Source: Chlorokybus atmophyticus
Lineage: Eukaryota > Plantae > Mesostigma and Chlorokybus algae
NCBI GenBank assembly: GCA_009103225.1
Contig: RHPI01002615.1
Span: 318,328 to 382,327 of the forward strand
Direction: 5' to 3'
Length of the DNA: 64,000 nucleotides
Shown here in pieces: positions 1 to 64,000 of the stretch; positions within the stretch are counted from its first letter, which is position 1; each line of letters begins with the position of its first letter. The notes beneath the pieces were generated by a model. The model was not told the origin of the DNA. It did not search any database and was given only the letters and a program-made list of their open reading frames with translations. Both the position numbers and the translations under genes were made by a program.

Positions 1-310
1 AAGCACGTAGTTGAGGTCTTGGCTCTGTTCACTCTGTGACTTGACCCGGGAGATGAGGGAGAGGAGTGGGGTGATGTCGTCGGGGTGGAGGGGGTAGAAC
101 AGGAAGGCGGAGGGAGGGGAGAGGTGGCGACCAGCCACCACGCGGAGGAAGTGAGGGACATCTCTGGGGTGGGTGTTGGGGGTGTTGTGGGTGTTGGGGT
201 GTTTCTGGGTTGGGGAAGCTGCGGGGGTGCTGGAGTGGGGAGGTGTGACTAGTGGGCTCGCGCGGTAGTGCAGCCACTCTTTGTGTGACACAGCACAACA
301 GAACCACTCG

Positions 311-1595
311 TTAGCGATGTGCGTAGTGTGCATGGAGGTTGCTGATACAACCACGTACACGCTTGGTTATACCTGTGAAGTCGAGGGTGAGGGCGTCGTT
401 GGCGGTTAGGTCGTGTTGCATGGAGTCTATTGTTTGGTCTTGGTTGCTGATGATGGTCTGACCTGGTATTGGTGATTGCGTGTAACTGTGCGTACGCAAT
501 CAAACAGTGAGTCTGAGTTCAGATACTGATTAACATGTGCGTGCGTGCGTGCGTGCACACACATGTACGCACATAACACTTAAACTTACACGTGCATGCA
601 CACGCACAGCAAGCAAAACGTATACTGGTTGAAAATACTTGCGCGCGCACACACGTGCGTGTACGTGCGTGCGCGTTTGCGGACAGGCATCTGTGTATGC
701 ATGAGTGTGCCTGTGCCTGCATACACACCTTCTAGTGAGTGCCACGTACGCGTCCGACGAGTTCCGCGACGTCATGAAACTCTGTTCACTCTGCTGTTTG
801 CCTTCCCCACCACTCTCCTGGACACTCCCTTCACTCACCCTCCACATCAGTCCCCTCCTCGTGATATACATCGTTCCCGCACTCGTCGACGCCAACACGC
901 CCGCACGCTCGTCATCAACAACATCATGTTGGCTAGCCGCATCTCTCGCCGAATGCAACCTACCCACACCATCATCACGATGAAAACCACCCACATGCGC
1001 GCAACGGTCCGGCAGCGTGTCCACCTGAAGCTTCACGCCCGCCACACGCATGAGCACGCTGTCTGCATCAGTGTGGGTATGTGTGTGTGTGTTGTTGTTG
1101 GTGGTTGTATTCATGTTGGGTGCAACCGTGCTTCTCCTCCTCATAGTGGACCTCCTCCCCAAACTCATGAACAAGTTGTTGGCGTGCATGTTGGGGTTGT
1201 CGGATGAACTCTGCACGGGTGGAGAGGGCGGGAGTGGTGTTGGGTTGTCGATGGTTGTGACTATTGTTGTTGGGGAATAGGGTGTGGTGGGTGGCAATGT
1301 TGTTGGGGTGCTGGAGCGTGAGGGTGTGATCGACGTGCCCAACCAAGCGCGCAAAGCCTGAACGCTCGCGGCGGCATCGGACCAGGAGGAAGGCGCCCAA
1401 CCACATGTTAACACCTCCTCGGCCTCCTCCAACCTCGCCTAATGTTGTATCATGCAACCCGTAGTCAATGGGTTGACATCTTCTGTGCGTGTGCATACAC
1501 ACGTGCGCGCATGCGCGCACGTGTGTATGTGCGCACAAGTGTGCATCAGCTACCGTGCATGAGTTCGTGCGTGGGCATGCAGGAGTGCGAGGAGA

Positions 1596-1626
<31 letters not shown>

Positions 1627-2600
1627 TACAGTGTGCATGCATGCATGCTTGCAAGAACCAGATCCTCACACAACAAATTACAAGACAACAAGACTCTATT
1701 GTCCGCCACCCGTATCACCCACCCACTCACTTGGCATTCGACGGCCACATGTATCGCCGTCGGCGCTTCCGCTCTCATCCTCCACACCCTCGCAACCATC
1801 CCAATCTTGGCCACATCCTTCTCCACCTCATCATCCTTGCCTCCCTCGCGCCCGAGCAACATGGCCGCCCGTCTCACACCGCCGCTGTTGGCAGCTACAC
1901 GCCGACGCGCCACCCACGCCACCCAACAAGCAGCACCAACAGCACCAACATCACTACACAACTCACTAACAACAAGAGGGTCTATGTCACCCTCATCAGA
2001 CCCAACATCAGACCCAACATTGGACCCGACGTGTTGAACGTCGTCCTCGCTGTCTCTCTCCCACCATGTTTGGAGTGATGAGGGTGGGAGTGGTGGTGGT
2101 GAGGGTGTGCGTGGGTATGTGTATGTTGGTGTGCGTGACATGGAGCGAGGGGGGTAGAGAGAGGGTGAGGGCGTGTTGGTGCCTGTGGTTGGAGTGGAGG
2201 CACTTGCGTTGGAATATGAGCGGGGGATATGTGGCGCGTAGGATGTTGTTGGTAACGGTGTGGGTGAAGGTGATGGCGTTGTTAACGATCTGACATAAGA
2301 GTCGATATCAACAACTTCTGTTGGGGAAGTGGACTCTACCGCTGCATGATCTGTTGAGATGTACTCCTCCACATGTGGTGGTAGTTGTGCACCACGTGTG
2401 GATGTGGTGTGGGCTGCTTCTTGAGTGATGTGGCCATTGGTTTTCTCCTCGTCTCTTGTGTAGCCAACATGATCCGTCATTGTGTCTTCGCTTGTTTTAC
2501 TTGTGTCACTCGCCTCTGGTTTCTCACCCTGAGAATCCATTTTTGAATGCCACATAGTGAAGGCAGAAACTGATGAGATATCATGAAGTGAACACATCAT
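311..2600 (-). CDS. Multi-exon hypothetical protein, low complexity (Pro/Ser/Thr-rich), possibly with a PH/GRAM-like C-terminal part; 5' end uncertain
   Basis: Long ORFs 1626-2600 and 530-1432 join in frame across a GT-AG intron (VECQ|gtgagt...acattag|ARLEEAEEVL). Probable last exon 311-~500. The GTMYITRRGLMWR segment only loosely resembles GRAM/PH strands. Confidence 0.45.
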
Positions 2601-3110
2601 TCAACTTGCAAATATAACAACTGGCTGCTGCACACCTTGTTTCACAGTTGCACAACCAAACATGTATATAAAACAATATGAAACAGATATTAACCCTAAA
2701 ACTTGCACAATAACGTTGGTTGTTTTACTCTTTGAGAAGTTCAACATGTGCAAGTACCCACCTGTGTTTGTGCGCTGGTGTCACTAGGAGACGGAGCTTC
2801 AACCTCCCCCATGAGGATGCTGAGCTTGCGCCTAACGATGTCCGACGCCTCAGTCATGACAAAATCACAACTACCACAACCCTTACCACATCACCATCAC
2901 CACCACCGCCGCCGCCGCCGCCCTCACAGACACCCTCAGAGATGCCCTCAACAAGGTCACGTGACACCACCTACTGTTCACCGACAGCCGACACTGTGAG
3001 CAAGTAGTCAGTCGGTTGTCGATGCATGACCTTTAGGGTTGTTGGCGTCGTCGGCGTTGTGGGCGTTGTCGTTGCTGTGGGCGGCGGCGGTGGTGGCTGG
3101 ATTGGGCAGG

Positions 3111-4325
3111 ATGGCTGCGTTGCGTTTGAGCCTCGGTGGGGGGAGGAGAGGGGGTATTGGTTGGGATGACACAGAGGAGGGCGGCGTTGCGGAGCTGGAC
3201 CTGGCTAGGGTGTCGGCCCTGGCCCTGCCGCCCATCAGGCAGGGCCCCGCCGCCGCCAGGGAGCTGGACGCTTTCCAGGCTGGCGCCAAGGCCATGGTGC
3301 CTCACGCAAAGGGTACAACAACCCTAGCCTTCATCTTCAGCAAGGGCGTCATCGTCGCCGTCGACTCCCGCGCCTCTATGGGCAACTACATCTCGTCCCA
3401 GACCGTGAAGAAGGCAAGTTGATAGTTCAATAGCGGATGCATACCGGACTTTATTTTAGTGAGAACTACTGTTGTACGTGGTCCTACACTTTTGCAGCAT
3501 GCAAGTGTGTCATTGCTAATATTGCGCATGCTGAGCATGCGCAATATTAGCAATGAGTTGGAACAGCGTGTGTTATTTGCAACTCAACGCTCATTTGCTT
3601 GTACCTTCCGAGGCTTCTGCATGCTGGTTATCACATAATGTACAATACAATCCCAAGCACTCAACAGCACTGCACATACCAATATATGAATACTCGTAGC
3701 AAATAGCTGTTGGCATATATCGTAAAACTGTTATTTGTATCATAGTGTTGAAATTGTCTCTCTGGCCTTGACGTAGGTTCTTGAGATCAACAAGTACCTG
3801 CTTGGGACAATGGCTGGCGGTGCGGCCGATTGCCAGTTTTGGCAGCGCAACTTGACGGTGCAGTGCCGTATGCACGAGTTGACCGAAGGTCGTCGCATCA
3901 CCGTGTCTGCAGCATCAAAGCTCCTCGCCAACACGCTGTACTCGTATCGCGGGATGGGTCTATCGATGGGCACAATGATCGCGGGTTGGGACGTGAGCGG
4001 GCCGGGTTTGTATTACGTGGACTCGGAGGGCTCACGTGTTAAAGGACAGCGCTTCTCCGTGGGTTCGGGATCCACATATGCCTATGGTGTCCTTGACCAG
4101 GGCTTTTCGCACGACATGTCTCTTGAGGACGCCTGCGCGTTGGCACGCCGCGCCATCTACCACGCCACCTTTAGGGACGCCTTCTCCGGCGGGACCGTCA
4201 GCGTGTATCATGTTGGGCCTGATGGATGGACAAAGGTGTCTGGGCATGATGTTAACGAGCTGCATTACAGCTACTACCCTCCGGAGACGATGCCTGTACC
4301 GCCCTCGACCACTGTGTCCGCCTGA
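3111..4325 (+). CDS. PBE1: 20S proteasome subunit beta type-5 (2 exons: 3111-3413, 3777-4325; GC-AG intron)
   Basis: Propeptide followed by the catalytic HGTT-like site (AKGTTTLAF), then DSRAS, KK|[34 protein letters not shown] and [10 protein letters not shown], all hallmark PSMB5/PBE motifs. Confidence 0.97.
3510..3556. repeat. Perfect 23-bp inverted repeat with a 1-nt spacer in the PBE1 intron
   Basis: tcattgctaatattgcgcatgct-g-agcatgcgcaatattagcaatga. Confidence 0.95.
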
Positions 4326-6111
4326 GACAGCGGTTGCATTGTTGTTGTGTAAACAACTTGTACAGTGATTGCTGCAAGCTGTAGTTAGGTACCAACTGTT
4401 GGTGCGTGCGCAGCAATGTTTGAGCCCTTGTTTGTGCATGCTTGCAAAGGCTTGTACTGAGGTGCAGTGCTTGCAAAGCGGTACTGTCAACTCAACTACT
4501 GGTTATGTATGTGACTGCGACAAGCAACACCCACGAAGCACAAATGTGACGGCAGGGTGCAGGCAGATGTGGCAGTGTGGCGGGTGTGGTGTGAAGTGTG
4601 GCGCAACCGGATCTGCATTTATGGGAGCGATATGGGGTGTGCATGCGCTCAGGCTGGGCATGCTCTGTGTGTAGACATGGGCATGCAGCAGGACTGGACC
4701 ACAGGTGCATTTTGTAAAATATGACCAGGTGCGTGCAAACATGGCAATGCAAGTACAGCCAAGGCTCGTTTAGTTGCATTACAGTGCTGTTTGCAAGCCG
4801 CCTCACGGAACTTGGGACGTGCCAACAAGCATTAACGCTCTAAAGTGTATTGGTCTGCGTGTTTGCTTATTTGTCTATTATACCACGACTTGGCATAACT
4901 GAAAAAGGTGTCTCAAATAGCTAATGGACTCGCTAAGATCTACAAGATCCCAACTCTAAGGTCCAAGTTGTACAGTCAAAATGAGATATTGAAAAAAATC
5001 TAAACAACTGTCATACAATCAAGCTTAGGATGACCATCAATAGCATTGTGATACTGGTCTCCACGTTTGCTCCTCTATCTGGTAGACAACTTCTCCAAGC
5101 AACTTCTTTGACGGTGTATGTTCAATAACCAGGCTCACCGTATCAGTAAAGCAACAACTTACTCCGTTGACCTGCTGTCATCTGATTCACAGAGCAGCAT
5201 GCTTGCGCCAGAGAATCTGAGAAGACACACAAGGATATCAGCATAACTTAGACACGACTCTCAAGGCGCACCCCAGCCAGGCTAACGCTTCAGTAATTGC
5301 TCAACGCGCAAGACCGCAGAGCATACCTGCAGCCCAGCTGCTCTGCGTCTTCACTATAACTTGGCAGGCGTTGTTGAGCACTGGCAGCTTGCCCAACATG
5401 ATGATATCGGCAATCATCTTGCCTGCTCATCATGCACCTGCAGGAACCCTGCAGCGCACCACAATTGACTCCAGTCTGTCCGCTGTGCAGATGGCAGAGC
5501 ATGCAAAGGACAGTTGCACGTGTCACTCTGTGCATGCAGCAAGGTTATAACAGCTGCTGCAGCCACGACATATACTACGCCATAGCACAGAAAGGCTGCC
5601 ACGGTTGGCAGTCAACTGACAAAACCACAGTGCTAGTTTGCACGCAAAGTACACGAGTACATGTTGCAGCACCTGCACCATGCTACTTGACCTGGACAAA
5701 TGTTGACAAGCACCTGAATAGCTGGGTTGAGACGTGCTGACTTTGCATAGTACGTCCAGCAGCTGAGAAGAATAGCTGCTCAAGTGGGATGGCGGCCACA
5801 AGCCATGTTCCTGCATGCCCACAACAACTCCAAAGATATTGTCCCAAGAGCGTTGTGGCAGCTCAGCCGGCACTCGCTTTCCAAATGGGCCGTGATGCTA
5901 CATGTTCATACACCAAGCCGCACGCGTACGGATGACCACATCAGTTTAGTCGTCCATAACAGCAGCGTTGCCTCCTGTGTCATTGTCCGGCACAGATAAG
6001 CAGCATATGAGAAGGGCAAGCTGCCAACACAACAGCAACAATGATTGGTAACGGCTGTGTAGATGTCCGCGCTGACTGCGCTTACACTCAACAGCACCAG
6101 CATGCGTGCAG

Positions 6112-6165
6112 TAGCGTTGTGCATACAAAGCTGCCAACAACGGCAACTTTGTATGCACAACGCTA
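6112..6165. repeat. 24-bp inverted repeat (1 mismatch) with a 6-nt loop
   Basis: tagcgttgtgcatacaaagctgcc-aacaac-ggcaactttgtatgcacaacgcta. Confidence 0.92.
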
Positions 6166-6736
6166 ACCTAAATAGCGGTTTTGAATGTGCCCATGGAATG
6201 CCAAATTGCCGCATGCTTCAGCACAATGCAGTGGCATGTGCGTGTGCGCGCTTTGGAAGTGCAGTGCGCAGCTGATTTGATAATCTCATAAGCACAAGTT
6301 ATTAAACGGGAATGCTTAGCAGACAACAGATCTGTCTTGTGGTGACTGCCTTACTGCATGTTCAAGCCTAGACCAAAAGACATAACGATGCTTGCCTACT
6401 GCGTGCGTGCGTGCGTGCGTGCGTGTGACAATTCTGGGATGTGGTTGCCAATCCTTCGTTGTGCAGCACAACATCTTAACGATCAACAGCAGCAGCACCC
6501 TTGCTGAACCACTGCAGAGCATGCTCGTGGATGCTAACTCTACTGGGATGACGACAGCAATGCCCAACACACAAAATAGAGCTCACAGCTTACCTTAACC
6601 ACAGCGATGCGCGTGCCGCACACACACTGTTAAGTGACCCTCACCAGCAGGCAGCCAACTCCAACCCACGTTGCACCCGACCACCGCCACCGCCACCGCC
6701 ACCGCCACCGCCACCGCCATCGCCGCTGCTCACTGC

Positions 6737-6745
6737 TTAGGGTTT
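6737..6745 (-). promoter_or_regulatory. Telo-box (AAACCCTAA) in the region upstream of SmB
   Basis: TTAGGGTTT on the + strand, in a GC-rich region between SmB and a putative divergent transcript. Confidence 0.55.
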
Positions 6746-7025
6746 TGGCCTCAAACAACTTTGGCAGGCAATTTCCGCGCTAGCGAGCAGCAGTTAGCCG
6801 TGGCGGCGGGAGCGGCGGTGGAGGTGGTGGTGGCGTCGGCGTCGGCAGGGCTGTTGGGATATGTTGGGGCATGTTGAGAGGTGCTAGGCGCCTGCGTCAT
6901 ACATTGAAGCCGGTCCTGAGCAGTTGAGAAGACAGTTTTTTGCCAGGGCTGAGGGTTTTGCCTCCTCTTCTCCCTCCCCTCCCTCCCTCCCTCCCTTCTG
7001 GGTTTAGGCACTGCAGCCGGCCGCA

Positions 7026-8487
7026 ATGTCGGGCAAAGGCGCCAAGCTCCTGAGCTATATAAACTACCGCATGCGCGTGACCGTCAGGGATGGCCGTCAG
7101 GTATGTGGCTTCATGCCCCATGAGCATGCGCATGTGCCACTTGTCCGTAGCATGTCTCTCAAAAGCGACTGTCTCGGCTATCTTGCCTACCATGCTGAAT
7201 GGCCAACGCCGGATGTCGATTAACGTTATTTTGATCAATGAATTGTAGCCTCGTGACATTGTGTTGCGCATGCCTGTTGTGTTGGCTTCAACAGCTGGTG
7301 GGACGGTTTATGGCGTTCGATAAGCATATGAACCTTGTGTTGGGCGACTGCGATGAGTACCGCATGCTGCCGCCGTTGAAGAAGCAGCCTGGTGCGGCTG
7401 CAAATGACGTGCGAGAGCAGGTCCGTTTGTTATTTGTCTTGATTTTGCTGCCGAGCTGCTTGTTGTCTAGACATGCACGGTGAGTTGAGCACTTGGACGA
7501 TCTTGCAGAAGCGCGTGCTCGGCCTCGTCTTGCTTCGTGGAGAGGAGGTTGTCTCCATGACGGTTGAAGGACCGCCACCTCCGGATCCTTCACAAGCAAG
7601 GCCATCCGTGTTGCCGGGTGGGTGGGAATGTATTTGCTTGTTTGAGGTGATAGGATATGGTATGAGCGTCATATCATTTGCATGCGCTTACTGTTGCAGA
7701 TGTTGTTGTCATTGGTGCAGGTCCCGGTGTTGGGAGAGCGGCAGGCAGGGGTGTCCCGGTTCCGGCCCCAGGGCAGGCGCCGTCGGGTCTGGCGGGCCCA
7801 GTGCGCGGCGTGGGCGGTCCCAGCCCGGCCATGATGCAACCGCAGGGCATGCACCGCCCGCAGGTCCAAGCGCCTCCCATGCAATACCCCGCAGGCAGCG
7901 CTGCTGCGGGTGGGCCACCCATGATGAGGCCTCCAGGTACTTGCAGGGCTCGAGTTGAGAGCTCTCGTTTGTATGGCATTGCACTGCAGTTGCACGGTCA
8001 CGTAGCATTTCATCGGTTGCTGCTGTTTGGTTTCTGCGTTGAATGCAGTATGTGCAAACACTCAAGTTCATCAAGCAATTCCTTAAGCTATGTCATGTTG
8101 TTGCGCTTGTGTTTGGTAGTGGTTTGTGATGACAATTAATACCCCAATCACGCTGACAGTTCCTACCCCTTATTATGTGCAGGTATGATGCCGCCGCCAG
8201 GGCAGCCTGGGATGCAGAGACCCGGGATGCCGCCGCCAGGGATGGCTCCACCTCCAGGGTACAGGCCGGGCATGGGGCCGCCACCTGGCATGCCACCCCC
8301 GGGCATGCCTCCTCCAGGCTACAGGCCACCCCCACCAGGCATGCCGGGCGCCCCGCCGGGCATGCCCCCGCCCAACATGCGCCCTCCCCCAGGCGTCCCA
8401 CCCCCGGGGATGCGACCACCCAACATGGGTGCACCACCGCAGCAGCAGCCTCCCCCACCACGCCCGGGGATGCCCCCTCAACAGTAG
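7026..8487 (+). CDS. SmB: Small nuclear ribonucleoprotein SmB/B' (exons 7026-7100, 7295-7420, 7509-7617, 7721-7936, 8183-8487)
   Basis: Sm1/Sm2 motifs [35 protein letters not shown] and [21 protein letters not shown], then [11 protein letters not shown] and a PPGM-repeat tail. All splice sites are canonical and in frame. Confidence 0.96.
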
Positions 8488-9354
8488 ATAATGCCACCTT
8501 GACGCTGATTGAGTTATTTTGGTTCACTGCACGGTTGTGTTTGCTGTTGCTGACGGTTGGCTGTGCGTGCAACATGGATGTACAGGTGTGAGCATGGTGT
8601 GGTTTGTGAATGGGGTGATCACTGCATTTTTCTATGAGCATGCGTTAGTGTGACACTCAGCATGCGCAGCCAACACTGGACAACATTATGCATATTATGT
8701 ATATGTGCAAATATTCTGGAAGAAACTGCGTTTGTTGACAACCTTCTAAGTGACATAAACTGTTTAACCATGCACAACTGGTCAAAGGGCTACCAGCAAC
8801 TTGCGATCTGCGTCGTTTGTGGATGCGCAGCTCGCATGATGAACACTTCAGTATGCACATGGGGCGCAAGGTGTGGTTGCTTGCCAGTGCATCTGCTTGG
8901 ATGTACCTACACTACTGTGTCAGACATAGTATGCTACGTTAGTAGCATGCAAGATGTCAAGCGGTGGCATGCATGGCGTGGAGTACGCGGCGCATGCAAT
9001 CTTATGCCAACACTTCATCACACTAACTCACCACCGGGCTATTTCTAACGCTACCTAACACACCAACTCGCTACCCCGTTCGTCACACCAGCGTGCATGT
9101 GTAGGTGTCGTGTTATTGATGGCGCAATTTGCGCAATGTACAATATCAAAAGCATTCAACGCAAATTGACGCGCATGTACCGTTCATTGAACAGTGCATA
9201 TGCCCAGCACTTGCCAGCGCATGTTGCACGAGTGCCAATGGAATACTGGCGACTAATTCTGTGCATAGCAATATTGTGGTCCTAGATAACTGTACACAAT
9301 GTACAGACTACACAGCCCTACTACTTATCTACACGTACCGTTGGCCTCTAGCTG

Positions 9355-10441
9355 CTATTTCCCCTGTTTGGCTTGGCCTCTGGTGGGCTTAGGTGGCCGC
9401 CGAGAGCACTGTGCTCGAAAGGTAATCTCGCAATGGAAAGCGTCATCGTGGAAGCGCTGTTTGTCATCCCGGTGTCCTACCGATATCGTACTTATTGCAT
9501 CATGAATCTTCTGGAGCAGCGGCCACTGCAACAAGCATTGTGGAAGTGTAAGGTGCGTGTAACTATCCAACAGAAAGCGAACAGCCTCAGCAGCGGCATC
9601 AAACTTCTGCTGCAAAGATGCTAACGCGTTGAAGCGCTCGACTTGCAACTTGGTCACCCCTATGTCTACCGGGAGATCAACAGCGCCTTGCAGCAGCTCC
9701 AAAGACTTGATAAGCTTGGGCATGGCACCTGGTTTGCCAAATAATGCATCCCCTTTCAAGGACGTGATATGCGTGCGCATGTCGGCCAAGGCGTCCTTGC
9801 ACACTGCATGGTGCGTGTGCAGCTGCTGCAGCAGCTGGTCAGCGCGGACACCCTCCTGCCTGCGAAGCCAGCACACATGGGTCAGTCTCAGCTTCAAATG
9901 CGAAGCACTTTGAACATTGAACAGCAGCTGACTCGCAAAACACCTGTTCGCGGAAGACAAAGTATGTAACAGTTTCACACCTGTTTTCTTCTGATGTGAT
10001 CGGTCGCCCAGTCTGCAATCCCTTCTTCACCAGTTCCTTCACCACCAACGCTCGGAAAGTATGCAGGGCGCTTCGGTCTTGTCCAGATGGCTGTGTTGTG
10101 TTTACAGAGTGGTTAGTGCTGCTGTGCAGTATGAAGCAAATATGCAGCAGTCAATGCAGCGCGCATGCGTAGTTACTCACCCTGGGGATGTTAAACCAGT
10201 TTGCTGCCTCGTGTAATTCTTGGAGCTCCTTGTTTGAGAAAGCTACTGTCACTCGGTTTGAGCGGTAACGGAGCTGTCTCTCCTTGTTTGTCAACGGCTG
10301 TATGTTCGTGCCCTGCTTGGGTCGCCCGCGTTTCCTTACAACATCTGCGCTATCATGGTCTGCTTGGATGGACAACACCAGAGGCGTGTGGTCTGCGCCA
10401 TCATCATCAGCGCGTGCCGTCGCAGTGCCGGCTGCCAGCAT
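9355..10441 (-). CDS. Orphan multi-exon protein with AT-hook (RKRGRPK) and possible ribbon-helix-helix-like segment
   Basis: Exon 10441-10181 (donor gtgagt), a next exon PSGQDRS...VKELVKKGL...EENR and the long ORF ending at 9355 splice in frame. A telo-box and a spliced leader-like region lie upstream. Confidence 0.55.
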
Positions 10442-11092
10442 GTTTGGCCCTGCACACACAACTGCAATGTCAACAGCACATACTGCATTGCATCATAGCA
10501 ATGATTTAGTGTCTTCTACATCATACAAGGTCCAGACTGTTGTACATACAGGCCTTGCTTCGACCATCGATAATCCTAGGTGCAGAAGTGTCGTAATTGA
10601 TGGTAGGGCACAAAACTGCGAGCACCACCACCAATGTCCATTGCAAGTGCCCAACGAACAGACAGCGCAGTAGTTGCTGCAAGTCACAACAGCCCATACC
10701 ATGCCTGGTGAACGTACAGCAAGCAAACCTGTGAGGATGGCTCTTGGTACAAGCAGCGGAGCAGCTGTGCACAACCACAATGCAATATTTTTCACCCAAG
10801 ATATGCAAGCATGCCGCAAATCAGCGTTCAGACACATGCACATAACGTCGCACACACAAACAGGAAGGAAAGACGAGGCAGTGAAGCAAATCACGTGAGC
10901 TGAACGATGCTGGATAACCGCACTCTGCATTCAGGATGGGAAAGCAGACAAGCGCTTACTTGAAGAATGAAGAATAGTATAATGTGTGCACAGCCACGGA
11001 CGGCGCCGCAGCTACCCTCCTTCGCCCATGCCGCCCACGCCCACGCCCTCAGCGTCCTTCCTCCTGCTGCCGCCGCTGCACCCACTCAGAGG

Positions 11093-11101
11093 CTAGGGTT
11101 T
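11093..11101 (-). promoter_or_regulatory. Telo-box variant (AAACCCTAG) in the divergent region between the AT-hook gene and RNR1
   Basis: CTAGGGTTT on the + strand. A second variant, AAACCCCTAG, lies at 11221. Confidence 0.5.
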
Positions 11102-11416
11102 GAGCATCATTACCTCATGGCTGATAGATGCGAGCCGTCTACCGTCGATTCGGAGTAGAACTAAAAGTATCGCATCGTAAACCGTCGAAATGGGCAAGCT
11201 GTGGACGGCTGCGATATGGCAAACCCCTAGCTTGGCCCTAATGCATAGCATTGCGCGCAACTTGGAGGCGGCGAACACCGCGGCGGCGGCGGTGGTGGAG
11301 GCGGCGGTGCTGGCGGTGGTGTCGTTGTTGGGCTGAGGACTGGGGGGACGCGGTGACCGCGTTTGTCTGCTAAGCTGTGGCGGGCGGTTTGCCGCCCCCG
11401 GCGGCGGTTTGCCGCC

Positions 11417-14400
11417 ATGGACGCCGTGGCGTCTGCTGCTGCCGCCGCCGGCGTTCGTGTCCGCCGCACAGCAGCGCATTCCGTCGCAGCAGTGGTCACA
11501 GCAGCGCCGTTTGCGTCGCAGGCTGCATCTGCGCCTGTAATCTGCAGCTCTGCTGTTGATGGCGAGCGTCGGGTCCAGGCCAATGCAGTTCTGCATAGGG
11601 CAGGCAGTTTCATCGCCCTGGTGCATGGCAAGCAGCCACAGACAGTGGCCGTGCGCGCGCTGAAGTGCTTGTGTACAGCTGCAGCCCAGTCTCCTGTTTC
11701 CTCTCAACCTCAGGTACAGCACGTTCCCAACTCGGTTCATGGTAAAATTAGGCCAAGTTTGCAGGCGCCACAGTTATGCAAACCACAATCAATCAGTGTC
11801 ACATTTATAAGACTGGCCAAACTGCTTTGGCAGCAAGGGATTGTACTGTGCTACGTTGACAAATAGCATCGTAGTGGTATTATCAGCATGCATGCTTGTA
11901 TGCGGCATTTGTGCCATCGGTTTGCGTGCGCAAGTGGCAGTGCATGCATGGTGTGGAATGCAAGCGATAATCACGCACGCTCTGTCATCCGCCACACCAG
12001 TTGCGACCAGAGGGCATGTGATGTTGGTGATGTTCACTAGCAACATCCAGGTTTGAGTACATCTTGCAATTCGAGAATTGTTGAGCAAGTGTCATCACTG
12101 ACGGCAGCAGGTTGATCAACTGGAGCGTGGCCTGATGGTTGAGTTCAAGCGTGACTCCAGCAGCAGTGATAAGAACGCCTACGCTTTGGGTGTTGTGAAG
12201 AAGCCTGATGGCAAAAAACAGTGGAGCGTTGAAGACCAGTATGGAAATCTTCATAGTGTGCGGCCTCAACAGATAATTTGTGTTGTTCCTGGTGGACCGT
12301 ACACTGCTGCAGATATTGCATCGTTTGCTGAGGCTTGCCAGAAGCACCAGGTAACACTTGTAGCTGATGTTACTGCCATTGCAAACACGTGTCACAGCGT
12401 CTGCACTGTTGCAACTGCAGGATGAAGAACTTCTAGAGTTGCTCTGGTCGGTTCACCTGTACGACAACAAGTCATTGACTCCACACGATCTTGCAGCTGA
12501 GCTGCCCGATAGCTCTAATGCAAAGGCATTTTACACTGCACATCGCATGTTGGAAGATGATCGCTTGTTCTTCAAGAGGTCCAAGAGAGCAGGTCTATCG
12601 CACTTCACGTATGACGCACGACCAGAAGACCAGGTAGCTATTTGGGCTATTGCATGCACCTGCACAATTTGGGCAAGCACTGAGTGGTCATGAGCGTTGG
12701 GTTCAGCCATGGTTGTTCGGTGTCAGAAACAGGACGTCTCTGTATGTTATCCCTGCTGATGAATGCAGATTGAACAATCAAGGCATGTCACAGGTTGTTG
12801 TCTGTGACTGCAGGTGCAGGCTTTGCGCGCTGCACAGCGTTTTGAGGCAGAGAAGGAGCAGCAGCAGGCTGCTTTGGTTGACAGGATGAGGGATGCCATG
12901 GCACAGTCATCAAATGCTAAGCAGTCAGCCGATCACTGGCTTCAGGGTTCAGATGCAGCGGTCATTCTTGCGTTGCAACAGTATGCGCTGGAGTCCGCCA
13001 GCCAGCACGAAGAGGACGTTGCACAAGAGGTAATGAAGTCAGGCACACAGCCCCTCTCATGCTGCCTGCTTGGTTCATTAAACAGATGTGCACAGGTGCT
13101 AGGGCGGCTCGGGCTAGCAAAGACGCCTGCAAATGCGCTTTCTGTTTTGACGCGCATGGGATTCTGGTCAAAACATGTTAACCTCGCTTTGATCAGGTCA
13201 TCCATCCCAACCACCTTCTCAGAGGACCTGTTGCGGATAGCATCTGAGTATACTGCTTCAACACCAGATGATCCGGATGAAGGCAGACGTGTTGACCTGA
13301 CAGGTTACAAGGCCTATGCAATTGATGACTCCAGCACATTAGAGGTACAGCTTGCTTAGACAGCCACTGCTAGAACACTGTGAAAAGCTCGTGCGCAACC
13401 CTTTTGTGGCTCATTATGCACAGGTTGATGATGCGTTGAGTATAGAAAGACTTGGCAACGGCAAAGTGCGGTTGTGGATACACGTCGCAGATCCATCTCG
13501 AGTAGTACGCCCTGGGGATGCGCTTGACACGTAAGGCGATATTTTGTGTGGGTCACTCATCAAAGCAACAGTTCTTACACAAAGACGTGTGCAGAGAAGC
13601 AAATCGAAGAGGCACATCAGTATACCTTGCCACGCATACCATCCCCATGTTTCCATGGAAGCTGGCGGCTGGACCAATGAGCTTGCTGCAAGATATTGTG
13701 AGCTGCGCAATGAGTGTTGGAGTTGTCCTTGCCAGTGATGGCAGGTGAGCATTGTTGGGCGAGGACACGGTTCTTGACAACGGTAGTTGGGTGCACTGGT
13801 GGCAGGCGTCCTTACTGCTTTCAGCAATGCTTGTATGGCCTTGACGCCCGTAGGAATCCGATTGCAGCATTGAAGAATACACTGTCACCCCTTCTCGTGT
13901 GCGAGTGACATACCGGCTTACATATGAAGATGTTGACGAGCTACTGATGCTTGGGACTGCTGAAGAAGAAGATCTCTTGCTGCTTAATGCTGCCGCACAG
14001 CAGCGGTTGCAATGGAGGCAAACACAGGTAATTCCGGTTCAGGAAGTCATAGTAGCCTGTATCTCATGGCGCTCGTGGCGTCCCTGCATTACCACCAAAG
14101 CCACCACACGTGTCAACTGATGCAGCCTTGATACGGATGGGTCATTGCCCACCTCACTGATGCTATTGTGATGCGCATTGCAGGGTGCAGTAAGTATCTA
14201 TGTGCCACAAGTGCAGCCTCAAGTGCCGAACCCCGATAGCGACGAACCTGTGATTACTTTGTGTGACATTGATAGCTCTTCTCCATCACACCAGCTGGTG
14301 GCTGAGATGATGATACTCGCTGGGGAAGCAGTAGCTGCTTTTGGAGCTGAGCATAATTTGGCTCTGCCCTATCGCATTCAAGCGCAGCCAACGCTTCCAT

Positions 14401-15219
14401 CTGCTGAACAACTGGAGTTGTTGCCTTCTGGGTATGCCCGAGCGTTTGCCGTGCGGTCGTGCATGACCAAAAGGTACACGACTGCATGCTTGCAGCTGTC
14501 AAGCTCATGCACGTCAAGGCATACTACTTTATGTTAACAGAGGTATGCTGGCAGTGACATCGTATATGCGGAACCAGAACGGCATGCGTCACTGGGTCTT
14601 GAGGGTTATGTTCAATTTACTTCTCCCATTCGGAGATATGGAGACTTGGTCGCACATTACCAAGTCAAGGCTGCTCTCCGCGGCGAGAATCCGCCATATG
14701 GGCCAAGGTACTTTCCTATTTGACATTGTGTGATGCAATTTGTCGTGTTGAGGGCAGCAGCATGTAGAACACGTGCCACTGGTGATCATGTTTGTGTGAA
14801 AATGGTGTATTTCTTGCAGGAAACTGTCAACACTTATGGCCAATCAGCGGGCAGGCGCTCGTGAAGCAGGTCGAGTACAAAGTGAAACAGCGCGATATTG
14901 GTTGCTTGAATACATGCGTCAACAGTCAGCCAGGGTGTATGATGCCATCATGCTGAAGTGGCTCCGAGAGCCTGAGAATCTGGCACTGGTTGTGCTGCCT
15001 CAGGTATTGCGTGATGTTTTTATTGGACGTGTTGCATCAGGCAATGGCGCTGATGATCTGTGGATGCAGTTGGGTTTGGAGACCAGCATGAAGGTGACGA
15101 GCAACCTCAGGCTGGGTGAACAGTTTTATGCGCGCCTCGTTGATGCCAATCCCCGTAAGGACTTCCTTAGGTTACAGGAAGTTTCTGCAATGCAGTTGTC
15201 AAAGAGTGTATCGACTTGA
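11417..15219 (+). CDS. RNR1: Ribonuclease II/R (RNB domain) exoribonuclease, chloroplast/mitochondrial RNR1-like, about 13 exons, N-terminal transit-peptide-like segment
   Basis: Motifs LMVEFKRD, DGKKQWSVEDQ, AYAIDDSSTLE|VDDALS, WIHVADPS, RGTSVYL..IPMFP, LVAEMMILAGEAVA, HASLGL..YVQFTSPIRRYGDLVAHYQ. Ala-rich start in a gccgccATGG context. Confidence 0.93.
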
Positions 15220-15794
15220 AGAGTTGTTGTGGCTGGCTGCAGATGCGGACAATGTGGCTGAGACTAGCTGCGCTTATTCTGTGCTTGTATCGGTGCAACC
15301 AAAGCTCAACCAGTATGTATGCGCTTGTCACTGCGATGTCCTGAAAACCGTTTGCATGACAATCAGCAGTATACTACCACCTACAACAGAATGGTTGCTT
15401 CCGCAGCATTTACAATTGTTGTCAGTTTGAGTCAATAGTGCACTCCTCATTGTGCAGCTTGCAACAAGTCAACTGCTATCAGTCATCGTGGTGCTGAATT
15501 GCTTTGTTTTGGGCGAGACATAGGTAGTATGGACTTGCAACTTTTACAGAAGTGGAGGTGAATCTCAAGTCTATCACAGCTGTTAATGAAATTGATGGTT
15601 GAATCACGTGCGACAGTTATTTGATCAGCACAACATCAGAGTCAGTTTGGTCGGATTCTTTCAGTGGAGAGTAGAAACGGGGATAATTTGTTGAGTGACG
15701 AGACTGATGTTGAACACGACCCACAAGCCTCCAGAGTGTGCGCAATAACGCTGCACTGGTGTGTTGAAATCAGCGCAATGTGAGCTTAGCTGCC

Positions 15795-17845
15795 ATGACG
15801 GCGGCGGCGGCGGCGGCGGCGGAAGAGGAGGAGGCTGCTCAGCCGGCGGTGTCGGCGGTGGTACAGTGCGAGGTGTGCAAGGGGGCGCAGGCCAAGTATA
15901 AATGCCCCGGCTGCAGTGCGCGCAGCTGCTCGGCGCCCTGCGTCGCCCACCACAAGCAAAAAAACGGATGTACAGGCAAGTAGCAGCACACAAGCCCCTC
16001 AAGAGTCCAGCGTAGGTGTTACCACTTCTTTGTTTGGGATCAGGTGCTCCCTAGCAGTTTATCATAGTTTTCCCCCTATCATTTGGGTTCAATTCTCTGT
16101 TTGGGGGTGTAGCTGGTGCTCCCAGCAGTGTCATGTAACTTTCCCTTCTTATTTGGGTCCAAAGAGCGCATAGTTGGGTAGCAGGTGCTTTTTGAGTCTC
16201 TTTGTAATTTTCAATTGCAAACTCTTTACAACAAGATCACGTAGGAACGCTTCCAATGGACCAATGCGTGTATGCATAATACATGCGTGATGCATGCATG
16301 TATCCACATATACGAGTGTGCATAAGAGCGTGTGTGAGTTCTGACGGTGCGCGACAGGCCAGCGCAACAGGACAGCGTTTGTGCCGCTCGCTGACTTTCG
16401 CGACTCGCACCTGCTGTCCGACTACAACCTACTGCAGGACACCGCGCGCGTGCGTGACACTGCCCAAAGGTGCATTGGTGTGTAATGTTAGTACTGTTGC
16501 TGTTGTTGTTATTGTGTGGTGTGGTGGTGGTGGTGGACTGAATGCACATTACTTGCATTAGATCGAGGCCGCCAAGGCTGTACCAGCACTCACTTGGCCG
16601 TGATAACCACGCGCAAGGGAGGAATCGCCACCACCACGTGCAAGATCGCGTGCCACTGCCAAATGCGCTCGCGGCGCTTCGCACGCAGGCATGCGCGTGT
16701 GGTTGTTGTTGGCATCAATTTTGCGCGAACACCCACTCAACATTCTCAACTGCGTGCAGGCTTGGCAGAGAGGAACAAAGCTGTTGTTCACTGCACCGGG
16801 TATGCGTCGCCGCAAAGAGAACACCACATACTTGGACCGCAAGTGAGTAGCAGTGTGCACAATCTTGTTGGGTTGAAAGCCCTGAGCTGAGTGTTGTAGT
16901 ATATGTTCACTTGGGTTACCTCGATTGATGGTTCGTGCATGCAGACGGCGATGCATATTCTGGCGAGTGGAGTGGCGGTTCCATGGCACTGACATTGCTC
17001 TCAGCGACACACGGTATACTCGATCACACATGCAATTACCACGTGTATGTGTGCGTGTATCAACACACAAGGGGTGCAACCACCAGCATTCGCGCATATC
17101 TGTATGCGCATGCGGACACTCACATGACACACTGCGTTGGTTCTGATCATTGTTTGGATGTAACTGCCAGCGTGGACGAGCACGCGACGCCTGGTGAGGC
17201 TGTGGCGAAGCTGTTGGAGAAGAAACCAGGCAATGCGGTACTGAGGCACAAGCTGCAAGACTACACCACTGCACTTGATAGTACCGATGGCGATTCTGCT
17301 AACCGAAAGACTGTCTGTTTGTATCTGAAAAAGGAACAATGCCCGGTAAGTGTTGTGTACTTGTCCAATGCTGGTCAGCGTTCGGTGCAGGGGTGCTTGC
17401 GTGTCTTCCTTGTGGCAAATCCTCTTTGCATCCAACTGTACCATTTTTGCCTTAGGCGAATGATCAGAAGTACTACTTGCTGGACTACAAGAAACCTTTT
17501 AGGGAGCAGCTGGCGGGCAAGACAGTGATCGAGTTTCCGGTCATCCACACGGCGCTCCCAAAGGATGCACACAACTACCCGCTTGTTGATGGCAGCAACA
17601 AGGAGGTAGAGGAGAGTAGCAGCAGTGAGGCCAGCAGTAGCAGCGAGGAAGAAAGCGAGGGTGAGGAGGAAGAGGGAGTCATAGAGGGTGAGAAGGCGCA
17701 GGAAGAGGTTGGTGCGCTGAAGGGTGCGGAACAACATGCGGAAGAGGGTGCGTTATCGGATGCGCCAGAGGAGCTGCCGGCTAAAAGGCGGAAGCAAGAT
17801 GGCACAAGGATACCGCACAGCTCGAGTGGCGAAGCAGTCACATAA
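15795..17845 (+). CDS. BCD1: Box C/D snoRNA protein 1 (zf-HIT protein, BCD1/ZNHIT6-like)
   Basis: zf-HIT motif CEVC..AKYKCPGCSARSCSAPCVAHHK..NGCTG, then TAFVPL.DF.DSHLLSDYNLLQD, WRVEWRF and GKTVIEFPVIH, with an acidic C-terminal tail. Confidence 0.88.
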
Positions 17846-18436
17846 CGACAGGACGCTTGCCATACCGTGGGTTGTTGTAACAGTCGTCTTGGGTTTGCCG
17901 TCAGTGTAACATGTCGCCTGGTAATGTGTGCTGTCTGTGCATTGGTGTAGAGCAAATGACAACAGAGCTTGTGCTGCAGAGTTTTGGTGCAACTTCAAGC
18001 TGGCGTTCTTGTTGCCAACATGACTTACATTGCCGACAGTAATGACATTGATGCTGTGAAGCAGCAGACAGCTGCAGCAAAACAATTGCACCTGCCTAAC
18101 TATTGCTCTGCAGTGTCCATATTCAAGGAGTCCATGCGCTGATCCTCATGTTGTACAGTGTGAGTCAACCCAACAGTCTTGCTTATGGTATATGCAACTG
18201 TCACAATGTGCCTAACAGCGCGTGGGTGCAGAGCCAATGATGCACTGTACAGTCATCCAGTACGTACAAGTGACTTCAACATCAGGGCTCATAGTGCGCC
18301 ATTCTGTATCAACTTGATTGTTGAGGACGACATGCGCAAGTCAACACTGGTTATGTACACGCTGTCTGCCTGTGCACTGAACTAAATGTCGCTTTGGCCA
18401 GACAATATGAGAAGGGCAACTGCGCACACATAATGC

Positions 18437-21102
18437 CTATGACGTCTTTACGTGCCTGCGTGCTGCTGGTAAAGCATCTTTGACTTTTGCAAGAATTTCA
18501 GAAGTAGACTTGTGTATCTGCTGCCACCTGGATTCATACAGCGGCAACGCCACCATCACTATGAACAAACCTGTGTAGCACTCAGCCGTAGTCAGCATTT
18601 TGCATAAAAACAGATGTCAACTGCGGTGTAAACTGCAATGAAGTGGCGGCTGTTTCCTGAGCAAATTCTCACCTAATAGAACCAAAGCGGGGAAGGAAAA
18701 GATTTTGCCAATCGCGGCAAGCGCGTAAAGCGCCAGCACTAGCTGAACAGCAGGTAAAGGGTTGGGATTGGTGGCAACAGCGTGAAGGGTGGTTAGGGTT
18801 CTGTTGATGTCACTGATGCAGCTGATGACACTGCTACGAACTGTTGCCTCGGACACACTCAACAGGGGGAACTCAGGTACCACGCGGCCTCGGCCAATGC
18901 GTTGGAATACAGTCACTGCGGCAGTGAGGAATAGGCGGGCCATCACGAGTGTGAGGAGGAACCGTGCGATGATTACAATGAGTGAGCGCGAGCGAAGTGC
19001 ACTGAACAAGATGAGAGCGGCGATCAGGAGCAACGCGGCATCAACCGGTCGCTGCCAGTAGATGGTGTGTTGCAAGGAGGGCGGGAAAGCGCGCTTCACA
19101 GGTGATGGCTCAGGTGGAGGCGAAACAGGGTTGGGGTTTTTGAGGTCAGAGAAAGAAGCAATTGTACGCCTTTTGGCCTCAGCCAAGGGGACTGCTGGTT
19201 TGTAACCAAACGCCTTCTGTGCTCGTTCAATAGAAAAGGTGCGTGACCGGCCCATGATGCAGATGCGTGCAGGCGTGAACTCCGAAGTGGGTACATGGTA
19301 GTTGAAGTAGTGCAGCAGACCTTCCGACACCCAAGCATACGCCCTTGAAGCACCATAGACCAACCAGAACGGCAGCCACATCCGTGCTCTGTGAGCGGTT
19401 GTCAGAATTACTAGTATGCACATTTGCAGCCAGATGAAGCTCAAGTCAATTGTTCAAAGACTCACCGAGGGTACCCAAGGCCTTCAACAACGTCATAGAG
19501 AAAATCCCAGAATGGCTCTGGCTCACCATTGGTTATGAAGAACGCCTATCAAGCATGAAGTAGTTAACAGAGCGGCCTAGCATAGTAACATATTGAGTGC
19601 TGTTGCATGTATGGCGTCCCTGCACTACATCACAAAGTTTGGCCACGACAAATTGTATACGAACCTTGCCTGAGACGCGAGTGTCGTCCTCAATACTATC
19701 ATGACTGGGGCGTGTGAGAGCAGCTTCGGCGAGAATGTGCGCTTGTGCAACATTTTCCACGTAAGTGTAGTCCATGCAGTTTCGCCCATCACCAATGACA
19801 AACTTCAATTTGCCAGCTTGGGCTGCCGCAACGGCTTTCGGAACCAACAATGGTTCTCCCTCACCGAATATGCCACTCGGACGCAAGGCACAGGTTAACA
19901 AACCTAACCGGCCATCTGCAGCCAGCACCAAGGCTTCTGCCTGAACAGCATTTGAGAAGAATGTTGGTGGTGTTACTGCAATTGGTGCCTGCTGCAACAC
20001 CGAATGAACTGGCAGTGGCAAGCTGTTTTGAACAGAGAGATTTTAGAGCTTTGAAAAGTTTTTCTGGGAACTTCTGTCACTAAGAAAGACACAACGTGCA
20101 CATTATGTTTCGGGCTGTGCATGCACTTGTCACCCTGGCATGCTATGGTACTTTAGTACCTCTGCTTTGGACGCCGAGTACGCATCCAAGGACGGGCTCG
20201 CATATGGCATCGACTCATTAACCAGCTCAAGGTCAACGGTTCCATTGAACACCACGGACGCACTCGATGTGTACACCAGCTTTGCTACGCCTTCCGCCAC
20301 GCAGGCAGATATCACATTTTGCGTACCTGCACGCCAAGTATTGGCTTGTACATCAATTGGGAGTGGGCAAAGCTGCTAGCAATAACGACTTCCACGCAAA
20401 TGCAATGCAATTGGTACATGAAGGTCAGGTGAATGTCTGCTTTTGTTTTAAACGCATGCGCCGCAGTATTTGCATAACTAGGCATGCTTCATGCTAGATT
20501 AGCGCTATACTGCAAGTGGCATTGCTGTCGACAAGCAATGCCATTGAAACAGTCGAAGACCCTGGAGTGCAGGACGTGCTAGACCTAGCGCATTCACACG
20601 CCAACTGACTCCCAGGCAAACTTTGCAAGCAATGTACTCTAAATGTCGACATGCACGCATGTCGAGGACGAAATATAATTATCAAAGCGATCAGCCACGT
20701 GATACCAAGCACATTGACGCGGCGAAAGATGTCGGTGTCGCGTGAGTCGGTGGACGGGGAGGCGACGTGGAAGAGGGCGCGAACGCCGTGCAGGGCTTCG
20801 CGGAGGCCTTTTGGGGCAGCGGGGTCGGCGGTGATGTCGCAGGGGTGGTAGGACGCGCGCCCATCGGTGAGGGCGTCGGCAAGGGCGTCGGCGGCAGGGT
20901 GGCCCGGGCTCAACGCCAGGGACGGCGCCAGATCCAAGATCCTCACCCTCCACCCCGCAGCCAGCAGCGCCGCCACCAGGTGCCGCCCGAGGAAACCCGC
21001 CCCTCCCGTCACTGCAGCAAGCTTGCTCCCCGCCCCTGTCCCGGACGACGACGGCGGTAACGGCGGCGGGGACGCCATGCTTGTCGCCATGCCTGTCGCC
21101 AT
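18437..21102 (-). CDS. 3BETAHSD/D: 3beta-hydroxysteroid dehydrogenase/C4-decarboxylase with C-terminal reticulon domain
   Basis: Rossmann motif VTGGAGFLGRHLV, VNVLG, VYTSSASVVF, Y..SKAE, LRPSGIFGEGE, DYTYVENVAQAHILA and AFFITNGEP..FWDF. Hydrophobic reticulon-like tail (IYWQRP...; LFIVMVALPLYE). The last exon 18570-18437 was inferred. Confidence 0.92.
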
Positions 21103-21510
21103 GCCTGACTGTTGGTCTGCCGCTTTTGTCGTGTGGTTTCAAAACCGTGCCTCTTTCGTCAAGTCAAGTGCCGTTGGAAGATCTGTTCTCCGTTGAATCC
21201 ATCTTGCTCATCATCCTTCTCGCTTTTGCATGCATGACTGCAAAGTCACCTTGCATTTCACGTGCAATCTGTGCTACGCATTGCAGTACATGCAATTGTC
21301 AGGTTGCCAACGACCAACTTAAAGGTGGTGGTTGGCAACCTGACAATTTGCAACTTTGCAACGCAGTGCGCACATTATCCTCAAGAACATCGGCATATGT
21401 ATCATGACTATTTGCAATTAATGTCGCAAGCAATAATTCTGAAACACATACTAAAAATTACCTTAAACCGTAAACCTTAAAAATTACCTTAGCTGAAAAG
21501 TTACGACATG

Positions 21511-21691
21511 TAGTGCCGCGAAATCTTCGCAACAGTAGCGGCTAGAAAGTTGGTTTTACTTCGTTGAAACCGCACGCTTGACTATGCATTTTTATCAACA
21601 ACCAACAAACGCATGAATGTTCTTAATGTAATAAAAACTTCGAAAAGCGGCAAGCCCGAGTTATTTTACCAAAAAAGATTTCGCTGCACTA
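21511..21691. mobile_element. Small MITE-like element (~180 bp) with 17-bp terminal inverted repeats
   Basis: TAGTGCCGCGAAATCTT at 21511 and AAGATTTCGCTGCACTA ending at 21691 are reverse complements with 1 mismatch. AT-rich noncoding interior. The terminal TA could be a TA target-site duplication. Confidence 0.7.
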
Positions 21692-22613
21692 TGGTAATGC
21701 GTGCACACAAGTTGTGACACAACACATGGTATGATTGGATACAGACCCTTTAACGTAACGACCTCAGGAGCGCATTACGATTGGTTGCGCAACTTTAATA
21801 TTTATCCAAACTGGTTGAGACATTGTATGGATTCAGCATATCAAAAGCTGTACTACATTGCAAACACCTTATTCAGTCACTGCCAATAACTTGATAATGA
21901 CATTATGTTGCAATTGCAGCATAATGTTTACAAAGGTCATAACATAAAGCCATTGAAGCATTGGGTCACGAGGTACATATGCGGGAATGCACTACACGTC
22001 GATTGCAATCGATATTGTAGTGCTGCAATGTTAAACACGAACTATTGTTGATTTTGAAACTCAACATAAGAATGTGGTTGGTGTTCATGTAATAACAACA
22101 TTGATGAATATACGAGAAAGGTGCACAATCAAGTGCAATGATTATATCGATTGAAAACATGTTTATAATAGCTAGACCACACCCTATCTTTCACTCTGGG
22201 GAAGAGGAGGGGTGGGGGGGGGTGGGGGGGGATGAGGGGTATATATAACACAAAAGCCTTGGAACAGATGAGTAACACCCTGTGTGATGCCTTTGTTAGG
22301 TGGTCACATAGGTGCCTAGATCAAACCAGAATCGTACTCCAAGCTGGACCCGAGGTCCCACTTAGCCAACGTTAGCCTACACATGCAGCTGCCCTGCAAA
22401 TTGCCGGTAGCTGCATGCGCTGCGACATACACTGGCAGTGCAACGTTGGCCAGCTAGGGCACTGCTGTTGCATGGAACTCTGTCTTTGGTTAAGTTTTCC
22501 CAGCTTCATCAGCCGACCTGCCTAGCAGTGCCGCCTGCTTGGTGAAGCTCCTGGTTCAACCTTTTTGTGCAGCTGCTGTCTTGTGCTTTGTCAGTGTGCT
22601 TGTGCTTGTTGCC

Positions 22614-25600
22614 ATGGTCTGTGTGGAGCCGTTTGCTGGACACCATGCCAGCGACGCCGGCATGGAGACCAGCTTTGACATGGGAAGGAGCGGCAGTGGC
22701 AGCGGCAGGTCCGGCGAAGCTCGCTCAGGGGTCAGCGTAGCTGCTGCAGCTGCTATCCGTGACTTCCACCGCAGAGGACGCCCACGTGGACAGCAGCACG
22801 CCGGCCCTGCCCGCCGCCGGAGAAGGATAGAGCAGCTGCAAGAGGAGGATGAGGAGCAGGAGGAAGGCGTTGACATCGGCCAGTTCAAGGTGCGTTGCAA
22901 GCAGAGCGGCTTGCATAACATTGCAGCATGCAAGTTTTGTTCACGGCATGCTTGCAAGCACGTTCACCAGACAGCAATTGACGTGTGGCAGGTTTACATG
23001 GCCTGCATTTTCCAGAGCAAGAGGTGAGCTTAAGCTTTAAACTTTTAACATTAGGCTTAACTCAAGCCCAATTAAGTCTGCCTGGTCCCCATGTGCTCCT
23101 GCGCTTGCAGCGTTGGTATGGCTTGTTACGATGTTGACACGGGAGCCTTGCAAGTCACGGAGAGCTGGCAGGACAACGTGCAAGACGACTCTCTTGAGAG
23201 CTTGCAGCTAAGTGAGTGAGTGATATGCTTTGGCAGTACAGCAGCAACTGTCATGCATGTACAAGCATGACGTTGTCAGTAGCAGACAAGACTTGACATT
23301 GACTTCCGAACCACATGGTTAACCGCATGGTCTCTCGGCTTTTATTCAATAAGATTCCCCATGTTGTTGGCAGTGAAAGCCCACGTTCAGCCAAACATGT
23401 GTTACACGACAACCAGCATGGATGAAGCTTTCATCGCGGCGCTTGGCAAGCCAGGTTGGTCCATTACGTGAACCGTCTTGTAAATTGCATGCTTCGAGCA
23501 GTTTTTACGAAACAAACTGTAATAAGCACGTATCTTCCTTGCAGTCAGTGAAGGTGGGGAGCCAGTGCCAGTCAAGCTTGTGAACAACTCTTTGTTTGGC
23601 TATGACCACGCCAAGCACAGGTACAACCTTTTATGAACAAGCACACGGTCGCGTGCACACTGCGCACTTACACAACACACACATATATGCGCGTGCATGT
23701 ACACGCACACGCACACAACACACCGGCGCGCTGGCACGCACAGACACAGACACATATCCATACGCGTGCGCACTTGCACATCAACACCACACACTGACAA
23801 CTGTTGAGACACACGCGCGTGCACACATTGAACATGCACACGCGCGTGTTCCAGCCACAGCATTGGCTCGCTGCTACATTCCAGAGACTTAACAGAAGTG
23901 GGAGTTTGCTGTCTCTGGATTGGAGTTGGCAAGAAAACATACATTTGTGTGTTTTCTTGAAGCACATGGTTGCAAATCTCTGCAATGACAGAGCATCCCA
24001 GAGGTCATGTTCTATGTGTCTCGCAATGAGTAAGGGCTTATTTGCGCACCAATGGCACTCTCAAGTTATACATGGCACTCTCAAGTTATACATGTTCATC
24101 ATGTGGGTTGTCAAGGATATTACCTGACATGGACATACGCAAAACTGACTTCGCAGGCTACAGTTCGTGCGCGTGCGTGGCATGCAAGATGGCCTCAGTG
24201 AGCAGGAGTGGTTACACCAGGTATGCCTTGCGTTCCAAAATGGTTTTCCAGATGTTGCTGTGTTTCAACAGCCAACTGACTTCTTTACAGCTCAACTCTA
24301 TGCTGAACCTCAGCCAAGTGCAGCAAGTGCGCGCAGCAGGCGCGCTGTTATCAATACTGCAAAAGGAGGGGATCATAACTACAGCGATGGATGCAGACTC
24401 CGCCGAGTCAATCTCAGTTGAAAGCATATCAGAGGTTTCGCTGTAAGCACCCTTATGCATAGCGTTTGTATTCTGACAACTAAGCACCAGCTCCAACGGT
24501 GCTTGCAAGCGTGTTTCACGATTATGCCATTTCATCTCATTGCTCTTGTTTGTTTGAGACTCCTGCAAGCATCACACAGCTGTGCCGCAATATAATATTG
24601 CTTGATAATATTGTGACTGCTACGGTCCAGGAAAGACTTCCTGACAGTTGATGCAACGAGTCGCGCTGCGCTGCAGATCTTTCACAAGGACAGGCACCCG
24701 AGCGCCATGGGGATCGGCACCGCCAAGGAAGGGTAAGAGTGTCTACATACCGCCACTGCAGGTCATGATCTACGATTTAGTCGCAACAACACCCTGTTGT
24801 ACAAGCATCATGACATGCGTTAGTCCGATCCGTGTAAACTGTTTGCAAGCCTACAACTTACTACACTGTTACAATGCTGTCATAGGTCATACCATGCATT
24901 TCGTTTACGCCGCTATGCGCAGGTTGTCTGTTTACGGCATGCTTAACAAGGTGAGTTGTTCCGACACACCAGCCAACCCTGCTGGGTGCTATAGAAGCCG
25001 CTCAATGCGCTCTCACTTAGAAGGCCAGTGTTGACATAGCATCACTGTACTGCTCTCCGTGTGCAACTTGTCAGTGTGCAACTCTGGGCGGGCGACGACT
25101 GCTGAGGTGCAGTACAGGTGCAGAGTAAACATTTACCAACTGCAGCACGCTATGGACACACATGAGTTCAACATGCAGGCAATGGTTTCTGCGACCGGTT
25201 GCAGATATTGACCTGATAGAAGACCGCCTGGACACCGTATCCCTCATGTTCAACAGTCATCTGCACATTGACTATTGCATTTGTACGTACGCACATGCCT
25301 ACCGCATGCGTGTTTCCTATTCATAAGGCAGGTAGCCTTTTTGATGAAAGCGCCAGACCTTGTTGAAGCCTTGAAAGACTGTCTCCACCATGTAAGGGAT
25401 GTGCCGCGCATTCTCAACGTAAGCCTACGTAAATATATGCTTCATGCCATACGCTCTCTCTACTGGTTTGCTGCGGTTTGGTCGTGATTGGTTACTCATG
25501 TTGGTGTTTATTGCATGTAGCGCTTCCGCTCAGCAAGCTCTCGCTCCATCGCTAGGGACTGGGCGCAACTCCTGGAGGTACAACCGGTGTTGAAAGTAGA

Positions 25601-28228
25601 GCCGCAGCGCTCTTGTATGCAGACGCGCTTTTGTGTGCAGCGCTTGCTGATTGCTCAGTGTGTAAACAGCTCTTGTGCGCAGACGGTTACACACTTGTTG
25701 CAAACAAGGGAGGTGATAGAAGTTGCATTGACTCACTGCTCGCGACAAAGTCGCCAGGCTGCTGTGCAGCTCAATTTGTTCCAGAAGGCAAGTCACTGTT
25801 GTACTGCATCATGTTCAGCACTCGCCAATTGCTAGCAGGGCCAGGAGCCACGCGCGCGCACACTCACATGTAGACACACTGCCAGGTAGCACGGGACATC
25901 AATGACGACCTGGTCCAAGTGCACGATCTGGTAGGTGATGTCATACAAAGTATGGAATAAGGACAACCTGCTTTGGTCGCAGTGTTATTCATGCGCAGAT
26001 GGATGCAGATCAACGATGTCATTGACTTTGAGCAAGCCGCAGGCGAGGGAGAAGACACCGTGATAGCGTACGGTCTGTGCGAAGAGGTACATTGCAACAC
26101 TGCGACTGAGATGCTGCGTTCAACAAGCTGCGCGCTCGGCACAGCTCTCGCAGTGCCTCTTACATGTACCGTCTGCAGCTTGACGAGCTCAAGCACCTCT
26201 ACGCTGGGCTTCCTGACTTCCTCGGCCAGGTGCTTGGTTTTGTTCAATTTGGTCGTAGACGCACTGAGTACAGCAGCTGTGAGCAGTCTATGGGTGTCGT
26301 TGCAAGTGCAGGTGGCGCAACTTGAGATGGAGCGCCTGCCTTCAAAGCTGCGTCACCATTATCAAAAACAGGGCACCATCATCGCATACATCCCACAAGT
26401 AGGTGAGCAATATATTTTTGGTCCCAGCTTGCTGTGTTAGGTGGACCCGCGAGAAACTTCATAGGGCACAACCTGTACGCATTCAGCAAAAATGATCGAA
26501 GCAATGCAGGCTACACAATGCGGTTTGAGGGCGAGCGCCTTTCGAATGAAGTCCTGGGAATGCTGCCAGACTTCCAGTTTGCGGTATGGGGAGGTGGTAG
26601 CGTTGCAAGTTGATGCCAGCCTTATGACCCATCCGTTCTTCTGTCACAGTTTGAGGGCAACGACGATGAGGGACATGGAGCGTTTTATTACACGAGCAGA
26701 ACACGCGAGCTCGATGATGAGTTTGGGGATATATACCACAAGATATTAGGTAAGCATTGCCATTGATCAGGCCAGCCGTTCTTTGTTCTGAGGTCTCACG
26801 TGTGTTGGTGTGCTCCTGTATGGCAGATATGGAGTCCACTATACTGCGTGACCTGGAGAGCAGAATACTTGAAAGGAGCGACTCGTTGCAGAATGCTGCC
26901 ATGCTGGCTGCAGAGCTCGACTGGTAAGTGCATGCCTTCTTGCACAGCCATCAAGGCTGCTGTATTGCTACAAATACTGTCGCTCCTGTCTTTTGCCCGC
27001 AGTCTTGTTTCATTTGCTGTGGCGGCCAAGGAATACCACTACGCGCGACCTCAGCTAGTGAAAGACAACGTATGCCGCATCAAAGGGGGCAGGTGCTTGA
27101 ACTGTGATATTGATGTTATGGTCAATGAGCGGTGCATATTGAGGAAGACGTTGCGCAGGCACATGCTGCAAGAAATGGTGGTTGACACCTTTGTGCCCAA
27201 TCACACGGACCTCAGTGCCGAAGGTGGACCGCTTTTGTGTCATAGTTCTCAACATGAGGCATGTGTATGTGTGGTCGCGTATGTATATGAACCTGCTGCT
27301 GGGTCTTTCAGGCAGAATTCAAGTCATCACAGGGCCGAATTGCTCCGGCAAGAGTGTGTACGCCAAGCAGGTGCCTGCATATCATGATCAGCACTGGCAG
27401 TCTGCAGTTTGTCCGCACATTTGTCAATTGATAAGTGCCCAGGTTGCATTGATCGTGTTCCTCGCGCACATTGGGAGCTTCGTGCCGGCCGACGAGTGCG
27501 TCATTGGGTTGACAGACCGCATATTCACAAGGATTGCCAGCCAGGAGTCTGCGGTTGTTCCTCAGTCCACTTTCATGGTGGATCTGCACCAGGTGGCGAG
27601 CATGCTGCGGCACGCCACCAGCAGGTCCCTTTGCATAATCGACGAATTCGGGAAGGGCACGCTTGCGTCCAACGGCGTGGGCCTCGTGTGCGGCATGCTC
27701 AAACACCTCGCCGAACGCGAGCCCCTACCCCCCAAGGTGTTGCTTTGCACACACTTCAGCGAAGTGTTGGACCCAAAGTACCTGCCTGTCACGCCGCAGC
27801 TGTCCTTCCGCACGATGAGTGTGGCCGAGCAGGAGGAGGAGCACTCATCCAACACCAGCGTGACCAACACCGTCCCATCCATCGCATTCCTGTTCAAGCT
27901 GGTTCCCGGCTATGTAGCGCCTAGTTTTGGCATCCACTGCGCCCGCCTCGCCCGCCTCCCCGAGGACGTGCTCAAGCGAGCCGCACACGTGCTTCAGCTC
28001 GAGATGAAGGGCAAGCCTGTTGACCGACTATGCAATGCCGACACGCGCCTGCGGGATGAGCTGTACAAGCGGCTCGTGCGCAAGCTCAAGTCATTTGACT
28101 GCCGCAATGGCGACGTGCAAGCCTTCCTCACGGACGTGCTGGAGGCCTCGCCTTCACCCGCACGCACGGCCAGCACGAAGAGTCACGCCAGCCGCAGCAC
28201 ACGCAGCCAGTCCAAGAGTGAAACATAG
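22614..28228 (+). CDS. MSH5: Meiotic MutS homologue 5 (about 20 exons; start codon ambiguous among 22614/22662/22680)
   Basis: Motifs [110 protein letters not shown] and SFGIHCARLA. No mismatch-recognition domain I, as expected for MSH4/5. Confidence 0.93.
24052..24094 (+). repeat. 20-bp exact tandem duplication (atggcactctcaagttatac x2) in an MSH5 intron
   Basis: Read directly from the sequence. Confidence 0.9.
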
Positions 28229-29130
28229 CATGTACACCCACCAATAGCACGAACTTTGCAGATATTGGCGTCATTTTCCAATGTGTGTGGTGCACACGCA
28301 CTCCTTGCACATGTCATACAAATGTGCTTACGTGTGCGCATACATGCACACGCACACCAAGGCGGTTGCAATAACCGCCTTGGTGTGCGTGTTTATACTC
28401 ATATTTGCTTGATTTAGATATATGCACAGCCCTGTTTGGCTTGTTGACTAGCCCAATGTTTGCTCGACCACCAAAGGCGCGTGCATATGGTGCGACCCTG
28501 AGTGAAGTTGTTGTCTGTTGGCAAATTACCTTTGCAACCATCCGTCTACTCGACAGCCAGGCAAATGTGTCCGCAAGATGGTTGCATGCGTATGCACATA
28601 CCACATGCTATGTGTTGCATGCGTGACGTGTGTAACGTGTGGCAATGTGGCAACCGACTGCACATACTCAACTGCTCGCACGCATTTTACGTGTTACTTC
28701 TCCGCATCCGTACATGTGCCTTTGCTGATAGCAGCACTTGTCAATGGTAACCACCTCGCTTTGCAGCGCAAGCAACAAGACACACCATTGCATAGCCATA
28801 GTTTTAAGTAGTGCGCTTGTTGTTATGTTATGTGCTGAGTTGTGCTGACTTTGCTGTGCCATTGCCTTTGCCTTTGTTTCCATGGCTCCTGTAAGGGGGG
28901 CGTTAATCTACCTTGTGCTTAGTGAACATGACTAGGTAGGTTGTTGCTAGTCACACTAGTCAGACTTGTCTCTTTTGCTGGCCTGGCCGGCGGCGGCGGT
29001 GGTGGCGTTATGGTTGTCCTCCTGCTCCGCCCGTAGCACGCTTTAACGCTGCGCCCACATTGGCATCGGCGGCGGTGGCGACGGTGGCGGCGATTGAGAG
29101 GATCGTGCACCTGCTGCCATAGGTGTGGGC

Positions 29131-30630
29131 ATGGGCGTGGGCATGGGCATAGGCGAAGGTATGGTGCTGCCACCTTCGGCGGCCATCTTGCTGTGGGTGC
29201 TGCTGGCGGAGCTGCTGCGGCGGGGCTTGGAAGTCGCTCTTCTCCGGGGTGGCGTAGGAGGGCGAGGGAGAAGCAGCGCAGGCTACAACAGGCTGAGCCC
29301 CGAAGAGCAGGAGCTCACGCAAAGAGTCAGGCAGCTCCGAGCTCAAGCCGCACCGCTTAATACGTAAGTGGTGGTCCAGTTTCAAGTGCTGTAGTTCTGT
29401 GGTGCTGCTTTTGGAGGCAAGAATAACCAGTGTAATGCTGTGGACATGCATTGGACAAGTAGCCATCTGCATGTGTGATGGAGTGAGGGCAGGTTTTTGG
29501 GTCTTTTCTTGAAACGCTGCCTGGAGGAGCCACAGTCTCAAGCCGTCGGCTATAGGCGGAGAAAAATTTTGGTCACAACTGCAGGAGTTAACGAGCTCTT
29601 GCAGTTGTCGTCATAAGCATTCGCATGCTAGTCAAAGTTAAATAGCACAAGGCGATGAAATGTACACAAGCATGCTTGTTGCGGCGTTGCATGTGAGTAG
29701 TTGCACCCGTCAAGCTAGCCGTTGGCATGGTGAAGGCAGCGATGTTGCCTGAAAATGGTCCCTTCTCAAGTGGCAGCAACAATTTTACGAAAGTATTCGT
29801 TCCATTTGGACGCTTGTTGGTTCTGCATGCCTTGTGTGCAACTGTCATGCCAGGCATTGTAGCAGGCTTGCTGCTAGCAGGTTGAATGATCTTTGCATTC
29901 TGTGTTGGCTATGCATGCATCTCTAATCCACCTCATGTTACAGACCGGACACCTTTGCTGCGTTTGCCAAGATCCAGCGCATCATCAACAGTGCGGAGCA
30001 GCAGCTTTCACAACGTAAGTTGACCAGCTGACACCCATATGCTAGGTTCACATTCGTGAGTGCTCGTGCTTGCGTGTGTGCATGTGCACGCATGTGCATG
30101 CATGTGCGTGGTTGTCAAGTAATGTTGGTGTGCATTCTCATCAACACATCTTTGCAGTGCAAGCAATCCGGCAACAGCAGGCAGAGGTCTCACCCTCTCC
30201 GTCCAACCTGCTTGATTGGCGAGAAATAGTCTCGTCAGTGCTGCTCGCAAGTCAGGTGTGCTTTCATAGCTCACACAATCACCTTTGGTCTGGGTGTGCT
30301 CTGGTCAGCACTTGTTCACGTATGCAAATGCGCACATTGCTATGTTTTGCGGTCAAGTACACATTTAGAATGCAATCGAAATGCACTGCTTGGACTCGTT
30401 AACCCTTCCGTGTGCGCTTGCGATTGCAGGTGATCATCTGGTTTGTGATTGTGTTCACGTATTATGGCAAGCCGATTGCCACGGTGCCGCCGAGTTCATT
30501 GCAGCCGCTGGCGCGTCTGCTTGCGTTCCCCCACGGGTTTAGCAAAGGCAGCATCGCCGTGCTCCCATGGCTTGCTCTTAGCGTATACGTGAGCAAGTCC
30601 ATTGCGAGGCGAGTGCTGCCGACATCGTGA
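29131..30630 (+). CDS. GET1: Guided entry of tail-anchored proteins factor 1 (GET1/WRB, CHD5-like domain), 4 exons
   Basis: TM1, then the coiled coil EQELTQRVRQLRAQAAPLNT|PDTFAAFAKIQR, then TM2 with YYGKPIATVP..LQPLARLL and IAVLPWLAL. The layout matches plant GET1. Confidence 0.85.
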
Positions 30631-32707
30631 TACTCACTGGATTCATTACTGGGATATGTTTGTTCATGCGTGTTCAGGATGCAAGGCACAGCTGATTGGC
30701 ATGCGTACGGTTTGCACTGTGCGTAAAGCGTGCTGTTGTCTCGGTCACATCTCACTCTCCACATCAGAGCCCATGGTGACTCTGGAGTCACCGGTGTTTT
30801 TGGCTGAGGATGTCTGTGCGTGTATGGGCTTTCCAGTAGTACTAAAGCACAACTGCACGCACTCTCAAACCAGCAACCGCACAGCATTTACAGCCAGCAT
30901 AGCAACTCTCAATTAAGCACGGGTAGGGGCACTCTAGCTATGTGCATTGTCTATGTGAATGGATGTTGCGGGGACGGGTCAAGGGCAAGAGCAAGAGGGC
31001 AACAGCAGCAAGCTCAAAACAGTCGGACCTGAAGCCACAGCGCCCTTGGTTAGACGCAGTCGCAGCAGGACCACAAGCAGCACAGCAACGACAGCAGCAG
31101 CACGGGGAATGGGCGGGTGGGAGAGGGATGCTGTGCGATGCTGTGCTTGAGAAAATGGCGGGCATGGCTGCTAGCTTGTGGTGTCGGTCTCAGTATGGCG
31201 CCAGTAAGACCTTGCTCTGTGCTGCGTCACTCACGCGCACCAATGACTGCAGGCATTACTCATGTAGTGGTTAGTCGCAAGTGCTTTCAACGGCTAGCAC
31301 AGCATGTCATGACACCGCATAGACTTCGGACGCAGACCCACAGCATACATACATGTGACATGCCATGCATGTGTGACTGACTGGTCATGCATGCCACCAC
31401 CACCATACGTCAACGTTAGTCCAACTACAAGTGCTCACATCAACTGTATGTGCGGGCAGACACCCTGCTCCCCACGCATGCACAAGCACTAGTGTATGAA
31501 GCCAACACTGGAGATGCACTACTGGGGTAACTCTCGCATGAGTTTTGTTTTTGGCATCTTTGCGCATACTATGCATGTCGCATCCTTTGTACGTCTGAAG
31601 CTCACTTTCAACAGCTGCCAACCTAAGCTTCAGGCAATGTGTTCATGTACATGTATGCACATTGTAGGTGCACATTGTAGGAGCTAAAGTGAGGTAACAT
31701 GCTGAAGACATGGTGTAACAACAGCACTCATATGTTGGGATGTCTTATTTGCATAGCATGTCAAATGTCTGCAATCAATTATAAGAGCCGTGCAAAACCA
31801 ATGCTAAGCTCGCCCTCTATCTCAGAACACTGGCATGTCCCAGTGCTGCACACGCACATTTATTCAGACACTTTATTGTGGAATAGCATTGTGATTGCTG
31901 CTAACTGTCTGCTTGAGGCGTATGCATGACTACATGCATATCTCATGCTTAAGACCCCTTGCATGCGGTCTTATCAGCATTCCATCTATTACACTGCTCG
32001 CAAGATCACCCCGTACGTATGGCACTGAACACATGTGTCATACATGTTGCATGACCACTTGCATGTTCTGTGCACATTTGTACCTTGGATTTTTATACAC
32101 AATACTGCATCACATTCCTTCATACACGAAGCCTTCACTGCAGCGCACTGCTCCACAGAGCACCGCGCACACTTGCGTACTATACTCCAGGTGTCCATCA
32201 TGTCACGCAGACAGGTGCGTGTGGTTGGCTATGTGATGTATGGCGTTTAGATGCATGTGGATGACAGTCTCACACTTATCCACTACCTATCTCTGCAGAC
32301 ACCAAGGCAGGACAGAATTTAACTGGCAGACAATCAGTGTAGAAACTAATTCAATCGTGCTGCAACTGCTTATGCCACACAAGGTGATAAGCCTGACTGA
32401 GGCCCCAAAACGTGGGCAAGCACATGTATTGTACACTATTACGAGGCGGTAAACAACCGCAAAAACTAAGTACAACAGTCACTACGCATGTCCAGGCTGC
32501 AGCAGGCAGCTCGCCAAGCCTGCATTCGCCAGACAGGACTCTGAGTATATTCTCTCAAGCAGAAGTCTATCACGGGGCCGCCACAAGCATCTAACAAAAC
32601 TGGTGGCCCCGCGGTGCATTGGACTCACTCCCAATGGATGGTCTGCTTAATCAGTAGCAGCAGATGGTGTTGTACAAGACACCCGCCACAGAGCGCTCCA
32701 AATGGCA

Positions 32708-34730
32708 TTACCGTTCGCACGCTGCTGCGGTGGCGGCATTCAAAGCATTTCGGCGCATCTCATCACCGGGCACAACTGGTACGTGCTCATGCGTGCAGTA
32801 CTGGTCATGTGCGTGTGGCGAGCCATCCCTTGAAGAAGACCCTTCTCCGCTGCTGCTGGGCGTGCTTGGCCCGGGTGTGCTCGGGGTTGGCGGGTGCGCA
32901 CCACCAGAGAGCTCCTCCATGCGGCGTGTCCTCAATGGTGGAAGGTTGGCTGGTGCTGTTGAAGTTGCTTGCTGCTGTTGTTGTTGGGCCCTTGTCTGAT
33001 CAACCTCCATTGCAACAGGACCGTCTGTGCTGGTCAACGGCGTTGCTGTGGTGGCGACCACAGTAGATGACAATCGATGCAGCGGTTGCCCAATTTGCAT
33101 GGCCGCAGCATTTGCCTGATCCGCATCCAACCGCTCCAGCACTTTAGTGTTGTACGAGCCGCAGCCTTGGCACTTGTGGTACATGAAGTGGAACTTGGTA
33201 ATGGACTTCACCTCGCAGTCGCTGCACAGCACCTTGCTGTACTTGTTCCTGAACTCCTTAGGCAGCTTGTCCTTCGCCACAAGCTTGTCAATCTGCTTAA
33301 ACAGCTGGCTCATGTCTGCCAGCGACTTGGAGCAAACGGGGCATATGTAATTGGTCTTGAGGTACTCGTCCAAGCACCTGCAATGGTGACATGTTAACTT
33401 CTAACATACTTGCTGCTAACAGACACACATTGCACAACAGCAACTACTACAAACTCACCGGCCGTGCATGCAGTGGCCGCAGTTAAGGAACATGACAGGG
33501 GACGTTGAGGTAAACATGTATTCATGGCAGATGGGGCAGTTGGACTCCAGGCTACGCTCCACACACTTGTGATTGCGCTTCTGCACGCTCATGCAGGCGT
33601 TGCACTTGTGGCAGTGGAAGTAGTCAATGTCGAGACCCTTGCCAATGCGGCACAGGCGGCAGTGCGGGCAGTGATAGATGTCCTTGGTAGGGTCATCATC
33701 CCAAAACTTGCAGGTATCACAGTAATACTTCGCTAGGCGCCCAGCACTGCAATCCCGGTTTTTGCACTCAGCTCCCGCCGCTTGCACCTCCCCGCAATGC
33801 ATGCAAAGCATCTCTTGTGTCGCGTATCTGTTACACACATAAACCTCAACGTGAGTTGCTTGGACAACTAATGCCAATGCGTACAATAACATCGAGCACA
33901 CTACAACAAATGGACACATGCTACTAAGCGTTCATGTGCTGGCAACACTCTGAGTGTTGCAGCATATCAAGACACTGGCTACATAACCAAACAATTCCAT
34001 ATTTAAAACAACTGAAAAAACTGTCAAGGCACTCAGGTTAGCGAGTTGTCTTGCACAAGCGGCACATGCTGTGAGAGTGATTGCAAGCTGAGTGCAACTA
34101 ATGTATGTAACACAAGGTGCATGCGTCACACTACCCCAATACAATTATCACTATTAGCAACTAACAGCATACACGCACCCACAGCAAACGGTTCATGTTT
34201 CAAAACTCGTTGTGAAGTTTGGATACAACACTTCGCATGATTAAACCAGTGTTGCAGTCACATGACAAGCAAAAGTCACACCTGTCCATGTGGTGGTTTT
34301 CGGCCTCGTCGTGGCAGAAGCGGCAAGTGTAAAACTTGCCACAACAGCTCGCCCTTAGCTTGCACTCTCGGCGGTAGTGGACGCAGCCCATGGCGCCACT
34401 CGTGTGGTACGTGGCGGAGCACTCCTCTCTGCTGGGGACAAGCATAGAAGGCTGCTGCTGCGCTGTGCTGCACAACTGCGCGGGCTCCCCCTGGCTGTGG
34501 CGGTGACTGTGGTCGCAGCTTCCAGCATGACTGTGTGTGCTGTGACCAGCTGCTCCCTGCTGATGTTGACAACTAGCAGCAGCCTCTAACCCGTGCGCAA
34601 GCCTGTACCCCGCAACCATCAGGTCCTGGATCTTCCTGGCCTTCTCCTGCGGCGTCAAACTGGCGTCCAGCTGTATGCTAAAGATCTGAGCACGGAGCTC
34701 CTGCTGCCTCCCAGCCGTCATGGCTGACAT
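32708..34730 (-). CDS. RCHY1: CHY-zinc finger / CTCHY / RING / zinc-ribbon E3 ubiquitin ligase (RCHY1/PIRH2, MIEL1-like)
   Basis: GCVHYRRECKLRASCCGKFYTCRFCHDE, YYCDTCKFWDD, YHCPHCRLCRIGKGL..FHC.KCNAC, CPICHEYMFTS..CGHCMH, CPVCSKS and LCSDC..FHFMYHKCQGCGSYNT. Confidence 0.95.
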
Positions 34731-35463
34731 AGTACTACCGCCCCCTTCCAAGTGTTGAGGGAACTAACAACCAAGCTCAAGTATAAGCTCAAGCTCAGCT
34801 CGTTTGATCCAGTGGTCAAACCCACCCGGTGGACGCTGATGACAAACACAGCAAGAACACGCACAGCGCTTCGCACGTACTGTGCTTCACTTTCCTTGCC
34901 CAGCAATCGGTAGAACTGCTGCTGTACTGGCGCTCCAGCCTTCACCACAACCAGAGTATGCCAAGCAAGCAAGGAAGCTTCCACACCAGCAGCACCCTCG
35001 GCGGCTACGACAACCTCAACCTGAACTGCAACGAGGTCGCAGCTATCACTGGGGTAGGTCAGCAGGTCAGCAGGCAGGTAGCCCGCCCACCACCACTACA
35101 CCCGCAACCCTCTCGCCGCCGCTTTGCCTCACTGCTTCACCCCAGCACACGCTTAGTGTGTCAACATGTGTCCTCGTTGACCGACGGGTGGGCTTAATTA
35201 CAGCCTGAAGCAGCTGTTAAGGAGTGCGACGAGGGGGCATTAAGGTGGATCGAGCGTCGTCGGCGCGTGGACGGAGTTGGCACGCGGCGACCGGTGGCAG
35301 AAACTCCATTCAACTCATGGGGAGATCCGAGCTTTGTTGGTTTTGACTTTCAAATGAAGCGGGATTCCTCGGATGGGAATTCTCAAAGGTTAAAATTCGA
35401 GGAACCCTTTGAATACGTAGTCAAGTTAGCGGACATTAGTAAGCCGCATCTTGTGAGGTTTGT

Positions 35464-35506
35464 GGGTTTCCTGCTTGTTTTGAGGGTTTCCTGCTTGTTT
35501 TGAGGG
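35464..35506 (+). repeat. 20-bp exact tandem duplication (gggtttcctgcttgttttga x2)
   Basis: Read directly from the sequence. Confidence 0.9.
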
Positions 35507-36264
35507 TCCTGAGGGTTGCCTGAGGTGATAATAATAGATTCGCCCACCGCCACCTTTTCCAGCTGCGGCGCCGCAATGCATTGAGCAACTGCGAAGGTGG
35601 TACAACCTGTACCGTAGAGATGTACCTAAATCTGGGTACGCCGTGAAGTTTTAAATTATGTGATAAAGCAATGCAAGCAGGTGATGTACAAACAAGTACC
35701 GAACCTTGACACATGTGTACAACTATATCATAGTACATTTGTACGGTATAGAACCAAGGGCTGACACAGCTGCCCTCGAACCGATTGAGAGACGTCGTCG
35801 GGGTGGCGTTTGATAGCTACTGTCAGCCACGTCAGATTGCGCGGCAGTGCGTGTCTATGTCGATTTTCGTGCGCATGACACGTCACGCGCTGGTCTACGA
35901 GCCACTAATACGTAACCAACTGGTGAGAAAGGGATCTTACCTGTCAGTTGTTAGGTTATGCACGTCAGTGCTTTCAGCCTTACGGCCCCGTTAAAGTAAG
36001 GTTGCGTTACCTTTACAAGTGGTGGCTTGCACTGTTCCGAGGCTCGATTGAGGCGCAATCATCATCCGACTCATGAATCAAGTTCGGATCTGGCGGGTGA
36101 TTCACACACGCCCCGTGCCGGGTGATTCAGGAGGTAAGTAAATGATTGACGCCAACAAACAGCACAATACATTCTAACCCTTGCTACTGAGCAACTCTCT
36201 GCTTCAGCTCAGCTACTTGAAGTTCAATCTCAGCACAACTTGTTTAGTGCATACAGTGCATTTA

Positions 36265-36269
36265 CCCCC

Positions 36270-36364
<95 letters not shown>

Positions 36365-36366
36365 NC
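36265..36366. other. About 100-nt poly-C tract containing the only N in the window; probable assembly join
   Basis: Uninterrupted C from 36271 to 36364 and N at 36365. Base composition shifts to AT-rich immediately afterwards. Confidence 0.75.
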
Positions 36367-38642
36367 ATTTCAACCTTTAAACATGGTGATAAAAGTTAAT
36401 AAGATGCACAAATGTTGCTATTAACAAGGCTTGCTATACTGCAACTTTCAACCCAAGGCAATTGGTAATAATTTTGGGGTTGTAATGTACGAGTCTCTAC
36501 GGTAGTACAAGGGGGATGAGATTGAAGAAGTTACGCTATGGTTGTGGCTAACAGCAGAGTTATCGTATAAGTAAGAGTATTATTGTTGGTACATTTATTA
36601 TTACATATACTTTCATAAGCACGACTTGCAAGTTTTTATTCACTTTTTGAAGATTTGTTGACGCAATGTGCAATCAGGGTGCAATACAATCATATTTGAA
36701 AGGCTTCAAATTATTGTTGTATTTAATGTTATGTATATTTATAAGCACGACTTGCAGATGGCTTTACAGGCATGCTGCTAAGAGCTTTTGGTTTACTTGT
36801 TGAAGATGTTCCCACGAAATGTGCAAACAGGATGCAATACAATTGCAACCATATTGGAATGGCTTCAGAATATTGTTGAGCGGCAAGTATATAAGCGTGA
36901 TGATGGTAACCTTTGCGATGTGCTGCAAATGCAATTGCGGGCGAGGCATGTTGCAAAAGTTGTATGCTTGCATTGTTCAACACATAATTCGAATATCAAC
37001 GGGCTTGTTGGCCTCAACAACTTGGTAATGGGTTCAAATGGTTACAGATTGGTTTGCTGGATGCATGCCGAATGGAGCATCGCCCTTATGCAGGAACGAC
37101 TTTATTTGTGTGCACGACCTAAATATCACTCGCTGAAACAGTGCTGTTGCAGATGCTTGTGCACCACTATTTGTTCTAAGGTATGAAAGCCATTTGCAAT
37201 AAGCAAACATAACCATGAGGCCATTAATATTAAACCGTTGTGCATGTCATAAGCGGCGCTCTATTTTTACAGTTATATATTCCAATTTATAATGTACGTA
37301 CGCAAGTATACCGATGCTTAACACTTGTTGCGGGAATTTATGACGATAGTTTATATTAAGATGACTTTATAGTATTATAGAGTTTCGGCTCTAGAACTGG
37401 CTGTGAGATCATATGATATTCAAAAAAGCAAGTAAAGGCGGATGGAACTATTTAAGTTAACACTTGCAATAAATTTCATACTGTATTTAAATCAATCGAC
37501 TTTTATATAGCTATTCTTATAAAGGCATAAGTGTCATGTGTAGGTGGTGCTGATGATATTAATGCCTCAAGTCATGTGCTGCTGATTGCCCGAGGGTGTA
37601 GTGTCTTAGAGTGTGTAGTGTCGTGTTTGTGGTGTAGTGTTACAAGTTGTGCTTTGGCCCCCGCCTAATTCTATGATTTGTTGTGCTGTTTGTTTGGGTT
37701 TGCTAGAGTGCTTGCATCTTGCGAACAATCTTGGAGTGTGCTTAGCGCAGCTCTCGTATGATATCTATGTAACCAACAATGCAATGAAAGAAAATGTACA
37801 GCTATGTCACATTATGCCTATATGAACGAAATGATGACATGTTACTCAAAGTGCATTGACTATGAACAATGAGTTTTCAGAAATCAATTCACCTTTCACT
37901 ATTGCAGCTTACTTGCTGACTTACTTGACTATATATCAAACTGAATCGACTTTCATCAAAGGTGATGTTAACTTCAATGTATGAAGCTGTGAGTGACAAT
38001 CTTTGATCAGAACAAGTGAAATTAGCCTATTCATCATGTAATTGACAACAACTTTTTAAACTGTGTCATTGGACCTGTATAGTCAGTACGGTTAACAACT
38101 AACAATTGAATGAATTTTGCGTTTGTGCTTTGCCCACGTTCGCATGAAGCAACCATGAAAACCTTGCACCACTTTCAGACCAGCAGTACATCGTCTGCTA
38201 CCGCATGTCTCATATCCAAATTGACGTAGTATCCTGTGGTATGTCTGATTTGCTTCAACAGCACTTCATATTGTAACACATGTTTATCACAACAGCTGCG
38301 ATGTGTAGTACGTAGGATAGCATGATGCATGCTTGTTGTTACTTAGCAGTATGAAGTCTTGCCTACCCAGTGCATGCAAGCAGTCATGACGCAGGACTCG
38401 CATGCGTAGCAACAATACTCACGTCAATAAGTAATGAGGTGTACCCGGCCTCCAACTAGGTAGCGTCAATCTGAACTCGCAACACACCCTACACTGAGCA
38501 ACCACACCCTAAGCAAGCACACCCAACAACTAGTACCGCTGCTGGCAACATATTGAGCTTGTGTGCTACTTACAACTGTCACACAATCGCATGGAAATGA
38601 ACTACCAGATGGCAGACTTTGTAGAAAAATAACAATCCCCTC

Positions 38643-42007
<3,365 letters not shown>

Positions 42008-42537
42008 GTTGCCGCCGCCTCAGCTGTTCCCGCTCAAACCGCCGCCGACGAAAGCAAGGCACTGTGTGTGACGACAGAGTAACCCGTCATGCATTGGCGT
42101 GGCTCAATGAAGTCTTGATTCAAGATGAACTACTACTTGGTGTTAACCTAAAGAAAGAATACATTTCTATGAAGAGATCTACTACCGGTAATGCACTACA
42201 GTAACTAGCGGTGCGGCTGATTGGGCGGGATTGGGCCGGCCGGCCAGCCGGGAGGCCGGCATTAGGGCACAAAGACACATCACGCGCACTGAGGGCCATC
42301 ACACACGGCACCCGAGACTACATGCCTGCCGCGCATACCGAGCAGCCTGCCTGCCTCTCATTGGCTATGCGACGTTTATCAGCTATCAGCCATTCGACTT
42401 GTGTTGAACAAACCTCAACATTCCAAAGCACATCCCCATACTGTGCAATTGCACAAAACATATGCGAGTGAATAAAAGAATCCATTCATGTTGAGCACAA
42501 CATGCACGGTGCACACATGCGTCATGTGTGCGTTGTA

Positions 42538-42990
42538 CAGTCCACACCCGCTAAACGACTTTGCTCCAAGAGAATAACCCCGCTTGCAGCATACGTTCTG
42601 AGATCACCAACGATTTTACAGGGTAATGTTAGTGCTTAAGAGAATATGACTAACCGCGAAGAGCATAACATTTTTCATGACATTTTTGCAAATGTCAGTG
42701 TGCGTATTCTTACCATTGAGGGAGTAGCGCGTGACGGGTGTGTCATCAGGCGTAATTAGTGTGATAGAAAAGGCGTGATGGGTACAGTGTCATGCGTAAT
42801 TAGCGTAATGAGCGTGATTGCATAATACGTGACATAATGCGGGTGATGTAATGGGCGTGATGGGCTGCTTTATAGCATACAAATGCTCTTAATGTTTAAG
42901 GGCATATTATGCTTTTTAACGCCAAGAGCATAACCCCGCCAGGAGCAAACTATCTTTGAAAACAAATAGCATGTTAAAAGGGGTAGACTG
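42538..42990. mobile_element. pogo/Tigger-like (Tc1/mariner) MITE copy 1, 453 bp
   Basis: TA|CAGTCCACACCCGCTAAACG ... GTTAAAAGGGGTAGACTG|TA: imperfect TIRs flanked by TA on both sides. Internal GCGTGA/GCGTAA repeats at about 42730-42865. Confidence 0.75.
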
Positions 42991-43044
42991 TACAATATAT
43001 GTTTCAATGTAAATAAGTACGTACTACTATGTACCTTAACTGTA

Positions 43045-43516
43045 CAGTCTACCTCGTTATAACAATCACGTGTATCTTTCATATTATCAACGGGGTTATT
43101 CTCTTGGCGTTTACAATAATATAATATATATAATATATACTGTTTTAATTTTTACATAATATATATTTTACTAACAGGGGTATTGCAAAATAACCGTAAG
43201 CCACGTTATTATGGTTTAACGTGGCATAAATTGAATTGATAATAGTCAATAATAAGTTAATTATGTACGTAACTATATACGAGTCTTGTAATATGTGTAT
43301 GCTTATCATATTTAAAATAAACATGCCATTAACAAGGTATTCCCCCGTAACAAGACTGAGCTCACACAAAATTCTAACCCTTCATTGTAGTCTTATATCG
43401 TACAAAACTACTCCCCTATCGATAATATTAGCCTGTAAAAGCATTGGATGTTTGCAAATCTATGATCTCAACGGGGTTATTTTAATAAACCGAAGTCTTT
43501 TAACGGGGGTAGACTA
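43045..43516. mobile_element. pogo/Tigger-like MITE copy 2, 472 bp, inverted relative to copy 1
   Basis: TA|CAGTCTACCTCGTTATAAC ... TTAACGGGGGTAGACTA|TA. Shares blocks (CGGGGTTATTCTCTTGG, CTACTCCC, CCTGTAAAA, TGATCTCA) with the reverse complement of copy 1. Confidence 0.75.
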
Positions 43517-43518
43517 TA

Positions 43519-43820
43519 TAGTCTACCCTTTTGTAAGAACATACTGTTATCCTCAAAAACCGTATGCTCTTGAACGTTAAGAGCATATATATGCTATAAG
43601 CGCAAATTCATTACGCCCATCACGCCTATTGGTCGGGCCGGCCTGTCGGCATTCAACCTACATACATCCCGCGCTATGGCCATCACACGGCGCCCGCGAC
43701 TGCCGGGCTGCGCGGCAGTATGTGCGGCCCGCCTGCTGCTCATTGGCTAGGAGGCGAGAACAAGCGGTACACCGTTAGATCAACCTAAACACGATCCTGG
43801 CCGTCCAAAGCACATCCACT
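43519..43820. mobile_element. Third related element end (one TIR only; right boundary not found)
   Basis: TA|TAGTCTACCCTTTTGTAA directly abuts copy 2. It continues with TATGCTCTTGAACGTTAAGAGCATATATATGCTATAA and CATTACGCCCATCACGCC, matching the reverse complement of 42855-42905 in copy 1. Confidence 0.6.
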
Positions 43821-45867
43821 TTTCCAAGCGCATGCCAATAAATGTAAAAATAAGCACAATTCTGCATACGTGGCCGCTTATGGCTGCATGTTGATAAATA
43901 TAATGTGTTACATTAATATTGATAAACATGCTGCAATATGGTGCAATATGGTGCCATATGATTAGCAAATGCTGTTAAGTGTTTCAAAACTTAATAACCA
44001 ACGTAACGTTCACGCCACGGTACGTGCTGCAATACTCAGTCCATAATGCCGAGGTTACGACCATCAAAATACTGCTAACCTGAATTACCTTAACGTTAAG
44101 ATTCAACTAAACGAAAAATTGCATCGTTAGACCACCATTTGGTCACGCATGAGATTGATAAAATGGGATCGCAACAGTGACAACAGCCAGTTGCTCAAAA
44201 AGGCAGCGAAATGGCCAATCATTGCAAAGATGCGTAAAAAGTGCTAAAAAATATCTCAGCGGCAACCGCTTACCAACGGCGACCCAAAATCGCTAGGGAT
44301 TTGGTGCAATTGCGGCACAGTTGTGGTTAAAACGACCGCGTTTTTGGCGGTACGAGGTCGGGGCAGGCCCCATACCCCAAACACATGCCGCCACTACTCA
44401 CCCTCGTTCTAACTGATCCACTCTACCCTTTAACGCTAATTGATTACACGTTATAGTTACTGCGTCATCAAACATGGTCAACAGCCGAACAAGCATTCAA
44501 GTTGTTCAATTATCTCTCATACCATAGCAGACGCCGTATAATCAACCATTGGCTGTTATAATTGATCTTGATAAACATTGGTAAAAGAATGTAACGTGAT
44601 GTAAAAGCGATGTTGATGATTGCCTTAAATGTTATGCAAATTCATTCATTCAGCAATTTTATGATTGCTTGCCATTTCAATATGAATGGCAATAATATGC
44701 CGCACATGCTAACCAATCAAATCAATGTGCGCGACGCATTTAACCAAAAATGACGCGCTTTAAATGTCCAATATCCATACATATTGAAGTATTAAAGAGC
44801 AGATACGGTAGTTTTTGTTTATAATAAGTTAAAAGTGATCGATCGTCACAAGTTTCATTCAGTTGTTTATATGCTATCAAGTACTGGTCGATCCTATCAA
44901 GAAGGAGGGTCCATAATCTTTAAATACAATTGTGAATGATGACCACACTTGGTGTCGATACAAGAACATTTGCTCCATATCATTGTTTACTCAAGTGATC
45001 ACACCTATTGAAATGATTAATAGTGAGCTTGACATACTAGTCGACAAACCGTACCAATCATTTAAGTAGTCAACAACAAAAGTATTACGCAATTATGACA
45101 TCATGAGTTGTACGTGCCACTTCGTGCTGATCGTAATTACTTTACTTTGCAATCAGGTTTGGAGATGAGCGGCACACGACAAAGACAGCAATGGTGGATG
45201 TATGAAATACATCTCGCAGGTGTGCTGTGCTGTAATTCAAGACCCCTAAGGTTGGTTGGTTGACCCATTGGTACCTGCCAATTGCCTGTCCCACTCCCAT
45301 TACATTGCGTAGCACAAAACAGCACTTAAGGTAGCGAGTAGGTGGCCCCGGGTGCAGTAGTGATTGCCTCTGCTTGTTGTGGCTGCTCTGCTTGCCCTCT
45401 TATGCATCTCTGCCTGCGCACGCATGTTTGTGCGTGACATATGACGATCTATACCCTACACAACTAGCTTCATTTGCATCAACTAGTCATTATAGGCAGT
45501 TGATAGTCCGCACACAACATCATAGCCAGCCACTACAATCTACTTTTCAGGAAAAACATAACTCAATCAGCAACTCAAAAAGCTATGTAAGCAACTCATC
45601 AGGCATCGGGCTACACGTTGCGCTCAGTTTGCATGAACTTGTGTCTCCACTGCTGTATAGAACGCATGCAAAGCAAACGCCTCCCCCCCTCCAACTCCAT
45701 CCCACACCCTATACATAGCAGCAGCCTCCACTCCCTTAGCGCTGTTCCCAACTCATTTATCAGTGCAAAAGCCATAAATATAAGGTACTATAAGTACGCC
45801 ATATATATACATATATATATAACCATTCCTTTTTGCCAACACAACATTGCCACAAGTCCTCTCTCCC

Positions 45868-47118
45868 TCACTGTCTGATCGCCTGGAACAGGTCTTGAAG
45901 CCGCATGTTGGCATTGGCCGCCCCGTCCGGCAGCACAAATTCCATGAAGACGGTCCTGCACCCGGGCGCTGCACATCTAAACACCCTCACCTTGTCCTCC
46001 CCCTCCTCACCGTCATCCTCACCCTCACCCTCACCCTCTGCACGTGTCAAAGCCAACGACACCTCCTCGCACGCCACAGCGTGCGCCAAGCACACGCGCT
46101 CAGAGGAGAGGATTTGTTGTTGTTGTTGCTGTTGTTGATGTTGTTGCGTCTGTCGTTCTTTCAGTCGCTCAATGGCAGCGAGTCGGTTCTGTTCGGCTCG
46201 GCTGATGGACTGAAGCTCGGGTATCACCATGGTTGCCTTGGGAGACGAATACACCTCATTGTTGTTGTCGTTGTTGATGTTTTTGGGTTGTTCCTCCAGC
46301 GCTTCATTCGATAGGTATCTTTGCGTGGGGACTTCACTACCATCATCATCATCATCATTAGCAGCTTCGTTATCAACTTGAACAACAGGAGACTCTTGAT
46401 GTTGATGTCTCATCCCCTCCGAAGACACCGCAGCCGCAACATCATCAAACCTTAGCGCCTTCTGAACCCTGTTGTGGCCTTCATCACCAACATCACGACT
46501 CCTAGGTTGTGGTGGTGGTGGTGTTAGTTGTTGTGTTGGTGTCACTTGTTGTGTTGGTGTCAGTCGTTGTTGTGGTTGTTGTGTTGGTTGTTGTTGTTGT
46601 GTCGTTGTCAGTCGTGCTCGTTGTCTCTCAATGGCAGCGAGTCTGTTGCGCTCCATGCGTTCACGCTGCTCGGGCGTGATGCTCATGCTCATGTTGTTGG
46701 CTGCAATAGGAGGCGTCCCTGGAGGAGTCAAGTGGACTTGTGCCCGTTGTTGTGCCTGTAGTTGTGCCTGTTGCAAATGGGGTGACGACAAGTGGCCTTG
46801 TTGTTGGTTTTGTTTGAGGCGTAGTTTGTTGATGGCAGCGAGTCGGTTCTGTTCGCTTCGTCGGCGCTGTTCGGGCGTGATGTTGACGAGTGTGGGGCTG
46901 CTTGCTGGGGTGAGAGGAGGTGTTGATGGTGTTGGCGTGGAGTGCAATGGTGGTGTTGGGTTGGGAAATAGTGCTGTGGGGCGAAGAGGAGAGGAGTAGA
47001 GAGAGTGGGGGTGGTGATGATTAAGGGTTATTGTCGCGTTGAGCATGACGCTGCCGCTGGTGTTGCTGCCCAACCCTGACTCGTCCTCGTCCTTGTCCTC
47101 GTGATCCTCTTCCTCCAT
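45868..47118 (-). CDS. Orphan 416-aa protein with three RPA32C-binding-like helices and a C-terminal Cys/His module
   Basis: Uninterrupted 1251-nt ORF with three copies of (ITPEQ)RxRxExNRLAAI(E)R, Gln/Pro-rich linkers and a C-terminal CxxHxxxC...CxxxxC. An in-frame TAA lies 30 nt upstream, so the ATG at 47118 is the start unless an upstream exon is spliced in. Confidence 0.8.
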   Translation of the reverse strand: MEEEDHEDKDEDESGLGSNTSGSVMLNATITLNHHHPHSLYSSPLRPTALFPNPTPPLHSTPTPSTPPLTPASSPTLVNITPEQRRRSEQNRLAAINKLRLKQNQQQGHLSSPHLQQAQLQAQQRAQVHLTPPGTPPIAANNMSMSITPEQRERMERNRLAAIERQRARLTTTQQQQPTQQPQQRLTPTQQVTPTQQLTPPPPQPRSRDVGDEGHNRVQKALRFDDVAAAVSSEGMRHQHQESPVVQVDNEAANDDDDDGSEVPTQRYLSNEALEEQPKNINNDNNNEVYSSPKATMVIPELQSISRAEQNRLAAIERLKERQTQQHQQQQQQQQILSSERVCLAHAVACEEVSLALTRAEGEGEGEDDGEEGEDKVRVFRCAAPGCRTVFMEFVLPDGAANANMRLQDLFQAIRQ

Positions 47119-48481
47119 GTGCTGTGGTTGTTGTGGTTGTTGGCGCCTTTAATTCTCTATCCCCTGATTCTCTCTCTGACGTAGTATGTGCCCTCGATGC
47201 GCGCGAGGCGTGTGTGTGGTTTTGCCTGTGCGTTTCAACAAGAGGTTGTAAGCAGCTGTTATAACAAAGAGGGAGTGACCAACAAGAGTACAGCTTGGCA
47301 GCTACCTGTTTCCGCGCGCGTGTGCGTGCACATGCGCATGCAGAAACAAAGAGCTGTGTGCATACACGCACGTGCGTGGGCGTTGATGTTGTTTTGGACA
47401 ATGAGACAATCCAGCAAATAAAGTACACTGGAAAATGAAACAACAGCCAAAAAAGAAACAGAAACAGAAACAGTAAACAGCGAACCATGGAGGGGGGGGG
47501 GGGAGGGGGGCACAACAAAAGCACAGAAAGCACAACAACCCCACGTAAAGACAAACACAAAATGCTGAGGACATGAGAAACGCGTGTAAACATGGAGCAG
47601 GGCCTGCGAGTGAGCGTATTTGCATGCACATAAAAACAGCTGCATCTACGTAAAGACACACAAGAATACTACCACACTATCACAAGAGATTACACCATAG
47701 GGTATGCATACCACCAAATAGACCCATGCACATGCTGTTATGGACACATTTCTCCTGCAAATGCACTTCTCTATCTCACATTTACATGCGGCTGTATGAG
47801 CCTGCAGCTGCTGTGGATACTTGATAACACTAGCAACGAAGTGATGCATGCATATAAGGCGGGATCAATGAGCTTACTTGTTTCAAGCTGTCACCAGAGC
47901 CGCAACATTATGGGACAAGAAATTGACATTGAACGCCCAGCAAGCAGGAGTTTGCACTCGCTCTCTTGAACTCAAAAGGTGTCCTCTTTACTAATCGCAC
48001 ACACTCACTTACGTACATTGACGTCTGCAACAAGCCTGAAGCTCCTGGCAAACGCCGCCGCCGCCGCAGCCGCCGGCCCACAATGCAGGGCCGAAAAGTT
48101 CTCTCATAAAGCAAACATGTCAGTCATAATGTAACAATCACGTCCTGTGACAGCATAACGCGTGACGCTCACTGTGTCGCGCGCTGCGGTTGTCGCTGCA
48201 CGCCCGCAGCCGGGCATCCAGTCCCACCCACACACATAGCCGTTTGGCTGCCGATTGCATTCCTAATGGTAAAGTCATCCCTATCTGAAGGCGAGCGCCA
48301 CGTAGCAGGCGGCGGCGGCAGACGAGGAGGAGGAGGACGAGGAGGAGGCTCAGGTGATAGAGGTCAGAAAACTTCTAACTGTCAGATCTTGGCAGCATGC
48401 GGCGGTGACGGTAGCAGCCTGGCGTTGTTGGCGCCGCCACACGCATGAAAGACAGAGCCGCTTTGGAGCGTATCTAGACAG

Positions 48482-48490
48482 AAACCCTAG
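48482..48490 (+). promoter_or_regulatory. Telo-box variant (AAACCCTAG) about 100 bp upstream of the Gly-rich gene
   Basis: Exact motif followed by a GA/CT-rich leader. Confidence 0.55.
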
Positions 48491-48586
48491 TTGATTGTTG
48501 AGTGTTGAGTGTTTGGCAAACGAGACCCCAAGCCATTATTAGAGAGAGAAGAGAGAGAAAACTCTCCTCTCTCTCTCTGCAAGTCA

Positions 48587-48917
48587 ATGTCCATTTTCAG
48601 CAGGAAAACTCCTGTTCCTAGCCCGGCCGAAGATGACGGCGAGAAGGTGAATGATGCCACAACAGTGTGTTTGTAATCAGTATCTGTTTTGTGCATGCTT
48701 GCCGCTTTGTCCACTTTGATGCGTTTTGGCACACATACTTGACACGCAAAGTGCAATGCAAGGCTGGATTTGCAGCGAATGTGACTCAGTAATATCACAT
48801 GTCATAGCCAAGCAATGACAAAAGGATTGCTTATATCAAGCACGTGAAAATGTTCCACCTCCAGGCCGCATTGTGCCGCATTGTAAAACTGTCAGGCATA
48901 CACCTGTGCGTGTGCGT

Positions 48918-48948
<31 letters not shown>

Positions 48949-50021
48949 GTATTGCAGTCGTGTGTCTATCATCCTTCTGTCCACAACACCGCCATCCATG
49001 ATTCTAATGCTTCGGTACAGAGCACACACGCATGTACACGCTTGGCGTGGATGCCACATACGCGTCAAAAGCAGTGTGTAAATGCACATACATACATCGT
49101 GCGCACATACACCTTGATGCAAAAGCATCATACACTCGTGCATGCGCACTAACGATGTTAACTGCAAACAACACACCGTCAGGGTGGCAGATGTCCTGTG
49201 ACAATCAGTACTGAGATAAAACATACTTGTACAGTATGCATGTGCTTTGCAACCAACTTCTACTTTGACCGACATGGACTTGCCTTATTCCTTTGCCAGA
49301 GGGAGTTTGATTTCACAGAGAAGCCCACTCTTGTCGAGCCGGAGTGGGACCGCGCTGAGGTGAAGTGGCTTCCGCTGCGGCCGGACGAGGAGAGGGAGGA
49401 GCTGTTCAAGCCAAAGGTCGCGCCGCTCATCGTGGGACCAGCAGCGGGATTTGGCATCGGGTGCGTGATGTGTTGTGTTTGTTGTAGAGTGTGTAAGACG
49501 GCAAAGAGTTGTCGTGTGTCAGTGCAGCTGCGAGTCTGCAGGGCTTGCGACGAGCGTGCTTGTATGTGTGTTGGCGAGTGCATACCTGCGCTTGTGGGCG
49601 TGTACATGCATGCCAGCGCGTGTGTGCCTGTTGCCGTGCTCATGAGCGTGTGCCAGTACGTGCGCGCGCGTGTGCTCGCGTATGTGTGCACATGTGTTCA
49701 TACTATACTGTGCATGTCTGCTTGCGCATGTGACTACATTCCAACATATCCATCCTCACCCCTCCCTCCCCTTCTCCCCTCCCTCCCAGTTGCGGCGCCG
49801 GTTTCGGCGTGGGTCTTACGGGCGGCCTCGGCTTCTCCTCCCACCTGTGGGGTTCCCTCCGTCTCGGCATCGGTTTCGGCGGCGGCTGCGGCGTCGGGAT
49901 GGGCTACGGATACGGGGTCGGGAAAGCCATCAAACTGCCGTTCCTGAGGAGAGAAGAGGATGATTTCAATGTGAGGAAACTGAAGGGGCCGAAGAATATG
50001 TCGCTGACTTATGATGGATGA
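48587..50021 (+). CDS. Small glycine-rich membrane protein (TGD5/At4g10330-like family), exons 48587-48646, 49300-49460, 49790-50021
   Basis: GPAAGFGIG|CGAGFGVGLTGGLGF...LRLGIGFGGGCGVGMGYGYGVGKA matches the plant GxGxGCG membrane-hairpin family as I remember it. A telo-box lies at 48482. Confidence 0.72.
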
Positions 50022-50962
50022 GGGGGGCAGGAGGGGTGGGGTGGGGTGGTAGTTGGCATTCGAGATGCACGTGTGTAAGGTCTTGACAATATGCAGCACA
50101 GAGAGAGAGAGAGTTATGCAGCTGATAGCGTGTTGTAAAGAAACAAGTGAAAGAGAATTATTGGTAATGAACAAAGCGTACATGCGCATACTTGCAAGCG
50201 TGCGTGGAGACGCTGTCCACAGCTTATGAGTGTAGCATCACATACACCCTCCATGTTGTGTTTGATTGTTAAACGTGGAATTTTGCAAATACAACCAGGC
50301 ACTAGTAGGCGACAAGGCGCGTAGGCTATTGAGCTGCAGCAGGGCGCCCATCTGCTTCGCTGCAGTTTGTGTTGCGCGCGTTGTGAGTAGCGTGCATCAC
50401 AGGTTTGTAATCCAACATATGTTGCATGGCAAGGACTGACAGTGACCGCCGTGGGCAGGTGATTATGACTTGTTCCTTCGCACTTGCATGTCTGATGGGG
50501 TGCTATTACGCAAGTGTAGGTAACGGCAGTGCTATAGTGAGGTAGCCTGGTGATGAATGTGCAATAGTTGTGAGTGTGCGTTGGTATTATGAGTGCATAT
50601 GATATGCATGAACAGGCCTACACCGCATTGCTTGTACACACATTGCGGCAAATGATGTCATCAACATCGCAATGGATGGAAAGATCCTCACTAACCGCAC
50701 CACCGCACAAACAAAACCTTGCAAAATCTACAAAACCAACTACTCGCTGTTTCGCACGGGGCGTATTGTGCTAAACAGCCCCACGCTGTACCCCAACCCG
50801 CACCAAGCAATGGCAACTAGAGTGTATGTGTGTTTTGTAGAGATGCCCGCATGTACAGGTTACAGACCGGCGCAACTCTCTGTTATCCTGACCGGCCGAA
50901 CCAACAAAACCAACCCAACAGAAAAAGCCAAAGCAACAAAATAATCAACCACGAGGTGCCCA

Positions 50963-53900
50963 CTAGCCTTGGCTCTTGTCCTGTGCAAGGAGCTTGCGCC
51001 ATCTGTTTTTGACAACCCTCATGAGGTTGGGTGCTTCGGGCACGTGGACCATCTTGGCGACGGCGGTGACGGGGAGGCTGAGAGATCCGACAAGGACAGA
51101 TGCAATCCATTGCTGGGAGGTGAGCGGTTGTGTCGAGGCAAAGGTGGACAGGAACTGCACGATGAGGTACTGGCACGACACTGTGAAGCCAATCACGCCG
51201 AGAAACACCTTGTTGTTCAGGATACCGTCGAACACATTGATGCGCTCCAGGTCCCGCGCACTCAGCTCGTTGAACACCTGCACACGAGTCCAACCTCAAA
51301 AGGGAGATGATACACTGTAACGTGATGGCTGTAGATGTGTATATATAATACAGGTACATGGACGGCGCCTATGCTACGCTACCACGCACAGTGAATGAGT
51401 GACAGCAAGTTTACGACAGTTTCAATAGTGTCCTGCCGGACGAGAAGGACAAAAGAGTGTCTTATGAAACATGCATACAAGGATAGTGAAACGGTAAGAC
51501 ACTTGGGTTACGCTTACTATCACAGCTGCGTACCTGGAGGAACACGAACACGTTAAAGATGAGGGTGTCCAACACCTTTGCGTCGTTCCACACATTGGAG
51601 GCCTCGATCTGGCCCATCCCAAACGGGGGCCTTTCCAGGCCGAACAACTCATAGCCGAACAACTGGATGCCAAACAGCACAATGAGCTGGAATATGATCT
51701 GCGTAATCATGTTGCGCCACATCGTGTTGGAAATCAGCTCCTCTCTGCATTACAAACCCAGAAGCCGAGCAGTCAGCCTCCAACACACGAGATAATGCAG
51801 CTCAGGATTATCATTAAAACCATCTTGAGCCTTACGTGCGGCCGTACGGCTTGCGTGACATCAGCCTCTCCGTAGGTGGCTCTGTGCCCAATGCAAGCGC
51901 ACCCATCGTGTCCATGATGAGATTCACCCACAACAGCTGCACGGCCGTGAGCGGCGCCACACCCATGGTGGCCGCCGACACGAAGTTGAGGGTCAATGCA
52001 ACGACATTCACGGTCAGCTGGAACTGCACGAACTTGCGGATATTTTCAAACACCGATCGACCCCATCGGACAACCTGCAAGGCCGAGTATGAACGCACGA
52101 GCATGTGCTGGTACAAGCGTGTAGACATCATTGCCTGCTTTGTCCCATGCCACATAACGAGTGTGCTGGCACGCATACCGTGACAATGGTGGCAAAGTTG
52201 TCGTCCAGAATAACAACATCGGAGCTTTCTTTGGCGATCTCAGTGCCAGCGATGCCCATGGCAAGACCAATGTCAGCCTACATGAAGCAGTTAGCTGCTA
52301 CTTACTAACACAACGCACAAGGACCTTGTCTGCCTTGCTCGACAACAACAACCTCAACACAGTACCTCGTGCAATGCAGGTGCATCGTTTGTGCCATCTC
52401 CAGTCACCGCAACCACTTCGCCCATCTCACGCAGCAGCTTGACGAGGGTGTACTTGTCTGTTGGTGATGACCTCGCAAGAACCTGCAATGAGTGTTGCGG
52501 TTGCCGGCATGTTTGCATTGGTGTATGCTGAACTACCATCACTACTCACCTCCAAGCGCGGCACAATCTCCATCATCTGTTCCTTTGACAGCTTGCGGAA
52601 CTCAGGTCCCTCCATGGCAATGCCATTGTCGGTGAGGATCCCGCACTCGCGTGCGATAGCCTTTGCAGTGACAATGTAATCGCCAGTGACCATACGCACC
52701 TGCCAAGGAATAAGTGAGACTCCAGGTCACCAGCATTGACACACGTACCGTATTGTGAGCATAGAGCAGGTACCCGAGCACAGCATGCTCACAACAGCTA
52801 ACAACTTTGCACCAACAATGCCTCAGCAACCAAGTTTGCAGTACGAACCTTGATGCCAGCGCTTTGGCACTCACGCACAGCAGCAGGTACACCTGGCCTG
52901 CACGGGTCCTGCAAGCACATGCACTCGGGTCAGCATGCGGACCATCATACATACTTGGATGACACTACACACAATTCTCCTCACCTTGATGCCAACAACA
53001 CAGAGCAAAGTTGACTCTTTGTCTGGAAGCGCCTCTTCACTCAAACCGTCGGCTTCATGCTCAGCAGCAACATCACAATACGTCAACGCCAATGTTCGCA
53101 AGCTCTCCTCGGCCATGCCAAGCACCATCCCTTGTAGCTCTTCCATCTATGGGAGTGCAACAATGTTGCCTTGCCTCCAACAGATGCAGTGCTAGGTGTG
53201 CGTGCCGATTGCATTATCACAAAGCTGCAGGTTTGAACAGACACCTTCTCGGGTGTGATGTCGACGACGCTGCCATCTGGAACCATCATCTTGGTGCAGT
53301 TCTTCAACCCGATCTCTGCTGCGCCCTTCCAGTGCATTCGCTTCAACCCATCCTCTGCCTAATGAACACAAAAAGTTATGAGAGAGAAGGAAATAGTGCT
53401 GCTGCTATACAACAGAGGAGCGAGAAATACTGCTTCTATACAACAGACTCAACACGCAAATAAACCCTTGACTACCTGCACCAAAACGCCCATGCGCTTC
53501 TTGGAGGAGTTGAAAGGGACAACCCTCAAGAACTGCGCCTTGGCACGCTCAGCCTTGAAATCCGCCCCCATCTACCATAAGAATGGGCGTAAGTTGTATG
53601 CTGGATGAGGAAGTACCATACCAACCGCCTTTTAACATACGCTGGCATGCACAGCATGTGCAATGCACAAATAAGTGCACATGTACAGACAAATGTAAAT
53701 CTGAAAACTGTGCGTCATGTAGCATCCAAAAGCAGTCGCAGCCATGCAAGGGGACCATTGAAACCCAGCCGACACTGATATTTGAAGAGCACCTGAGTGC
53801 CGTATAAGAGCACAGCATATTCTGTAGGCTTGCCTGCGATCTCCACCCGACCTTCCTGCAAGATAAGCAAGGACACAGTTACTAATTGTTAGGAATAGCA

Positions 53901-56900
53901 ATGAGACCAGTCCCGCTTGCTACCACGACAGGCACATATGTATTGCTAAGAACGTCACGACATCTCTACCGGATTGCTTTCCTCCTGCAGTGCAAGCTGC
54001 TATCAGAGTCCGACAGGTCAAAGAACATGTGCAGTGCATCTCTCAGCAGTGAAAGACAACAGAGGTGCACAGGCGAACAACAAATAGCAAGTCTAATATA
54101 ACCAATGATCCGTTATGCCAAGGACTGTCTGGCTCACTGCCATGCACAAGTAGTACCACAAGCGACATTGTCAGCCTATGTGTTGTATGCAACACAAGAC
54201 ATACCGCAGTGACGAACACGTTGCCGTCAGAGTTTGTGCAGATAGCCTCCTTCGTTATCTATGCAGTCAGGTGGTAGTCAGTACTTGCATGCAAAGTGCA
54301 GAAGCGCGTGACAAGAAGGCAAGACATACGCGCACACATGCATGCATGCGCGCGAGCACACAATGCAGACATGCTGCTGGTGCACCACGTCTGCATTCAA
54401 AGCGGCCAAGCATTGGTAAATCTGGCACAAGCAGATGTCAATTGCATGACCAACATGGCTGCATGCATGCATCATGGTTGCATGTTGCGTGCAGCCTTGC
54501 TACATGTAAACATGACACATTCATCTTTTAACGCCCGAGGTTACTCACATTGAGAACAATGTCTGCGACATGGTGGGCCGGGACATCATCGTGATAGATG
54601 CAGCCAGCTAGCCACGAGCGTGCCACGACCATCTGCAAGCCCAGCAATTCAAGCCATGTTAACTTGACAAGCTACATCAGATTGGGGTCTTGTTTCCTTT
54701 TTACAGGCATTGCTGTAATTTAACGCACCTTATTGGTTGTCAAGGTGCCCGTCTTATCACTGCATATAGTATTCACACCACCCATTGTTTCGCATGCTGC
54801 CAGCTTGCGAACCTGCCAGGGACAATTCATATTCAGTACAATATTGAACCAGTACCAATACCAGGACTGGCCTGTTTCAATCGAGACATTCCACCATACC
54901 AGCGCATTATCCTTGGCCATCTGCCTCATTGAGTAGGCAAGACTGCACAACAACAGGTTGGTTAAGTTACTACAGTAAATAGCTGGCACATCACCAACGC
55001 AGCCAGAGATCCACGAACATACAATGCGAGTGCATGTACAAAGATGACACTGTAAACGCGTAGCGGTGATTACCCTACATTAAAAGTGAGTTAAACTCAC
55101 GCACCTCAATGTGACTGCCAATGGCAGACCTTCTGGAACAGCAACGACCACAATGGTAACCTGTGCAAGTAAGCAACTCTTGGCAAGAGCACAGACAGCA
55201 TTGCCGTTGCCGACTTGGTTACCAAATTCACTCAAGCAATAAGAGCTTCATGAAAAGAAAGCCATGCTTACCGCTATGGCAAAGAACTTGACTACATTGT
55301 GCAGGTCAACACTACTGAAGGAGAGTATAGAAAGGTGCATGTTCTCAATGAAATACCTGCATGTCCAAGTGGTAAGAGAGATTAGCTGCATTGAGGTGCT
55401 GCTAAACAGAGGGAGTCCCATAGTTGTTTGGTTACAAGCATGCTTACTTTCCTAGAAGAATAGCAAATACGAGGACAGCAACAGCCAGGCCTATATTGCC
55501 AATGGCTGTGGCTGTGTTCCCAAGGCGCTGCTGCAGAGGGGTTTCCTCTGCTTGGTCTTCACTAACGGAGGACATGACGCTGCCCCACTCAGTATCCATA
55601 CCCACAGCTGTGACCTGCGCAAGACATCACTCTCAAGGGTTTGTAGAGACATTAGCGTAGGCATGGACGAGACCATAGAGACAATGACTATGACTCACCA
55701 GCATTGTACCATACCCATCTGCAACCTTGGTTCCTGAAAGTAGGAAAGGCCTCACATGCGCATCTTTATTGACCTGGTCATGACAACGCAACTTAGCACC
55801 ATGAATTGAACTGCGCTGCACATCTCTACCATAACAGATGAATGGCTTCACATTGCACGACCCAAGCACAGCCAGCACAACAACATGGCTGACGTGCTTG
55901 TTTATGTTTTCAGATGGCATTGCGTGACAACAGCAGCCACGTGATATTATGAAGAAAACCAACCCCAGGAATGGTTACAATTGCACTCACCGGTTCACTC
56001 TCGCCAGTCATGCTGGACTCGTCACACACAACGGAGAACCCCTCGACAAGCACACCATCTGCGGGAACCTGGCACACAGTTTGTATTAGACTGGGCCATA
56101 AGGCCATAACAACACATTGCACATCCGGGATGAGAGCATACTCGCTCAGTCATGTTCTACCTGATCACCAGTGTTGATGTGAATAATGTCGCCGACCAGG
56201 ATGTCATAGATGGAAAGCTCTACTCGGCGGCCTCCGCGGGTAGCCTAAACTTAGTTGGTCAAAATGCCATTCCCGATGTATGTCTCAAGCTACACAGAAC
56301 CACACAAGCAACACCCACCTTGACTGTGATGTTCTTCTTGCGTTTATTTAGTTCTTGGAATTGAAGAGACTGGTTGTAGTTGTTGCCAGCTGACACTAGT
56401 AGTACAATTACAATAGCGAAAACAATTCCGGCACTGTCGTACCAACCGTCTGACGAGTGCTGCAGTGACATACTTGCAGTTCAGTTGGCAACCCAACAAC
56501 AGGCACAATGCCATGCTGCACAAGCAACACTGCGACACAACTCTTACCTCTGCGACCTCCTCAACAGCAAAGGATACAGCAGCAGCTGCTGCAAGTATTC
56601 TCAAAGTTGTGTCTTCAGATGCTTCAACTAGATAGTCCTGTGAGCTGTAGGGTAAGCACGATGCCAACTGGACTCGCAAGTCATGCGCAATTGATGCGCC
56701 ATACCCAAAAAGATTTGGATTGCCGTTCAGGGTACGTGTTTGAGCCATATTGTTCGCCGCGTTGCCGAAGAAACTCAGTGTCGTGCTCAGGCAAGCCCAC
56801 ATTGGTATCGACCTGCAGACCAGCAGCTAACCCCTGGACCTGCACGCCCACATAAACCATGACATTGGTGCTGAAATCGGATGCATGGCAGCATGCATGA

Positions 56901-57838
56901 GTTATAATAACATTTACAGCAGAAAGCTCATAATGCAGATGCAAGCTCTCCTGCATACACCGCCATGATGCATGTAAGCTTGCTTACCCCTCCATATTCA
57001 GCAAGAGACTCCATGCTTCGTGACTGCAACAGCTTGACCAAGGTTTCACGAGGGATGCCATGGACATGTGCATGCACACTGCCTGCTCACAGTAGAGAAC
57101 AGATCGGCAGGGCCTCCACTAATAGGGATCAGTGTTGTGATGTACGGCAAGTGGGTGAGATGCGTCCCAAAAGAAACCATCTATGCTAGCAAATGGCCTC
57201 TGACTTGGCCTAGCATGCGACTACCTACTAAACAGCGGCGCTCCAAAGGGTGCTACAACTGACATGCATGCGGAAGCCGATGCAAAGCAGTTCAGTATGC
57301 GACAACGATGAAGTATGCATTCAACCAAACTCGTTGTGCACACAAACATGCCCTGTCCGGGAAGCCATAAATGCCTTCAACCAAGAGCTGATTTTTGTGC
57401 AAACAAGGTGGACGAGTGCAAGTGCTTGTCACTTCAGCTGTGCTCGTGAAGCTGGGCTGGCACAGCACCCTGCATGCAGCTACGCTGCGCTCGTCATTTT
57501 GTGCAGTTGCAAACTATTACTGACGACATGATGATGACAGGACGACGCTTCAATTGCACCATCTTACCGTTCAGAGTGTCTTCATGCGCATCGGAGGTAG
57601 GCTCTGACGTTGAGGCTGCTGAAGATGACTGTTCGCGTTCTTCTTGCGTCTCGGTAAACTGTGCCTGAGAGGTCGTTATTGGCGCCTGCGCACCCAACCC
57701 AAGCCTTCGGTACGTGTTTGTGAACAGGAAGTGCCAATTCACTATGGCTTGAGTGACATGCAACATCTGGACAGCCCATGATCGGGTGGGTGACGACAAC
57801 CGGCCTTCACTGCTTACGAAGTCCACGTGATGTTGCAA
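50963..57838 (-). CDS. ACA: P-type 2B Ca2+-transporting ATPase (ACA/PMCA-type), about 25 exons; N-terminus and start uncertain
   Basis: [124 protein letters not shown] and QVFNELSAR. Confidence 0.95.
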
Positions 57839-59404
57839 ATTATGTTCTATGCAATCCCATTACACAGCTTTCAGCAGGGCTCAACAATGCTGGTTAGCGG
57901 TGAGAGGTTGCTGATGAAAACACCTCAACAGGACAGGTTGCATGCGCGAAAAAGCAAGTATAGCTGACAACTCAAAAACGTGCACCTGTAACCGTCTGCT
58001 CTCCACGTTCCATTGTCTCCTTGAGCGAAGCTTGTTTGCGGGCAGTCGACACCTGGCACGCAAACTGCACGCTCAATATACTGAACTGATCAATAAATGC
58101 AGACGGGCAATACATGGGCAATTCTTGATTGACCTGAAAACAAGACAATGCATGTTGTCGAGCACGAAAGATCCGCAAGACAGTGTGGATACAACATGGT
58201 TGTTGGGGCCCAAACAGTCGACAACAAAAATCGGACACTGCTCCGAGCGGAAGGTAACATCAACCATAGCTTGGAGAACGACTGCAATGCTTTCCTGTAG
58301 CTTGTTCTAGCCAAAGCGCAGACATCTGGTGCATGCGGGAGAGCAGCTAATAGCCAATGCACACCCTTACTACCAAAGTTTCAAGCCTGTGAGGCATGTA
58401 ATGGTGCGATGTGCAAATCGCAAGCGCAGCATGACCAATGCCCGTTCCATCACATGCTTACCTTCTACTTGACCGATCAACAAAGCAGCTCGTCGCTGCA
58501 TGCAAGCAGCATCTGCTGCGAGTCAGGCCAGCTCTCGCCACGCTGACGCTTCCACTAACGTTGCTACTAGCTGAGGTGGACGCTGCCCCTACTGTACACA
58601 CCGGCAGTACCGCCGCCATTGCGCCTAGCTGAACGCACCCAACAAGACAAGCTAACCTACCTACACGAAAACCTCCAGTCACCAAACCTCTTCTTCGACC
58701 AGCTTCCGCACCACGACGATGCCACCAACCCCGCCGCCTCCACCGCCGCCGCCGCCTGCTCCACCTTCGCGTCTGCCACTGTCACGCATGCCTTTCTGTG
58801 TGTACCGTGCAGCAGAAGCAAGGACCCTTTGACTCAACTAACCGACCTCAAACTTTGATTCACTCAAGAGGAGCAGTGAACTGACTCTCGGAACTGGTGA
58901 ATCAAGTTTAGTTCACGAGCACGAGCTGTCTGAATCAGGCAATGGATCAATCCGCCATTTGCCGTATCTCCCACCTTCCTGGCTGAGACTCTCCTGGCGC
59001 GCAAACACGGGGACAAATATCCCTGGTGGGTGTGTCGCGTCAAAGTACACTTTGTGTATAACGTTTGCCGTTCTTCTCAGCCGCCAGTTAGTCGTTTTGA
59101 GCCTCAGAACAGGGCGCGCAGCCCGCGGCCTGTAAACCAAAGTTAGCCCGTCGCGATGAAATCCGTTTAGCGACACTGGCATGTTCGGACAAATCTACAT
59201 TCACCCCCTCATTTTTCTTTGCCATAAACTCGGGATCCGGAATTGTGTCGAGTGTGTTTTCGCGGCAGATCTCCTCAGACTGACACAGTGTCAGCTCTGC
59301 TGCTGAGTTCCGTACCGTTTCTTTAGGTCCCGGTTCCGCTCCATCATGTCCTGGTTCAGGGTCAATAGGCCGGGTCGGGGACCCGCACTGGGTATTCATG
59401 AACC

Positions 59405-59413
59405 AAACCCTAA
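59405..59413 (+). promoter_or_regulatory. Telo-box (AAACCCTAA) 40 bp upstream of the THO1 ATG
   Basis: Exact plant telo-box in the divergent ACA/THO1 region. Confidence 0.6.
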
Positions 59414-59452
59414 TTTGTCAAAGCGTGCATTGTCGCCGCTGCCACCGTAGCG

Positions 59453-62400
59453 ATGGCGGCGGCGATGGAGGTGGCGACCATGCCCGAGGTCGTGTGCGTG
59501 TATGATCAGGAGCGCAACCGCATTGTGGTACATATGTGCTTATTTTCATCGGCGTTTGGCTGTACGTGGCACAATGCTGAACTGTTACATTGCATACGTA
59601 GCTTGGAGTTTGGCTATTTTCTCAGCATACCCTGTCATAGCTGAGTTGCTCGTACAAAATCGCTCATTGATGTAGTCTTCTCTAGTCAAGTACACCTTGT
59701 AGGTAGTGCATAGAGCATAGCATCTAACCATGCATGCTAATGACTGACTGTATTTCATGAGTACACTGGCGCTCTGTGCAGCAATCTACATGTAACCTCT
59801 TGTCTGAGCACAGCTTTATTAATTGTGAGCGGTTTCGGTGGCTCAGAGCGTATATAAATGCAGGTTCTGCATGCTTAATATGATTGTTGCACAACTCTTG
59901 GTGTCCAAGCATGGTCACAATTTCCTTGTGCACTCGCATTGCTGATCCAGTAAAATTTGCATTATGGCAGGATGCTTTGCGTCGTGCTGTTGCCAGCGGA
60001 GCAACATCAGCCGATGCGGCTGTGCAGGCACTGAGAGAGGGAATTACTTCACTGCAAGACTCACAGGTATACTGTCGAGTTACGCCTGTACCATGCAACT
60101 TGAGAATCCTCAAGGTCAGTTGCCCAATTTTCTCTGTTTTGCGTACAGGGTGCACAGCCACTGCGTGAGCTGAATGGTGAAGAGAAGATTGTTGTTGAGG
60201 GTGCTTTTCGATATCTGCTTGATGAGTACACGGTGCGTTCGGCCATGCCGTATATGAAGCATGCATGCAGTTGGTTTGTGCAGCAGGACAGCTGTCATCA
60301 TTGTGCAACTCAGTGTGCGATTTGCAGCGCAGTGCGTATACCGCGAATGCTCCGGTCATGCAGCACAGAGGCGAACCTCCTGGAGCTGCACCAATCATGC
60401 CGCGTCTTTTGGGTAAGCATGTTGTGCACAACAACCTATGCACACAACCAACATTGACGTAACCTGTGCTGCTTGACAGATCTTGCTCTCTCACTGTGTG
60501 AGTCCAACAAAACGGAAGCCGGGCTAATCCTCCTCCTGTTTGAGGACCTGCTTGAAGGCTGCAGCATAGCGGACTGCGGGGAGGCCTTCACGTACATGGA
60601 GTCCAAGCTTGCAATCATTGGCAGGAAGGACATATTCCTTAGAGGCAAGCTGATCGTGCTGCGCACGTGCACGGAATTGCTGCGCCGGCTGTCCAAGTGC
60701 TATGACCTGGTGCTCAGCGGCCGAGTGCACATGTTCCTGGCCAACCTGTTCCCGTTGAACGACAAGTCGGGTGCCAACCCGACAGGCGCATTTAATCTGA
60801 GCAACATTACAACCTTTGAGGACGAGCAAGCGGCAGCAGGCTCGCTCCCGGAAAGCAACGGTGGCAAGCCTCTTCTGGATTACAACTTCTACAAGAGCTT
60901 CTGGTCCCTGCAAAAATCCTTTCAGATCCCGTCCACGGTGATCCAGCCCGGCGGCTGGAGCCAGCTGGTGTCCACTCTTAATGTGGTCTTAAACATATTT
61001 GAGTCCCAACCGTTGTCGGCTTTTGACACCTCCAGCCACAAAGACAGTAGTAACCATGACCTTAACTTCTACGACACCAAGTACTTGACGTCCAGCAAGC
61101 TCATGCCTTTGCAGCTCCGGGATCCCAACTTTCGCCGCCATATGCTCGTACAGTGCTGTATCCTCTTTCAGTATCTCAAGGTACACATCGTGTCCACGTA
61201 CAGGTTTGGTAAACTCTCGCAATATCTTTTGGTGTCAAGCTAACAACCTTCTGCCGACTCGGTAGGATCCAAAGAACTTGAAAGACCAAAAGGAGCCCGT
61301 GTTGAACGAGAAGCAGATGGCTGAGTTCAACTCAGTGCAAGCCCGAGTGCATACGCTGCTAGAGGCTACCCCACCACATGGCGCTGATTTCCTTAAGGCT
61401 ATTCTGCACATCCTTGACCGAGAAAATGCATGGGTACGCACACATCTGCCACGACTTTGTGCGCAATTGCAACTCTGCAACTACTACTACTTTGGCTGCT
61501 GTCTATGAGAATGCAGAAATTGAATTGCTGTTCCTTCCCTTGATGTTGTAACATGCTCCCCAGATGGCATTGCATTCGCGCGCGTGTTCATCTCAGCAGA
61601 GCACTTGCTATTGATCAGGTGGCTTGGAAGAGAGCCGGCTGTCCGGAGATGGAAAGGCCGCCCGAGCGCGCGGTGAGGTCGGCAGCGCAGGCGGCCTCAA
61701 TGAGGAAGCGCAAGCTCCCCCCCGGTGGTGCGGGCGGCGTGCGTATGGGCAACCCAGAGCTGGACCGCTTGTGGAACATCTCCGCAGACAACCTGGCGTT
61801 CCTGAAGACCCGTGCACACACGCGGCTGCCGGACGTGGTGGAGTTCCTGCAGCCTATGGCGGAGCAGCTGGACCCCGACGCTGGCATCGATGAGGAGTAC
61901 AAACTCAAGAACGACCGCGTGTACTGCTGGAAGGCCCTTCGCCTCATCGCACGTGCGCAGCTACCGTCCTTCCCCGCCGCTGCCGTGGAAGAGGACCTTG
62001 AGAAGGTTGTTCCGTCCATCATAGCCACCGCGCAGAGAGCCAATGATGCAACAAGCCCGACCGCTCAACAACAACAGCAGCAGCAGACAATCACCAACCA
62101 GGACACCCAAGACCATGCAACACCAATCAGTACTACTACTACTCCCCCTCCTTCAGTAACAGGTTCTGGTGCTGCCCCAACGCCGCCACGCGCTGCTGTT
62201 TCAACCGAGCAGGCTGCCATCACTTCGCCCCAGACCGATGCCAAGCCCGCCATCGCACCAATAACAGAGCCAGCCAGTGCATTGCAAGCACCGGCTGCAG
62301 TGGAGCAACAGCAACAACATCAGCGCATCAGCGCCAATGACAAGAAGTCGGCTGCAGTGACAACAGCAACAACTCCTGAACCACCAGCAGCGGGTCAACA

Positions 62401-62812
62401 GGTGAAAGCAGTGACAACAGCAGGAGCTCAGCCTCGGCCGGCTGCTGCTGCTGCCGCTGCTCCACAATCTCCAACAGGGAGGGTGATCAGGAGGCCTCTC
62501 GCCTCAGCCTCGGACAAGCAACCCAAAGCAGCAGAGTCTCCGTCATCAATCCCCGCGAAGCGCCCCTTGCCCGAGGCAGACACACCCATCACAGCAGCGG
62601 CAGCGAAGGTCCCTTCCTCAAACCTTAAAGCTGCCACAGCACAGAGTCCAGCTGCAGCGTCCTCCCCACAGCCGGCCTCAACACAAGTAGTTAGTCCCAC
62701 AGCAGCAGCTAAGCAGCACGCGCAGCTGAAGACGGCAGCAGCCACGCCACCTGCCAGCACACCAAAGGAGGGAGGGTCTGAAGTGCAGAAGCGGAGAAGG
62801 ATACAGAGGTAG
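59453..62812 (+). CDS. THO1: THO complex subunit 1 (HPR1/THOC1)
   Basis: LLLFEDLLEGCSI.DC...F.YME, GKLIVLRTC.ELLRRLSK..D..LSGRVHMFLA..FPL.DKSG.N, DYNFYKSFWSLQ, KYLTSSKLMPLQLRDPNFRRH.LVQC, MGNPELDRLW and YKLKNDRVYCWKALRLIAR. Confidence 0.95.
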
Positions 62813-63159
62813 GTAGGAAGGCTTAGTGTTCTCAATCAGCAGGCGTTATTTTTGTGAGGGGGCACATTGCTGCTGTGTTTGTAAAGAACGTCAAATTAAG
62901 AGGGATCTAGTGGCTTCAGGCATGCGAAGATGGCAGCTGTTGTTGTGTGCAGTCTGCATGTCGTGCTCCACCAGCAAGGCTTTTTGTCATTTGAGATGTG
63001 CATCGACTTGGTTGTGCATGCCATGATACGAGCCTGTGTGTTCTTGCCTTTGATTGGCACATGTTGCTCAAGGGGAGTTACCCCAATGAATGTACAATAT
63101 ACGCCATCACTGTGTTGCTACAGGCCTGCTCGAATTGCAATGGCATGAGCAACGGCACA

Positions 63160-64000
63160 CTAGTTGCTCATCATCTGCTTGAACTCCTGAAAATCTATTT
63201 GCCCTGATCCGTCCACATCCGTTTCACGAATAAGCTGATCGATGTCAATGGTCAAGCCAAACTCCTGTCACCCGAGGCATTGCCATCATTCGTCAGCACA
63301 AAAACTCAACACATTCAATTATTGGATGCACGTGCATGTGACTGTGAGGCTTATACACCATACTGCACTTGCCTTAATGGTTGCACGCAGCTTATCGGCA
63401 GAGATTTCGCCCGACTTGTCTCCCTGCAAACCCACACAAGTTGCTATTGGCTTGCAAGCCCACCAACAAAGTATCAAGGCATCAGACTTTCAGCAAGCTT
63501 TCCTCCTTCGCGCACAGCACCTTGCCCCCGAGTGCGACAAACGCCTCAATAGCGTCGGTTTCATCGTCCATCGCTGCAGCTTGCGCCTTCTGGTTCTCAA
63601 TGACCTGGTAGCATTGATATAGTAAGCACGGGAGCACGCACGCAGGAACACACCCACACACCCACATACACACAATCCTCCACGTGCACGAGCAAATAGG
63701 CACCCATGCGCTCCGACACGCACCCACACGTGCACACATATGCATGTGTACGCACACACATGCACATGCAGAAACGCGTGCACGCACAGGAGCACAGACA
63801 CGCATATGCTCGCCCTCCAGGTCATACACAGAGGAAAGAGTTTAGCTATGCGGGTGCCAAAACAACAGGAAGAAAAAGGGCATGGAGCATAGTACTAGTA
63901 GTTGTTGTGCGCTACATCAAAGGAAGGCAGATACGATTTCTTCTTTCATTTCTACCTTGAGGAACTCTGGAAACTCTATCTCCCCGCTGTTGTCCTCATC
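63160..64000 (-). CDS. DLE2: Outer-arm dynein EF-hand light chain LC4 (18 kDa, calmodulin-like); 5' part lies beyond the window
   Basis: Exons DEDNSGEIEFPEFLK | VIENQKAQ..MDDETDAIEAFVALGGK | GDKSGEISADKLRATIK | EFGLTIDIDQLIRETDVDGSGQIDFQEFKQMMSN*. These match Chlamydomonas-type LC4 as I remember it. Confidence 0.88.

What the first reader, a model, noticed from the sequence alone, without database searches (positions are those of the whole stretch)
45868..47118. Orphan protein with three tandem RPA32C-binding-like motifs plus a putative Zn module: candidate multivalent RPA adaptor
Seen: an intronless 416-aa ORF with ITPEQRRRSEQNRLAAINKL (~46822-46882), ITPEQRERMERNRLAAIERQ (~46621-46682) and ISRAEQNRLAAIERL (~46155-46210). 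Two copies share atggcagcgagtcggttctgttcg at the DNA level, which indicates internal duplication. The linkers are rich in TP/TQ/SQ, and the C-terminus has CLAHAVAC...CAAPGC around an acidic loop. Established: SMARCAL1, TIPIN, XPA and UNG2 each use one LTxEQxxRIExNxxxALxR-type helix to bind the RPA32 C-terminal winged-helix domain, usually attached to a catalytic or partner domain. Inference: three copies with no enzyme domain suggest a scaffold that binds several RPA molecules on ssDNA, for which I know no described family. The H-x3-C...C-x-C end partly recalls the RPAIN C-terminal finger but lacks its first CxxC.
Basis: partly seen in the sequence, partly recalled or inferred. Interest (0 to 1): 0.8.

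Follow-up and report, generated by a model that had tools for sequence, protein, structure and literature searches.

The report
Orphan protein with three RPA-docking helices
An expressed gene, apparently confined to one small group of algae, encodes a floppy 416-residue protein carrying three copies of the short helix that DNA-repair proteins such as TIPIN and Rad14/XPA use to dock onto the single-strand-DNA-binding protein RPA; actual binding to RPA could not be tested here.

Summary
A 416-codon ORF lies at 45868-47118 (-). It carries three copies of one helix motif, and two copies share an exact 24-nt DNA stretch.

A profile of the three copies searched against all PDB sequences ranks yeast Rad14 residues 2-23 and human TIPIN residues 186-218 first and second. 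Both are published RPA32C-binding motifs. None of 5000 shuffles of either peptide reached the real score.

AlphaFold predicts only these three helices with confidence; most of the rest is predicted disordered. The gene is transcribed in a run showing spliced joints. It has a 5'-UTR intron, and an in-frame stop separates the upstream exon from the CDS.

No relative appeared among 1.84 billion representative proteins, in three word searches, in Pfam or in the ESM Atlas. No TIPIN, XPA, RPAIN or SMARCAL1 domain is present.

The "Zn module" is four cysteines in a weakly predicted small alpha/beta unit with no fold or family match, so it remains unsupported.

RPA binding and multivalency are inference. 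I had no referenced RPA32C sequence, so no complex was predicted.

A ~98% identical relative shows near-neutral change in the linkers, so the gene may be young.

First readers noted this same stretch in two entries, this finding's own and one from an overlapping window.

Verdict: a new arrangement of a known motif, of moderate interest.

The parts
45868..47118 (-). Coding sequence of 416 aa plus stop, all within one exon
   Evidence: ORF list. RNA contigs of run X1 cover 45721-46102 and 46150-47224. The relative's indels total 21 letters, a multiple of three, including a 12-nt deletion near codon 124. None of its 10 listed substitutions makes a stop.
46804..46884 (-). Motif copy 1, residues 79-105 (N-I-T-P-E-Q-R-R-R-S-E-Q-N-R-L-A-A-I-N-K-L-R-L-K...)
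   Evidence: Alignment A1. The AF2 helix spans 82-107, with pLDDT 82-87. It aligns without gaps to Rad14 and TIPIN.
46603..46683 (-). Motif copy 2, residues 146-172 (S-I-T-P-E-Q-R-E-R-M-E-R-N-R-L-A-A-I-E-R-Q-R-A-R-L...), the most canonical copy
   Evidence: The AF2 helix spans 149-172, with pLDDT 73-82.
46144..46224 (-). Motif copy 3, residues 299-325 (…S-I-S-R-A-E-Q-N-R-L-A-A-I-E-R-L-K-E-R-Q), which lacks the T-P-E-Q cap
   Evidence: The AF2 helix starts at 304, with pLDDT 88-93 over residues 311-330.
46172..46195 (.). Exact 24-nt DNA repeat, copy in motif 3
   Evidence: One search found 2 exact matches where shuffles gave 0. The flanks are diverged (42 of 78 nt identical), which points to a short gene-conversion tract or a recent duplication.
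46832..46855 (.). Exact 24-nt DNA repeat, copy in motif 1
45871..46110 (-). C-terminal module, residues 337-416. It holds Cys343, Cys350, Cys382 and Cys387 around an acidic loop (361-375), and ends in an amphipathic helix
   Evidence: Folded alone, AF2 gives helix, three strands, helix, with mean pLDDT 64 and pTM 0.50. No match came from PDB sequences, Pfam, Foldseek or VIA-align (best Z 3.6).
47077..47118 (-). Acidic N-terminus, residues 1-14; the first 20 residues carry net charge -9
47119..47225 (-). 5' UTR part of exon 2, with an in-frame TAA at 47149-47151
   Evidence: Translation. The X1 contig reaches 47224 and then joins 48016. This stretch differs from the relative at 6 places between 47151 and 47194, against 10 places in about 1000 nt of CDS.
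47226..48016 (-). Intron in the 5' UTR, GT..AG on the minus strand
   Evidence: The joint 47224->48016 skips 791 nt with ends CT..AC on the plus strand (cut +1), in one X1 contig with 30 letters on the short side. Boundaries were read from the sequence.
48017..48046 (-). 3' end of exon 1 (non-coding here); its true 5' end is unknown
   Evidence: One search shows only about 30 letters. Its reading frame was examined.
45721..45867 (-). 3' UTR as far as an RNA contig reaches
   Evidence: X1 record 1 covers 45721-46102.

Best explanation
This is a real, transcribed, lineage-restricted gene. It encodes a mostly disordered, Q/P/T-rich, probably nuclear protein whose confidently predicted elements are three basic amphipathic helices, plus a weakly predicted C-terminal unit. 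The helices belong to the same sequence class as the RPA32C-binding motifs of TIPIN, Rad14/XPA and SMARCAL1. Each helix most likely docks on the acidic face of the C-terminal winged-helix domain of RPA32. The inferred mechanism has two parts. First, three docking helices on flexible linkers would give avidity for ssDNA coated with many RPA molecules over free RPA. The protein would then either occupy RPA32C against other clients or bridge neighbouring RPAs. Second, the proline-directed sites T81-P and T148-P sit at the helix caps, where added negative charge could weaken binding. Shown here: the ORF, the repeats, the motif similarity, the disorder-plus-helix prediction, the transcription and the lack of relatives. 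Inferred: RPA32C binding, stoichiometry, regulation and any role for the C-terminal Cys module.
For: The profile of the three copies ranks Rad14 2-23 (E 0.03) and TIPIN 186-218 (E 0.17) first and second of 177,635 PDB sequences. Both are listed as known RPA32C-binding motifs in PMC11387677 (Fig. 3 legend) and PMC9407234. Shuffle control: the real scores are 21.7 and 20.0 bits, the best shuffles reach 13.5 and 12.4, and 0 of 5000 reach the real score. A gapless alignment shares T-[PE]-E-Q-x-x-[RK]-hydrophobic-E-x-N-[RK]-x-x-A-[IL]-E-R. The helices are rich in basic residues, which fits the published electrostatic interface, where charge reversal of 4-6 basic residues abolishes binding. AF2 gives confident helices only at the motifs, in an otherwise disordered chain. 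The gene is transcribed and spliced. In a ~98% identical relative none of the 7 amino-acid changes falls in a motif. An exact 24-nt identity links copies 1 and 3.
Against: No binding test of any kind was possible. The individual E-values (0.03 and 0.17) are marginal. Copies 1 and 3 have Ser and Ala where Rad14, TIPIN and copy 2 have Leu, Ile or Met. The gene has no detectable relative anywhere. It changes almost neutrally between two close relatives, with 7 non-synonymous against 3 synonymous changes. The absence of changes in the motifs is not significant (P about 0.18 by my estimate). Its GC3 of 0.53 is below the 0.61-0.79 of conserved genes in the window. No E2F or MSA promoter element was found. 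Short basic helices can be promiscuous.
Confidence: 0.5

Rival explanations
1. The gene is a young, weakly constrained, lineage-specific gene with little or no selected function. On this reading a short piece encoding an RPA-docking helix was copied from a genuine RPA partner (for example the organism's TIPIN or SMARCAL1-type gene). It then multiplied inside a low-complexity, CAA-rich transcript.
For: There are zero relatives among 1.84 billion representatives and in three word searches. The substitution pattern against a 98% relative is near neutral, 7 non-synonymous to 3 synonymous, with indels in the Q-rich linkers. GC3 is atypical and the codon-usage preference for the frame is weak. The exact 24-nt identity between copies implies recent duplication or conversion. 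Two other runs of the same study show the neighbouring gene (X2) or nothing of this gene at 90% identity or more.
Against: The ORF is intact in both relatives, with indels summing to a multiple of three. The three helices and the C-terminal part carry no listed amino-acid change. The transcript is spliced and assembled at moderate depth. A captured motif would still bind RPA, so this rival concerns selection more than biochemistry.
Confidence: 0.22
2. The helices are basic amphipathic helices with a different partner. Candidates are another winged-helix domain (such as STN1), nucleic acid, importin (acting as a nuclear localisation signal), or self-association as a coiled coil. The likeness to RPA32C motifs would then be convergent.
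For: The motif is short and rich in R, E, Q, A and L. The same profile also touches two mitoribosomal proteins, mS135 and mS152, at E about 0.9-1. AF2 extends helix 3 through the poly-Q stretch to residue 362.
Against: The two best hits in the whole PDB are precisely RPA32C-motif segments. The match covers 22-33 residues in a single register and is lost on shuffling.
Confidence: 0.2
3. The protein is a highly diverged member of a known RPA-partner family (TIPIN, XPA/Rad14, RPAIN or SMARCAL1) whose other domain has become unrecognisable or lies in missed exons.
For: It has an RPA32C-type motif, an acidic cluster and four cysteines, which loosely recalls the order of elements in XPA.
Against: No Swi3, XPA_N, XPA_C, RPA_interact, HARP or SNF2 match appears even at E up to 10. 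The Cys spacing C-x6-C-x31-C-x4-C is not the C-x2-C-x17-C-x2-C that I recall for XPA. The protein ends 29 residues after the last Cys. The upstream exon is cut off by an in-frame stop, and the RNA contig ends in a 3' UTR.
Confidence: 0.03
4. The transcript is non-coding, and the long ORF is a by-product of low-complexity sequence.
For: Long antisense ORFs of 155 and 175 aa overlap it. Tandem trinucleotide repeats are common in the region. The codon-usage signal is weak.
Against: An open stretch of 416 codons is preserved in a relative despite several indels. The thrice-repeated 20-residue helix matches a known protein motif in this frame only.
Confidence: 0.05

Closest known systems
RPA32C-binding motif of TIPIN (human residues ~186-218) and of Rad14/XPA, SMARCAL1 and UNG2
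   Same: It is a basic amphipathic helix of about 20 residues inside a disordered region. The shared signature is T-x-E-Q-x-x-[RK]-hydrophobic-E-x-N-[RK]-x-x-A-[IL]-E-R. Rad14 and TIPIN are the top two PDB hits of the repeat profile.
   Different: The known carriers each have a single RPA32C-type motif that I know of, attached to a functional domain: Swi3, the XPA zinc finger with its DNA-binding domain, HARP with SNF2, or a glycosylase. Here there are three copies and no recognisable domain. Binding is not demonstrated.
Rtt105 (yeast) and RPAIN/XRIPalpha, the RPA chaperones and import factors
   Same: These are small proteins without enzymatic activity whose job is to hold RPA. They are listed as the RPA chaperone and the nuclear import factor in PMC8210275. 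They are the nearest functional analogy for a domain-less RPA binder.
   Different: There is no sequence or family match: RPA_interact_N, M and C were not hit at E up to 10. As far as I recall, Rtt105 and RPAIN are not known to use tandem RPA32C-type helices.
ETAA1, XPA and NEIL1-type bipartite RPA binders
   Same: These use more than one contact with RPA to gain affinity, with RPA32C as the recruitment site and a weaker second site (PMC9407234, PMC11387677). The acidic N-terminus and acidic C-terminal loop here could in principle serve as RPA70N-type contacts, which is speculation.
   Different: In those proteins the multivalency comes from different contact types on one RPA. Here it would come from three copies of the same contact type, which implies several RPA molecules.

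Membership tests
RPA32C-binding short linear motif class (TIPIN/XPA/Rad14/SMARCAL1/UNG2) | Sequence signature shared with proven motifs | tested here: met
   The repeat profile ranks Rad14 2-23 and TIPIN 186-218 first and second in the PDB (E 0.03 and 0.17). 0 of 5000 shuffles reach the real score. The alignment is gapless.
RPA32C-binding short linear motif class (TIPIN/XPA/Rad14/SMARCAL1/UNG2) | Helix-forming, basic segment embedded in a disordered region | tested here: met
   AF2 predicts helices at 82-107, 149-172 and from 304, with block pLDDT 73-93, while the flanks are below 50. Each copy has 5-8 Arg or Lys residues.
RPA32C-binding short linear motif class (TIPIN/XPA/Rad14/SMARCAL1/UNG2) | Physical binding to the acidic surface of the RPA32 C-terminal winged-helix domain | not testable with these tools
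ITC, NMR or a pull-down is needed.
TIPIN / Csm3 / Swi3 | Swi3 domain (PF07962) N-terminal to the RPA motif | tested here: not met
   Pfam scans of the whole protein and of its pieces at E up to 10 gave no such hit.
XPA / Rad14 | XPA_N C4 zinc finger plus the XPA_C DNA-binding domain | tested here: not met
   No Pfam hit. The Cys spacing is C-x6-C-x31-C-x4-C, and only 29 residues follow the last Cys.
RPAIN (RPA-interacting protein) | RPA_interact_N/M/C domains, including the C-terminal CxxC...CxxC finger | tested here: not met
   No Pfam hit at E up to 10. The protein contains no CxxC pair.
SMARCAL1 / HARP | HARP domains and an SNF2 ATPase | tested here: not met
   No Pfam hit. The protein is 416 aa and mostly disordered.
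Zinc-binding module (any zinc-finger family) | Four ligands in a recognised spacing or fold, or a match to a zinc-finger family | tested here: inconclusive
   Four Cys are present. The best family hit, zf-CGNR, scores E 0.16 and 12.3 bits against a cut-off of 24. The AF2 model of residues 330-416 has pLDDT 64. No fold match was found (Foldseek E at least 0.44; VIA Z at most 3.6).

The most novel reading that the evidence does not exclude
The protein is a dedicated, enzyme-free, trivalent RPA32C adaptor. It would read out arrays of RPA on ssDNA through avidity, and either cluster RPA-ssDNA or shield RPA32C from TIPIN, SMARCAL1-type and glycosylase clients. Proline-directed phosphorylation at the helix caps would switch it off. 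I found no description of such an RPA regulator in the two literature searches made for one.
Probability: 0.25. Interest if true: 0.65.

Novelty: new variant of a known kind. Interest (0 to 1): 0.45.

Why it matters
RPA32C is a hub that many replication and repair factors compete for, each through one short helix. A natural protein made of three such helices and little else would be a ready-made probe or competitor for that hub. It would also show how a docking motif can be copied and multiplied to build a new regulator. If earlier notes of this scan are right that the genome is the streptophyte alga Chlorokybus, the case would also bear on RPA-partner wiring in the green lineage, which, as far as I know, lacks XPA. 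The gene's narrow distribution and weak constraint limit its general importance until binding is shown.

Tried and rejected
**Searches for relatives (all blank)**
- The full-length word search scored 8000 low-complexity candidates and found nothing.
- The word search on motif 2, residues 136-176, gave 16 candidates and no hit.
- The word search on the C-terminus, residues 337-416, gave 88 candidates and no hit.
- phmmer against 1.84 billion representatives found 0 proteins at E 0.001 or better.
- The ESM Atlas gave nothing for the whole protein or for residues 296-416.
- The exact-sequence look-up found no record.
- HMMER's bias filter could hide relatives of such a Q-rich query. The C-terminal search was meant to offset this.

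**Family and fold searches**
- Pfam gave only DUF7194 (E 0.021 for copy 2, below its cut-off), DUF1936 and zf-CGNR.
- The C-terminal module matched nothing in PDB sequences, Foldseek or VIA-align wide (best Z 3.6).

**Other tests that led nowhere**
- No E2F or MSA promoter element lies in 47900-48500.
- Codon-usage frame scoring favours the ORF's frame only weakly, with a training set of just 472 codons.
- Rfam finds nothing in the window.
- I considered MIT-interacting (MIM1), UIM and PIP-box readings of the helices from memory. I rejected them because the register and length of the match favour the RPA32C class.

**Step not run**
- Complex prediction was not run. No RPA32C sequence is encoded in the window or was returned by any search, and the tool's references cover only bacteria, archaea and phages.

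**Paper not held**
- The paper on the SMARCAL1-RPA32C structure (PMC4020579) is not in the library.

Full report
**Observation.** The minus strand carries a 416-codon ORF from the ATG at 47118 to the stop at 45868-45870. Its translation has three copies of one motif, centred on the invariant string N-R-L-A-A-I at residues 91, 158 and 311. Aligned as 41-residue units (alignment A1), ten columns are invariant. Outside that core the DNA of copies 1 and 3 is only 42 of 78 nt identical. This fits a short conversion tract or a recent duplication better than an old duplicate held only by protein-level selection. A profile of the copies finds no further copy in any frame of the window.

The protein has only four cysteines, at 343, 350, 382 and 387, flanking an acidic E/G/D loop. 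It has 17 S/T-P and 6 T-Q sites but no S-Q. Its N-terminus is strongly acidic.

**Gene model and expression.** One run (X1) and two others from the same study were laid on 44300-49800. Their records do not say whether they are RNA. They behave as RNA, however. The neighbouring plus-strand gene shows a clean GT..AG joint from 48644 to 49298 in X1 and X2, and contigs lie on exon-like blocks only.

For our gene, a 1156-nt X1 contig covers 46150-47224 and then jumps to 48016. The skipped ends are CT..AC on the plus strand, which is GT..AG on the minus strand. Reading the sequence places the intron at 47226-48016. A second contig covers 45721-46102; the break between the two lies in the CAA/CAG repeat.

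So the gene is transcribed, the coding sequence sits in one exon, and there is an upstream exon. In this genome that exon cannot add coding sequence, because an in-frame TAA lies at 47149-47151, 11 codons before the ATG. Only about 30 nt of exon 1 are seen, so the transcription start is unknown.

**The relative.** The X1 contigs are about 98% identical to the window, so they come from a close relative and not from the sequenced strain. The ten listed substitutions in the CDS are 3 synonymous and 7 non-synonymous. None makes a stop, and none of the 7 falls in a motif helix. Gap letters total 21, a multiple of three, including a 12-nt deletion in the Q-rich linker near codon 124.

This is roughly neutral change in the linkers with the frame preserved. 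The lack of changes in the motifs is not significant on so few events (about 1.5 expected, P about 0.18 by my estimate). The 5' UTR differs at 6 places between 47151 and 47194, a denser rate than in the CDS, which fits the ATG at 47118 being the start. One of these changes turns the upstream TAA into CAA in the relative (see noticed in passing).

**What the motif is.** Pfam gives nothing for the whole protein or its pieces above noise. A profile of the three copies searched against all 177,635 distinct PDB sequences returned six hits at E 10 or better. The top two were yeast Rad14 residues 2-23 (E 0.03) and human TIPIN residues 186-218 (E 0.17). These are the segments the literature lists as RPA32C-binding motifs:
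- PMC11387677 aligns [quoted passage not shown].
- PMC9407234 describes the shared signature and shows that basic residues of the XPA motif are essential.

Each E-value alone is marginal. Still, it is very unlikely that the two best hits in the whole PDB would by chance both be members of this handful of motifs. A shuffle control shows the match is not compositional. The real scores are 21.7 and 20.0 bits, the best of 5000 shuffles reach 13.5 and 12.4, and none reaches the real score.

Anchored on N-[RK], all five sequences align without gaps: T-[PE]-E-Q-x-x-[RK]-hydrophobic-E-x-N-[RK]-x-x-A-[IL]-[EN]-[RK]. Copy 2 is the most canonical, with Met at the hydrophobic position. Copies 1 and 3 have Ser and Ala there, and copy 3 lacks the T-P-E-Q cap.

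**Structure.** AlphaFold2 without an alignment (none can be built) gives a mostly disordered chain with mean pLDDT 54.6. Its only confident parts are helices at 82-107, 149-172 and from 304, with block pLDDT of 82-87, 73-82 and 88-93. A helix-in-disorder layout of this kind is what a docking motif looks like.

The last 87 residues folded alone give a helix, three strands and a helix, at mean pLDDT 64 and pTM 0.50. The C-x4-C pair sits between strands 2 and 3. That is compatible with a small metal-bridged unit but is weak evidence. Foldseek against the PDB finds nothing at E below 0.4, and the exhaustive VIA-align search peaks at Z 3.6. PDB sequence and Pfam searches of this part are blank apart from sub-threshold zf-CGNR and DUF1936. 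The "Zn module" therefore remains a pattern of four cysteines, no more.

**Relatives.** None were found.
- phmmer against 1.84 billion cluster representatives returned 0 proteins at E 0.001 or better.
- Word-based searches with the whole protein, with motif 2 and with the C-terminus all returned nothing.
- The ESM Atlas gave no usable hit.
- The exact sequence is not on record.

The only known homologue is the ~98% copy in run X1. In X2, from the same study, the neighbouring gene is seen at roughly 92% identity, but nothing of this gene beyond low-complexity matches. This fits fast divergence but does not prove it. Earlier follow-up notes of this scan name the genome as the streptophyte alga Chlorokybus. 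I did not test this. A 2021 transcriptome study of cryptic Chlorokybus species exists (PMC8611356) and would fit the coded runs, but I cannot confirm the link.

**Mechanism.** Shown: three copies of a helix of the RPA32C-motif class, on flexible linkers, in an expressed protein without other recognisable domains. Established knowledge: such helices bind the acidic face of the RPA32 C-terminal winged-helix domain through a mix of electrostatic and hydrophobic contacts. Reported Kd values are 3.6 µM for XPA with RPA and 200 nM for the NEIL1 motif with RPA32C, and reversing the charge of a few basic residues abolishes binding.

Inferred:
- Each copy, most safely copy 2, binds RPA32C.
- One RPA has one RPA32C, so three copies imply up to three RPAs per molecule. 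That would favour RPA-coated ssDNA through avidity.
- The outcome could be competition with other RPA32C clients, or bridging and clustering of RPA.
- The T-P dipeptides at the N-caps of copies 1 and 2, and the many other S/T-P sites, suggest proline-directed phosphorylation as a switch.
- The acidic N-terminus and acidic loop could contact basic RPA surfaces such as RPA70N. This last point is speculation.

I put about 0.5 on binding of RPA32C by at least one helix, and about 0.25 on a genuine multivalent adaptor function.

**Rivals.**
- A young gene that captured and multiplied a docking motif without much selected function (0.22). It is supported by the orphan status, near-neutral change and atypical GC3.
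- A different partner for the helices (0.2).
- A diverged TIPIN, XPA or RPAIN (0.03). This is contradicted by the absence of every defining domain.
- A non-coding transcript (0.05).

**Comparison and novelty.** In mechanism the protein resembles the RPA32C-motif proteins. It is not a member of the TIPIN, XPA/Rad14, RPAIN or SMARCAL1 families, because each defining domain was looked for and not found. The nearest functional analogies are the enzyme-free RPA handlers Rtt105 and RPAIN, with which it shares no sequence. My two literature searches for tandem or plant RPA32C motifs found no description of a protein built from several RPA32C-type helices. I file it as a new variant of a known kind.

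**Limits.** The decisive computation is a controlled complex prediction with the organism's RPA32C. It could not be run, because no RPA32 sequence was available by reference and I did not type one from memory.

Noticed in passing
window 47149-47151 (-), with exon 1 around 48017-48110: The in-frame TAA, 11 codons upstream of the start codon, reads CAA in the ~98% identical relative (plus-strand A>G at 47151). In the window's sequence the same frame stays open back through the splice into exon 1, to an ATG near 48100. The relative might therefore make an N-terminally extended protein, while in this genome the same stretch would be an upstream ORF. The transcription start is unknown.
   Followed up: partly
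window 48356-49460 (+): This is a head-to-head neighbour gene, at most about 340 bp from the last mapped base of our exon 1. It is spliced (GT..AG intron 48645-49297) and has the deepest contigs in X1 and X2. The long ORF 49198-49947 overlapping its second exon has no Pfam match. Its function is unknown.
   Followed up: no
window 27182-28228 (+), 61553-62812 (+), 18617-19444 (-): Conserved eukaryotic gene pieces lie in the window: MutS domain V (E 1.8e-44), the C-terminal part of THO complex subunit 1 (E 1.7e-18), and Reticulon (E 2.4e-13). They show that this is an intron-containing eukaryotic genome.
   Followed up: no
PDB chains 9hqv_Ys (mS135) and 9fi8_HO (mS152, Toxoplasma mitoribosome): The motif profile weakly matches a P-E-x-L-R-K-R-L-E-R-N-R-K-A-A-L segment in two lineage-specific mitoribosomal proteins (E about 0.9-1). 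This is probably chance, but it shows that the helix type is not exclusive to RPA partners.
   Followed up: no
window 45847-46314 (+) and 46472-46999 (+): Antisense ORFs of 155 and 175 aa overlap the coding sequence. They are rich in Cys, Gly, Val and Leu and arise from the reverse complement of the CAA/CAG-rich sense strand. I take them for artefacts of low complexity.
   Followed up: partly
window 47489-47538, inside the 5'-UTR intron: The intron holds a 19-nt G run on the plus strand (C run on the gene strand) and short AAACAG and GCACAACAAAA repeats. Low-complexity contigs from the runs pile up on such tracts and on 46508-46691, which inflates the apparent depth there.
   Followed up: no
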